A DNA stretch of 64,000 nucleotides from Entomortierella parvispora E1425 (taxonomy: Eukaryota; Fungi; Mortierellomycota), in NCBI GenBank assembly GCA_020891255.1, contig BQFW01000001.1, positions 1,054,001-1,118,000 on the forward strand, read 5' to 3'. Below, piece by piece: positions 1-64,000 of the stretch. The notes under the pieces were generated by a model. That model did no database searches. It was not told the DNA's origin and worked only from the letters and a program-made list of their open reading frames with translations. The translations under genes were made by a program, and so were the position numbers. Position 1 is the first letter of the stretch, and each line of letters starts with the position of its first letter.

Positions 1-544
1 ATGAAGAGGCACCGCCCTCGACCCTTTGTGAAGAACTAGAAGAGGCGGCGGAGGCGACGTGAGCAGTGAAATAAAGGCCTGTCCTGTGAGTTCAAGCCCA
101 GCTCAGTAACCCAGTTAGCGGGACCCCAAATAGGGTCCTCACAGAGGTACCTCCAAGCGAGGGTGGAAGGGAGAGAAGGAGCACCAACACAAAGGACGAG
201 TAGCATGAAGGAGGAGAGGCGTGCCAAAGTAGCCAAGGGCCAAACGACAAAAGGTAGAGGAGAAGACGGTTGAAGTGACAAACACCTCATGGCGTCGACG
301 TGAAAACCTTGCACCTTTCTTCCTCTTGGACCTCTCTTTCCCCACCACACTTCACCTCCTCCCATCCACCAACGCACGTCCTTGTGTCACACTGGGCACC
401 CGTGCGACATTAAGAGCTGCAGGCACCCGCAGGATATCGAGACCAACCCCACAGCGGACTCATCTGACATCTGGGTTTGACATTGCTGCCACCATTTAGC
501 TTGGAATCACTCTTCATTCACACACCCTTGATTACCACTCGACC

Positions 545-2323
545 ATGGTTGCGCTTACTGGCGAGCTGGCGGAGACTGATAGTCTCTATTGCAACCCAAC
601 AGAGGATGGAGGCTCGACTAAGGGGAGTGCTCGGTCTGTTAAGTCTGTTCAATCCAGTACTTCTTCAGTCAAATCAGGCTCGAACGTGTCTACAAAGACC
701 AAATCGACCTCAAGGTCAAAGTCATCGACTACATCCTCGATCCCTAAAACAGCCGCTTGGAAGGCAGCAGTCGATCCCCTGGGCATGTCATCAAAAGCAG
801 TCGGACCGGGTTTCATGCCCATGTTTAGCACCAGTCTTTATAGTCCTGGATTCCAGGTTGCTAGCTCCAATGGGGGTGGCCCCAAAGCATTTCAATCCAA
901 GCAGCTAAGATTTGTAGAGAAAAAGAAGGCAACAGATGGGACAAAATCCTCGGCAGCTTCTACAAAATCAGGAAAGTCTGGCTTATCAACAAAATCTGGC
1001 CAGTCAGCAAAGTCGACCAAAACCATGAATTCTGAAAAATCGACGAAATCTGCGGATTCCTCAAGCACCAGCTCTTCCACGAAATCCAGTTTCTTTTCGG
1101 CCTTGAAAGAGACACTGCAAGGGCCCACACAACTTGAGCAGGACGACAACGCTGTTGAAGCTGGAGGAGATACCAAGTCGACTGTGAATGCCTCCGAGTC
1201 AATGTCTCCGGCAGGCACGGATCAAGCCACTGTCGAATCTGCATTCCCTTTAGCACCGACGTCAGTACCAGTGGCGAGAGCGGCCGTAGCTTCATCTGCC
1301 CGGCCAATTGCCAAAGAGTTAGTGCCTCCTATAAGCACTGAAAGTATAACTGGAGCGAGGAAACCGTCTTGGACACCGCCGCCATCAATAGTGCCATCCT
1401 CCCGAGACCCTAAATCTCTCACCAGTTCTGCCAAGGAGTTATTCAGGAAGCGGATAGTCACCTGGGAATACCTGAGTCGAGTTTTTAATGGGCATTTGGC
1501 CTATTACAACACCATCGTGCTGTCGGAGGCTGACCTGCGGAAACACTTTTCACCCGAAGTTGTTCTGAGAAGAACACTGCCTTTATTTTTGCTGGGCAAT
1601 TCAATCGCACAGCTACTGGATATCCCACACATACCCGACTTCATGAAGGCTTTCTCCGTAGTCCTCGGTGAATTCGAACACTTTGTAGCGTCGTCTGGGT
1701 CAAGGTCTAAAATGGTACATATGCAACCTTCACAACGGTATATTGTGCAACTAGCTTGCTAACCACATGTCTTTGACACGCAACTAGAATTTTTTTGGAC
1801 GCAGAGTTTCAGACGGCAGATCTTTTGAAGAGTCGGGAGAGTATACATACCTTGAGGTCAAATCAGTGGTATGAAATTAGGTCTAATTCTACAACGTTAT
1901 ATGCTACCATGCTTCAGAACACTAACCAGGCTGTGTTTATTTTGCCAAATTTACACTGAAGCCGTTCGATATGGACTATACCATCGTTTTCACAACATTA
2001 TGTGAAGTAATTGCAGAAGCTTATAGCAAGTTTGATACCCAAGATCCGTCGACTTCGTTGACTGTTGTGGATCATGACCATTTTCACAAAATTGAAAATC
2101 GACTCAAGGTACAGATGGTTATCTGCCAAATGGTAGTGACGTTGCTAACGTGCAATAGTCATTAACCTTCCTTTGTTCACCTCCCTAGAAATTATCTCAA
2201 GGGGCATTTAAGGATCTTGACAGTTTATCGCGTGAAGTAATGCAGGAAGAGCTGAACCTGATTGATCCTATTGGAAGCATTTCTGGTGATTGGGACCAGC
2301 AGGCCCTTGCTCTTGGGTTTTGA
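545..2323 (+). CDS. Conserved fungal protein of unknown function: long S/K/T-rich N-terminus plus a conserved-looking helical C-terminal domain (4 exons)
   Basis: ORF from ATG 545. Manual splicing: 545-1714 (..KM|gtacat), 1788-~1868 (NFFGRRVSDGRSFEESGEYTYLEVKSV|gtatga), ~1962-2108 (PFDMDYTIVFTTLCEVIAEAYSKF..KIENRLK|gtacag), ~2189-2323 (KLSQGAFKDLDSL..ALGF*). The frame stays open across the junctions. Confidence 0.75.
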
Positions 2324-2490
2324 GCAACTTTAATACTCGTATTATGCTAGTATTTCATAAAGCACCATCATCCATATCATCCTAAGCCCGAATGATTCTA
2401 TACATAAAGCAGACGAGAATATCAGAATACTGACTATCAAAAAAAAAAAGAAAAAGTTGTATGACCACTGAATTCTCACTGAATTTTCAC

Positions 2491-4275
2491 TTACTGAGCA
2501 TCGATTTGCTTGATCTGAGGAAGCATGATCTTCATCTTGAGGCGATACGTCGTGAAGTTGTTAGTCTGCAGTGGATTCGCTTCTGCGTAGACTGTTTCCA
2601 AGTTCGGACAATTGTCTTTCAGTTCGCTCTCGAAATCTTCAAACGAATCAAGTTGATTGCCGCTTGCCTTTTAGAGTAAAAGAGCACATAGAAATGTAAG
2701 GTGCTGGTCAATCCGATCGGAAGACAGTGAATACAAGCGTGACTTACCCATAACTCTACGAGGTTCCTCAAATGACCCAAGTTCTCAAGTTTTGCAATCC
2801 TATTGCTGCTTATATCTACAGTCGTCAATTTCAACTAGAGTGCAGAGAGCAATGGAATAATGGGTTTAGGCTGTGTCTTCATATGAGACAAAGATAGTCA
2901 AAGCAGAGAGGTTAGCTCCGACTTTATGACCTACATTGTGCTCCAGGCCACTGATGTGGGTGATACCATTGTGGCTGACATAGACCTCTTCCAGATTTTC
3001 TAGTTCCTCCAGGCCTTCTATAGCGGTCAAGCGGTTCGATTGAATGCTGAGAATCTTGAGCCTCTTTAGCTTGGATAGATTCTAAGGAGGAAGCATAGCA
3101 ATGGTTAGATGAGAGCAAAGGTACGGGCAAACAAAAATAATATCCGATCAAAGCGTTGGGTTGTAATTACCGCAAGCTTGGTGATTTTGTTTTTCCCCAG
3201 CCAAAGTTGTTCCAGGTTAACCAATGCATCCAAGTTCTCGATGACCTGTACGTTTTTACGAGAAATAGAGGGACGTCAGCACACAGTATTTTCACCCCGA
3301 AGAGAATATACATCAAAATTGCCAACTGAGCCGCGGATATTACTCTGATGCGGTTAGATCCCAGCTCCAAGTTTGTGATGTTAATAAGAGTACTCAAATT
3401 TTCGATCACCGTAATCTTGTTGCTGACGAAGTACAGATCTGTCAATTTGATGAGGTGGTCAATGTCCCTGATGTGTCGGATTCCATTGAAGCTGAGGTCC
3501 AATGATCTATATGCAGCAGAGTCTCTGTGTTAGTCAGTTTTTCAACTTGTGAGGAGCACAAACGCATGATACAGGCGGTTATTACGTCAACTCCGTCAAA
3601 TTATCAAGTCCTTCGATTTTGCTGAATCGGTTATCGTATAGATCCAGCTCTTTTAGTGTGACAAGACTCTCTAAACCTCTAATCTTGGGGATGAGATTCT
3701 GTCGAAACGACAGTCGCTGTAGGGTAAAATACGCAATGTTGTTAGAATCATCATACGGAGTCGCGTTCTTAGAAGAGCATGAAGTACGCGTTGTTTTTTC
3801 ACCTGCAAATTCTTGAACCTCTCCAAGTGCAGCTCAGGGACATTGTCGATCCGAAGATGGGTGAGCTCAAGTTCCTAAGAATCGTTTTAATTCCACGGTC
3901 AGATCCATGCCTCAGTCTGTTGCACGTCGTTTCAATAGTATGCAGTACCTCAGTATCATCGGGAAAGACTTGCAAAAAATCTAGGTGATGACATAATGGA
4001 GAGTATAGAGATTGAGAATGATGGAATTCACAGGGGTCAAAGGCAGGCTCGCACATGCAGACAGGAGTCAACACGTTGGACGCAATGTCAATACCCGAGT
4101 CTGGTGCCTTGGGCTCTTCTCCAGGAATGCCACGTTGAACGACGCCATTGTCCTCTGCGCTCTCGTCTCCAGAGTCTATAGTCTGATCCGGAGGGTTGCT
4201 GGGGTCGTTGTCTCTTGCTTCACGGAAGAGTCTGTTCTGCTCCTCAGGGTCCAATTGGACTCGTCGTTCTGCCAT
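2491..4275 (-). CDS. SDS22: Protein phosphatase 1 regulatory subunit Sds22/PPP1R7 (leucine-rich repeat), multi-exon
   Basis: SDS22-type LRRs (LDLSFNGIRHI, LYFVSNKITVIENL, LELGSNRIR, LWLGKNKI, VDISSNRIAKLENLGHLRNLVELW) and the C-terminal cap VYAEANPLQ..YRLKMKIMLPQIKQIDA. The exact 3' end is uncertain because the TAA at 2491-2493 overlaps a GTAAGT donor. Confidence 0.9.
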
Positions 4276-4368
4276 TGTCGGTGTGTTTGTTAATGACAGA
4301 AAAAGAATGAAGAGAACAAGAGCGCCCTTGCACTCTTCTCTTCTCCTTGAGTTCGTGCTGCGATTTTA

Positions 4369-4377
4369 ATCACGTGA
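4369..4377. promoter_or_regulatory. ATCACGTGA E-box (Cbf1/bHLH-type) in the SDS22/MYG1 bidirectional promoter
   Basis: About 95 bp from the SDS22 ATG and about 140 bp from the MYG1 ATG. Confidence 0.45.
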
Positions 4378-4516
4378 CTGTTGTCTCGCTCTCTCTGCCA
4401 GCAGGACGACATTTCGGAAAAAAAACCTTCTTGATTTCGCAGACATGTTTGCATTTGTCCGGCGCACGATCCAGTCTTCTTCGCATCCTCTCTTTCTCCA
4501 CGCTCAACGACGCACC

Positions 4517-5750
4517 ATGTCCAAAGTATGCCCGAGAGCGTATTATAATGAAAGAGCCAACTTGCTGTATTTTCTCCTAAGAATCGGAAAGATTGCATTC
4601 TAATCAGTCGCTTTGTCGTTTGTGTTGTCATAGATCATCGGCACCCACAACGGTCACTTTCACTGCGACGAGGCTCTTGCCGTCCACATGCTCTACCAGA
4701 CCAAGCAGTTCAAGGGCGCTGGTAAGGATCGATCTAACACGTGCTTCACGCTCGCCGTTGTTACAGTTAATAATTATAAGCCATTTTTTTGGCTGCTCTT
4801 TAGAATTGATCCGCACGCGCGACCCTGCCAAGTTGGAGACCTGCGATATCGTTGTTGACGTCGGGGGGGTTTATGATCCCAACACTCACCGTTATGACCA
4901 TCATCAGCGTGGATTCGCCGAGGTCTTTGGAGGAAAATTTGTCACTAAGTTGAGCAGTGCTGGACTCGTCTACAAGTAATGCATTAACAAAGTGGGTCAC
5001 AATTCGGATGCACATATGGGAAACACCGGACTGATTCATGTTATCTTTCTTAGGCACTTTGGAAAGGAGATTATCGCATCGATTCTTGCTCTTGAAGAGA
5101 CCGACCCCAAGGTCGAGTTATTGTACACCAAGGTCTATGAGAACTTCATCGAGGCTTTGGACGGTGGCGACAATGGTATCTCCCAGTACCCTCCCGAGAT
5201 CAAGCCCAAGTACCGTGTCAGCACTGCATTGCCTCAGCGCGTTGCTGGGTTGAACCCCTGGTGGAACCAGAAAGATGTTGATGTTGATGGTCAATTCATG
5301 AAGGCTGTTGCTATGACCGGTCAGGACTTTACAGAGTCGATCCGTTTCCTTGGCCTTTCTTGGTTGCCTGCTCGCGATCTGGTTGTTAAAGCTTTGGACA
5401 GCCGCATGGATATTCACCCCTCTGGCAAGATTTTGGTCTTTGATCAGTCCTGTCCTTGGAAGGAGCACCTCTTCAACTTGGAGGAGGAGCAGTGCATTGA
5501 AGATAAGGCTGTCTATGTGCTGTACCCTGACGAGAGCAACAACTGGCGTGTTCAGTGCGTTCCTCCTTCGCCCGAGAGCTTTGAGTGCCGTAAGGCCATG
5601 CCTCAAGAATGGAGAGGCTTTAGAGATGAGGAGTTGAGCGAACGCAGCGGCATCCCTGGGGGTATCTTTGTCCATATGGGCGGATTTATCGGAGGCAACA
5701 AGACTCGCGAAGGTGCCTTGGCCATGGCTGTGAAGGCCCTGGAGATGTAA
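4517..5750 (+). CDS. MYG1: MYG1 family 3'-5' exonuclease (4 exons, 9-nt first coding exon)
   Basis: Exons 4517-4525 (MSK|gtatgc), 4634-4721 (IIGTHNGHFHCDEALA), 4804-4975 (RTRDP..DVGGVYDP..YDHHQRGF..KLSSAGLVYK), 5054-5750 (HFG..F(V/C)HMGGFIGGN). These are hallmark MYG1 motifs. Confidence 0.95.
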
Positions 5751-5784
5751 ATAAATTTTCTTCAATATTTTACATGTTTATTTC

Positions 5785-6951
5785 TCAAGCCAACTTTCGT
5801 TTCAATAGCACTTCGCCAGCAGATCGTATCCTTCCAAACGAGTGCTGGTTCCATTGATGTACTGATGCGCTGCTCTCCAGTCCAGCTTTGTAAACTGTAT
5901 AGGATAACATGACAAATGTTGGTTAACAAGTGGACATTTCTGCTAGAAGTTGAAAATCATATCGTTGATGGGTCAATTGACTTACGCTCTCGCTCAGTTT
6001 CATCAAGGCGTTGGAGGTATTCAGTTGTATTGCTCATTCCGCCAGATTGCGTGTGGTCCATGGTTGTTTGTAGACGATCCTTGAAAGCCTAAGCATTGAT
6101 GAAAGGGTGGTTAGATCCGAAGCGATGGGGGACCTCCTGCACATATCCTACGGGGGAGTTTCTAGCATGCTTGCCTTTTCCAGGACTTCTCCAAGTTTTG
6201 GATCCTCGATGCTGTTTGGTTTAATAAATTGTTGTTAGTATTATTCTTTCAAAAAAAAATTGAATAAAATAAAACTTACATCTGTAAAAAGTGTGCTCCA
6301 AAACGGAAAAAGTGCGGGCATAATTTTGGGAGGTCTACCACTGTTGCCTCTGCTCTCAATCCATTCCTGACCTTGGTCCCATAGAAGTCTGGCGTCTCAA
6401 TTTCCATCTCTACAGATCCCTGTGGACTAACAATATTCACAGATCAAGATACAGAGTTGAGCGAGGCAGAACATTGTCAGAAGGCGATCATCCTCTTTGT
6501 GGACTTTTTGAACAATGAGGTGAACGATATGTCCATTTAACAAAGTGTAACATTACTGTCCGATGAGCTCCCGTGCCAGCCAAAAGGGTATGTCAATCCT
6601 AGATCCTGCTTTCAACTATGAGGGCAAATCAAAGTAAGGTATTGTTAGAGCCTGTTACTATGGTATCATCTCCAGTGCTACAAGATTGGCGATTACAGCA
6701 AACCCCTTACAACATCGTCCTGACCGCCTTCCAACCATGCCAGCCCTGGAATGCTTCTATGAAAGACACACTTGATATTCTGAGAAGAATAGCACCATGG
6801 CATCGAGGCAACAAAAATTTAGATGCATGATTAGTGAATGCATGTAATTGACGAATTCAATGAGTAGTTTCGTCTTCATGTGTCATGTGTCATCTTGAGC
6901 TCGTACTTGGTCCTCCGCTAGGATGGAGTCAATGTCGTAGTAATCTTCCAT
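5785..6951 (-). CDS. PSF3: GINS complex subunit Psf3, many short exons, not in ORF track
   Basis: Exon 1 6951-6907 MEDYYDIDSILAEDQ|gtacga; exon 2 6779-6711 NIKCVFHRSIPGLAWLEGGQDDV|gtaagg. Later exons read LKAGSRIDIPFWLARELIG and TPDFYGTKVRNGLRAEATVVDLPKLCPHFFRFG; the last exon reads YKAGLESSASVHQWNQH..KRKLA* (TGA 5785-5787). This matches the Psf3 pattern YYDID.IL / LPxWLA / VxNAL.A...VDL....HF(Y/F). Confidence 0.88.
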
Positions 6952-7003
6952 GGATGTCGCGGCAATGAAGAGAGAAGCGTGAAAGAAATCAACACAAATA
7001 AGA

Positions 7004-7009
7004 ACGCGT
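7004..7009. promoter_or_regulatory. MCB-like element ACGCGT about 55 bp upstream of the PSF3 ATG
   Basis: Sequence agaACGCGTtt. The MluI cell-cycle box is the established MBF site in yeast DNA-replication genes. This is a single 6-mer, so chance is possible. Confidence 0.35.
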
Positions 7010-7067
7010 TTGCGTCTGAAAGTGACTTGCATTGTTTTTATTCGATTTTCTGTTCGGCGAAGAGAAT

Positions 7068-8099
7068 TTACAGCAATCCAAGCGCTTCCTTAAGACTTTG
7101 GAGGTGAATCTGGACCGGAACATCGGCGCCGTTCAGCTTCATACGGACGGTCCTGTAAGGTTCCCGTTCCAGTGCTTCTTCATTTCGTCGTTTTTCTTGG
7201 AGGGTACGGGCCATTGCGTCCAGCTGCTTGGCCTCCCTGAATAGATCTGTTTGAGGCAAAACAAGGATCTCGGTCGGTGAGGGGAACGAGGGAAGACTGG
7301 CCAAATAGCGAGCAAAGTGGGATTCAGTGATGGCCCCCATTGGGTCCAATCGTTTTTGGCTGACGGCGTCAGCGATCAAGGCATGCGCTTCATCCAAACG
7401 AGCCTTAGAAGGCTCTGGAGTGGGAGGTATAGCGCTGGGGGTAGCGTCACCAGTAGTACCGTTTGCAATCTTGCGAGCGGTGGGCAATGCCGCGACCACT
7501 TTCTTACCAGCTGTGGCAGGTGGGCTGGCCTGGGTCTTCGCGGGCACGGCAGAGGCAGACGCAGCAGAGGACGAGGACGAGGACGCCTCATTTGAGATGG
7601 CAGCAAGAGCGGCCAAAGTTGTGATAGGGGTCTTGACCTTCCTCAACTCAGCATTGGCAGATACAAGGTAGATAAAGAGATGAACACATACAGGGTCGCG
7701 AAGCATTTCCTTGGAGACTCGCTTGTACGATACTCTCCAGGCCTTCTCCATCCTGGGACGATAGTTCTCCTCAGACATCTCCCTGTACTTCTTCTGAGGG
7801 GTGGTATGGGCGGGCTGGAGGTACGGGCGCGCATCTTCGGGCCAGTCGCGTCCAGGAACTTCAGGGAGGTGGGTACGGATAAGGTGAATAAGGTGATCAA
7901 ACGATTCTTCCTTGATATTATATTGAAACGGAGCAGGGTTGGGCAGGTCCTTGGTAGAGCGGCAGCGGACTAGGGGTTGACCCTTACGCAAATGGAGCTG
8001 GATCAGGATAACAGGGGGGACGTCGATGGATTCATCGTGGTCCTCGTTCTCGTGATGGGATCCAGAGTGGGAAGACGCGGGCGAGGCAGGGGATTCCAT
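7068..8099 (-). CDS. Intronless protein of unknown function (two structured-looking blocks joined by an A/S/T/P linker)
   Basis: Long uninterrupted ORF; the first true ATG is at 8099 (MESPASP). The track start at 8171 is a non-ATG extension in a pyrimidine-rich leader. Confidence 0.75.
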   Translation of the reverse strand: MESPASPASSHSGSHHENEDHDESIDVPPVILIQLHLRKGQPLVRCRSTKDLPNPAPFQYNIKEESFDHLIHLIRTHLPEVPGRDWPEDARPYLQPAHTTPQKKYREMSEENYRPRMEKAWRVSYKRVSKEMLRDPVCVHLFIYLVSANAELRKVKTPITTLAALAAISNEASSSSSSAASASAVPAKTQASPPATAGKKVVAALPTARKIANGTTGDATPSAIPPTPEPSKARLDEAHALIADAVSQKRLDPMGAITESHFARYLASLPSFPSPTEILVLPQTDLFREAKQLDAMARTLQEKRRNEEALEREPYRTVRMKLNGADVPVQIHLQSLKEALGLL

Positions 8100-8353
8100 G
8101 GTTGTTGTTGACAGAGTAGGACAGGAGTGGGAGCTGGAGGGTGATAGGATGGGTGGGGATAAAGTAAGCAAGAAAAGGAGAAAAGAAGGAAAATAATAAA
8201 AAAAGGCGGAAAAAGAAAAAGGACGGGGCCGGGAGAAATCAGAGAAAATCTTTTCTTTCTTTTCCGTGTGAAAAGTTGGGGTTGATCCAACTAAAATATA
8301 TTTTCATCACATGCCCAATAGGAGTCAGGCTATTTTTTATTTTTGATTATTGA

Positions 8354-10657
8354 TTATTCGCAGTGGTCAGATATCACTCGCTGTCGTTCCTCGAAGAAGG
8401 ACGCCAATTGGGGCCACTCCAGCGACCACTTCTGGCCTGTCTTGCGCTGCTGCACCTCAACCTTGCCTGTGCGCAGGAATCCCTTGCCCACCACAATCAT
8501 CCATGGGTATCCAATCAGTTCGGCATCTTTCATCTTGAAGCCCAGCGTCGTTTCGCTCCTGTCATCCAGAATCACTTCCGACGATCGGGCTGCACACGAC
8601 GGAGACCGCATCGCCTTTTGCACAACATCGTACACATTCTCGGCCACCTTGGCACACTCCTCGTCCTCAGATGTCACAATCACTGCCCTAAACGGGGCTA
8701 CCTCTTCTGGCCAGATGATACCCTTGTGGTCGTGCGAGGCTTCAATAATAGACGCCAATAGTCTGGTGATACCAAGGCCGTAGCATCCCATTTGGATAGG
8801 CTCCCAGTCTTGATTTGATTCTGAGTAGAACACAGCATTCAGGGGCTTGGAGTACTTTGTGCCAAGTAAGAACGTATGTCCAATCTCGATGGCCCTTGTC
8901 ATTTCCAGAGGTTCAAACTTGCTCTCTGTCCCCTCCAAGCCCTTGCTCTTGAAGCACTGTGGACAACCATCGCCGGGCAAGCAGTTGTGATAGTCACCAT
9001 AGGTGACTCGGAGTTTCTGAAGGGATCCACTTACGACCGACAAAAGGCTCTCGGGAATTTCACCTCCCTTCGAAAAATCGACAACATCCTTGGGTCTTGC
9101 CGCGGGTTGGCCTGGGTATAAAGACTGATCTACACATACCAACATGTCATCCACACGCTCTTGCTCCCCAAGCAACGACTTGATCTCGTCAAGCGAGTCC
9201 ACCAGCTGAACTGCCCCAATTGCCTTCGATAGCTTGATCACATTGACAGATCGTTCTCCCGAAGTTGCTACGGCAACCAACGTTGTTTTCTCTTCGTTTT
9301 CCTGAGAAGACTCTTTAAGGATTCCAAACTGAAACTTTGGATTAATACGGATAGATGATCGCGGAACAATGTCGAGAGACTCAATCCACTTTGGCACTGA
9401 GGTTGAGTTACGAAACTTCGTGGCGGTCTTGGTTGGCGTCAATGGTATCACACCGACAGCGCGCTCCTCGTTTGAAGTATATCCACATGATGCACACGAT
9501 AGTAAAGAGTCTTCACCGACTAATGTCACAGAGATGAAGTTGATTGAGGTGAGTCCCTCAAACACAACGAAGCATTACGAATCACCTCACTTTGCGTTCT
9601 GAAAATGTGGCCTTACCTCTTGAAAGAATATGGAACTCGTGTGAGTGTGTGCCTCCAATGTTGCCTGTGTCAGCTTCCGCCTAATGGATGAAAGACAAAT
9701 TCAATAGGATAGCTTAGATTTTTTTTGAAGCGCTCAGAACGATCTTAATTTAACGGACTTACAACAGCGTAGGGCACACCAAGACGTTTCATGATCTTCC
9801 TGTACGCTAAAACAACTTGGTCGTATGTTTTGAGGGCCTCTTCTTCCGAGACATCAAACGTGTAAAGATCTTTCATCAGGAACTCCTTGCCCCTCAAAAG
9901 GCCGCTTCGTGCCCTCAGTTCATCTCGAAATTTTCGCCCGACTTGATATACACGAAGCGGTAGCTGACGATAACTCTGGACCTCCTTGGCAATCAAAGCT
10001 GTAACTTCCTCTTCATGAGTTGGGGCCAGCAAAAAGTCTGCGCCTTTCCGATCCTTGAGCTTGAACATCTCCTGACCTGTGCTATCCCACCTCCCTGTCT
10101 TTTTCCAGTTATCTGATGTCAGCAAGTTGGGTAATGAGAGCTTTTGACAGTCGATCAGTTCTAATTCCTCGTCAATAATTCTCTCAATCTTGTCGAGAAC
10201 TCTTTGGCCATAAGGAAGAATAGAGTAAATCCCCGAGGAAGACTAGAGACATTTTTTCCCATCGTTAGATTGCATTATCAACAGTTAGCCACCTGTCGCA
10301 AGCCATCAGAATAATTTTGTACCTGACGCATCATTCCTGCCCGGAGCAAAAATTGTTGACTTGGTACCATCTCTTGTCCAACAACATGAACAAATTTCTG
10401 TTTGGATGTTGGCACGAGCATTTTGGAAACCCTATGGCGAAACTAGTGAAGAGGGCTGTTAGCAAAAAACACTTCATTTTAAACCAACTTCGCGTCACAA
10501 GCAGGCAAGTGTAACTCACTGTCGAGGCATATCTGGAATTGCCAGCACTTCTGAAAAAACCAGCAGACACAGGGGCTCTCAAGAGGGACGGAGAATTGCC
10601 GCTGCAGCTCAAGCTATGAGCTGGCTTGAGTGTTACTCTTGCATGAACGAAGGCCAT
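8354..10657 (-). CDS. PARS2: Mitochondrial (bacterial-type) prolyl-tRNA synthetase, multi-exon
   Basis: N-terminal MAFVHARVTLKPAH.. targeting-like leader (ATG 10657). Motifs: FLLRAGMMRQ, SSSGIYSILP, W..TGRW, APTHEE, LPLRVYQVGRKFRDELRARSGLLRGKEFLMKDLYTFD, GGTHSHEFH, IEIGHTFLLGTKYS, MGCYGLGITR, and an anticodon-binding domain (LDDR..GFKMKDAELIGYP). Confidence 0.95.
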
Positions 10658-10813
10658 GGTGACGAATAGTGAATGTAAACCCGAAAGGATCTCGGAGACC
10701 AAAAGACGGCAAAGAAAGAAACATAATGGAGCAGTCACGCAAACTTTCAGTTTCGTCCCACATGCTGGCTTCCATGCGATTCCCTCTTTCCTTCCTTTTC
10801 AAAATACAAACCA

Positions 10814-12909
10814 ATGTCCTCACCAAGAGACGATTCCAGAACCAACAGCGTCTACATCGATGCTCCTGAATATCTCTCCAGCTCTGCAGTAGGGTCTGAG
10901 CTCGAGCATGCTGCAACACCATCTACTCCTACCCAACCCATTGAACATACCCCAGAGCCCGACGACGACGACGACGACGACGACGACTCCGAGGATTCCG
11001 AGGACGACGATGAAAACGACTCTGGAGACAGCCGAAGCCAAAGTCCAGAAGGTACCCAGGATCGCGGGCGGAGTCGCACAGTGGAGCCGGAAGATACTCA
11101 GGCGGTTGGCAGTGGCAGTGATGAGGAATTGGTCATGCAACTTGATCATTCCACAGGCCTTCAGCGAGCCACCTCTGTTACTCGCTCCAGTCAGGTCCGA
11201 GCTCGATCCACCTCTGTTGCAGACCGCCTTCGCAGACAGCACCGCAGGATGACCTCCGCTGCTCGAACTTCTGCGACTCAATCAGGTAGCAGGTCGTCTT
11301 CTCGAGTGGCTGGGTCTGCGGCAAGCACAGCTGCTGCGGGAACGTCGTCATCAGCTAAGCAAACACCCGTCGTGGATGAACAGGCGCAGAATGAGCTCAG
11401 GAGAAAGATCATGGACATTCAGAGAGACCCAACGATAAGTTTTGCAGACAAGGCTAAGATGATACAGGTGTGTCCTGCAAACCTGACCTGTTGTTCATAA
11501 GATTCTGTGCTCTGTTTAAAGTTGGTGTTCTAACATTGTCTGCTTTAGAATCTGATGTCATCCAAGTGGGGAGGACAAAAGAGCAGCGGAGGAGATCATG
11601 GCGAACACCCGGAAGACGACTTAAAAAAGACATTCAACGTAAGATTCCGAGGACAGTCTAAGCTCTAGGTGTCTCCTATGCTCGATTTAACACTGGTTTC
11701 ATACCCTGGATGATAGAATGAAGAAGAGGGATTCCTAGGCTGCAAACACTATCGTCGAGGATGCAAGCTGAAGGCCAATTGCTGCGGCAAGTGGTTCAAC
11801 TGTCGGTTCTGTCACGATAAGGCCTGCGATCATCCAATTGTCAGGTAGGGTTTCGACTTCTCAATGCCTAAACGCAATAGCGAATACTAATCAGGATTAT
11901 GGTATAATGGATTTCAACTCGATAGGTCCGATACAAAGGAGATGGTGTGCATGCATTGCTCAACCATCCAACCGGCTGGCCAAAGCTGTTCCTCTTGTCA
12001 TGCAGTGTTGGCATGCTACTATTGTGACATTTGTAAGCTATGGGATGACGATCCTCGAAAGACAATCTACCATTGTCAAGATTGCGGGATTTGTAGAATT
12101 GGAAAAGGTTTAGGCAATGATTTCTATCACTGCAAGACCTGCAATGTATGTCTCAAGATCGAACTCAAGGACAACCACAAGTGTATTGAACGGAACCTCG
12201 AGAGTGACTGTCCTATCTGTGGCGAATACATGTTCACAAGCACATCTACTGTTATTTTTATGGTATGTGGGTCTTTTGAGTGTAATATAATTGTGATGAC
12301 ATTTTTTTTCTTCTGTTACTAACTGGTTGCTACTTTCGACTGTAGCCTTGTGGACATTGTATCCATTCTAAATGTCACGATGAATATGTGAAGACCTCGT
12401 ACCAGTGTCCAACGTGTTGGAAAGCGCTTGGAGACATGTCTGTCTATTACGCCAAGATTGATAGTCTTCTTGCTGGGCAGACCATGCCTCCTGAGTATGC
12501 CAGCATTGTATCCCTAGTACTCTGCAATGACTGCGAAGTGAAGTCTGAGGCGCCTTATCACTTTTTGTACCACAAATGCAAGACATGCAATGGATACAAC
12601 ACGAAAGTACTCGAGACTTTCAGACGAGTGACCGAAGGAGGAGTTGAGACTATTGAAAATGCTACAGTCTCCAGCGTGATTGGATCTGCACCAGAAAACA
12701 ACACCTCAGGAGGCAGCAGTGCAGTTGCGGGTTCGTCCACAAGTTCTGTAACAACGACATCACATAGCGGCGTTGCCACAACTGCCACGATTACAACTAC
12801 TCCTGTCCACCTTGCAGATCTTCCTAACGCCTTGCTTTTGGATGGCAATGCGCCCGACGATATGTCATTTGGTGGCTCTGCAGGATCCTCAGGAAATTCC
12901 GCTCCTTAA
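10814..12909 (+). CDS. RCHY1: CHY zinc finger / CTCHY / RING-H2 / zinc-ribbon E3 ligase (RCHY1/Pirh2 family) with acidic, S/R-rich N-terminus
   Basis: GCKHYRRGCKLKANCCGKWFNCRFCHD, CMHC..Q....C..C, YYCDICKLWDD, CQDCGICRIG, CIERNLESDCPICGEYMFTS, PCGHCIH..C, CPTC, LCNDC..HFLYHKC..CNGYNT, spread over several GT-AG-bounded exons. Confidence 0.93.
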
Positions 12910-12933
12910 AGTGAAAATAAAAGCGTCGAGGGG

Positions 12934-15900
12934 CTATTTTATTTTCTTTTGTACAATGTTGTGTTGCCACCGGATTTTGTCCACTTCTCTCTTCAGGCCA
13001 GGGTGGTCTCGCAACACTGATGGAGGGAGCTGGTCCATACGTTGAATCCAGTCGGATAAAAGCTGCTCAAATAACCCTTTGCTGACATCAGTCGATTGGG
13101 ATTTGTTGCCCTGAGTGTCTGAGAAGCGTTGTGCTTGACGACGAGGTTTGGCTTCTGCCTCCTGGTCTGCTTGAGCCGAGAGGTGGATCAGAAGCTGTTG
13201 GATCTGCATTGCCCAGGTAGCATCCATCCAACTCTGTGTTGTTGTTGTTATTGCTGCTGCGGAGACCGTGCCGTTGGTTACTATCCCCGTTGTCGGACAG
13301 AGCGTGTCAATCAACTGCATATTTGAGAGGCGTTTGGTTAGCAAAGTGATATCGTGTTCAGGTCTAGTATTAAATGTCGAAAGGGCTGGAGAGACTGATG
13401 TTTGTGTGTCGGGTAGGCGATCTGGTCCTGTCTGATGTTGAGACACAATTATTCGGGCTGCCGACAAAGGCTGGGAGGTCGACCATAATGACTGTTCATC
13501 GCTGAAATTTGTAGGCATGCTGTGTGCATCTCCTAGTGTAGCCTCTTGTGGTACAAAAACTGGGAGATCTTTCTCTGATTTGAAGGTCCTAGTATCGAGG
13601 AAGCTGGTCGATCTTTGTGTTTTCAGTCTAGGTGGGGTGACAGTAGCGACAGTAAGAGTTGGATCTCTGATTCCTGGGGAAGTTCTTGGGGAGGAAAGCG
13701 TAGATAGTCCAGTCATGGTGAGTGTTGGCCGTGTCAGTCGTGGGGAGAGTCCAGATGTCGAGGATGAGTAGGATGGAGTCGATAGAGATCGAATAGGGGC
13801 TGGAAGGAGGCGGTGATGTTGGAAGTGCGAGATGCTTGAGGGTTCAGAGTCATCCAACGAAGGATTTACGGAAGCTGTAATTGCAATTGGTGAAGCTAAC
13901 ACGGCTGCAGAAGAGGCGGGATAATGCTTAGGAGGTGCAGTCGTCCAGCTTAAGAGAATATCTCGAGATGGGACAGCATCGATAGTGGCCCGTCGTTTTT
14001 CTGCTTGAAGGCGCATATATGTTCGCTTGGACATAAAGGTTATCGGCGCGGGGTTGTCCGGAATATGGCATTGCTGTGGAATTGCTGCTGAAGATTGAGG
14101 GTTTAGCACCTCGAAGGTGGCTTTTGCTCGGGACCGTCTGCTAAGAAATGTGTGAACTACAGGGGTGGGCCGGGTTGGAGGTGATAGTGTATCCTTGTGC
14201 GTGTCATTATCTATCGGAGATGCCTTTGTCTGATCCAATCCAGCGGCATCCCTGCGGTCTTTCATAACTTTTAGAAGACAGTTCAGAGCTTTTGGATCCC
14301 TGACTCTGAGCAGTGGAGACTCTGCAGGGCGAATGCCCATTGCTGCCCGAATGCTAACTCTGTCTAGTTGCCTGGTCTCCTGTGTCCTGCAAGATTTTTT
14401 GTCAATGTAGCCATTAGTTTCCATCGAATCAGTTGCCTCTTGGATCGCCAAATTGCCCACCACTGTTGATATTTCGTCATCCTGAAAGCCATTTGTAACG
14501 ACGAAGGGATCTTTTCTCTCTCCGGAGATTGGTGTCGTGAACTGAGTTGTTGGTTTGAACGAATGACACAAAGTCAAAGCCGCCCCATCCGGAGCATATG
14601 TGCCCCTTTGCATACCAGCACAAGAATGAAGTACATGAGGTGATGGTGATGGAAGTGACGTCTGTTTTTGGTTTGTTGAAGAGAATTGACGTTGGGCTGC
14701 GCTGCATTCCGGTTTTGGACTCTCTGTCTTAATCTGTGGAAGCACATCCGCCAATAATACATTTCCGAAGTCCTTTGTTAATGACTCCTGTGCGGGACCA
14801 TCCACGTCAAGCGCAGGTAAAAGCCGAGTCGTTGTTTGCTGTAGGGGCAGTTTTTCAGCTTCTGAGCTCGATGAAGGGATGATGGTAGATGAGGTATCAC
14901 CGACAAGTTCGTCAGAGGTATTGGTGCGAGTCCAACCTACTGTCATAGTCGGGGTGATCTTAAGAGCGCTCAAGGATGATGAAGGATGTACGTTTTTACG
15001 CTCGCTAGTTGGAGTCTTGATGGGAGTTGATAATGGCTGTAAGGTTGTTGCAATTTCTTTCGTCACCAAAGAACCAGCTTTGGGTAACATTGCACCAGAC
15101 TGACATCCTGCTGTTGCTGATGCAGTCAATCTTTTTTTCGTTCCCAAGTCCTTTGCTTTGGCACCTGTTGTCGTAGTGGTTATTTTTGTTGTGGTTGTAA
15201 TCGGGGTCGCTGGAGCTTTTCGGCTAGTAGAGTTCTTTTCAGTCCTGATTGCAGTGGTGACCGTCTTTGAGGCAACTCTAGTGGTGGTTGTGGTAGTGGT
15301 GGTGACCCTTGATTTGCTGAATTTGTTGCTACTGAAGGTCGTGGGCTTTGAGAGGGTGGAAATGTCGGGAGAGGAGCTTGCTGCAGTACTCCTCACCTTT
15401 GGGTTAATGCGGCTCTCCTTGACAGTGTAAGAAGTCGAGCACTTCTGAGCTGTCTTTGCTCGAGTGACAGGCGAAGGAGTCCTAGCGTTAACAGTCGCTG
15501 ATGGAGAAGCAGCAGATGGGGAAAAGGATGGGGATGCGGGAACAGAGGGCCCAAGCCCATAGATGCGCTGTCGTGGTTGAACAACTGTCGAAAGAGTAAA
15601 CCTTGGCCGACTGTCTATCACAGTAGGGGGTCGAGTCCGCCCTTTCATTGCAGTTGGTGTTGAAGCGGCGCCTGTTGCAGCTGTCAAGGTTGAGCGCGAC
15701 GGCGATTTCGTATTACGAATGTTTCCTGTTTTCCCGGCTGCCGGTTGCTTGCTGAGAGATGTTGTTAGAGGTCCCTGACGCCGGTTAGTCTCAGAGCCCT
15801 GATCCGTTCCGATGGAATGTCGAATACCGAAGTTCAAGGGGAGAGGTGACGAGGGTGGTGATTCAGGTACGCGAGCATCGTTATCCAGACCTTCACTGTC

Positions 15901-16149
15901 GACTGCAGCAACGGGCTGCGGTGATGTGTCCATCCAGTTTGGCTTTTCAGAGAGGGTAGATAGCCAACTGGCTCGCTTTCTCGATCTGCTTGTTGACGAT
16001 GAGGATGTTTGTCGGTTCCGAGTGCATGAGACTGAAGGTGCAAACACAGACAAGGACGAAGTCGACGACGACGATGAGGAGGAAGAAGTGGAGCAGTTGC
16101 GAGGGCGAATGCATATGGGACTGGTGGCGGCGACCGCGATCATTGCCAT
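12934..16149 (-). CDS. Large intronless S/T/P-rich low-complexity protein of unknown function (1071 aa)
   Basis: 3.2-kb uninterrupted ORF starting at an ATG. No recognisable domain; a short helical-looking C-terminal block (WAMQIQQLLIHL..FEQLLSDWIQRMDQLP..REVDKIRW). Confidence 0.8.
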   Translation of the reverse strand: MAMIAVAATSPICIRPRNCSTSSSSSSSSTSSLSVFAPSVSCTRNRQTSSSSTSRSRKRASWLSTLSEKPNWMDTSPQPVAAVDSEGLDNDARVPESPPSSPLPLNFGIRHSIGTDQGSETNRRQGPLTTSLSKQPAAGKTGNIRNTKSPSRSTLTAATGAASTPTAMKGRTRPPTVIDSRPRFTLSTVVQPRQRIYGLGPSVPASPSFSPSAASPSATVNARTPSPVTRAKTAQKCSTSYTVKESRINPKVRSTAASSSPDISTLSKPTTFSSNKFSKSRVTTTTTTTTRVASKTVTTAIRTEKNSTSRKAPATPITTTTKITTTTTGAKAKDLGTKKRLTASATAGCQSGAMLPKAGSLVTKEIATTLQPLSTPIKTPTSERKNVHPSSSLSALKITPTMTVGWTRTNTSDELVGDTSSTIIPSSSSEAEKLPLQQTTTRLLPALDVDGPAQESLTKDFGNVLLADVLPQIKTESPKPECSAAQRQFSSTNQKQTSLPSPSPHVLHSCAGMQRGTYAPDGAALTLCHSFKPTTQFTTPISGERKDPFVVTNGFQDDEISTVVGNLAIQEATDSMETNGYIDKKSCRTQETRQLDRVSIRAAMGIRPAESPLLRVRDPKALNCLLKVMKDRRDAAGLDQTKASPIDNDTHKDTLSPPTRPTPVVHTFLSRRSRAKATFEVLNPQSSAAIPQQCHIPDNPAPITFMSKRTYMRLQAEKRRATIDAVPSRDILLSWTTAPPKHYPASSAAVLASPIAITASVNPSLDDSEPSSISHFQHHRLLPAPIRSLSTPSYSSSTSGLSPRLTRPTLTMTGLSTLSSPRTSPGIRDPTLTVATVTPPRLKTQRSTSFLDTRTFKSEKDLPVFVPQEATLGDAHSMPTNFSDEQSLWSTSQPLSAARIIVSQHQTGPDRLPDTQTSVSPALSTFNTRPEHDITLLTKRLSNMQLIDTLCPTTGIVTNGTVSAAAITTTTQSWMDATWAMQIQQLLIHLSAQADQEAEAKPRRQAQRFSDTQGNKSQSTDVSKGLFEQLLSDWIQRMDQLPPSVLRDHPGLKREVDKIRWQHNIVQKKIK

Positions 16150-17315
16150 GTCAAACTCGCGGCTCTACCAAAAGAGAGGGCAGACAGGGGTCAATGTGAT
16201 GGACGCGTCAAAAAAGAGGGCAGCGATCATCTGAAGCAACAATGTGATTGGCTGGGCGAGACGCGGGTTAGTCTGTTGTACCTGGCAGATCAGGTGGAGT
16301 GAAGACGGAGCAATGTGAATGGGATGCAATGGAGCGAGGAATCAAAAAGTGGGCAGAGCATGCAAGCAACAATGCGGGATGGGGAAGAGGTGAAGTGAGG
16401 GTAGGAGGGGTAAGAGAACGTCAAGGATGAACTGGAGCGAGAAGGAAGAGGAAGAGGAAGTGGAAGAAAAAGAGGAGAATGAGGATGTTGATGAGAGCTG
16501 CAGAGGGAGGATGGGCCGGACCTGGCTTGCCTGTGAACAAGCGACAGGACAAGCGCTATTCTTATCAACACTGCAAAGAGTTGTCTCTTCCTGTGCGGGT
16601 CTTTCTTTTTGGCGGGAAAGATGACTGGCGCGTTTTGCAATGGTCCTCAGGTTAGTGGGTGCACACGAGGGGTGCTTGTCTGCCTGCCAGCGTCTAGAGT
16701 CCAAGTGAGGATATTAATGGACCATTTTCACTCTTTGGGGGGCCTTGTGCGTCGTAGGGTTGATCTTGCGGCGCTTGATCCATCAATGAATCTGAGACAT
16801 GCTACTGCTGAGCAGACGCTGCAGTTGAAGGAAGAGCACTCGGTGAGCTGGATGGGATGCATCAAAGGTTTCTTTTGGGAGCAAGATGAGCGAGGCTATT
16901 TTGGATGCTCATCCTCAGTTCTTGGAAGCACCTGGCAATGTTTCATCATCGCTGTTCATCATAGTCTTTTCACCCCAGGGAGCAACAACCTTCCTCGTTA
17001 GAGTTGTGCTCCAGAGAGCCCGACCTATTCCAGTGCTGGGTGTGTAAAAGTGGTTGCCCCATGGACACAGGGAGGTGCAAGGGAAAGGAGGCGAGGGTGT
17101 TGCGTGGTGGCCAATTTGCCCGATAGCAAATAAAGGAGTTCAGGAGGCATCTACAAGCCTGAGGTCAGAGAAATGGGGATTGTGCCGGAAAATCAGGGAG
17201 GAAAGGGTGTCATTTTGATATCGAAACCATTCTTCTTTCACTTCACCAGGGACTCTTTTCTTGGCGGGGGTATTATTTATTTAATGGTTTGTTATACATT
17301 TGCAGGTGTGGTTGT

Positions 17316-20258
17316 TCATGCAGCTGCCTGCGTGGGTGGGGCAGAGCACACACAAAAGTGCTTAACAACATCCTGCCACTTCCCCACTGCCCTTCCTCCT
17401 TGTGAGATCTTTCTTGCACATGGTTGCCATGCTGCCGAGTACGCACTCATTTGTTGGATAGTCACACTATCAGCAAGCCCTCGGATCAGCTCGTCTTCTC
17501 GCATTGTGACAGAGTACTTTCGGTTGGGTCGATGGCGATCTCTGACCATAAAGTAAAACACACGGCTTTCCTCCTTCTGATCGCTGGTTCCTGGCTCTGG
17601 AGCTGCAGGATGGAAATTCGCGGGGGAGGCAGAGGCATAAGCAGACTCCATGACCAAATCTTCCGTCCCAATGTCGTCAAAACTGCTAGTCGGTGATGGT
17701 TCTTCCAGCAAGTTTTCTCTATTAGGACTCAAGTGCCCTGGAGCTGCTTCCAAGGTCGTACTTGATGGTATACAGACATCGTCCACGTGGTGCAGTCGAG
17801 TTAGATTGTTCATTCGCTGAGCCAGCAGCACCAGCGTTCCTCGTAAAAAGACTGCATCGACCTTTTTTCCTGGGTCCAGATCCAGGAAAGGCTGGAACGC
17901 ACAGTAGTCATGAGGAATACCAGCAGTATGACAGGAACGATCTTCTGCAATGGGCAACAACAGCGACCGTCCATATGTCTGGGCGTACGAAGTCTGGTTG
18001 GGTGCATGAGGATGGAACATATACCGGAATGTACCGTCAGCAATGAAACCCGACATGAACTTCGCATAGGCTGTATCGTCTGCATCCTGTCCATCTACAG
18101 GCATGTCACCGTAAGCAAGATGCAAAAATGTTTGATGCAAGTCCAAGTGGGAGATGATCCGGTTCTGATTTTGCTCCATTGATTCAAGGAGGTGAGGTCG
18201 ATCTTTTAGAAGCTGGTTTGGGAGAGCCACAAAGAGTGGAGGGATCTTGTGATGAATAAACCCAGGGAAAGTGTATGTTTCGCGCCCGTAATGAAGTCCG
18301 TGGTCGGCCATAATCACCAGCGTACTAATTGTGTTGCACCATGTTAGTACGTGCTCCTTTGCTAATACTTGTTATATATACGCCAATCTTTACCTCTTTG
18401 GCGACAGCAGTGGTGGACGACCATCCTGACCAACCAATAGGTTCCTGATAAAGTTGGACAATCTTTGGTCGAAGGAAATGTGATGATGATCCTACAATGC
18501 GTATGTAGACCTCGTATAAGTAACACCATTCATTCGACTGACAATGAACTAAATTTTCTAATTTTTTTTAGGCAAAGCACTTACTGGGGAATGCGCGTCC
18601 ATAAACGAGTAGGTCGCAAATCGGCGACTTCCTTTAGTGCTCGCAAGCCAGCCTTCCAAGTTCTCCATGATGTGTTCATGAATCGCCATGCGTCCAGCGC
18701 AATAAGGTGTGTTCCAGCGCATACCCCCCATAAGTGCAGTATCATAATCCACTTTCGGAGGCAACGTGCAGCTCTGGCCCCAGATATCAGCAACGACATG
18801 CATATCGTGGTTCTGGCACCAGGCCTGTTGGGGCATTTGGTACTGAGCCGGGATTCTGCCATTGAGGCGCGAATATTCAGAGGTGATGGCCCCTGTGGTA
18901 TAGTCCCGGATTCCTTGTTCTCCTCCACATTCTCCGTCGGTGTGAGCAGTTTTGAACCCTTGCTCCTCGTAGACATCCCAGACCCAGTGCTTTGGACCAT
19001 GACTCATATTCTCGATCGACTGTCCGGAGTAAATGTATGCTTTGTTTGGCGGGGAATTTTGACCAAGAACATTGTAATGTTCAAAATCAAAGACACGATG
19101 TCCACTTCCACCATGAGTCGTCTCTGAACTCGAGTTGATGGCACGGAGTGTCTCCATGACGGTCTTCATTTCGATCATGAATTTTGCCCTCGAAATCGCA
19201 TCCACGAGCAGCATGACTACGTCGTCCAGCAAAGGTTGGGGTGCTTCTTTTGTGCCTTCTACATGGGGTGGTGATACATCTTCGTCATCGTCCGGTACAT
19301 CAAACTCTCGAAAGACAAGATTGGCATTATTCTGTCCTGGAGGACAGAGTACAAACGCATAGCGCTCATTGCCAAGAGGTAAGAGGTCTTCGATCCCATG
19401 ACTCACTGTGGTGTACTCCTTGAATTCGTTCTTAGCGAAAGATTCAAAGTGGTATCGGTACCGGGGTTGACCAGGACAGTCCACGCCCATATATTGCTCG
19501 CCGTTGCGCCAGTGGATAGTTGTAAACTTGCGTCCATTTGTGATGTTGATGGGTGTAAACGAGTCAATGTCCCAGTCCCAGGGCGGAAGTTGAAAGTCAG
19601 ACAACTTGAAGTCGTCAACACTGATTCCTGCGGGTGGTTTCAGGAATCTGTTGTCAGGCCCTGTCTCGGTGTTGTTGTTCCCCGCTTGTTCTTTCTCCGA
19701 GTCCAGGGAATCATTAGAATTGAGATGAAGCAGCGATAGCAGTGCAAAAGCAACGGATACCACCATAGCAGTGCCAAAGACAGTGGCTAGGATCCGGCAG
19801 GGATGAGAAAGTCTGGAGGCAGGACCTTTGCCGTTCAAAGAGGATGGGTAAATGTAGGCTCGCTTTGTGCTTGCAAGAGGAGCAAAGTCATCCATATCTT
19901 CCATGTCAATGTCGTCTTCCTCATCGCTGTTGTCCTCATCGTGGGTTCTAATGAGATCGTCCCCAAAGGTGACACGAAAATCCTTGACAGACCGCGAGTG
20001 CAGATATAATCCATTGTCGTCATCATCGTCATCATCGTCATCATCGTCATTATTGCCAAGAGCTGGGCGCCAGTCACGATATGGGGAAGGGTGAAGGTTT
20101 TGGTCTAGAGTATCTACATCTACAGCAGCATTGGACGCCATGACGCTAGAATGATGGTGTTGGTCCTGCGAAGAGGATGGCTGTCCTGTTGGCCCGAGTT
20201 GAATATCATCGTCAAGCTGGTCATCCCCTTGGCCCAGAGAGCTGTATATGCCAGGCAT
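17316..20258 (-). CDS. DUF229-like alkaline phosphatase/sulfatase-superfamily type II membrane protein (3 coding exons)
   Basis: Probable ATG 20258 (MPGIYSS; an acceptor lies just upstream, consistent with a 5'UTR intron). One TM helix ILATVFGTAMVVSVAFALLSLLHL. Motifs: VVMLLVDAISRAKF, YNVLGQNSPPN, WVWDVYEEQGFKT, spliced AHSP|DHHHISFDQRL and PKS|TLVIMADHGLHYG, HHKIPPLFVALP, NQNRIISHLDLHQTF, GRSLL.PI...RSC..AGIP..YC. Confidence 0.8.
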
Positions 20259-20744
20259 GGGTGGATATGGTTTAAGGGACCAAGTATTGAGCGTCGACCG
20301 AGTCCTGCCTGTATGCAAGTAAGTCGTTGGACAAGCAATCAGGTGGAGCCGAGAAAGACCTGTCAGGAGGACAGAGTTTGGAATGGAAGAGGAGGGATAA
20401 AGAAGAAAGGACAGGAAGTGCGAGGATGATAAAGATTAGCTACAATGACCCAGGCGAAGAGAGGGACGTGGGGATAGGGAGGGTGAACGAGTGTGATTAA
20501 AGAAGACGATGATGAGATGACGATGATGAGATGACGATGATGAAGATGAAGGGCGAAGGATTGTCGACGGAATGTTGTTGTTCTTTGCGCTCGACCAGAG
20601 AGCAAACAAAAATAGCACACAAGGTTTGTGCGAGACAAACATCAGAAGCAGCGTCCCTGCCTGTCTCATGTCTGCTGTCTCATGTCCGCTGTCTCTGTGC
20701 AGGTCACCGTGGTTCAACCATCAACCACAGCAAGGACAGAGCCA

Positions 20745-20840
20745 GGGTAAAGGGTAGGGACTAGGGACTGGCATGAGCAGAGGCAAATAGGGTCAAGGGC
20801 AGGAAAGGCCCTGGGTTGACTGCTTGCGCATGAGCAGAGG
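20745..20840 (+). repeat. G-tract cluster GGG-TAAA-GGG-TA-GGG-ACTA-GGG (20745-20766) and a 13-bp direct repeat GCATGAGCAGAGG (20771, 20828)
   Basis: Read directly from the sequence. It lies in the divergent intergenic region between the DUF229-like gene and the aminopeptidase. Confidence 0.7.
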
Positions 20841-21671
20841 TCGCACGGAAAAGAAAGTAGGGTCATGGTGTTAGCTGTGGTCGTGTGTTCAAAACCAAGG
20901 GAGGGTCACACAATGCAAGTGCAGGCGGCGTGCCTGACTTTGCGCTCGACCCGCTCCGCCACCACAGCCACTTGGTTCAGCGCACTTCTGCAGTAGCTCA
21001 GGATGGATACATGTACAAACGAAATGGCTCCCTTTTCTGGAAGGAATATCGTTCTCACGGTGTCGTACCTTGTGAGCGTTTTGATTGGAGAGTGGGTTCC
21101 CTGACGCCATCCAGGCCTTTATCGCTGAACTTCATCATCAAAAATCACGGTTCCCGTTCTTTTTCCTCAAAAGTTCTCCTCTTTGCCTTCCTGCGTGTTC
21201 CAGCTTCTCTTTATTCAAGACAGGAGAGTTTTCAATTAATTACCTTGTTGATCATGGCACGACGACAGTCTCTCTTTTTTGATCTTTGTGTGCCATGAAG
21301 GCTAGAAAGCGCAGGCAATGCCAAGCCAAGCCCAGCCAGACCACGCCAAAGGGCCCCAAACCTAATAACAATGGACTGGGGTGGTCATCTTGTTGATGGG
21401 AACGCAAACGAGTCCGCTCGACCAATCAGGCGACGGCAGCACATCGAACACAAATCCCCACGAGAAAAATGACTCGACAGCAGCAAGAGCAGCAGCACGC
21501 GCAGAGAGGAAGACAGTTTGGTCCTTCTCCGCCCATGGGAAATCGATCGTTTCCTTATCCGGTCCCGCCTTTTCTCTCAGCTTCTCTCTCGCCTTCGTCC
21601 CTCTCCCTTCTCTCACAACACTCCCCCCGCCAATTGCGTCTTTTGTGGCCTCACCCAGAGACAGCATAAAT

Positions 21672-24600
21672 ATGCCACGCTTTCCCTGTCTCGCCCTTCT
21701 TTTCCTTTTCCTCTTTTCTCTTTCTCCCACGCTTGCATCCCCCTCTTCCTCTTCCTCTTCCTCTTCCTCACCTTCCGATCCCTCGCTCCTGGACGAGTCT
21801 CAGTCTGATCCCGCCCTCGCCCTCAACTTCTCTCTAACCCCACCCAACAGCCCTTTGCTCCAGCAACAACAGCACTTTTTTGCTGTGAACACGTCCCCGT
21901 CATCCGACTCTGAATCCGAATCTGCAGAGGAACATACATCCACAATGTGCAACAAGGCTGCCTCCAACCCCAACCGCGTGGTCCTCCCCACCAACGTCAC
22001 CCCCTCGCACTACACCCTCACCATCACCCCTGACTTCAAGGAATTCACCTTTGGCGGTTATGTCGAGATTGAGTAAGTACTTTTTTGTTTCTTTTTGTCC
22101 TGAGATTGTCTCACGAACGCGCGATATGCTGGTCTTGCTTAAGACAGGAAAGTCATGGAGGAAGAGTCGACGTGGATCGAGGAAGGATCAAGGAAGGATC
22201 GAGGATCAGCGGCATCTGTTTCACTATCTCGGGGACCCGGACTGATGCAAATATCAGGGCGAGACCCAGAGTAGGCGATTTGTTCTCGTTGGTTCTTTGG
22301 CTTGTGCAGAGACTTTTTTTATACTTTTTGTTGTGGACTTTGAGAACATAGAAAAAAATGAGAGCACACTCACAAGGCCGACATGAGAGAGGGAAAGTGT
22401 GCCATGAGAGACATGAGAGATGGGATGGAAAAAAGTCAATGGCGTCGCTGGCGTGAACAAGTGGCAGGGGATTGTGGAGGGAAGGCGGGGAAAGAAAAGG
22501 CGCATTGTACCGAAGGAGACAATGAGCTAACTATCGAACTCTTTCTATGCAGTTTGACCATCCATGAGGCCACCAAGACGGTCCAGATCAACACCAAGGA
22601 TCTCACCCTCAAGTCCACCGCCATCGAGATCGAGGGCAAGACGTAAGTGGGGGCACTGCCCCAGGTATCGCCAAAAAAGAAAGCAGCAAACAGACAAAAA
22701 GCTGATCCTGACCAAAACACCCCCTCTTTTCTTAGCCACGAGCCTACCGAGACCACTTTTGATGATCACCGCGATACTACCACCTTTACATTCGAGCACG
22801 AGCTCCCCAAGGGTGCCGCTGTCTTGCGTATCAACTACGATGGTATCTTGAGCGACAAAATGGCAGGTTTCTATCGCTCCTCCTACAAGGATGCTGAGGG
22901 CAACACCAAGTACATGGGCGTCACTCAGTTCGAGGCCACTGATGCCCGCCGTGCTTTCCCCTGCTGGGATGAGCCAGCTGCCAAGGCCACCTACACTATC
23001 TCCTTGGTTGTCCCCACTGAGCTTGTTGCTCTTTCCAACATGCCCGTTGCTGAGGTCACGCAGGTTGAGCCTGAGCAAAAGACTGTCGTTTTTGAGAAGA
23101 CCCCCATCATGTCGACCTACCTCGTTGCCTGGGCTGTCGGTGAGTTCGAGTACATTGAAACCACCACCTCCAAGTTGGAGAAGCCCGTTGTTTGCCGCGT
23201 TTACACTCTCCCCGGCTTGAGCGAACAGGGTCGCTTCGCTCTCGAGATCACCCCCAAGGTTCTCGAGTACTTCTCCGAGATTTTTGGAACTGCCTACCCC
23301 CTGCCCAAGTTGGATCACTTGGCCGTCCCTGATTTTGATGCCGGTGCCATGGAGAACTGGGGTCTTGTGACCTACCGTACTGTCGCTCTTCTTTTTGATG
23401 AGAAGACTTCGGACTTGCGCTTTAAGGAGCAGGTTGCTGTCACTGTTGCTCACGAAATCGCTCACCAATGGTTCGGAAACTTGGTCACTATGGAGTGGTG
23501 GGATCATCTCTGGCTTAACGAGGGATTCGCCACCTGGGTTGGAACCTTGGCTGTCGACCATCTCTTCCCCAAGTGGGACACCTGGTCAACTTTCGTTGTC
23601 GATGACATGCAGCGTGGCGTCGGTCTTGATTCTCTCCGCAGCTCTCACCCCATTGAGGTCCCTGTTGCCGACCCCCATGAGATTCACCAGATTTTCGATG
23701 CCATTTCCTACTCCAAGGGAGCTTCAGTTATCCGCATGTTGAGCAACTGGTTGACTGTTGATGTCTTCTTGGCTGGAATCCGTCGCTACCTTAAGAAGCA
23801 CATGTACCAGAATGCCACCACAGACGACCTCTGGAACGCTCTCTCTGATGAGTCCAAGATTGATGTCCGCGAGTTCATGAACACCTGGACCCGTGTCATT
23901 GGTGTGCCAATTTTGAACGTCACTGAGGCCGATGGTCTTGTCACTGTTGAGCAACACCGCTTCTTGTCCACCAACGATGTCAAGCCTGAGGAGGATGAGA
24001 CTGTCTGGTGGGTTCCTTTGGGCGTTCACCCCAAGCCTGCTTCAATTGTCGACCCCAACCAGACCCTGAAGACTCGCTCTATTTCCTTTGAGGTTCCCGA
24101 AGGCGCCTACTTGTTCAACAAGGACTACAGCGGTGTCTTCCGTACCAACTACCCCCCTACCGCTATTAGCCGTATTGGTAAGGCAATCTTGGAGGGTTCT
24201 GACTTGGTCGGATTGAGCGACCGCGCTGGTCTCGTTGCCGATATTGCCTCGTTGTCCAAGTCTGGTCATACTGCCACCGCCAACTTCTTGGATCTTGTTC
24301 AGTACTACAAGAACGAGGAGACCTATGTTGTCTGGGAGCTTTTGGCTGGCCGTGTTGGTGAAATCGCCTCCATCTTTGCTGACGATGAACGTATTAACCA
24401 GGGTATTAAGCACTTCCAGCGCAACTTGGTTGACCGCATGGTCTCCAAGCTCGGATGGGAGTTCCCCGAGGGCGAGGACTACCTCACCAGCCGTCTCCGT
24501 AACGTTATTCTCCGCAGTGCCGGTCGTGCAGGTCATGAGGCTACTGTTGCCGAGGCCAAGCGTCGTTTCGCCCTTTTCGTCTCTGACCCCGCTCATGATT

Positions 24601-25136
24601 CCATCTTGCACCCCTCCATCCGCCAGACTGCTTTCGAGATTGTCTTGTCTCAGGGAGGAGAGGAGGAGTTCCGTCACGTTCTCAAGTACTTCCATGCTGC
24701 TCCCAAGCAGGACCAGCAGGTGATTGCTCTCTTGGCGCTCGGATACGTCCAGCAGCCTGAGCTCATTGCCGAGGTGCAGGCTTTGGCCATCTCTGAGGCC
24801 GTCCGCCCTCAGGATATCTTCTACGTCCTCGCAGGTCTCTCGTCCAACCCTGCCTCCCGTCGCCCTACTTGGGAGTGGGTTAAGGCTAACTGGACCCAGC
24901 TTTCTAACCGTTACAAGTCCTCCATGTCGATGTTGGGAGCCTGTGTCAAGTACCCTCTTTCCCAGTCCTCGGATGTTGCTTTGATCAAGGAGGTCAAGGA
25001 GTTCTTCGCTGACAAGGATACCAAGGATTTCCAGCGCGCTCTTGATCAGGCTATCGAGGGTCTCGATGTCAACTCTGCTTGGGTTGCTCGTGAGCAGCAG
25101 GGCCTCTCTGAGTGGTTGACCTTGAACAAGTACTAA
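21672..25136 (+). CDS. APE2: M1 zinc aminopeptidase (puromycin-sensitive/Ape2-like), 3 exons, with optional N-terminal signal-peptide extension
   Basis: Exons 21672-22072, 22553-~22641, 22736-25136. Motifs R..LP..V.PSHY, MGVTQFEATDARRAFPCWDEP, GAMENWG, HEIAHQWFGNLVTMEWWDHLWLNEGFA (HEXXH-X18-E), ISYSKGASVIRML, and an ERAP1-like C-terminal domain. Strong C/T-ending codon bias in the core. In-frame ATGs at 21672 and 21945. Confidence 0.97.
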
Positions 25137-25748
25137 AGTCTCTACACCTCGACACCACTTCAGCGACGTATTATACCAATCAAAGAGAAAACCAAACAAC
25201 GAAAAAAAAAAAGATATTTCAGCAACTTCAAGACTTGTACATACAAAATGGAATAAAACTACATCGTTATCGCATTTCATTTCAACATTCGCTGCTGTGC
25301 TTGCCCACACCTGCTGATTGTCTATTGATTTTCCTGTCGGGTCGACGATTGTTGACCATGACCACCATTGACACGCCGTCTCTCAGGACATTGTGATTCA
25401 TCAAAATTAAAGCCAAAGGGTAAAGGGGCGAGCCCATAGATTACCCACGTCCTCCTCAGCACCCTCGCTTCTCCATGATTGCCTGAACTCCGGTGAGTCG
25501 GCCAGAGTCGACAGAGTCAGACTGGCAATGGATATCAAGGGCGGCGCTAATACAGTATGTGAGGGACTTCGAATGAAGACGAGATGAATTAACTGATACA
25601 TGGGCTCTCCTCAGTGGCAGTGCTCGCTTCTTCTCAACAAGATGCAGCCACGTTGCGGGAACATGTCTTGATGGAGACTCATTCACCTCGCATCTTTTTT
25701 TATACCTCTTTATGCCTTTCCCTCTCTGTCTCCTCCTCGCATATCACA

Positions 25749-27647
25749 ATGTATTTTCACCAACTACAACCTGCTCCCTTGGACCTTCCAGAGATCACTG
25801 ACCGTATCCGTGCCGACCTCACTTTGGCTGATATCCGGAAATGCGTCCTCGTCTCATCCAACTGGAACAAGACCTTCTGGCCCTTTCTCTGGGAAACCAT
25901 GTACTATAATCGTTTCGCAGAGCGCCAAAAGGACTCTAAAAACGATCCTTTCCTTCGTCGGAACGGACAATTGGTCCGCAAGCTCTTCACATTTGGTTTG
26001 GATGATCAGGATATGATAACAATCGCTAAGTATTGTTCCGGTCTGACCTTTTTCCATCTTGAGATTGCAAGAATGACCGAAACCTATTCCTTCCGAGACC
26101 TCTTTACACGCCTGAATCGACTGCAACAGCTCGTCCTGAGGGTATCGAACGCCCATGGGAGATCTCCTGTCCAAAGAGCAATTCTAGATCCAATTGCCAA
26201 TGGAGCGTTGGCACAGCTCACTGAACTTCAGATTATCGGTCTTGCGAGCTTCCAGACCCTGCCCGCATATCAGTCGGGGATGCTCCTGAGGTGCTTAGAA
26301 GGCTGTCCATTATTGAAGACATTGGAATTGGGATATATCCGGGTTGTGGACACTGAGCAAGAGTGGTTGGATGCTCTCAACAACGCATTCAGCTTTGTAG
26401 AAAGATCGCGTCGGGATCTGAACAAGTCGGCGCCCTTGCAGGCTGCTGTCGTAAAAGAATTGCAGTCACTCAACACGACCCCTGATCCTGAATTCAAGAA
26501 TTTGTCTGTAAGAGTCCTTCGCCTTTGGAACGTCTATGGGCAGTCAACGATCGCCGGTGCGTTTGCATGCAATCTTATCCAGCGCTGTCCAAACGTGACC
26601 GTTCTATCTTTTAAAGATGCGCCTGTCGACATGGACACTCTGACGACTGGTTGTCCACAACTGGAGTTCTTCAAATTGGATCTTTTGAGCTATCCTGGCA
26701 CGCCAGCCTACCAGAGATTTATTACCCAGCCTCCGCCAAAACTGCAGCGTCTGTGTCTGCGTGGATGTCAGATGTTGACAGATGCCATGATGACCGAGGA
26801 CTTGACGACCATTCTGACACAGCAGGGTCTAAGGTGTCTGGAGATGGCCTTGTGTGAGGGCATTTCAGCTGAAGGACTGGTCCGATTTGTGGCCCGATGC
26901 CACACATTGGAAAATGTTTGGGTCGACCGCCTTTTAGTGAACCCTGGATCGTTTCATGAACAGAAACGGTGGCCATCGCGATCGCGGGGTGATCACATGG
27001 GCGATCCTTCGGAGTCACTCGCTGGGTGTAGGATCGTGGAGTCAATTCGGTGGCGGTGCCTAGGAATCCGATATTTGGATGTCTATGGCATTCGTGGTGA
27101 TCAGAATTCGTTTGAAAATGTCCTCTTGGACCTCTTGCCGAGACTAGAGGGCCTTAACTTCTTGGGAATGCGGACAGAGCACGTTGAATGGCTGATGGAA
27201 ATGGAGCCACTGAGGGACAGACACGGCACTGTCATTGATCTAAAAAGTGATTCTCATCTCCCCGCAGCTCTGAAAGAAGGGTTATTGCCGCGATTGGTCG
27301 TCATGTTTGGTTCCATCAAGACACTTTCGCTCGACCCAACAGACAGGAGAGGGGACAGCTACAGCGACAGAACAGATATTCAAAGAAACTCACGGTCTTC
27401 TTACAAGAGATCTGTCATACTCACTCTGGAGCAAGTAATGTATCTCCACTACATGTTTCCAACATTGGAGAGGATAGTTTACAATGGAAGTACATTTCCT
27501 TGTGCGCAAAACGCATGGGATTGGCTCAGTGTCTCGGAGGCGGTATCCGTCCAGGAACAGCACATCAAACCAAACCAAGGACGAAGAACAATCAAGGTGC
27601 TATATCGTTCCCAAGAAGAGACTGACGCCGCTCTTTGGGAATATTAG
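25749..27647 (+). CDS. F-box-like / degenerate LRR (RNI-like) protein, intronless
   Basis: MYFHQLQPAPLDLPEITDRIRADLTLADIRKCVLVSSNWNKTFWPFLW is an F-box-like motif. It is followed by CP.L..L repeats (GCPLLKTLEL, RCPNVTVLSF, GCPQLEFFKL) and WRCLGIRYL. Confidence 0.8.
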   Translation: MYFHQLQPAPLDLPEITDRIRADLTLADIRKCVLVSSNWNKTFWPFLWETMYYNRFAERQKDSKNDPFLRRNGQLVRKLFTFGLDDQDMITIAKYCSGLTFFHLEIARMTETYSFRDLFTRLNRLQQLVLRVSNAHGRSPVQRAILDPIANGALAQLTELQIIGLASFQTLPAYQSGMLLRCLEGCPLLKTLELGYIRVVDTEQEWLDALNNAFSFVERSRRDLNKSAPLQAAVVKELQSLNTTPDPEFKNLSVRVLRLWNVYGQSTIAGAFACNLIQRCPNVTVLSFKDAPVDMDTLTTGCPQLEFFKLDLLSYPGTPAYQRFITQPPPKLQRLCLRGCQMLTDAMMTEDLTTILTQQGLRCLEMALCEGISAEGLVRFVARCHTLENVWVDRLLVNPGSFHEQKRWPSRSRGDHMGDPSESLAGCRIVESIRWRCLGIRYLDVYGIRGDQNSFENVLLDLLPRLEGLNFLGMRTEHVEWLMEMEPLRDRHGTVIDLKSDSHLPAALKEGLLPRLVVMFGSIKTLSLDPTDRRGDSYSDRTDIQRNSRSSYKRSVILTLEQVMYLHYMFPTLERIVYNGSTFPCAQNAWDWLSVSEAVSVQEQHIKPNQGRRTIKVLYRSQEETDAALWEY

Positions 27648-27777
27648 GCCAAGAAATATGTTAAAGAAAAAAAATCGATAGTAAAAAAAAAGTATCCTTG
27701 TGATGAGTGACAGGCGGTGAACAGTGCGACTCTTTTCGCATCTTTTACTAAAGTTTCCACAGCATCATATGGGTGAC

Positions 27778-28403
27778 TTAATGCTTGCTGAGGAACTTCT
27801 TGAAAGCTTCCGCCAATGCCTCTTGGGGAGGAGAGGTCTTAAGAACGCCAGGCTGGTTCAGGGCAGCGCGGTATCAGGGGAAAAAAATTCCAGCTTTTGA
27901 ATTCTCTCTTCAAATTCCCTCTCAGGGATTTCTTCATTTTCAACCAACCAGAAGACCAAAACTAAACGAACCAAAAATGGAGCCAACACGAGCGCCACAC
28001 TGATGAACAAAGTAGCACGTTTGCGCTCTCTGGAGTGCATCTGTGGGCATGAGACTAAGAAAAAGGACAAACGGGCGATTAGACAAACTGTTGGAGTAGG
28101 GTGTGAGAAAAAGAGCCGATTGGCGGTAACCAGTTTATACTTTGCTTCAGGGTGCAAGTCTGAGAAGTATTCTGCCACAAAGAGAGACTCAAGCACAATC
28201 TGCTCGCCTCCTTAGCCACCCGGGATTTTAAGAGCTGGCGTTTGACAGTATGGGTTGATCTTGCGGTACCAATCTGGACGAGGGACCGCCAAATCAATTT
28301 CAACCACCTCAACGTCTTTGTGGCCAGTCTCTAAGGCTAAAAAAGCGCGTGCAGCGTAAGGGCAGATGGTGTTATTTTGCAGGGTGAACTTTTGGGTGGT
28401 CAG
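27778..28403 (-). pseudogene. Disabled glutathione S-transferase (omega-like, CPYA active site)
   Basis: Reads (CTG)TTQKFTLQNNTICPYAARAFLALETGHKDVEVVEIDLAVPRPDWYRKINPYCQTPALK, then a frameshift plus TAA (28212-28214), then IVLESLFVAEYFSDLHPEA. An intact 86-nt intron (28140-28055) follows, then LMPTDALQRAQTCYFVHQ, a frame jump to LVLAPFLVRL, a further frameshift plus TGA, and YRAALNQPGVLKTSPPQEALAEAFKKFLSKH*. No ATG is present. Confidence 0.8.
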
Positions 28404-28702
28404 TGCGTTTGAGATGTGGAGAGAGAGTCTTCGGTGATTGAGGGGAACACAAGAGAAGGGTGAGAGAAGAGTGTCAAAATGAAGAGATTGCGACTCATAT
28501 TGCTAGTCTTATAAGAATCCCAATGGACATTATTCACCCCACTGTGGTCTAGATCTTAACGTTCAACACAAGGCTCTATTCGAGAAACGTTTGTGGATCT
28601 CGATCGTGGGGAAGCAAAGGACGCGCGTATCTTCTTTATTTTTTGTATGCATTGAGATGGCACTGTTCGTGCTTATATTAGTAATAGGCATTGAATCCCT
28701 CC

Positions 28703-31117
28703 TTATAGCTTGGCCTTGCCACTGACAACGCGAATATGTTCAGCGGATGAGAAGGGCTTATAAGATTGGCCATCCAACCACAGCATCTCATCCTTAATCT
28801 TGGTAGGGTCCATGCCTTCGTTGACGAGCTCAACCTTGCGTTGTTTGAATGTACCGGTAATCTCCATTGCAGGCACCTTGCGGATAAAGATGGGCACAGA
28901 GTACTTTGGGAGGTTCTTGAGGGCGAACTTTGCGAAGTGGTCCCAGTTCATAGTATCCTTGGAGACAATGGCAGCCATGCCAGCACGACCGTCATGACCA
29001 GGGATCTGAACTCCATAAATGTTGACCTCGACGCAATCTGGGTAGGTCGAGAGAACCTCTGAGACCTCGGCTGTAGAGACGTTCTCTGACTTCCAGCGGA
29101 AGGTATCACCAACGCGATCGCCGAAATAAAAGTATCCATCACTGTCACGACGGAGGATATCACCGGTACGGAAGTACTGGTCGCCGATCTTGAACGCATC
29201 TGTCACCACCTTTTTGCTGTTTGCGCTAGCGTTCTTGTGGTAACCCTGGAATGCGCGTGTGGGATCAGTCGAGTCAATCTGGGTCAAGAGCTCACCAGGC
29301 TCGTCGGCCTTGCACTCGATGCACCGACCGTTCTTATCGCGGATCAACTCCTCGGTCTGGATATTGAATTTGGCAATCTTCAAGCCCTTGTCTACAGAGC
29401 GGGCCAGCGATCCACGATATCCAATGGCTCCAGCGCCGTTAGGTCCAGTGTTGTAGTTGGTCAGAATACCGGTTCCTTCTGTGCTCGCATACCACTCTCC
29501 GATCAATGGGATTCCGAAGCGATCCCGGAATCGGTTCCAGACGTCTGGTCGCATTCCGTTTCCATGGGCCATACGAATGGTGTGGACCTTATCCAAGGCT
29601 GACTCGGGGGCATTGAGCAAGTATCTGCAAATCTCTCCGATGTACTGGATAACAGTGACTTTGTTAGCTCGGCATTCGTCCCAGAAAGTCGATACAGAGA
29701 ACTTGCGTGCCAACACCACGGTTGCACCTGTCACCCATGCGACGCAGATTCCAAGCACGGCTCCTGCACTGTGATAAAGTGGGAGAGCAATATAAAGGCG
29801 ATCCTTTTCGCTAAAGTGGTAGAATGAGGTCCAAAACAGCGCAGCGACTATTTGAAGATCGGGAAGAAGGCATCAGTAATCGCTTCAGCCTGCATTGCTT
29901 CATAAGAGCCATAAAAGGTTCTGCTAGTTGTTTACCGTTTGCGCGGGAGTGTGAGAAACGTCCGGCCTTGGGGAGACCAGTCGTTCCTGAAGTGTAGATC
30001 AACATGGCGAGATCGTTGGCGGTGGTCTTTTTGCGGAGACTCCTGGGCAAAGCCGCGTCAGAGATATGCGACAAGTCAATGGGGGTTGCGAAAGAGTGCT
30101 GTTGAGGGCCACCATAGGAGTAGATCGTGTATCCCATTTCAAGAACTTCGTCCAGGACATTTTGGATAGGTACTGGCAACTCTGTGTCCATGATGAGCAT
30201 CGTGGCGGTCGCCGTGCGAAGAGAGTGAGTGAGGGGTTTTCCAGCCAAGTTGGTGTTGATGAAGGCGCCGGTGGCTCCAATCTTGTTCAGACCTAGCCAG
30301 CAGAACAGGAACTCTGGCTTGTTCTGCATAAACAGTGATACAATCTCTCCACGCTTGACTCCTTTGGACAACAACCAATTTCCAACCCTATTGGATTCTT
30401 TCAAGTTCAAGTTCAGGTTCAAAAAAAAAAAAAAAAAAAAAAAACGCTGTCAGTCTAAAGAAAATTATTTTGTCACTTTGCCCAAAAGTAGCGAAACATC
30501 GAAACTCAGAATCGTTTTGGCATTGAAGGAGAAGGGGCAGGTCTGATCTTGAGTGCTTACCTCGCTGAATATCCTGGAAAGTGTACGACTTGCCCTCAAA
30601 GACCAATGCCTCACGGTTTGGATGCTTCTTGCAGGTCTCCTCAAAGCGATACGAGATGTTGATGGTGTCATTCTTTTCGAACGATCTGTAGCCTAGCTTG
30701 GCATTGATCAAGCCCTTTCCAAGCTTAGCGTCGCGAGGGATCGCAAGCTTGGAGCCTACGTACATGGCCGCGGGAATGGTGGCGGCAGCGATGGTTGGGA
30801 CACCTGCAAAAGAGGGAGGGACGGGCGAAGTGACAGGGCAGATCATCAGAGTTAGTGGCGTGTTTCGTGTGCAATACAAATAAGCATGGAGGCAGGGCCA
30901 GACTGGGCATCGTATGGAGCAAATGAGAGCGAGGATGGAGATCATTGTCCGCACGGTGCCCTAGATTATTGCTAATGAAAGCGCCATGAGGAGGTCAACC
31001 ATCGCTGTAGCCCGATCCTGCATTCTTTCAATCGGCGTCCGAGGTGGACCTGTTATCCAAGTGTAGCTGGAAGATCGGTGGCTTTTCATCTTTGTGTTTC
31101 GGGCACTCACCAGCCAT
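28703..31117 (-). CDS. FAT1: Fatty acid transport protein / very-long-chain acyl-CoA synthetase (FATP), 4 exons, 7-nt first coding exon
   Basis: Exons 31117-31111 (ATG GCT G|gtgagt), 30803-30561, 30397-29936, 29847-28703. AMP-binding motif IYTSGTTGLPKA, plus YASTEG and the FATP signature GDQYFRTGDILRRD..GYFYFGDRVGDTFRWKSENVSTAEV. Confidence 0.97.
30421..30444 (+). repeat. Poly(A)24 tract inside FAT1 intron 2 (polypyrimidine tract on the coding strand)
   Basis: 24 consecutive A, ending just upstream (on the minus strand) of the acceptor at 30398. Confidence 0.9.
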
Positions 31118-32135
31118 AGTTTTAGATCAAAGTCTGGATGTGAACTGGAGGAAGTGGTGCGTTAGATGAGAGGGGAGGGAGGATCCAGCAGGGAAGGAAG
31201 GATGGAGCAACTGGCTAGCACAGAAGAGAAGAGAGAAGCACGAGGACAGATGGGCCTTTATAAAGCGAACAGATCCAAGCCAAGACAGCGATGATGATGG
31301 TAGCGGAGAGGAGTGAAGGGGTGCTCTCCTCTTGAGTTCTATCTTAGAGGTTTAACGTGAGTAAGAAACTGCCTCTTCTCCTTGCTAAAGCGGCCGCTGC
31401 TCGCAGCTGTTTGCACGAGGCGGAATCCGTGGGTTAAGCAGAGTCGGTGGAGGTTCTGATGCTCAGACCATGCCAAGAAAGCGGTCGTGCCTGACGTGAG
31501 TCGAGCCCTCCAATTGCCACAGGCACACGCGCCACTGGTCGGCATCATGTTGCCCCTCGGCTGGGTATATGTTCAGGACAGCCCTCACTCTGCACCCAAC
31601 CCCTGTCCGTTCCGCACGCCACTGCTGACTACGTTTGTCTGGTGTCCATTACTGACCCCAGGATCTACCTGAACACCATCCGGTGTCTTCTCCGGCCGGA
31701 AATCCGAACCATGAGGCCCTCTCGGTTCGCATGGACCTGTGAGCCGGGCCAGTGACGACTCGCTGCAGCCGTGGAACACACATGATTGTCCTGAGCCTTC
31801 TTTCCAAAAAAAAAATAATACTAATGAGCCGCTTGGGGTTGCTGGATAAGCCCCTGAGCCGCTGCTGCAGGGAGGAGACAGCGATCCAGAAGCACCAACC
31901 CACTGTATCATAGTTTCATCGTGTCGTGGTGGTAAGAAAAAGTGCCGTTCCGTACAGTACCTCGGTGTGCTGCGGCAAGAACTCCACATTGACCGCAGCC
32001 CAAGATCCTAAATGCATTCAAATGGCAGTGAACACAACGAATGGGGGCACAGCAGAAGCAGACGTTTATATACTAAGCCCGTGGACCAGCGCTTCCTTCA
32101 GACCACTTCCCAAACCCCGCAGCTCTTCCGTCAGA

Positions 32136-33935
32136 ATGCCGAAGCATAGGACAATATTTTCGGAGGACGACCTCATCGACTACCGCCATGACTGGGACTA
32201 CAGCAACGACGAAATCGAGGCTTTACCATCTGCCCCCCAAAGGCCCGCAGTGTTCAGGTCACATCCAAAGCCAAAGGCCGTCCATCTCCCAATGGAGATA
32301 TTGGCACTTATTCTCGACCACTGTAACCCAGTAACTATTTGGACTATCACATCGCTGGTTTGCCGACAGTGGTATCACGCCTCCAAGGCAAACCTTGGTT
32401 CTGCCTGTGTGTGGAAATATGGAAAGAGCGATGACCAACAGTTCTTGCTCACAATGAGGAATTCCAGACGGCTATTGTTACAACTGGCACACATCAAACC
32501 AGCTGGTCGATCCTCGTGGAAGCGCTTCCTGGATGCTATTTTGAAGCAATCAGAGGATGGACCTGACTCCTATCTGAATATTCAAGTGCTTGTGTGCACA
32601 AGCGATGAACATTTTGTTGATCCGTTGGGATCGCTCTTGACCCGCCTGCGATTCCTTCGTCGACTAGTCCTCCATGATGTCCATCTAGTCCTCACTTTAT
32701 CCGCCCTTTTCAAGCACTGCAGCTTCCTTCGGGACCTTTCAATTCATAGTTTCAAAGAAATTGCTTTCAGCGGACCAAGCGCCAACTCCTCGCACACTCA
32801 CCTTAATGCATTCGCATACACTGGGCCGGTCAGCGTGTCGGTTATCTTATGGCTTCTGCAATGCTGTCCCGAGTTGGAGAGGTTAAATTTGAATCTGGTG
32901 GGCCAATCAAACCTGAAAGGTATTTACACGACTGCCAGCAAATACTGCCGCAAGCTGCGAGAGATGATGATCTCTGAGAAAGTAGGGTACACCAATCGAC
33001 CAGCGAATCGTGATCCTGTGTGGGTGCTTCATCAGGAGCATACACCCCGGCTTACATCCATGGCTTTGTCAAGGAATGATTTCCAAGATGCTCCTCGCTG
33101 GGAGCCGGATCGAGTCGCCCGTAGAACCTTTCATGGTCTCACTCATCTTTCCGTCCCGAATGGAGAAGTTTTAGAAAAGGAGTTAGACTTGATCCTGCGA
33201 TGTGCACCCGCCCTTATCAGTCTTGATGCACCACACACAAGCTTTCAGTGGATGTTCACTCTTCGAGGGGAGCTTTCATGGTATGATATCGAAAGGATCA
33301 CAAATCGGAAACTGAAGCAACGGAACAAGGAAAAGACCAGACAAAGACGCCTCGATACCCGTAGAGGCATTGAGGATTATCCCATCAAAAATGACTGGCA
33401 GTGCAATGCTCTGCGAACACTTAGCATCCAAGCGCCATACAGGGATTGCTACATGAGGGCGAGAAGAAAAGACAACGTCGGGTTCTTTTACAAGTATCTG
33501 ATCGACCACTGCCCCAAAATAACGTGGCTCACCCTGAACTACCATTGTTTGGATATTGGGCAGCGGCTGTTACCCCATCCTCGACGGTTTGGACCCAAAG
33601 TCTCTATCAAGACGAGTAAACATCGAGCCTCTAACGACTTGCATCTTCTCCGAGGTCTCGAGAATTTGTTTGCTCTTACTCTGACCGCAGTATCTATTCC
33701 AGGCGTCCCGGTAGCGGAAGATCTTGCCTTTCTAAAACGACCCTCGGCACAAGCTAGACCCTCCGATCGAACAATGGACGAGGGATATGAGTTGCAGATA
33801 TGGCCACGATTGGTTTCTTTTAAGGTGCTCTACAAAGACAGTCCTCAAGTCCATCACAAGAGCGTCTTCAACTCACTGGTCGCAGATCTCAGGGACATGC
33901 GGCCTGAGGTTCATTTTGAAATCACTCAAATATAA
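32136..33935 (+). CDS. F-box-like / degenerate LRR protein, intronless
   Basis: Probable ATG 32136 (MPKHRTIFSEDDLIDYRHDWD). F-box-like LPMEILALILDHC..SLVCRQWY, CPELERLNL repeats, WQCNALRTLSI, WPRLVSF, MRPEVHF. Confidence 0.8.
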   Translation: MPKHRTIFSEDDLIDYRHDWDYSNDEIEALPSAPQRPAVFRSHPKPKAVHLPMEILALILDHCNPVTIWTITSLVCRQWYHASKANLGSACVWKYGKSDDQQFLLTMRNSRRLLLQLAHIKPAGRSSWKRFLDAILKQSEDGPDSYLNIQVLVCTSDEHFVDPLGSLLTRLRFLRRLVLHDVHLVLTLSALFKHCSFLRDLSIHSFKEIAFSGPSANSSHTHLNAFAYTGPVSVSVILWLLQCCPELERLNLNLVGQSNLKGIYTTASKYCRKLREMMISEKVGYTNRPANRDPVWVLHQEHTPRLTSMALSRNDFQDAPRWEPDRVARRTFHGLTHLSVPNGEVLEKELDLILRCAPALISLDAPHTSFQWMFTLRGELSWYDIERITNRKLKQRNKEKTRQRRLDTRRGIEDYPIKNDWQCNALRTLSIQAPYRDCYMRARRKDNVGFFYKYLIDHCPKITWLTLNYHCLDIGQRLLPHPRRFGPKVSIKTSKHRASNDLHLLRGLENLFALTLTAVSIPGVPVAEDLAFLKRPSAQARPSDRTMDEGYELQIWPRLVSFKVLYKDSPQVHHKSVFNSLVADLRDMRPEVHFEITQI

Positions 33936-34065
33936 TAGATGAAAGAACTTGGCGTATACAGGAATGGGTGGCATTGAAATACTGTAATAGGGTAGGAGCA
34001 AGCAGTTGGAAACTTGCTCTTAGACGAAATGGAAACGCTATGCCGGAAAGGGCGCCGCTCGATGA

Positions 34066-34087
34066 TTTTTTTTTTTTTTTTTTTTTT
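34066..34087 (+). repeat. Poly(T)22 tract in the intergenic region upstream of the ABCA gene
   Basis: 22 consecutive T read directly. Confidence 0.85.
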
Positions 34088-34540
34088 GCCAAGAATATGT
34101 CTACCATTGACACGAAAGAAGAAACGGGGCAAAGGCAAGGAACTCCACGTTGCAAAGCGTGGGTTCCCGCTTCACCACATGCACGATAGCCCACTTTTTG
34201 AGAGCTTCAATCCCTGGGTAACTTGCGATGATTTCCGAGCTCTCCGAACACAAGGGAAAGAAAAAAAGGCGGCTGTTGTTGTGGAGGAGTCGATGGTCCA
34301 AACAACACGACCAATTGAGCAATGAGTGCATCCAAAGTTCATTCCCCAGGCGCTGCACTTGAATAAATAAGCATCAAACTGGGTCAATCCCACTTCTCCG
34401 TCTTTCTTTCATTGTCCACTACTTCATCCTCGCTGTGCTGTCGTCCGGCACATCGTCCATCCCTTGTACCTTCTTGTTTTCTTCAATTACCAGGCTTCAG
34501 TTCTCTCCATCTACCCGATTGCAAACAGGCTTCGCAAACC

Positions 34541-37500
34541 ATGCTTCGTAATGGAAGCCCACAGCCATCGGCGCAACTAGCCCCTGACAACATATGCAAT
34601 AACAACGACGTCAGTAACCACATCACTTCCTCAGATTCGCACCCTCAAATTTCTATGACAGACCTCAAAACCTCGACCGATCTCAAAGTAGAGGTTTTTG
34701 AAGCTTTGCCTCAGCCTGTGGACTTCTCAGGTGTCACTCCCAGCACTCGGTATCAGGTCAGAGGATTGGCTCGAAGGGCTCTTTCGTACCATCGACGACA
34801 AAGATTTAGCAGCATCTTCTGTTTGGTTCTTTGGCCTATCCTTCTAGTGTTGATCTCATTTGCTATTTCGTCGTCTGGAAACAACACAGGGCTGATACGC
34901 TATTGCACAAACGAAGTGAACCCCCAGCTAGATCGCGCCTTTGATCTGAACTACGGGGGGTTCAAGCCTGAAGAGAATGGTGTTTATAACTCACCTGTAT
35001 ATCCAAGCGCATTCGGAGGCGAGGGGTACGTTAACATGCCCTGCGTTCGTTGGTTTGCGCAGTCCTACCCAACCAAGCAGCCCTACGAGAATAACACTCA
35101 CCCCGAGCAGCCAGACACGTAAGACAAACATCCTATCTTTGTAGAGGCAAGGAAGTGCAGTCAGTTGTAGCTTACATATTGTTACAGTGTTTACGTCCCT
35201 GCTCCAGATTTTGGTTGGTATAACTTGAGCTCAGCCAGTCACGCATATATGAAGGATTTCCCAGCATACCTCCAAGGATTTGGTGCGATTAACCAGTCCA
35301 CTTATATCAGCGCGGACAATGCAGACATTCTTAAGGTACTCGGCCCAGGTCTCAACATCAGGCGTGTCTTTATCTCAGATGTGTGGCCGCCTGTGGATGC
35401 CAACGGGACGGCCTATGCCATCGTCAACAATTCGGTGCCTGTCAATCTCCAAGAGGGACTCCTGGCAGCCATTCCGATTCGGTATGACTACGGCTCTCTT
35501 TATGTCAAGGTTAACGCCACAGCGCCAGATGGAGAAACCTATTGGACGTATAAAACGGTCAATCAGTTTACTGCAACACCTCTGTACTTGCCAGTCGAAA
35601 ACGAAAACGCGGTTCAGCAAGAAGTGCAAGACTGGGTCGCTTGGTACGGCAACCAATCATATATACCTGATCAAACGTTGCCTTTTGGAGGTGTTTCTGT
35701 TCATGACTTGGATCCTTTTCAAGCCAAGATAAGAATGACGATGCAATATGGCGTCTATGACAAAGGTCAAAGATACAGCTCGAATGCTCCAGTGGGGTCG
35801 GGTATTCGACAAATCATTACCATGACCCAAATGACACAGGCGATAACTCGACTAAAGTACGGGAACAACTTCACAATCTCTCAGGGCATTCGAGCGTTGC
35901 CTTACGAGTTTTCGTGGAGCAGGATGAATGGACAGAGCTTAAGCAAAGACTCGATGTTTATGTTTCCATTTGCACTCTCTTTTTTACTACCGACTTTTGT
36001 ATCCATTTTGGTCCAGGAGAAAGAAGATCGCCATCGGATGATGATGTCTATGGTAAAGACAGCATATGACTGAACTTTTTACATCTGTTACATACCGTTT
36101 AGTAACATTCTTGCTGAATCTCTTTTCCTTGACAACACGACAATATCTTATAGAACGGCCTGAAGTCTGGCTCTTACTACCTGGCTCACTATGCCGAGTT
36201 CATGACGATGCAGCTGATCTTGACCATGTTCTTCTCCCTAACCAATGTTGCAATCAAGTCTCTATTCATCACGAGGACGAACCCTGGAGTGACGATCATG
36301 CTTTTCCTGATCTGGGCCCATGTTCAGACGACTTTTGCATTTGCCTTGGCATCGTTTTTTTCAAAGACGCGCAAGGCGACTCTTGTGGTCTACTTTTTCG
36401 TCTCGCTGTCGGCTATCATGTCCAGCGCTGCCAGCCTGATCTTCGACAACGGCATTCCATTTGCATGGTTTATCCATCCTAGCTTCAACTTCTTTAATAT
36501 TCTGAACCAAGGCATCGTTCAGTCCTCACTCCTGAGCGGAAACTACCCCATGTCAATCATAGACTTTGCTTCTGGCACCTTGATGTTCAGGTGCCTGTTG
36601 ATGCTGCTGGGGGAGAGTATCTTTTTCATCCTTGTTGCTTTGTAAGGCGTTGCTTGATACTCCAGAACAGACATGACTCTTATCATTATCAGACCAACTC
36701 ATCAGCTCCGCTTCTTTTACTCCTTCAGATATGTCGACGCCGTGGTTCCCTCTGAGTATGGTGTGCATCGCCCATGGCACTTCCCTATCACTGGGTGGTT
36801 CAAATCTTCATCCAAAGCGACTGTTCGTGATCCAGAATCGAGCCTTGCGCGTAGTCGACTCAAGGCATCCAGCGATGAAGATACCGAGTCCTTGGATGGT
36901 GGTGATGCTGATGTGCACGAAGAGCGCAATAAGGTCTCGACCCGTTACGATCCAGAAATAACACCTCTGATCATTAACAATCTCTATCATCGATACCCCG
37001 GCAAGGTCGAGGCGGCTCTCCGTGGCATGTCCTTTGGTGTCGAGGCCAATACGGTTTTGGGGCTCTTGGGTCCCAACGGCGCCGGAAAGTCGACCTTGAT
37101 TCATTTGTTGACTGGTCTTTATGAGCCCACATCCGGCACAGCCTCCGTTGCCGGAGCCAATATCCGCACGGACATGCACCTCGTCCACAGTCGAATGGGC
37201 GTTTGCCCTCAACACGATATTCTCTGGGGTGATTTGACAGTGGCTGATCATTTGCTTTTCTACGCTCGTCTGCGTGGTATCCCTCCTGCACTTGAACAGC
37301 AGGCTGTGACCTATGCCATTGCGTCGGTCTCTATGTCAAAATTCAGAGATCGTCAGGTTAAAGGCTTGTCGGGAGGCGAGAAACGCCGTGTTTCGATCGC
37401 AATTGCACTCTTGGGTGATAACAGGGTCATCTTCTTGGACGAACCCTCGACTGGACTGGACCCGGCGATCAGACGAGTTATCTGGGATATTATCAACCGA

Positions 37501-38007
37501 GTCAAGATTAACAGGACCGTCATCCTTACTACACACTCCATGGAAGAGGCCGACATCCTTTCGGATCGGATTGCTATCATGACTGCTGGCCGTTTGCGCT
37601 GTATCGGCACTAGTTTGCATCTCAAGGATCTTTATGGTTCCGGTTTCCGCTTGAACATCACTTCCAAACCAGGTCGACTGGATGAAGCTTGTCAGAGTGT
37701 CGAAGAGAAATTGATGAAGCCCGCGGGAACACGTTATAGACGAACGGACAAGTTCACAAACGCAAGTGTCTTTGACTTTGATGTTGGGTCGCCGTCTATG
37801 CTCGATCCTTCTGCAATCTCCAATGAGAAACAGGCTAGGGGGCAGCTTTCCACTTTGTTCCACTACATGTCGCAGCCAGACATCTTTCCAGCCATTGAGG
37901 ACTGGGGTGTCAGTCAGACCACGCTCGAGGACGTCTTCGTCAAGATTGTCACCGACGCTGACACAAGTCTTGTTGTACCCCCAATTGTTCAAGCAGATCA
38001 AGTTTAG
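34541..38007 (+). CDS. Half-size ABCA-subfamily transporter (TMD with large extracellular loop plus one NBD), 4 exons
   Basis: Exons 34541-35118, 35189-36052, 36154-36641, 36729-38007. Motifs LVQEKEDRHRMMMSM|NGLK..YY, Walker A GPNGAGKST, GVCPQHDILW, signature LSGGEKRRVSIAIAL, Walker B FLDEPSTGLDP, LTTHSMEEA, C-terminal SQTTLEDVF. Confidence 0.93.
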
Positions 38008-38085
38008 CTAGCTCATCAGTGAAGCTCACAAAAACAATAAAAAACCCAAGCCAAGTGTTTATTTTCATAAAGAACTTTTGATCTA

Positions 38086-39509
38086 CTAGAGCGATGCTTT
38101 TTGAACGGGCACGATCATGTATCCGTTTCTAGGAAAGTGGATTACCACTTCAACAGAATTCAAGGGCTCTGGGCGGATGCTCACTCTGCGCGAAGTGATC
38201 TCAACAATCTCTCCTCGAACCGGAACCTTTCCATAGTCGTTTGGAGTCACGGTCACGATTTCACCCACCCTTCGCTTCTCTTCTGCATGCACCTTCTCAC
38301 CCGTGGGGATAAACCCTTTGTCGGGTCGCGCTGCCGCGGCTTTCGCCACCTCCAATGCCTCCTCGCCCGTAAACTTGACACGGTCCTGGGTTGGGTGAGC
38401 ATGAATCTTCATATATGCCTTCATCTGTGAAAACCATGCGAAAATATGAGGGTAGGCCGTCTTGTTCACGTATTCTGGAGCACGGCCGGTCATCAACAAC
38501 CAATGAATTTTTCCAAAAACACTGATATCAGCAGCAGAGGGTTTGACAGTTCCTAAGACCCATCCTCCTTCAACTGGACGGACTGCGGGAGGGGGAGGGG
38601 ACTGCTGGTGTCTCTGGAAGGTCTCCATAGGCCCTTGTAAGGTCTGCTCCAAGGTGTCCAAGTTGGATAACAGCTGATCCAAGAGGAAGGGCTGTGCTTT
38701 TCTGATGGCCTCCGTGTTGATGGGTCGGCCTCCAGAGAGCTTTGATCGATCAGAAAGAAAAGCTGCATTCCCGAAAGCCGCGTGCAGTGGGCTCGCCTTC
38801 TGTTCCTCAGGAGTAGCGCCCCATGGCATTTGGTCTCTCACATTTCCAAATAACAGCTTCTAGCAGAGAGAAAAAGAATAAAAGATTTGGTCGGTATCGA
38901 CAGGGATTAATTAACGTTTGCGATGTGCGATCATCGACCCGATTCGCTCGATTGGCTCTCGTCATTCTCTTTCTCTATCTTGGTACACCACATCGAATCG
39001 AATCCCACATCGCGGACTCTCTTTCTCTTCCAGTGGACTGGGATGGCTCACTTACATCCACCCAGGCGGACACCATATCAGAGAGGCCGCTGACATGGAC
39101 AGCCTCATCTCCAGGGTAGCGCCGTTCAAGTTCGTCCAAGATTACAGCTGTATCGCAGTACACGTTGTTGCCAATCTGCATGACAGGGATGCGCCGGTAG
39201 CCGTGAGTTAATGGTTCTAACAACCTGACCAACAGACAAAGGTGGTTGTAGTGAATAAAAGAAGGAAAAAATCCAGGAAGACAGGTTTTACAGGTAACTT
39301 CTTACGGTCGTGGCAGCATATTTGATGTTATGACCGAGTACCAAGGTAAACCCTTGACACGAAGAGCTGTGGTAATCTTCTCCGCATAGGGGGACCCTGG
39401 GGCAGGAGAGAGGAGAGGGAGAGGTAAATAGTTTGGACAGTTATAATCATGAAGTCCAGCTCTGGCGTTTACCGATATAGTGGTGAAGAATGATCTCCGG
39501 CTGAAACAT
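38086..39509 (-). CDS. Glutathione S-transferase-like protein (Ser-type SPY site), 4 exons
   Basis: Spliced MFQPEIILHHYI|GSPYAEKITTALRVKGLPW..NMLPRP, PLTHGYRRIPVMQIGNNVYCDTAVILDELERRYP, N-cap PSAADISVF, YPHIFAWF, and a C-terminal VTVTPNDYGKVPVRG..IHFPRNGY extension. Confidence 0.85.
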
Positions 39510-39817
39510 AACGATAGTTTGAGGAGGAAGGGGAGGAAGATAGGAAAAGAGATTGGTTGTGAAAAGAAAGACGGAATAGCAAAGAGGCGGAGGGAAGGAA
39601 GGCGCGAAAAATGAAAAGAGGCAAAATACCCCCCCCCCCCAATAAAAAAGGAGGGCGACCCTCAATTCGAAATGTGCACTCGGTCTCTACTACTCCACAT
39701 ATCCCGAAATGATGGAAAAAAATGCTTTTGTTCAACTAAATACGCCCTATGTTTGATCTAATCTCAAAAACGAGCTGTGCCTTCGGCCTCCCTTGTCTTT
39801 GTATCCTCTTCAAACCA

Positions 39818-41298
39818 TTACTCGTCATCGTCGCTGATCTCCACGTCCTCCTCTCCTGCGATAAGATCGCCATCGACGGTCATATTGCTCATGTCTCGGT
39901 TGATCCGTGCCTCCAGCTCTTCGGGCGACTCATCCTGATCCACTTCGCGAGTATACTTGGAGAAATCGAAAACGTCATCGCCATCATCATCCTCATCGGC
40001 ACCAGCAATCTCGGGGTTGAAGTCGAACAATTCCCTTCCAGAGAACTGCAGCATCTTTCCAGCCTTAAACGCAGCCTCCTTGGCCTTGCGCTTAGCCTGC
40101 TCCTCTTGTTCGACACGATCAGCACGAGTCTTCTTCCAGGCAGCAAAGGTCTCTACTGTCACAGGCGTGAGGTTCTTGCCCAGCTTGTGACGCTCCTTCT
40201 CCAAGAACTCTTCGATCGAGATGACTTCCTTGTTAGCCTCGGCTCTCAACTCGGCCTTGGTCTTCAAGATGAAGCCTGGAGGCAAAGCGTGGCGATATTT
40301 ACACTGAGTACCGCCGTTAGGGCAATCCCAGAACCAACCGTACTTTTGGTTCTCGATAGCCTCCAAGAAGAACTTGCACACAATATCGGTTGTAGTAGCG
40401 GCAGGGTTTCCCTTTCCAGCCTTTGATGTGACGACATCCTCCAACTTTTTCTGATCCCACTTGTCCATGGTATCTATTGGTCAACAAAAGTGGCACGGAC
40501 ACATGGTCAGTAGACTAATTTTGAGCATAGATTCTCCTCCTTTTCCGAGATTTTTTTCCCAATCGCCTGCGCCTCCTTTCCATGGGGGTTGAATTGCACA
40601 TACCGTTCTTCTTTTCCTCATCACGGTTATCAGTGTAAAGATCCCTCTTGGTAGTCTTGCGCTCAATGTTGAGGTCGTGGGAGAACTTGCACTTGTCTCC
40701 CTTTGTACAGGTTCCAGCCTTGTGGAAAGCACAAAGAATGGTTTTGGGGTTGACGCCGAAGGGAACCTTCTGCTGCACATGAATGGGCTTGAACAAATCC
40801 ACGAGCTCATCCTTCTTTGCCTGTTCAGCCTTCTTGCGATCGATGATGGCCTGCTTTTCGCGATCCCTCTCAATCTGTGAGTGTATTGTGTTCCGATGAA
40901 GCCAGCAAAGTGTTGTCGCGATTGAACAAGTGGTCAGTCGGTTGATATGGACGTTTGTTGTTGTTTAAAGGCGGTAGTTGAGTAGGCAGGTAGTAGTTGA
41001 GAGTTGAAAGTTGAGTTTGATTCAGGAGTCAATTGGAGTTAACATAAAAAGATTGAAGAGCCAAAAAGCTTCAGTTAGTATTTACTCTCATTGCTAATAT
41101 GGCATTTCCTTAGTGGAGAAGGGTGTCAGAAAAAGTTGACTGTACCATGTCCTTTCTGGACTGACCGGCATGCATAGCCTGGTTCTTGACGGTCTCGACA
41201 TAACGGCCAACCTTTGCGGACTTATTCTTGTTCTTCAGTCCAAATGTCTTGTCCTCGACAATCTTCTTCTTCTCTCCGGTGAGCTTCTTTGGTGGCAT
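39818..41298 (-). CDS. TMA46: Translation machinery-associated protein 46 / ZC3H15 (DFRP1), tandem CCCH zinc fingers, 3 exons
   Basis: Exons 41298-41146, 40874-40604, 40473-39818. Motifs [90 protein letters not shown]. Confidence 0.95.
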
Positions 41299-41457
41299 GG
41301 TGATGGAGTGGGTGTTGGATATGGAATGGGGAGATCGGTTGTCAGATCACTCTGATGATTGCCTCCTGGATGTCAATGTCGAGGAATGAAAAAAGATGAA
41401 TTACTGAATCGCTGTGGACAGTCTGATTGCACCAGCATCAAGAAGACAAACAATGCG

Positions 41458-41465
41458 CACGTGAT
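41458..41465. promoter_or_regulatory. CACGTGAT (reverse ATCACGTG) E-box upstream of TMA46
   Basis: About 160 bp upstream of ATG 41298. Confidence 0.4.
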
Positions 41466-41524
41466 GATTTATTATGTGACTGTGATTACTGGTTGGTGGC
41501 GCTGATGTGTTAAACTTCTTGCTT

Positions 41525-43279
41525 TCAAGAGCGTTTCTTTGTCTTGCGAATGAGGAATGTGAGCAAGAACGCAAATCCAAGGATAGGGGTCAGAACTGTG
41601 AAAAGGAACTTGAACGAGTCGGTGTACGCTTGGATGACCTCAATCCTGACATCATCAGGTAACTCTGCAACAGCGTTCATGTTCTCAACAACATCAAGTT
41701 TCTCGATCAGTTGTTGCGTGGTCGTAGGAAGTTTTTCCAGGTTTCGAGCGAGACCGTTATTAAATACGGCGGCACAGACTGCGACTCCGATCGCACCACC
41801 GATGCTGTTGGCAAATCCAACCAGAGCCGTGGCGACGGCCACATCCTTGGGGCCGGCATGTTCTTGAGAAGCGAGCATCACGTTCTGAAAGATGAAGCCT
41901 TGGCCCAGACCCATTAGAATGACAATACCGACTTCCATACCAACTGATGTGTCTTGCTTCCACAGGTTCAGCAAACCAACACCGGTAGTCATGACGCCCG
42001 TGCCAAAAGCAAGGAACACGCGAACATCCTTGATTTTCCTCATCAAAGCGGATGAGATAAAGGTGCTGAAAACGATACCGACGACATTAGGCATGAGACG
42101 AAGACCGGAACTTGTGGTTGTAGCATTCTGAACGACTTGGAAAAACAAAGGAATGTAGAAAGTGCACCCCATGAACACCAAACCCACCAACGTGTTGATG
42201 GTCAACAATAGGGCAACATCTCGGTTTGAGAGCAATGCAATGGGGATAACAGCATTCTCTTTAGCTTTGTTTTCCACAATGACCATCATGACCATCAGAA
42301 CAATAAAGACGCAGAATAAGGAAATGATGACGGCCGAGTTCCAGGGATAGGTAGTGCCACCCCAAGTCAATGGCAAAAGCAGGCAAACGACAGTCGCGAT
42401 GATGAAAAGAACACCAAGGTAGTCGACTTGGGCCAACTGAGAGCGAAGATTGGCTCGCTCAAATGGAATGCGGTGAAAATAAGAGATGAGGCTAATGGCT
42501 AGTGCACACAGAGGCAAGTTGATGTAGAAGCACCAGCGCCAGGTAGAATGCTGCACAAACGCGCCCCCGAGGAAGGGACCAACAACACTTGAAATGCCGA
42601 GAGCCGCATAGGCAATGCTTTGGTACTTGGCGCGCTCTGCAATGTCATCAAACATATCAGAGAGGATGATCATCACCATCGACCCAAGACCAGCTCCACC
42701 TACGCCCTTTGCAGCCCGGAAAAGAATGAGCATCGTCATGGAGCTGGCAGCACCGCATCCAATGGACCCGAGAAAGAAGATGCTGCAGGCGAATAGAATG
42801 ACGACTTTACGGCCAAAAATATCAGAAAAGCGGCCATACAATGGCGAGAAGGCATTGAAGGTCAAGAGATACGCGGTGGCGACCCAGGACATTTGCGACT
42901 GAGCATTGAAATCGGATGCAATGCGAGGAAGGGCGGCGGCAATAATGCTGATGTCCAGCGTAGAGAGAAAGGTACAAATAGACAGTCTAGGTAGCAAGCA
43001 CAATCAATGATCAATAACACGTCGATTTCTCATCAAAACCGGCTGTTCAAGTCCTTTAAAGTGAAAAACATACCCAAAGAGAAAAAGCGCTAGGCGTAAT
43101 CCCGACATGCCATTCACACTGTGGTTGCTTTCAACTTTTTGTACTTCGATGTCCTTTTCTCCATAGTTTAAGGTATTTTCTTGGAAGAGAGGACCTTTGC
43201 CTAAGACGCCTTCCAGAGTGTCGGCGCCATTGCAGTTGGTAGTAGTGGTCGAAGAACGAGTAGAACTTGTCTCGAGCAT
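41525..43279 (-). CDS. MFS drug:H+ antiporter, DHA2 (14-TMS) family, 2 exons
   Basis: Exon 1 43279-43074, exon 2 42986-41525 (FG|LSICTFLSTLDISII). Motifs WVATAYLL, motif A GRFSDIFGRK, motif C GVGGAG, GPFLGGAF..WRWCFYINLP. Confidence 0.93.
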
Positions 43280-43791
43280 TTTTTGGGAGTTCGAAGGATT
43301 GGGTTATTACGAGGAGAGACAAGGAACAGTGAGGATACAAGAAAGGGGCAGGTTGCTAGGTAGACTGCATGATTGTGTTCTCGACAGACGTTTAATCCAG
43401 ACCTATATAAATAGCTCATCCGCAATCCGGGGATATCCTCCGTGAGAGATTACTTGGACGCTAGAGCCGCAGCTGAGAGAACCTTTATTAAGAAACTGCG
43501 AGCAAAATCTTAAAATCGTCCAAGCCCCATCTTGCCAAAAGTCCAATAACTCCAATGGAGGGATCACAGACGTTTAGCGTTACTCACTAGGAGGTACATG
43601 CACTAGGGGCACCTCCTGCCGCATTGATGGATCAGTCAGAGGGAGCGCTTTTTTAGACCTTGATACGGTTGATGGCACCATCGCACCCGATCCACTGACG
43701 CCATCTATCTATCCCTTTTTCTATTTTTCTTTTGTTTTTTTTGTTTTTAAGAACATCTGAGAAGCTATAGCGTTCTACACTCCGTCCCCTT

Positions 43792-44674
43792 TCAATTCTT
43801 ATGAAGGGGCTTGCGCGCCTCGATCAAGAAACGAGTTGTGTGCGCGACAAAAGATCCGTGGGTTTGAATGTACTGATGCATCGCCTTCAACTTGTCTTCA
43901 TATTTTTCAACAGTAAATCCAGGAACCATCCAAACGACCTTTCTCAAAAAGTGAACAATGGCACCCACATCATAGAACTCGGTCCTTAGCTTCGCAGATT
44001 GGATCGAGACCACCTCCAATCCTGCAGCCTCAGCTTCCTCTCTAGCCGTTTCAGGCCGACGGCCTTTGCTCGCTTCGGGCTGTGGTCCCAGAAAGAACTC
44101 GACGACTTCAAAAACACTACGGGGGCCAACGTGTTGCGCAAAGTAGGTACCACCAGGGCGCAGAATTCGAGCAATGTCTTGCCAGTGTACTATAGAAAAA
44201 GAAAAAAAAAAGATGCAGGCTGTTACTGACTGTATCCATTTTTTGAAAAGGGGGAGGGAAACAAAGGCGGCGAACTTGCGACATACCTTTGACAGGGTGA
44301 CGGGAGACAACAAGGTCAAACGCTTCGTCACCAAATGGGAGTGGGGGCTCATCTTTATCAACGACCACAACTACACCACGAGTTCCCAAAAGTTTGGTAG
44401 CAATTGCCACATTTGGTGGCCAGGACTCCGTTGCAGCGATCAATGTTGGGAACTTTTCAACTTTCGCAAGTACCTCGCCTCCACCTGTTTGGATATCGAG
44501 TCCAGCAGCTGCTTTTCCCATACGATCACTCATGGCTTTGGCATAACCCCAGCCGGGTCTTTCTTCTGTGGCACGACCTTCAAACCACGAAAAATCCCAT
44601 CCATCGACGGAGGATGTGTTTCCGTCCTCAATTAGCTCTTCATAGCTAAGATGTGCCTTTGAGCTCTTGGACAT
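43792..44674 (-). CDS. Class I SAM-dependent methyltransferase of bacterial type, 261 aa, 2 exons
   Basis: Exon 1 44674-44287, intron 44286-44190 (GTATGT..CAGTAAC..TAG, 97 nt), exon 2 44189-43792; total 786 nt. SAM motif LDIQTGGGEVL; LPFGDEAFDLVVSRHP|VKVHWQDIARILRPGGTYF. Confidence 0.92.
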
Positions 44675-44910
44675 TGTGCAGTGTCTTCTCTAGTGGCCGT
44701 CAGAGGGTGAAATAGTGTGTTCAAGCAGAGTCTGATCAAACCCAGGTTACTGAGGAGGAGGTATGGGAAGCAAAGGATGATGAAGGAAATAAAGAAAGAA
44801 ATCGGGAGGACAGCGGACAGGTTACTGTTGGCGAAGGCAGTCACGAAGTGCAAACTGCGCCCCTGTTCTTTAACTGTGTTACATATCACAATGGAAGTTT
44901 ATTGTCCAGT

Positions 44911-46926
44911 TCACTTTCTCCTGGGCCCTATGCGAAATGCGACACCTGGCCTCATTTTTTCCAGTTCCAACACAAGTTCGTCATAAGCCTTGGTGACTAT
45001 CCAGGACGAGTACTCCACCGTGAACGATTCTAGTCGCGGCCAGATAACTGTATGCCCCTGATTTCCGCTTGTAAGTAAACCTTGATCCCCTCCGATCGAA
45101 ACTGAGCCTTCGGATCGTTTCAAGTACTCAAAATCTTGGGGAAGGATGAGACCGTCAATTCCCCCCACAATGAGCGTAAGCGACTCGAGATGCTTCAGCC
45201 CTCCTAGGACAGGTATCGAATTTGGTGCCCACACTTTGTTCTTCTTTAGCGCGCTGATATCTTGAGGGTTGGTTCGATAATATGGCCAAGAATCCAGTCG
45301 TTCAGGCATCTGTTGGCCTGCTTGGAGCTTGCTTGAGCGCAAGGTTAAGTGTACGATAGCTGGACAGCGCTGCGCCAGATAGCGATAAAACTCCTGATCT
45401 TCACCAGTAGGGTGGTAATTTGAAGTCCACACAGATATGTCTAAGGTGCGAAGGTGGCTGCATTGCCAATCCTGAGCCATCATATAGTCGGCCAAAGTCC
45501 CTTTTGCAATCAGTTTTAATTGCTTGCTCCTGACCCTATGTTCTTTTCTCCTCTCTTTCTTGGTCTTTTGAGCCATGCGTACCGGCCAACGGTGCCAATC
45601 GTCAATTGGATCCCAGTTCTCTCGTACCTCCGTGAGCTGGAAGCACACATTGCCAGCCGACAAGTGAATCAAGCTGGGTGCACATCTTAATATTTTGTCC
45701 AATGACCTTGGATCCATCTTTTCGTGGGCTAAGCTGCAGATTTCGATATGAGTAAGACTGCTGAACAGAACTCTCTCTTCCCGGTCTGGAGTCCAGGGAT
45801 CGCTGAGCAAGCCACGGTGATGAGCATTTGTCAACGACATCCTCCGAATCCAAGGCAGGTGCAGCGGTACAAGGTGCAATGGCGCAACTCCTTGAGCTCG
45901 ACTAGCCATCATGAAATGGATCCATTGTAAGCGGGGACATTTGTCTGCCGCACGACGATAGAGCGAATCAAAATCCAAAGTCAAGCTAATTCTTCCTGAA
46001 ACGTCATAGTGCTCCTCATTCAAATGTTGCGCTTTGAATTCAGTTAGGTTGGGACAGGTATCGAGGATTCGCTCCAGTGCACTCTGATCAATAATTACGT
46101 TGCTGATACTCAACTCCTCAAGATGGCGGTGCTGCAGGTGGAGGGAGCCGGAAGAAACAACTCGGTTTATATTTGTGCGCGATTTGAACGCCAGAGCCTT
46201 CAAATTGGCGCATTGGTTTAGGATATCGAAGAGAGGAAAGACCATGTTGCTTTGATATTCAAGACTTAGTCGCCTAAGAAATCCCAAATGTGGTAGCAAG
46301 GATAGAATGGGGTCATCATTGAGTTGCTTCACGGCATTATAACGAAGTTCCTTGAGCCCATAGATTGCCGGAACAATGCTCTCGTCAGTTGCAGGGAAGG
46401 ACTGTGTTACGATGGCTTCGTAGAAGGCTCGCCATGCCATCGTGTGCTGTCGCACCGCCTCTGACTTTGGTGACAGCGTTGAGGCTGGACTGAAATCCGT
46501 CAAGACATCGATAGAGAGAGTAGTCAGGCAGTTTGACCGAAGCTTGTCAATAAGCACAGTCGAATCGTTTGTCGCCTCCCAAACACCTCCAGTCCAAAGG
46601 TATCGAAGACAGGCCAGGCGCCATTGCTTGCAAACTAAGGAAATTCTAAGGCGAAGGGAAGCCTGACTGGAAAAGTAACATATCCGTTCTAAAACTTCAG
46701 GAGGCAGGTGGAATTGCCGGGAAGAAGCCCAATACCCTTGAGCTCTCCACTTCCGTTGTTTTCGTCGACCTAGACTTGAAAGGCTTGTAGCTGCACTGAT
46801 CATGTCTTTTCCTTTCCTTCTTTGGTGCGTGTGAACGCCATGGTCGCTGTTCGAGTTGAAGTCCCAATCGTTCAAATAATCCAGTAGATCGTCCTCGCAA
46901 AACTCTCTTATCCTTGACTTGGGCAT
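44911..46926 (-). CDS. F-box-like / degenerate LRR protein, intronless; paralog of 32136-33935
   Basis: MPKSRIREFCEDDLLDYLNDWD; F-box-like LPPEVLERICYF..SLVCKQWR; TCPNLTEF, KCPRLQWI, WQCSHLRTLDI, WPRLESF, MRPGVAF. Confidence 0.82.
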   Translation of the reverse strand: MPKSRIREFCEDDLLDYLNDWDFNSNSDHGVHTHQRRKGKDMISAATSLSSLGRRKQRKWRAQGYWASSRQFHLPPEVLERICYFSSQASLRLRISLVCKQWRLACLRYLWTGGVWEATNDSTVLIDKLRSNCLTTLSIDVLTDFSPASTLSPKSEAVRQHTMAWRAFYEAIVTQSFPATDESIVPAIYGLKELRYNAVKQLNDDPILSLLPHLGFLRRLSLEYQSNMVFPLFDILNQCANLKALAFKSRTNINRVVSSGSLHLQHRHLEELSISNVIIDQSALERILDTCPNLTEFKAQHLNEEHYDVSGRISLTLDFDSLYRRAADKCPRLQWIHFMMASRAQGVAPLHLVPLHLPWIRRMSLTNAHHRGLLSDPWTPDREERVLFSSLTHIEICSLAHEKMDPRSLDKILRCAPSLIHLSAGNVCFQLTEVRENWDPIDDWHRWPVRMAQKTKKERRKEHRVRSKQLKLIAKGTLADYMMAQDWQCSHLRTLDISVWTSNYHPTGEDQEFYRYLAQRCPAIVHLTLRSSKLQAGQQMPERLDSWPYYRTNPQDISALKKNKVWAPNSIPVLGGLKHLESLTLIVGGIDGLILPQDFEYLKRSEGSVSIGGDQGLLTSGNQGHTVIWPRLESFTVEYSSWIVTKAYDELVLELEKMRPGVAFRIGPRRK

Positions 46927-47723
46927 GTTGACGTAGTGAAGGCTGGAGCATAGGACAAAACTGATGGGGGATGATGAACAAGATGAGAAGTGAATGTGGC
47001 GATGACGGTGTCGATCTCATTGCTCCAAACAGCGCCGCAGTTATTTTTGCCACGACATCAAATTCGCTGACGCGAAACTGCTGCGTGTGAAAGTGAAGGA
47101 GCTGCATGTGTCTACGGGTTTTATGACCTGACTGTGTCATGAAAGTGTGGGGGATCATGCTCAGTGTCTTCTGCGAGCAGCACAACGGCCTCCGTTTGTT
47201 TGTTGTCATGTCCACCATGTCTAGCTGGGGCCTTTGCTCGTTATTTTCAATGACCAAGAGTTGAGCCGGAGTTTTCTTCTTTCTCTGTTACTGGCAAACA
47301 CAGAGCAACATCACTCTTGGCTGTCCAGTTCGCGTTTCAACAAGATGGCTGTTCTGTTCCGTTGCACGCCTCTTCGCCAAAGATGGATTTATTTTTCGGT
47401 TGAGGGTTTGTCTTATGGTTGAGGGTTCGTTGCTTCTTTAGGGGGAGAGTGAGAGTTTCCGGGATAGGAGCTTGAGAGTCTGGGCACGACGGAGGGACAC
47501 ACAGACAACAGAAAGCAGGTGAGCGTCTGGTGGCCATTCCTCGTCTCGAGGAGACGGAGAATCGCTCTTGATTCCCGACGGTGCCGTTGCACAGAAAATA
47601 AGCATTTTTTGGACCGAGAGCTATTTTTCCTTTTCTTCTTCCTCTAGCTCCTTCCTTCCATCAGGTGGCCACTCGAATCCATCTCATTCATCACCCTCAT
47701 TCAACATTCACGACACTTCCCAA

Positions 47724-49649
47724 ATGCCAGAACTGACAAAGGAGACTTCTGCCAGAGAAGGTCGCATCCAACGCCTACGGAAACGGCTTTTTATCGATGA
47801 TCCCAAAGACGACGTCGAGCTGCAGCCCTACATCCCAGAGCGCCTTACTAAGAAGTCGGAGCTCTGGGCGTTTTTCCTCTTTGGCTTCGGCTACTTTGCC
47901 TGGTCCAATACCACGAGTTCTATCTTCCAGCCGCTCCTCATCCAACAGGTTGCAAGGACAGCCTCCCATCTCAATTCCAATAGCTCGATCCCTTGCCCCG
48001 CGGATGATAAGGACATTCCTCTGGGTGACAAGTGTGTGGTGCATTTTGGATTCATAAAGGGGATCGAGCCAACCTCGTACGCACTCTTGATTAACGTCGT
48101 CGCGGTTTGGTGCACTATTTTCGTTTCTTTGGGAACGTCGGCCTTTGCAGACCACGGTCGTTCATCTCGCAAGCTAATGATGACTTTTTGCACGCTCCTG
48201 GCTATCGCAACTGCGTTCATGTTCATTGGGCCATTAAAACCAGAAGTGTGGTGGGTGTCAGGTTTGTTGATGGTCGTGGGTAAGTGCTCCATTGCTAGCA
48301 TGTTGTTTGACGCGCTGAAACACAAGGGAAGAATTGACGCGTTCGCTCTTTCCTAGGTCTCATTTTCAACGGGGCAACCCTCAATTTCTACGACGCGCAC
48401 ATTCCACTGCTAGCGCGACATCATCCAGATGTGGTCAGAGCTTTGGTGGATTATGGCGAGGACTCGGAGGAGTATATTTTGGCCAAGGTGCGGACGGCTA
48501 CATTCCTCTCTGGGGGTGCATCTGCCTCGGGCTTTGCTGGCGGAATCTTGCTGACTGTTTTGGCCACCATTGTGCTGCTCATGACTGATGCAACGGCCTT
48601 GATTCTTGGATATTGCTTGGTGATGAGTTCATTCTTTGTCCTGATTTTCATGGGTCTTTACTGGCACCTATCCTACCAGCGGACCTCCCCACCGCTGCCT
48701 GCAGGCGCCAATATGTTTACGTTCGGGTATAAGAGGATTGGTAGAACTGTAAGCCAGGTCCGCCGACTGAAGACTATGTTCTACTACCTTTGTGCTTGGT
48801 TCATCCTCGGGGATGGTCTGACATCGGCCTCTAACATGGCGATCCTTATCGCTCAGGACCAACTGCAAGCGTCAAACACTTCCCTGATCATCGCAGCATT
48901 GATTCAATACATTTGTGCTGCGGTGTCGATGTGGTTCTGGATTTGGCTACAAAACACTCGTGGTGTCCGACCCATGCGAGTCATCATCATCAACTCCAGC
49001 CTCTTTGGATTAATCCCGGTTTACTGTCTTCTGGGTCTGATTCCTGGAAACCCTGTCGGATTGAAGCAGATCTGGGAGCTGTACATGCTTGCCTCATTCT
49101 TTGGATTGTTCATTGGAGCCATCTATTCATCAAACAGGGTCGTTTTCTCGCAGTTCATCCCATTTGGGCATGAAAATGAATTGTACGCACTCTTTGAGAT
49201 GGCGAACGTGTCATCCTCCTGGATTGGGTAAGCTGTATTATCATCGTTGTGTCGCCAGAAATCAAAGTTCATATACTGCATTTGCATTGATACTAATCTG
49301 CGTTTCCAATAGGCCGCTTATCTGTACCGCGATTATCCAACACTCGGGCATCCGTCAAACCTGGTGGTTCCTAGTTACCCAGTTCTATGTCCCTGCCTTT
49401 ATGATGTGCTTTGTCAATGGTATCGTTCCTTCCTCGGTTTACGATCAGCAATATGGAGAAAATGATCTAACCACATTATATTAACATGAAAATTTAGTCG
49501 AGAAAGGCCGTCAAGAGGCCATCGACTTCCACAAAAATGAAATGGAGGGGAAGGACCTCTCCAAAAGCCGCGCTAGTCCTGCAGAAGTAGCCGCACTCCA
49601 AGACCGTGTCTTTGCAGATGAGGAGAAGCAGCTTGCTGAGCATGTTTGA
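47724..49649 (+). CDS. ATG22: Atg22/UMF1-like MFS vacuolar effluxer, 4 exons
   Basis: Exons 47724-48279, 48357-49227, ~49313-49408, 49498-49649. Motifs ELWAFFLF, PTSYAL, SAFADHG..RK, spliced GLIFNGATLNFYDAHIPLLARHHPDV, YLCAWFILGDG, S..R..FSQFIPFGHENELYALFEMA..SSSWIGP. Confidence 0.85.
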
Positions 49650-49843
49650 GATGTTGATCAACAGCATCACCTTGGCGCTTGTACCATAGTCTTTTCTTTT
49701 GGCAAGTTTCCGGCCTTTCACAACTGACACGGGAAAAATATATCAATTACCAAGAGGCATCAAAATTGTTCTATTCATGCTCCGTCTAAAACGATTACGA
49801 GTCTGGCACACAATAGTGAAAAATATGAGCTCTTGCACCTGCC

Positions 49844-51685
49844 TCAGTGTCCAACGACCTCCTTGTGGTTCCTCAGGATTATGAGAAGGTCATCGTGAAT
49901 AGCTTGTACTGGATTTAGTCGGCCGTCAAGGTATCTCAAAAGCGGCCAGTTATCCAACATCCAGTCAACATCTTTTCTAGACATATGTTGCTCAGAGCTT
50001 GCAAAATCCACCTTTTGTAATTGCTTGAGTCGACTGAGAGCCGAGAGTCCATTGTCAAGATTAAATTGCAGATCACGCTGTTTCGCTGGTGGACAGCTTG
50101 TCTCCTGTTCCCGATGCAGCCCAGATATGGTCAGAGTTTCTAGCCGGGTGAGTCGGGCAAGTTGACCAAACGCAACTCGACAGCGGTCTTTGAGAGTGTA
50201 GTCCGATGGCGTCTTTCCAGTAAAAGAGGACCCTCGCCTTGTCAGGCGCATCATCTTTGATCGAGCAATGATGGCATCCTTGAGGCTGCTGGGTGCGCTC
50301 TCAACAGGTTTGTCGTTTCTCGTAATCTCCGGTAAGTCCAGGTCAAAATCGATTGTTAATGTTCTTAAACCCAAGCAAGCCCAGAGACGCAGTTCATCTT
50401 CTGACTGACTGTGCCCCATAAGATCCTCGAAGGAGATGGTGGCAAGAGTTGTAAATTGCTCTAACTTTGAGCAGTTTTCTAAAATCCTGCAAGCCATCGC
50501 GCCTGTGAGATTTCCACTTTTACCAAGTTTCAGTTCCCTCAATCCCTCATATACAAGACTATCGCGCAGCATTAAAGCTTGGAAACACTGTACTCCAAAT
50601 CCAGACTCCTCCAAATATATCCTTTCAATTCGGGACATCGTACCAATCAGTAGAGCTAGATCCTGATCCTCAAGTCCACGACTCTGAAGCTCCAGAGAGT
50701 TCAGTTGCGGCCATACTCCTTGAGAAGCAATCACACAAAGTAGCCGAGGGTGATTCACTGGTACACGTGTATTCCACCAAGAGAGATCCTCCAAATTCGG
50801 GAACAGACCGGTGAAGAGCGTCATTGAATCAACCGAAAATGAGTGCATGCCGTACACACGTAGTCTCCTTGTTTTGCTCCAAAGCGAGACCACAGATGGG
50901 TTGAGAGTCGGCTGGTTTGGAGTATGCCCACTTTCCTTTAAATGTCGCTGCAGCATCCGGGGAAGCCATTGAGAGGGAGGATAGTTTTGAGGAGAGAGAT
51001 CTGTGGGCAAATGAACAGTTCGCATGATGACCTCTTGCGCTCTAGAGCACGCCTGGACAAATGCGCCAAACGAATCTCGAGGAATATTGATTTCGCTTAG
51101 GTGCAGGGTTTCCAGATTGGAACAAGTGTCGGCGATTGCCTCCCAAAGTTCAGTGGCGGGGTCTGGGTCAAACTCTGAGAGGTGAATCGTTCGCAGTGTC
51201 GATCCATGGGATCCTAAAAAGATGGACAGGAGTTGTCGACGTTCGCTATCCAAATGAAATGCCTCCCATTCTTTGACACGGCTTGATTGAAGCTGTTCGG
51301 GGCTCAAGCGCTCAAAAAGCGTTTGCTCCAAGAGCGACAGAGTGCTAGGGTCCAGCACTGATCTGGGCTCCAATAAAAAGTAAGCCTGTCGGTAGGTGAT
51401 CGACTCAAGCCTCGTACAACCCCGCAGTGACGCGAGGACTTCGTAGGGGTAGGACGAAAACTCGAGTTGCTGGATGTGGTGCCGGAACTGAAGGAGCGAG
51501 AGCAGTGGCGGCGCTGGGTCTTTGTCGGGCTGAGTTCCATATCTGATGGCTCGGTAGAGGAATGGCGTGAAAGACGAGTGCCATTCGCTGCAGACAAGAA
51601 CACAACGGAGGAGGTCTCGTTTGTATAGATGGAGGGCGACACGAGCGCGAATCTCTTCTAGGTCGAGAGCACAGAGGCGGGCCAT
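49844..51685 (-). CDS. F-box-like / RNI-like LRR protein, intronless
   Basis: Probable ATG 51685: MARLCALDLEEIRARVALHLYKRDLLRCVLVCSEWHSSFTPFLY. Also WPQLNSLEL, NCSKLEQF, WACLGLRTL, LQFNLDNGLSALSRLKQL, WMLDNWPLL. Confidence 0.82.
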   Translation of the reverse strand: MARLCALDLEEIRARVALHLYKRDLLRCVLVCSEWHSSFTPFLYRAIRYGTQPDKDPAPPLLSLLQFRHHIQQLEFSSYPYEVLASLRGCTRLESITYRQAYFLLEPRSVLDPSTLSLLEQTLFERLSPEQLQSSRVKEWEAFHLDSERRQLLSIFLGSHGSTLRTIHLSEFDPDPATELWEAIADTCSNLETLHLSEINIPRDSFGAFVQACSRAQEVIMRTVHLPTDLSPQNYPPSQWLPRMLQRHLKESGHTPNQPTLNPSVVSLWSKTRRLRVYGMHSFSVDSMTLFTGLFPNLEDLSWWNTRVPVNHPRLLCVIASQGVWPQLNSLELQSRGLEDQDLALLIGTMSRIERIYLEESGFGVQCFQALMLRDSLVYEGLRELKLGKSGNLTGAMACRILENCSKLEQFTTLATISFEDLMGHSQSEDELRLWACLGLRTLTIDFDLDLPEITRNDKPVESAPSSLKDAIIARSKMMRLTRRGSSFTGKTPSDYTLKDRCRVAFGQLARLTRLETLTISGLHREQETSCPPAKQRDLQFNLDNGLSALSRLKQLQKVDFASSEQHMSRKDVDWMLDNWPLLRYLDGRLNPVQAIHDDLLIILRNHKEVVGH

Positions 51686-52056
51686 GTTGTGGTGGAGATG
51701 TGGATTGTGTGAGAAGGCGAGCTTGGGCACAGATGCACAATGGAGACGAGGGTGTTTGTTGAGAAGATGCTGTTCCTGAAATAGAACTCGTTTCCCCCAT
51801 CTACGCTTCCATTTTGTCAATGTTGGGCACGCCCGCCCTGGGCTGCACTGCCACGCCCTAGTGCTCTAGCACGGGCTTTCCTGTTCATTCACTTTCACAG
51901 TATTGTTCGCGTGGCTTGTCCATTAGGTTGATGCATCGTCGTTCCTGCTCTGATATCAGCACTTGCAGTGGGAAAAGGAAAGGAGAACGAACGAGGAAAG
52001 AAGGAGGTACTCTAGGGTAGCCAGGAAGCCAAGAGACATTGGGCGACGCCAGTGCA

Positions 52057-52068
52057 GATCACGTGATC
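52057..52068. promoter_or_regulatory. 12-bp palindrome GATCACGTGATC (E-box) upstream of RPA49
   Basis: About 125 bp upstream of ATG 52193. Confidence 0.5.
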
Positions 52069-52192
52069 CTTGTTTATTTAAGATAGAAAGGCAGTCATCG
52101 AAAATAAAAAAAAAGAAAAGCTCCTCTTCGCATCGAGTGCATCCATTAGCATTCATTGCAGACCGACCATCAACTTCATCCTCTCCATTGAC

Positions 52193-53828
52193 ATGTCATC
52201 CTCAAAGAGAAAGAGCAAAGAGGACGGACCCAAGGTCGGCCTCGAGTATGCCCGCAGCGACGTCGATGCCGGAATTGAAGGACCCTTCTTGGGTAAAGAC
52301 ACCTTTCGTTTTGATTACTTGCTGTTCAATTGCAACCAAGGCACCAGATGTTTTTTTTCTTGCTGGTCCCAGTGCAACACAGGAGCCATCTTTAACGTAG
52401 GCAATTGATTGTGACAATTCTCATTTAGCTGTTTTCCCTGGAATCACACCACCAAAGAACACCCCATTCAACGTGTACAAGCCAGACGCCGAAGACGGAA
52501 AGACCAAGAAGAAGAGGCGTATTATTGAGGCTGATACCGGAAAGGTCGAGTTTGTGGGACAGAACTTTGGCGAAGGAGCAAACCAAGGATTCTGCAGGTG
52601 CGTCTATTTGTCTTTGGACAAAAAATTTTCATTCAAAGGATTGCAAGCTGACAGCGTTCTCGCGATCTATTTCCTGTTCAGATATGTTATTGCGATCCGT
52701 GACAAGGAGACAGACAAGGTTACTTTCAAGGATGCTCCTGTCATTGCTGTGAACCGTACAATCAAATCACTCAAGAACGCCAAGACTCACAGCAGTTCAG
52801 TCGACCAGGTACGACTACGCTTCACAGAAAATTGGCGTATATTCCGAGAAAGAGAGAGAGATATTGACCCCCAGCTATTCTTAACATTAGTTCTTCGCAG
52901 CAAAGAACTCTTTGGGAGAAGCTTTTGGTACAAAGAAGATCAAACAGCAGATCAAATCTGTGGAGCGTAACGCAGTTAACGTCAGCACATTGGACAGTGT
53001 CGCTGGAATTCTTCACGACTCTATTGCTGCCAAAACTACCGCCCTTCCCTCCAAAGCTGAGATCAAGGCAAAGGCCGACGAGGACAGACCCATTCCTCCA
53101 TATGACCTCAACGCAACCAAGGTCGAGGACATTTACAAATTGGACACTCTCATCACACCCGCAGAATACCAGGTCATTCCTTTCAAGACTTTGTTGGACA
53201 AGGGTACAAAGCCTCTGGAGGTCCTCCCTTTCTCTGGATCAACCTACATCAACGATGCTCTTGTTGCTGCTTTGTCTATCAGCAAGAAGGATCGCCACAG
53301 GATTCGTCTTTTGATGTACATCAACTTCTTGATGGCCTTTAGCACTATTCCCGATAAGCGTCTGGATGATACCGAGACTGTGAACAGGATCATGGGCGAA
53401 GTCCCAAGTCTGATCCTCGAGAACTTTTACGAGAGGTTCACCGAGCGCCCCGAGGGATCGGAGAAGAAGAAGTATGCGACGTTTTAGCTGAACTTATTGT
53501 CCATTTGCAGCGAAAAATTTTAATCAGTGCTAACCGATAATCTTTTTCTAGGCACACCTTCACACCCAAGTCCAAGGACAAGTTGCTTTGCTGGATTTTT
53601 GCAATTGCTTTGACGCTGGAGAACTTCAACATGGATTCTAGCGCGATGACTAAGGATCTTTCCTTGAAGCAGACAAAGGTTAACGAGCTGTTCAAAGCTA
53701 TGGGCTGCAAGATCAATGAGCTCACAGCAACACAGAAGGCTCAGCTGGACATTAGCGATGACAAGGCCAAGACAATGAAGAGGGCTATCCTGACCGTACC
53801 TTTGACCTTCCCCTTGCCCAAGCGGTAA
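52193..53828 (+). CDS. RPA49: RNA polymerase I subunit A49 (POLR1E/PAF53), multi-exon
   Basis: IIEADTGKVEFVG, RYVIAIRDK, LGEAFGTKKIKQQIKSVERN.V, RPIPPYDL.A....DIY, DKLLCWIFAIAL.L..F, DL.L....V.ELFKAMGCKI, A.L.VPL.FP. Introns are GT-AG bounded. Confidence 0.88.
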
Positions 53829-54026
53829 ATTATGCAATCTCATCCAAAGTGTACTTCTGTTTGTGTTTGATCTGTGTAACTATGCTGATACCTTATTTTC
53901 TTGTTTTTTCATGTTCTGCAGTGGACCCAAGGCCAAGTAATCAAGCAACATACTATCCCCCTTCAAACAAGCATACAATAAAACGCAGCATTTCTCCATG
54001 TTTTTTTCCCTTTTTTACTGACTTAG

Positions 54027-54034
54027 ATCACGTG
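54027..54034. promoter_or_regulatory. ATCACGTG E-box upstream of the R/S-rich gene
   Basis: About 35-70 bp upstream of the ATGs at 54068/54104. Confidence 0.4.
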
Positions 54035-54067
54035 CCGGTTCCTACTTGCACATGCGATTTCAAGATC

Positions 54068-55678
54068 ATGACCAACGCGCGTGCCAAATTGCATTCTACA
54101 ATCATGTCCACCCAAAAGGATACAACATCGTCCAAAAAAGCTCCCAACACTCTGTCCTCCATCGTATCTAACCTTGTACGCTCCGCAATCGGTGGAGGAA
54201 ACAAGCACGATCATGTGCCGGACGAGGATCTGGACAAGTATGTCGCCGACATGATTATGATGTCTGCGGCGGAATCCCGCGCAAAGTACGAAAAGTATGG
54301 TCTGACTGGGAGTAAGACAACGGGATCAGATATTGGCCCATCATCATCCAACGACAAAATCAAGCTGGCTTCTGGAGTCGTCATAGATCGAGCAGATAGC
54401 AACGGACTCAAAACCAACAAGCGATTCCTATCCTCCATCATCAAGAACACCGATAGTCACAACCAGGCGCTGATTCGATCCGAGGAGAAAAGGGCCGCCG
54501 AAGCCGCAAAGGAGCTCATCGCCGATCTGGATCGAAGAGCTGCAGAACGCGAGCGAGAATCTGGAAGAAGAAGACCAAACACAGAAAGGATGTATCGCCC
54601 GGAGGATTGGAGGCATCCGGATAGACTCTTGTCATCGTCCAAGTCGTCCAAGTTGTCATTGTCGTCGAGATCCAAAGCCCGAAACTCTGACCCACCTCGA
54701 TCTGGTAGAATGCGGATGGATGAAATCAGTGTAGAGGGTGAAACCGAGTCTGGAAGCGGGAAGGTAAACCAGAGCGTTTTCAGCAAAAGTGGTGGAGATC
54801 TAAAGGCGGATAGCGATACATGGAAAAAAACGCCTCAGTCCCCAGACTCAGGATCCGAATCCGGATCCGAATCCAGCATATCCCCATCTTCAGACTCAAA
54901 GACGAGGTCGAGGTCAAGTAGATCTAGGCTCTGGTCGATATCACCAGAGGACCACGACCGGAAGAGCAAGGGGAAGGGTTCCGACCACAGTCGTGATCAT
55001 GACAGACCCGAGGGCATTTCGTCGTCAAGAACAAAATCGGAGTCGTCGTCAAGAACAAAATCGAAATCGTCGTCATCCTCGGGTTCAAAGCTGGGATCTC
55101 GGATGGATAAGTATTTTCAAGAGGGGTATGATCCACTTTTGGACGTTCACGATGAGGATGAGGGCAGCAGAGCGTACACCACTCATTCGTCTAAAAATTC
55201 CAAAAAGAGTAAGAAGCGAAAGAGCACTCGGAAGGAAGAGAAGTCGAAGAGGAGCAGCGATGGCAGTAGTCGACACAAATCCAAACGCCACCGTCATCGG
55301 TCAGAAAGCCAGGGATCGGGGGACGATGAGGATGATGAAAAGTCGGAAAAAAGAAGGCGCAAAAGTCGTCGGAGGGACGACACTGACTCGGAGGATGAAC
55401 AAGAGTATGATAGAAGTCACAAGACCTCGAGTTCACGGTCATCAAGGAGTCATCGGAAGAGTCATAGGGGGGACTCTGATTCGGACACGAACAATAAGGA
55501 AGCCGAAAACCGGAAAGGGTCATCTTTGCGGTCTTTGAAAGGTAGCTACACAGAGGATGAGGATCGAAGGACATCATCAAAAAAGAAGCACAGTTCACGT
55601 CGGTTGGACTCTGGATCTGAAAGTGATGTTGGACGCAGGGAATCCTCGTCAAGTCGCGCAAAGAGGCGCCGTCATTGA
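54068..55678 (+). CDS. R/S/K-rich nuclear protein with a conserved N-terminal DEDLD..A..KY..G / TNKRFL..IIKNTDSHN block, intronless
   Basis: ATG at 54068 or 54104. Structured-looking N-terminus followed by about 350 aa of S/R/K/D low complexity containing MDKYF..GYDP.LDV. Confidence 0.8.
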   Translation: MTNARAKLHSTIMSTQKDTTSSKKAPNTLSSIVSNLVRSAIGGGNKHDHVPDEDLDKYVADMIMMSAAESRAKYEKYGLTGSKTTGSDIGPSSSNDKIKLASGVVIDRADSNGLKTNKRFLSSIIKNTDSHNQALIRSEEKRAAEAAKELIADLDRRAAERERESGRRRPNTERMYRPEDWRHPDRLLSSSKSSKLSLSSRSKARNSDPPRSGRMRMDEISVEGETESGSGKVNQSVFSKSGGDLKADSDTWKKTPQSPDSGSESGSESSISPSSDSKTRSRSSRSRLWSISPEDHDRKSKGKGSDHSRDHDRPEGISSSRTKSESSSRTKSKSSSSSGSKLGSRMDKYFQEGYDPLLDVHDEDEGSRAYTTHSSKNSKKSKKRKSTRKEEKSKRSSDGSSRHKSKRHRHRSESQGSGDDEDDEKSEKRRRKSRRRDDTDSEDEQEYDRSHKTSSSRSSRSHRKSHRGDSDSDTNNKEAENRKGSSLRSLKGSYTEDEDRRTSSKKKHSSRRLDSGSESDVGRRESSSSRAKRRRH

Positions 55679-55931
55679 AGACTGAGTCGGATGACGCCAA
55701 AGATGCCAGAGCAGTTCTTTCCTTCAGGGTGAGCAGAATAAAAGTCGCCACCAAACTTTAAGAAATCATTTTTATTTTTTCTTTTCTTTCAACGTGTCGC
55801 ACGCGCGTGCAGCCAGGACAGCCATCAGGCTGGGGACCATCCCATGAGGAAGTCTGAGGGGATAAAACAGAGTCAGGATGCAGTAGCTGCATCCCTCTCT
55901 TCATCTGACATCCTCCCTTCCCATTGCCATC

Positions 55932-58245
55932 ATGATCATATGGGTTCTCTCTGGCGCGAGCCATTGTTTCACCTACTTCGCTGCATTCTCATTCGTGCTG
56001 ACATCCGCGCTTGGCTCACTTGTCCTATCCACGACAGCTCTGGCGCAACAGCTTCTGCTTCTACTTCTTCCATCTGATGGGCACAAACGCTTCCAGAGCC
56101 TTCAACTGGATCTTCGTCACCTCCGTAGGACCCCAGCATCGGTTGTGGCCCTTCAACTTCCAGAGATAGTTGATTGTATCCTTAGACAGCTGCCACAAGG
56201 GTCACTCTGTCATTCTCGTCTTGTTTGCCGGTTGTGGGCTGAGTGTGGGCATCGGTTTCTACAGCATTCAATTCGTTGGTCCACCTCTGCCATGTGGGCG
56301 ATTCCAGGCATGGGGAAAGGGGCGTGTCGGGTAACGCGACTGCAGGACTGGATCGACACCACAACGACTCTTCGATGTAAAAGCGACCACCCAAATGTCC
56401 AGCACCACAATCAAATAAGGGGTGTCGAGATCAAGTGGATAGAGCTCATGGACGCTTTGGAAACCATGTCATTCCCACAGAAACGGCGTATATCTGACCT
56501 TTTCCATGATGGATCCGAAGAGGTCAATGAGAGCAAGACTCAAGTAACGAGGCCGTACTTGCGCGAGGTTATCCTGGACCTTGGTGGAGAATGTCCTTCA
56601 CGTTTCCGACGCATGTTGCCATATCTAACTCAGATCACAGCTCTGGACTTGCGCACCACATACACCGATTCCTGTTCCATAATCGAATGGATCCATCAAT
56701 TACCCAACCTCATCTCCCTCAGAGTGGAGAGTCACAGTTCGCTGAGAATCCAATACTTGCCGCTCTTGCCCCCAGCAACCCAGCGACCCGCAAAGCACGG
56801 GCCACTAGTGCTGCAGAATCTTGTCCTGCAATTTGTATTGGTTACTGAAGATACACTTGAAGGTCTGCTGTCCATGTCCCCAAATCTTCGGATCTTCAAG
56901 GTTCTTGAAGTTCGGGGCCCTGCTTCAGAGGCAGGACAGCCAGATCCGCTTGCATTCTGTCGATCGCGCTCAAAATATTTCCAGCACGTTCACCAGATGT
57001 GTCCTCTCCTAGAGTCTTATCATTTTTCGATTTATCCCGAGAGAGTCGATGACCTGTCATCTTTGATAGAAACAATGTCTGCAAGTAACGTTAGTCGGTG
57101 GCAATTTACCGCAGACAACTTCAAGAGCTCTGCTTTCCAAGGTCTTCGTGGAACCGTTGGTCAGACCCTCACTGACTTGGAGATCACCTTCGACAGAGCG
57201 GGAGATTGTCACGAGCAATTGCACGGTTTCCTTTGCCACGCCCCACATCTGCTTCACCTCAGAGCGCATGCGACAAAATTTCCAATGGAGTATTTCTACG
57301 AGGTCCCTGGTTCAAATATGAACCTAATGGCTTGGGGTCATAGTAAACTCATCTGTCGAAATAGCGATAGAGAAGAGTGGGTGGCACCCTCGGGGCGGTG
57401 GGCTTGCAAAAACCTGAGAACACTTCACTTACGATTGGCCTCTAGTGAAAACTGGGGAATGAACTCATGGAACGGTTCTGAAGCTTACAAGATCATGCAC
57501 CGACTAGCGGGAAACTGGACGAGAAACACGCTGGCGTATATCAGCTTCGTCTGCCCAAAGGTAAATTTTTGTAACAAAACGATATTTTGATGTCTTATTC
57601 ATGTCTTCTGATACTGGATATGGTCCCTGTTTTTTCTTACAGATACAAGATCTTCAGTTGGGCTACGACATGGATCTCTCGGAAGAAGGAGGACTGTTCC
57701 TTCTCTCAAAACTAGATCGTCTCGAGAAGCTGGTCCTGTGTTCCAAGACCACGTCAATAGAGTCGATTGGATTCAAGGATCTAGCTTGGTTAGCGCGACC
57801 GTCAAGACTTTCAGAACCATGGGACATGATAAGGCACAAGAAATTGGATCTGGAGCTGCTGGGAGCTGCTGTAGCTGGAGGGCTGACTCTCGTCCTGCCT
57901 CAGCGTTCAAGACAAGCGACTGCAAAGCGACGAATTTATCGAGCATTCGATCCTAATGAGAAGCGACGGATCCCTCCTTTCGATCATAAAGAGAGTTCGT
58001 TCGATGATGACGGTGATGTCCTTCGCCATCTTCAGTCGTCGCCACTGGCGATCCACGAGCAGCGAGCACGGAACCAAGAGAAGCTTTGTTGGCCAAAATT
58101 AATTCAATTTGTCGTAGTGCTGGACCCCATCATGCGGGTGCAGAGTCAGCCAGGATGTTTGAAATTCACAAGACTTGTTAATCGACTTCGGCCCGAAGTT
58201 GACTTTCGAATGGTGCCCTCAGGAGGCTGGGAGCTTGATCCTTGA
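55932..58245 (+). CDS. F-box-like / degenerate LRR protein, at least 2 exons; start uncertain
   Basis: F-box-like ALQLPEIVDCILRQL..SRLVCRLW; MSPNLRIF, MCPLLESY, WACKNLRTLHL. The intron 57561-57642 joins VCPK|IQDLQL. C-terminus has WPKL..F and LRPEVDF. Confidence 0.8.
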
Positions 58246-58565
58246 CTTTCGAAAGCTGTATTTTTGATCTGGGGACTGAACACAATAAATGACGAGCAGT
58301 GATGTGCATGTGAACGTGAAGACATGAGGTGGCGCAGCATGCAATCGGTTCGTGACAATCCTTCTCTCTCTTGAAATGGTGATGCCTCCACAAGGTCTTT
58401 TGACTTGGTTTGGCACGCCATAAGAGAAGCCCTGAACTGAGACGCGCAGCACATTCATGGGTGGGGAGTCATTTCACAGGACTGTGCGCACAACCATAAA
58501 AGAGAGTCCTCTTTGCCACCATTTCAGTTCTCTGCTCCCTTCTCGTCCTTCTCCTTTTCACCATC

Positions 58566-58601
58566 TCCACCCTCTCCACCCTTTCCACCCTTTCCACCCT
58601 C
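58566..58601 (-). repeat. Four tandem 9-bp units TCCACCCT(C/T); G3-N6-G3-N6-G3-N6-G3 on the minus strand
   Basis: tccaccctc tccaccctt tccaccctt tccaccctc read directly, about 440 bp upstream of ATG 59042. Confidence 0.8.
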
Positions 58602-59041
58602 TCTTTGTTCCATTCCATTCTTTGTCCTTTGTTCCACTCTCTACCCACTCATTCCCATCCCGTCGTTGTCCCTTTGTGGCGCCCCGCTCCTTGTCTGACT
58701 CATTAGCCTCCTGTCTGTGCTCTTCTCTGACTGCCAAAAGCCCCTTGACATCTGCGAATAGCGCAGTTCGAAAAAACCAGTGCTCCATCCCCTCCCCTCA
58801 TCTTCTTCACCTGAGCGCCAGCTGATTGCTGCTACTGCATCGCTCCTGCTTCGCCTAACTACGCTTCGCCCGGGGTGTTTCCTGTCGTCTGGACTTGAAT
58901 TTCCTGTTTTTGTACCCATCCATTCTCTCGTCCCTCCATCCTTTCCCATCCCTTTCCCTGTCCTTCCTTCCTTTCCTTCCGGACCCTCGTAGAAGTGAGA
59001 TAGCGACCTTCCAGCAACTGGATTATATATAAACGTTGAAA

Positions 59042-61342
59042 ATGGCCGACAAACTCCAGCAAAAGTTTGCACTGGTGCAGCAAATGAAGAGGGTAATGCC
59101 TTAACCATGTCTCCGTCTCGTCGCGGTGTCCTCCCCTCACCATTTTTTACACCATATCACCATGTGGGAGCTGGAAAATGTAAATGAAGGTCGCTAGATG
59201 CATGGAAATAATCACTAATGTCCATCTTTTTTGCTTCTTCTCTTGGCTCGCATCCCCCTATCTCATCTCCAATCACTACCCCTTCTTTTTTCGGTTCATT
59301 TGAACTTTCCACCCCTCTTTCTATCGTGTCTTCCTTTTCCTCCAGGAAAAGGAACTGAGAGAAGCAAAAGCCAAGGAGCACAAGCCCATCGACATTTTTG
59401 CAATTGCAGGAGTCAACCTTGCAGGTCCAGTTCATCATGCTATTTCTCGCCAGGACTTGTCGAGTCCACGCCCGCCATTGCCACGACGACAGTCCACGTC
59501 AACCTCGGTAGGAGGTACTACTTTAAAGAGACCGCATTCAGAAAGAAGCGTGTCCACCTCGAGCGACAACGTCTCTCCAGAAGTAGCAAAAGCGATATCA
59601 ACGGACAGTAGTATCCCTCCTGCGTCTTTATTGTCCTCAAGTGACCTAGAGGGCGAAAGTCCGGCGGGAAAGAAATTGAAGCGATCATCAATGGCCCGAG
59701 GCACGTCAACGACCGGTCAGAGACGACCCTCGACACAAGGTCCTGGTCTTGGTCAGAATACAGGATTGCAATCACCCACTCACAGCACCTCAAACAGACG
59801 CCTGTCTACAGTAAGTAGAAGCAGCACACACCCGAAGGGTGTGGAAAGTACAGAGACACAAAGCTCAAAGGCAACTCCATTTGCTTTGTTTTGATTTTGT
59901 CGCGTCTCGTACTCGTCTTCTTCCACAAGTGCTCACGGGCTAAAATGACCTTTCTTTTTCTTTTCTGACGACAGAGCATGCCGTCAGCTCCACTGTTGAA
60001 GAACCCGCCAGCTTCCTCCTTGGCACTATCCCCCAGCCACGAGGCAGTAAGCCCTACCAATGCCACAGCCACTCCACCAACGCCAATCCCATCCCCGAGA
60101 GGCGCCAAGGAAGACACAGCGTCCACCCAGTCCTCGGCACATCACCCACATCAGCATCATCCGCCGAGGGCAGAGGTGCACCACAATTCACAGAGCCTGG
60201 AGTGCCCAGAGGGAACACCCGTAGGAGCATGTGCTCGTACCCATACACAACCACGGCGCCTCTCCTTGGATGAAAACTCTGACGATGAACGCCCGTACAT
60301 GTATGTCTTTTTTTTTTGTTCTGGATATGTGGTTGAACTTTTCAATTCTAACACGTTTAAATGGGTTTGACACTATAGTCCTCCTCACCCATCTGCTCGC
60401 ATGGCTCCCGATGCACGATCGCCCCCACCAAGACGATACAGCAGACAAGAATCTTATGGCGGCTCCAGTCAACACAGTTATGTCTCCAGATCACGTTCGC
60501 CCTCTCGCTCTCCGAGAGGTACCAGTCGTCCTCGATCATTGTCACGTTCGGACACTAGCCATCCGTACAGTCCTCACAGTGATGACTACTCTCGTTCCAG
60601 GAGTCAGGTATTAGGTTCTAATCAGCCTGGTCACGATAACCAACACCGTTACTCCCGTCGCCCCACGGAGAATGGTTACGACCGGGACATGTTCCGTCGC
60701 GACTCTGCCATGACACCCGCCTCATTGGATCCCACAGACCCATTTGGTGTCGCCAATCGATGTGTTTATGTGGGCCAGCTTCCTGCTACTACAACACTGG
60801 ATAGTCTTCAAAAGGCATTCGAGGTTTTTGGTACAATCAAGGACATTAATTTTGTCGAAGGCGTCGAATATGGATTTGTGACCTTTAAGGAGCCAGAGGC
60901 AGCACAACGTGCGGTGAATAAGGCGAGTCTGTCTAATGTCGAAGTCGATACCAAGGAGTTAAATCCCAAGGACAGTAGCCCATCAGTTGAAGAAACCAAA
61001 GGCGTCTTGGTAGACGGTGTTGCTGTTGAAGTCAAGAAGGCAAAGTTGCCCGGTTCTAGCCTGGAATCAAGTTCTGGAGACGGTGCTTACCTGAACTCAC
61101 CTCCCTACCATCCACGAAACAGCTCCTCGCCTTCAGACTTCCCGCCTTGTGTGCCCATCATGAAATCTCGCTCAGTACACCAGCTTCCTTCAAAGCCTCG
61201 CGCGGTAGTTCCGTTGCCACCGAAACCTACAGGCGCAGCCGCATTTCCTCCCGCTCTTCCTTCGACTTTATCAGCAGATGCTGCACAGACAGCCACTCTC
61301 CCAGGACGAGCTCGACAAATTTTGAGCTATGATGATCTTTAA
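59042..61342 (+). CDS. Single-RRM nuclear protein, NELF-E-like architecture, about 599 aa, 4 exons
   Basis: Exons 59042-59092 (MADKLQQKFALVQQMKR|gtaatg), 59346-59810 (..RRLST|gtaagt), 59975-60294 (or 60300), 60379-61342; total 1800 nt in frame. RNP2 VYVGQL, RNP1 YGFVTF, an RS-rich tract before the RRM, C-terminus RARQILSYDDL*. The gene model is well supported; the NELF-E label is inference. Confidence 0.8.
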
Positions 61343-61621
61343 AAGCTCCAACGACTTCCTCCCTTTTTTTTTTCTCCTCGACATGCCCATGTACCATAGT
61401 CCCCCCCTTTTTTTTGAAGATAGTTTCCTCCATAAGATATGGATTCGACTTTGTATATTTGAAAGAGATCAGGTTGTAAGGTTGTAGAGTAGTGGCAAAA
61501 AAGAGGGGTGGGTATTGTCGAGGAAATGATTGACGACGTGGTCTGTGTTTGTTTGTCTGTGCAGCCCAAAGGCGGTAAGGAGACTCGGCAACACTATTTT
61601 GTTTCCTGAGGTCAGGGGTTT

Positions 61622-61732
61622 CTATGCAGTCTTAGGGCTGTTCACTGCGACAAAGTGGTAGCCGACAATGAGCAACATGGCCAAGCAGCAGACGCCGTTA
61701 GCGAATGCAGTGAGTTGAGTATCATTCATCAT
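61622..61732 (-). CDS. OST4: Oligosaccharyltransferase subunit Ost4 (36-aa single-pass small ORF), not in ORF track
   Basis: MMNDTQLTAFANGVCCLAMLLIVGYHFVAVNSPKTA* matches the Ost4 pattern M(I)xDxQL..FAN.......L+V.YH(Y/F)VAVN.PK. A probable 5'UTR intron 61908-61733 (AG|GTACAT..CATAG) ends immediately before the ATG. Confidence 0.92.
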   Translation of the reverse strand: MMNDTQLTAFANGVCCLAMLLIVGYHFVAVNSPKTA

Positions 61733-62227
61733 CTATGCATCGGTTGGAAGGTGTAAAAAGAAGACATGGTGACATTGTGAGCTACGCGTCCATGAATTTT
61801 TCCTTCATCCATCTTCGAGAAGAGTGATGCTGCTGTTGATGATGACATTGTGCTGTTGAGAGACGATGAGGCTGGAGATGTAGATGTAGACATGAAGTGC
61901 ACATGTACCTTGTGTGAGTTGACCGTGGAGAGATGTAAGGTGAGAGAGCAGTGTAGAGAAGGCGAATGATGCAATGCAGCAGTGATGCGTTTACCCGCCG
62001 AGAAAGGGGACCAGGGCTGTCAATTACAGAGGGGATCTATATTTGAACGAATCCGGAAGATCGAGTGTGCTGTGCAGCTGTGTTCCTGGGGAAAGCTAAA
62101 TTTGAATTTCGCGATGATTGAGGTTGACGACTTGCAGGTTTCGCTTAGACGAGGGGATGCAGATACCAGGATTCCATGTGGTAGTGGCAGCAAAGGAGGT
62201 CGTGCACTAGGAGCTTTAGAGACACAT

Positions 62228-62279
62228 TGCCAAGAGAAAGTGCACCTGCCTGCAGAGCGTTCTCTTGGCATGCCAAGAG
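62228..62279. repeat. Three copies of TGCCAAGAG in 52 bp, including a perfect 18-bp palindrome CTCTTGGCATGCCAAGAG (62262-62279)
   Basis: Read directly. 62228-62238 is also the reverse complement of 62260-62270. Confidence 0.85.
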
Positions 62280-63198
62280 TTTGATTGGCATGTTTGACCT
62301 GCTCTTACACATGTTGAGACAGCAGGGTCTTAACGATGCAGTTCCTGGCTGCGGCTGTGGCCCTTTAAGAAGGTACGCTCAAATTCGTGGAACAGAGTTT
62401 GTGAATCCTAGCTCAGACAGGGTTGCCTCAGTGGTGTTGTTCAACCTCACAAAAGCCTGAACACACGTTGCACAACAATTCACCTTTTGTTACCACACGG
62501 CGACGGGCGTCTTGACCCCTCCCAGCGGACAGCGAGAGTGAAAGAACACGAGAGGAATGCTAACTTGTAACCTTATACGATATTTTGCTTAGCTGGTGAT
62601 TTGCTAACTTACAGCCTCTCCAAGTGGGTTAAGGACCTTTGGGAGTTACTGTTGAAGGACAAATAGTAAAGTCTCATGAACAGAGGCAGGACTGTTAGGA
62701 CTGACCACCCACAGCGTGGATAAAGGTAAAATGATGTGGGCTGTTTTTTGCACATATACATCAGCAGTGTTTCGGTTGCCTTCAAGCTCGTTGCTATACT
62801 CACTTTGGCCCCCGCAACCAGACCATCCCGTTTTTAAAGTCGGTCACCGTATCGCCAAAAGAGTTTGTGGACGGCTGTTGCATTTTCTTTTAGGGCACAG
62901 GATTCCCCAGAATTGAGTTTTTCTCAAGCAGACAAAGCTCATAATTAAAGCCCAGCGAGTCAAGGTAAAATACAAACATACCGTACCATCGTTTATCTCC
63001 ACACTCATCTTTTTTGTATCAATGTTATAAATACCGAGGGAAGACAGGACAATTCTAACAGTGGCTGTTGCAATCTCCTTCATTCCTCCATATACCTTGC
63101 ATCGCCCTGCCTTTCTCCCCTCTCCTCCCCGCTGCTCTCTCCTTCATCACCAACTGATCCAATCTTTCTCAACTGCATTCGCCTGTGGCCTCTCTCCT

Positions 63199-64000
63199 AT
63201 GTTCAAAAACCTGAAAAAAGGTTCTGCCTTGGAGAACACCGCTCGATCCCACCCTTCGCCTGCCCTCAATCGCGACTCGGACTCTTCCTCTCAAAGCAAC
63301 GTGTTTGTCTATTCCTCCAGCACCACGAATCTCCAACCTCCTTCACAGCAATATCACCCTGGTACTCGTCACATCCCTATGGAAAGCCTCCACTCTGGTA
63401 TCAACATGGTCGACTTGAAGTCGAGTGAGCTCGAGCACGATCCTCTCCCACCCGCGGTCGACTTTTCAGGTGTCCACCCTACAGCCCGGTACCAATTTCG
63501 TGCCCTCGCGCGTCGTGCAGTGTCCTTCCATCGTCGACAACGATTCAGCAACATTTGCTGCTTGGTGATTTGGCCTGTCATGCTAGTCTTACTCTGCTTT
63601 GTGTTCTCAATCGTCATGGGGACCGGTACAACGCATGTGTCGGGCCAAGTCGAGTTCTGTTCCAATGATGCAAATCCCCAGACAAGTCCAGGTTTTAATC
63701 TCGACAAGCCAGATGTGGGACCTGCAGCCTGGTACCCTTCTGCATTCTCTAGTCGTGCTCCTAGTATGCCCTGCGTCCGTTGGTTCGGGGAATCGTACCC
63801 CTCCAAGGCTCCATATGAGAACGCTACCGCAGCAGCTATTTCTCAGCCCGACAGGTAAGCTAGTGACTCGAAAGAGAGGGCATCAATGGTAGAACAACAC
63901 GCAAGAGTTTACTCACAATCGATTATCAACCATATCTAGTTACTATCAGCCTCCCCCTAGCATGGGATGGTTCAACTTGAAGAAGGCTGAAGCTGCCGCC
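63199..64000 (+). CDS. Second half-size ABCA transporter, 5' part only (runs off the window)
   Basis: Exon 1 63199-63854, intron 63855-63939, exon 2 from 63940. P.VDFSGV.P..RYQ.R.LARRA.S.HRRQRFS.I.CLV.WP..LVL and MPCVRWF..SYP.K.PYEN..QPD are shared with the gene at 34541, as is the phase-2 intron position. Confidence 0.88.

What the first reader, a model, noticed from the sequence alone, without database searches (positions are those of the whole stretch)
59042..61342. Candidate NELF-E homolog (promoter-proximal pausing factor) in an early-diverging fungus
Seen: a hand-spliced protein of about 599 aa with, in order, an N-terminal helix KLQQKFALVQQMKREKELREAK, GGTTLKRPHSER, GKKLKRSS, an SPP/RSRS tract, RDMFRRDS, a single RRM, and the terminal RARQILSYDDL*. 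Recalled human NELF-E has the same order: ALQKKFNKLKKKKKALLALK, GGVKRSLSEQ, SGFKRSR, SPPRSRSR/RD repeat, GPFRRSDS, RRM, KRTQIVYSDD. Established: the NELF-E C-terminal peptide binds the nuclear cap-binding complex at the same site as the ARS2 C-terminal R..+.Y.D motif, and NELF is absent from S. cerevisiae and S. pombe. Inference: this lineage may retain NELF and metazoan-like Pol II pausing. At minimum this looks like an RRM protein with a CBC-binding tail. Each short match is individually weak; the argument rests on their collinearity.
Basis: partly seen in the sequence, partly recalled or inferred. Interest (0 to 1): 0.78.

Follow-up and report, generated by a model that had tools for sequence, protein, structure and literature searches.

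The report
Fungal RRM protein resembling NELF-E
A real four-exon gene of the soil fungus Entomortierella parvispora encodes a mostly disordered RNA-binding protein. Its family, found across early-diverging fungi, has the same order of parts as the animal pausing factor NELF-E, including a tail that matches the known cap-binding-complex docking motif. Descent from NELF-E is likely but not proven.

Summary
Four GT-AG exons (59042-61342, +) encode 601 aa, identical to the public protein EMPS_00296 of Entomortierella parvispora ("hypothetical protein"). Every quoted motif is present, and the recalled human NELF-E strings match a published sequence.

The gene is a fast-evolving paralogue in an unnamed RRM family. 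I found the family in Mortierellomycotina, Mucorales, Umbelopsis, Endogonales, Glomeromycotina and one chytrid.

Canonical members carry, in order:
- an N-terminal helix (L..K[FY]A.L, basic);
- a DEFGR motif;
- an RS-rich tract;
- one RRM;
- a Trp exactly 13 residues after strand β4, the same spacing as in chordate NELF-E;
- an invariant C-terminal R-x4-Y-D-D-L, which matches the RxxxxY motif that NELF-E and ARS2 insert into the CBP20-CBP80 groove.

Statistical support is weaker. Human NELF-E is the only solved protein whose alignment to the family profile runs beyond the RRM. That gain is modest, partly low-complexity, and depends on which sequences build the profile. The RRM itself is not closest to NELF-E by sequence or by fold. 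Mucorales copies lack the N-helix, and the window's copy lacks the Trp motif.

Published work places NELF-E in animals only, while NELF-B and NELF-C/D persist in early-diverging fungi.

Verdict: probable fungal NELF-E counterpart (about 0.55), and at least an RRM protein with a cap-binding-complex docking tail.

The parts
59042..59092 (+). Exon 1 (17 codons). It carries the start codon and the first half of the N-terminal helix, MADKLQQKFALVQQMKR.
   Evidence: It equals residues 1-17 of P0193. A GT donor follows at 59093.
59346..59810 (+). Exon 2 (155 codons). It holds the rest of the helix (EKELREAKAK), DIFAIAGV, the basic patch TLKRPHSER, and KKLKRSS at 59667-59690.
   Evidence: It equals residues 18-172 of P0193. 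In the AlphaFold model the helix spans residues 2-28 at pLDDT 94-95. KKLKRSSMA is conserved in all Mortierellaceae paralogues.
59975..60300 (+). Exon 3 (108 codons plus 2 bases). It is a disordered S/P/T/H-rich region with the conserved ATPPTPIPSP at 60068-60097.
   Evidence: It equals residues 173-280 of P0193. TPPTPI.SP is invariant in Mortierellaceae. pLDDT is below 50.
60379..61342 (+). Exon 4 (1 base plus 320 codons plus stop). It holds the RS-rich tract, the RRM, a proline-rich tract and the C-terminal tail.
   Evidence: It equals residues 282-601 of P0193. An AG acceptor lies at 60377-60378.
60740..61039 (+). RRM, residues 402-501 (β1α1β2β3α2, an insert, then β4). An inserted loop of about 22 residues (468-489) lies before β4. 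There is no Trp motif after the domain.
   Evidence: Pfam RRM_1, E 5e-10. AlphaFold pLDDT is 86-96 in the core and 57-74 in the insert. Canonical relatives have no insert and carry VNRAKIPERNR.GF.GV.W.
61178..61255 (+). Proline-rich tract HQLPSKPRAVVPLPPKPTGAAAFPPA, conserved within Mortierellaceae.
   Evidence: Alignment A2: H, Q, L, P, P, R, P, K, P, P, P are invariant. Function unknown.
61313..61339 (+). C-terminal tail RQILSYDDL (residues 593-601). It is the candidate docking peptide (RxxxxY) for the CBP20-CBP80 groove of the cap-binding complex.
   Evidence: R, Y, D and L are invariant across the family. The spacing and key residues are the same as in NELF-E R362/Y367 and ARS2 R854/Y859. 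pLDDT rises to 70-75 here.

Best explanation
Shown: the gene is real and encodes a 601-aa, mostly disordered protein with three folded or conserved modules. These are an N-terminal amphipathic basic helix, one RRM, and a nine-residue C-terminal peptide, RQILSYDDL.

Shown: it belongs to an unnamed RRM family present in all three subphyla of Mucoromycota and in at least one chytrid. In Mortierellaceae the family duplicated. The window's copy sits on a fast-evolving branch, while the same species keeps a canonical copy (EMPS_06767).

Inferred, and the reading I commit to: the family is the fungal counterpart of animal NELF-E and works as a flexible tether.
- The N-terminal helix docks on the HEAT-repeat subunit NELF-B.
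- The RRM holds the nascent transcript.
[quoted passage not shown] Canonical copies add a Trp motif 13 residues after the RRM.
- Together these tie the capped 5' end to the early elongation complex, until a competitor with the same motif (ARS2) displaces it.

The window's paralogue kept the helix and the tail. It lost the Trp motif and gained a loop in its RRM, so it is probably a specialised or regulatory variant of the tether.
For: - Gene model and identity with P0193.
- Family range: Mortierellaceae; Mucorales, Umbelopsis, Jimgerdemannia, Glomeromycotina and Rhizophlyctis.
- Tail: R at Y-5 in 81 of 82 distinct tails, Y in 82 of 82, D at Y+1 in 77 and at Y+2 in 80, C-terminal L. These are the residues and spacing that bind CBC in the NELF-E and ARS2 crystal structures. 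Compare Nematostella ...DPRDLLTYDDIDF and mouse ...RTQIVYSDDL.
- Trp motif: exactly 13 residues lie between VNRAK and W in 101 of 105 family proteins. The spacing is also 13 in human, lamprey and Ciona NELF-E, with G at W-4 (human, lamprey) and P at W-1 (lamprey, Ciona). W345 of NELF-E binds CBP80. In non-family proteins, a W 13 residues after a V..A[RK] site occurs at 1 of 86 sites.
- N-helix: chytrid LMERYARLKKK and Mortierella LQEKFALL compare with animal LQKKYAKLKKK, LQKKFAKLRKK and LLKKFALLKKK. The helix is predicted at pLDDT 93-95. NELF-E residues 1-138 bind NELF-B.
The C motif hits 114 of 119 family members.
- The profile of alignment A4 finds human NELF-E at E 2e-20 (74-77 bits) in one stretch, profile 5-331 to NELF-E 15-331. 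The stretch starts exactly at LQKKF, and this is the best single-RRM hit. An RRM-only profile built from the same sequences gives NELF-E under 60 bits. A profile without the N-helix still aligns NELF-E 169-331, which is the RD/RS tract plus the RRM.
- Podila paralogues without an RRM keep both the helix and the tail. This fits an adaptor whose two ends are the selected parts.
- Phyletic fit: NELF-B and NELF-C/D candidates occur in Rhizophagus, Rhizopus, Phycomyces, Coemansia and chytrids, and none in the sampled Dikarya.
- First-stage notes report NELF-A and NELF-C/D in this genome. These are unchecked.
Against: - Profiles of the N-terminus alone (A1, A5, A7) or of the post-RRM region alone (A2, A6) find no NELF-E among 177,635 PDB sequences at E up to 10.
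- A second full-length profile, rich in N-helix sequences (A10), leaves NELF-E below 50 bits. The A4 result therefore depends on which sequences are used, and part of the gain comes from R/S/D low complexity.
- The RRM is not specifically NELF-E-like. NELF-E is outside the top 60 by sequence and outside the top 50 by Foldseek.
- Mucorales and Glomeromycotina models lack the N-helix. In Mucor lusitanicus the 450 bp upstream hold no such exon, yet Mucorales have NELF-B candidates.
- The DEFGR motif and the pre-RRM helix DPY.AA.RY.DT.FY have no clear NELF-E equivalent.
- The window's own copy lacks the Trp motif.
- No binding, expression or pausing data exist, and no RNA run was listed.
Confidence: 0.55

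Rival explanations
1. A fungus-specific SR-like RRM protein involved in splicing or RNA surveillance. It acquired a CBC-groove docking peptide independently, as ARS2 and PHAX carry the same short motif without being NELF subunits. It would bind CBC and RNA, is not part of NELF, and does not descend from NELF-E.
For: - Short linear motifs such as RxxxxY occur in unrelated CBC partners: ARS2, PHAX and NELF-E.
- The fungal tail, with its upstream DPRA, resembles ARS2's DPRAIVEYRDLD as much as it resembles NELF-E.
- The RRM's best matches are TIA-1, PUF60, SPEN and RBM39/23, not NELF-E.
- The central region is RS-rich like SR proteins, and public annotators named some orthologues 'RNA-binding protein 39'.
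- Mucorales copies lack the N-helix although NELF-B candidates exist there.
Against: - It does not explain the N-helix motif shared with animal NELF-E, the Trp at identical spacing, or the fact that NELF-E is the only PDB protein aligning beyond the RRM.
- Five or six collinear elements would all have to be convergent.
- The family's range matches that of core NELF in fungi.
Confidence: 0.28
2. An ordinary RRM protein with a disordered region. Its resemblances to NELF-E are chance matches in low-complexity sequence. The conserved termini would serve other ends, for example nuclear import, a coiled-coil partner, or a C-terminal degron or sorting signal.
For: - Each motif is short.
- N-only and C-only profiles are not significant.
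- Language-model look-alikes are generic RRM clusters scoring 0.87 or less.
Against: - The invariant residues of the tail are exactly the CBC-contacting R and Y, at the right spacing and at the very C-terminus, in 81-82 of 82 distinct tails spanning Mucoromycota and a chytrid.
- A W 13 residues after a β4-like site occurs at 1 of 86 control sites.
Confidence: 0.12

Closest known systems
Metazoan NELF-E (RDBP), the RNA-binding subunit of negative elongation factor
   Same: The order of parts is the same: N-terminal basic helix with L..K[FY]A.L; a basic KRP/KRS patch; an Arg-rich repeat tract; a single short-loop RRM; a Trp 13 residues after β4 (canonical fungal copies and chordate NELF-E); and a C-terminal R-x4-Y-acidic tail. 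NELF-E is the only solved protein that aligns with the family profile outside the RRM.
   Different: - The Arg-rich tract is RS/RR rather than RD.
- Fungal copies add a DEFGR motif and a pre-RRM helix.
- They end at YDDL, without the distal xDxF-COOH found in most animals (rodents also lack it).
- The RRM is not specifically closest to NELF-E's.
- The N-helix is missing in Mucorales and Glomeromycotina.
- Mortierellaceae have 2-3 paralogues, some without an RRM.
- The window's copy lacks the Trp motif and has an RRM insert.
- Similarity outside the RRM is not statistically secure.
ARS2/SRRT C-terminal CBC-binding peptide (852-DPRAIVEYRD-861)
   Same: It has the RxxxxY spacing, hydrophobic residues at R+2 and R+3, and acidic residues after Y. 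A DPRA element also lies just upstream in most fungal tails.
   Different: ARS2 is a large helical multi-domain protein with a zinc finger and no N-terminal NELF-type helix. Only the short motif is shared, and no ARS2 chain appeared in the profile searches.
CBC effectors with a Trp-containing helix (NCBP3, PHAX, ZC3H18)
   Same: They use a conserved Trp next to a groove-binding or C-terminal motif as a two-site CBC interaction. Canonical family members carry an invariant VPW.DEDG.LA upstream of the tail.
   Different: Domain order and folds differ. NCBP3 has an N-terminal non-canonical RRM and PHAX has no RRM. The window's protein has no Trp in this region.
SR-like single or multi-RRM proteins (RBM39/RBM23, RNPS1, TIA-1 RRM3)
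   Same: They have an RS-rich tract plus an RRM, and they are the top RRM matches by sequence and by fold. Some orthologues are annotated 'RNA-binding protein 39'.
   Different: RBM39 has three RRM/UHM domains, while this family has one. None of these proteins has the N-helix or the RxxxxYDDL terminus.

Membership tests
NELF-E | Single RRM in the C-terminal half of the protein | tested here: met
   Pfam RRM_1 is the only domain. It covers aa 410-462 of 601 in the window protein, and the RRM folds at aa 402-501.
NELF-E | N-terminal helical region that binds NELF-B (human residues 1-138; motif L-Q-K-K-[FY]-x-K-L-K-K-K) | tested here: inconclusive
   A helix is predicted at aa 2-28 with pLDDT 94-95. 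The motif LQQKFALV matches animal LQKKFAKL and LLKKFALL. Profiles of the N-terminus alone do not find NELF-E, and binding was not testable.
NELF-E | [quoted passage not shown] | tested here: met
   The window protein has RSRSPSRSPRGTSRPRSLSRS. The family profile aligns to the NELF-E RD tract, residues 169-250. The repeats are RS rather than RD.
NELF-E | Trp-containing segment after the RRM (W345) that binds CBP80 | tested here: not met
   The window protein has no Trp after the RRM. Canonical family members, including this species' other paralogue P0173, do have a W 13 residues after β4, as chordate NELF-E does.
NELF-E | C-terminal CBC-groove peptide with R-x4-Y followed by acidic residues | tested here: met
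   RQILSYDDL* lies at aa 593-601. R and Y are invariant in 81-82 of 82 distinct family tails, and the motif is defined. Actual binding was not tested.
NELF-E | Significant sequence similarity to NELF-E outside the RRM | tested here: inconclusive
   Profile A4 scores 74-77 bits over NELF-E 15-331, against under 60 bits for the RRM alone. Profile A10 scores under 50 bits. Profile A12 aligns NELF-E 169-331 only. A profile-profile test against a NELF-E alignment could not be run because no referenced NELF-E sequence was available.
NELF-E | RRM most similar to the NELF-E RRM | tested here: not met
   NELF-E is not among the top 60 sequence hits of the RRM-only profile or the top 50 Foldseek hits. 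RRM subfamilies are poorly resolved, so this weighs little either way.
NELF-E | Co-occurrence and complex formation with NELF-A, NELF-B and NELF-C/D | not testable with these tools
   The evidence is indirect only. NELF-B and NELF-C/D candidates occur in other Mucoromycota, Zoopagomycota and chytrids in the Chivu et al. supplement. Unchecked first-stage notes report NELF-A and NELF-C/D in this genome.
CBC groove-binding short motif (RxxxxY class: NELF-E, ARS2, PHAX) | Arg and Tyr five residues apart, hydrophobic residues between them, acidic residues after Tyr, in a disordered C-terminal region | tested here: met
RBM39 (the name given to some orthologues by NCBI) | N-terminal RS domain plus two RRMs and a C-terminal UHM | tested here: not met
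   There is only one RRM in every family member scanned. The name is an annotation transfer based on the RRM.

The most novel reading that the evidence does not exclude
NELF-E did not arise in animals. A four-part tether (NELF-B-binding helix, RRM, Trp motif, CBC-groove tail) was already present in the common ancestor of fungi and animals, and it survives in Mucoromycota and chytrids alongside NELF-B and NELF-C/D. If so, NELF-CBC coupling, and possibly regulated promoter-proximal pausing, predates Metazoa and was lost in Dikarya. Mortierellaceae then diversified the subunit into paralogues, including versions without an RRM.
Probability: 0.45. Interest if true: 0.8.

Novelty: new variant of a known kind. 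Interest (0 to 1): 0.66.

Why it matters
The only broad survey in the searchable literature (Chivu et al., bioRxiv 10.1101/2023.02.19.529146) concludes that NELF-E arose at or just before the origin of animals, and it ties that origin to the emergence of strong, regulatable Pol II pausing. A fungal NELF-E counterpart would move that origin back to the opisthokont ancestor.

It would also make the question testable in tractable fungi such as Mucor, Rhizopus and Mortierella. Does a fungal complex with NELF-B, NELF-C/D and an E-like subunit pause Pol II, and does it hand the capped transcript to ARS2 as in animals?

Tried and rejected
- Language-model look-alike searches with P0005 and P0097 returned only generic RRM clusters, scoring 0.87 or less.
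- PDB sequence searches with profiles of the N-terminus alone (A1, A5, A7) and of the post-RRM region alone (A2, A6) found no NELF-E or ARS2.
- The exhaustive profile search of 1.84 billion representatives was swamped by multi-RRM proteins. It widened the fungal family but listed no animal NELF-E in its top 150.
- Two word-index searches with family alignments were capped at 8000 candidates and returned no NELF-E, so I obtained no referenced NELF-E sequence.
- A Foldseek search of the chytrid model returned generic RRMs.
- No RNA sequencing run was listed for the locus, so I could not check expression or splice junctions against reads.
- I rejected the annotation 'RNA-binding protein 39' because there is only one RRM.
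- I rejected RDMFRRDS as evidence because it is confined to the window's paralogue lineage.
- I looked for an unannotated N-helix exon upstream of the Mucor lusitanicus orthologue and found none.
- The neighbouring genes in the window show no functional link.
Full report
**1. The gene**

Reading 58700-61700 and translating the pieces gives four exons on the + strand:
- 59042-59092;
- 59346-59810;
- 59975-60300, ending in phase 2 (AT|T);
- 60379-61342, with TAA at 61340-61342.

All three introns are GT...AG. The minus strand carries only short ORFs. A word-index search returned P0193, 'hypothetical protein EMPS_00296 [Entomortierella parvispora]', 601 aa. A script showed that the four exon translations lie in it, in order and without a mismatch, at residues 1-17, 18-172, 173-280 and 282-601. 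The window therefore comes from E. parvispora or a near-identical strain.

Pfam sees only one RRM. An AlphaFold model built on a 32-sequence alignment shows:
- a long N-terminal helix (residues 2-28, pLDDT 94-95) followed by a short helix over DIFAIAGV;
- about 350 disordered residues;
- an intact RRM (402-501) with an inserted, less confident loop before β4;
- a further disordered stretch, with confidence rising again over the last ten residues.

**2. The family**

Relatives of exon 4 are all Mortierellaceae. Their N-termini (KLQEKFALVQQMKREKELKEAKAK..DIFAIAGV) and C-termini (HQLPPRPRSPKLPPKP...GRGRQILSYDDL*) are nearly invariant.

An exhaustive profile search, cluster look-ups and a further alignment search widened the family to:
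- Mucorales (Mucor, Rhizopus, Lichtheimia, Phycomyces, Absidia, Cunninghamella and others);
- Umbelopsis;
- the Endogonales genus Jimgerdemannia;
- Glomeromycotina (Rhizophagus, Glomus, Funneliformis, Diversispora, Gigaspora);
- the chytrid Rhizophlyctis rosea.

No Dikarya member appeared. All members are annotated as hypothetical or generic RRM proteins, and a few as 'RNA-binding protein 39', which the single RRM contradicts.

The canonical architecture is, in order: N-terminal helix; [VL]DEFGR; RS-rich tract; a pre-RRM helix DPY.AA.RY.DT.FY; the RRM; VNRAKIPERNR.GFGNVPW.DEDG; DPRA; and GR.[ILV][LT].YDDL*.

A quick maximum-likelihood tree (SH-aLRT support only, with long-branch warnings) splits Mortierellaceae into two paralogue clades. 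The window's gene groups with Gryganskiella P0022 and an environmental sequence on a long branch in clade 2. E. parvispora's clade-1 copy, P0173 (EMPS_06767), is canonical. The window type has lost the Trp segment and gained the RRM insert. A Podila lineage has copies with no RRM at all that still keep both termini.

**3. The tail**

Across 82 distinct family tails:
- R at Y-5 occurs in 81;
- I, L or V at Y-3 occurs in 81;
- Y occurs in 82;
- D occurs at Y+1 in 77 and at Y+2 in 80;
- L is the last residue.

[quoted passage not shown] The Arg and the Tyr, five residues apart, are the absolutely conserved, buried contacts. A later preprint calls this the RxxxxY motif. The fungal invariants are those two residues at that spacing, at the extreme C-terminus of a disordered region and followed by acidic residues.

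NELF-E sequences printed in the Chivu et al. supplement make the likeness concrete. Nematostella ends ...DPRDLLTYDDIDF and mouse ends ...RTQIVYSDDL, against fungal ...RQILSYDDL.

**4. The Trp motif**

In 101 of 105 family proteins that carry it, exactly 13 residues separate VNRAK (end of β4) from an invariant Trp. In human NELF-E (VNIAR + KQPMLDAATGKSV + W), lamprey and Ciona the spacing is also 13. G lies at W-4 in human and lamprey, and P at W-1 in lamprey and Ciona. Arthropods and sea urchin have 15-16.

NELF-E W345 is the residue shown to bind a pocket on CBP80. The window's own protein lacks this element.

**5. The N-helix**

Animal NELF-E reads L[TS]EEEE.LQKK[FY]AKL[KR]KKKK. The fungal helices read:
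- the chytrid: ESLMERYARLKKKIEEK;
- Mortierellaceae: KLQEKFAL[LV]QQMKREK;
- Umbelopsis and Jimgerdemannia: RLR[EQ]KKERL[QR][QK]LK.

Its only four hits outside the automatically defined family set were family fragments. [quoted passage not shown]

Against this, Mucorales and Glomeromycotina models have no such helix. In Mucor lusitanicus the 450 bp between the upstream gene and the start codon contain no candidate exon.

**6. Statistics**

This is the weak side of the case. Profiles of the N-terminus alone or the post-RRM region alone find nothing relevant in the PDB at E up to 10.

| Profile | Sequences used | NELF-E result |
|---|---|---|
| A4 | 11 full-length sequences from all lineages | E 2e-20, 74-77 bits, one stretch from profile position 5 to NELF-E residue 15 (the L of LQKKF) through to the end of the RRM; best single-RRM hit |
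| A9 | RRM only, same 11 sequences | outside the top 60 (under 60.2 bits); other single-RRM proteins score about as in A4 |
| A12 | Mucorales and Glomeromycotina, no N-helix | 48-49 bits over residues 169-331 (RD tract plus RRM) |
| A10 | second full-length set, dominated by N-helix-bearing sequences | below 50 bits |

NELF-E is thus the only solved protein that aligns beyond the RRM, and it does so collinearly. The gain is at least about 14 bits, but it owes something to Arg-rich low complexity and is not robust to the choice of sequences. The RRM itself has no special affinity for NELF-E, either by sequence or by fold.

**7. Context in the literature**

[quoted passage not shown] Term counts over their supplementary candidate files show:
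- NELF-B candidates in Rhizophagus, Rhizopus, Phycomyces, Piromyces and Coemansia;
- NELF-C/D candidates in Rhizophagus, Rhizopus, Phycomyces, Coemansia, Spizellomyces and Batrachochytrium;
- none of either in Ustilago, Cryptococcus, Neurospora, Allomyces, Gonapodya, Rozella or Conidiobolus.

Mortierella was not in their data set. The new family's range overlaps that of core NELF in fungi and shares its absence from Dikarya. That fits the hypothesis, but many genes show the same pattern, so it is not specific.

First-stage notes of this scan report NELF-A and NELF-C/D candidates elsewhere in this genome. I could not check them. Full-text searches found no report of a fungal NELF-E.

**8. Verdict**

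The gene and the motifs are real. Two modules, the helix and the tail, are under strong constraint. The tail is a textbook match to the CBC groove motif.

Six collinear elements are shared with NELF-E: the helix, a basic patch, the Arg-rich tract, the RRM, the Trp at fixed spacing, and the RxxxxY-acidic terminus. On that basis, descent from a common NELF-E-like ancestor is the best explanation (about 0.55). The main rival is an independent SR-like CBC partner (about 0.28).

The window's copy is a derived paralogue, not the canonical representative.

Noticed in passing
P0060, P0075, P0111, P0168, P0197, P0198 (Podila species; related loci, not in the window): These family paralogues of 430-548 aa have no RRM (no Pfam hit). 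They keep the N-helix, KKLKRSS, the HQLPPRPRSPKLPPE tract and the RRQILSYDDL terminus. Either the RRM was truly lost, or exons are being skipped systematically in the gene models.
   Followed up: partly
P0173 (EMPS_06767, same species, elsewhere in the genome): E. parvispora has a second, canonical copy (558 aa) with the Trp motif. Mortierellaceae generally carry 2-3 paralogues, for example M. alpina, M. claussenii and Dissophora globulifera.
   Followed up: partly
P0017 (1127 aa): This is a family member fused in its gene model to an unrelated C-terminal half (it ends ...VEAKKELEQWLEKRGVVWYFQT). It is probably a merged annotation of two neighbouring genes.
   Followed up: no
window 53849-55678 (+): A long ORF (609 aa as listed) encodes an extremely Ser/Arg/Lys/Asp-rich protein with SR-like low complexity, two genes upstream. 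I did not examine its function or its true start.
   Followed up: no
window 55932-58245 (+): Two consecutive ORFs (552 and 214 aa) with Leu-rich repeat-like sequence lie between the SR-like ORF and the gene studied. They may be one gene split by an intron.
   Followed up: no
window 58890-58990: A pyrimidine-rich (CT) tract lies just upstream of the start codon (…ccctttccctgtccttccttcctttccttcc…). It is typical of fungal core promoters or 5' leaders.
   Followed up: no
L001:3554-4000 (Mucor lusitanicus): The Mucor orthologue starts about 450 bp downstream of a CAP-Gly/ubiquitin-like gene, with no room for an N-helix exon. The N-helix therefore seems truly absent in Mucorales, although it is present in Umbelopsis and Endogonales.
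   Followed up: yes
Umbelopsis models P0038, P0202, P0204 versus P0163, P0203, P0223: Several public Umbelopsis gene models start at an internal Met (MPSPESLNG...) and miss about 85 N-terminal residues, including the helix, which other models of the same genus contain.
   Followed up: partly
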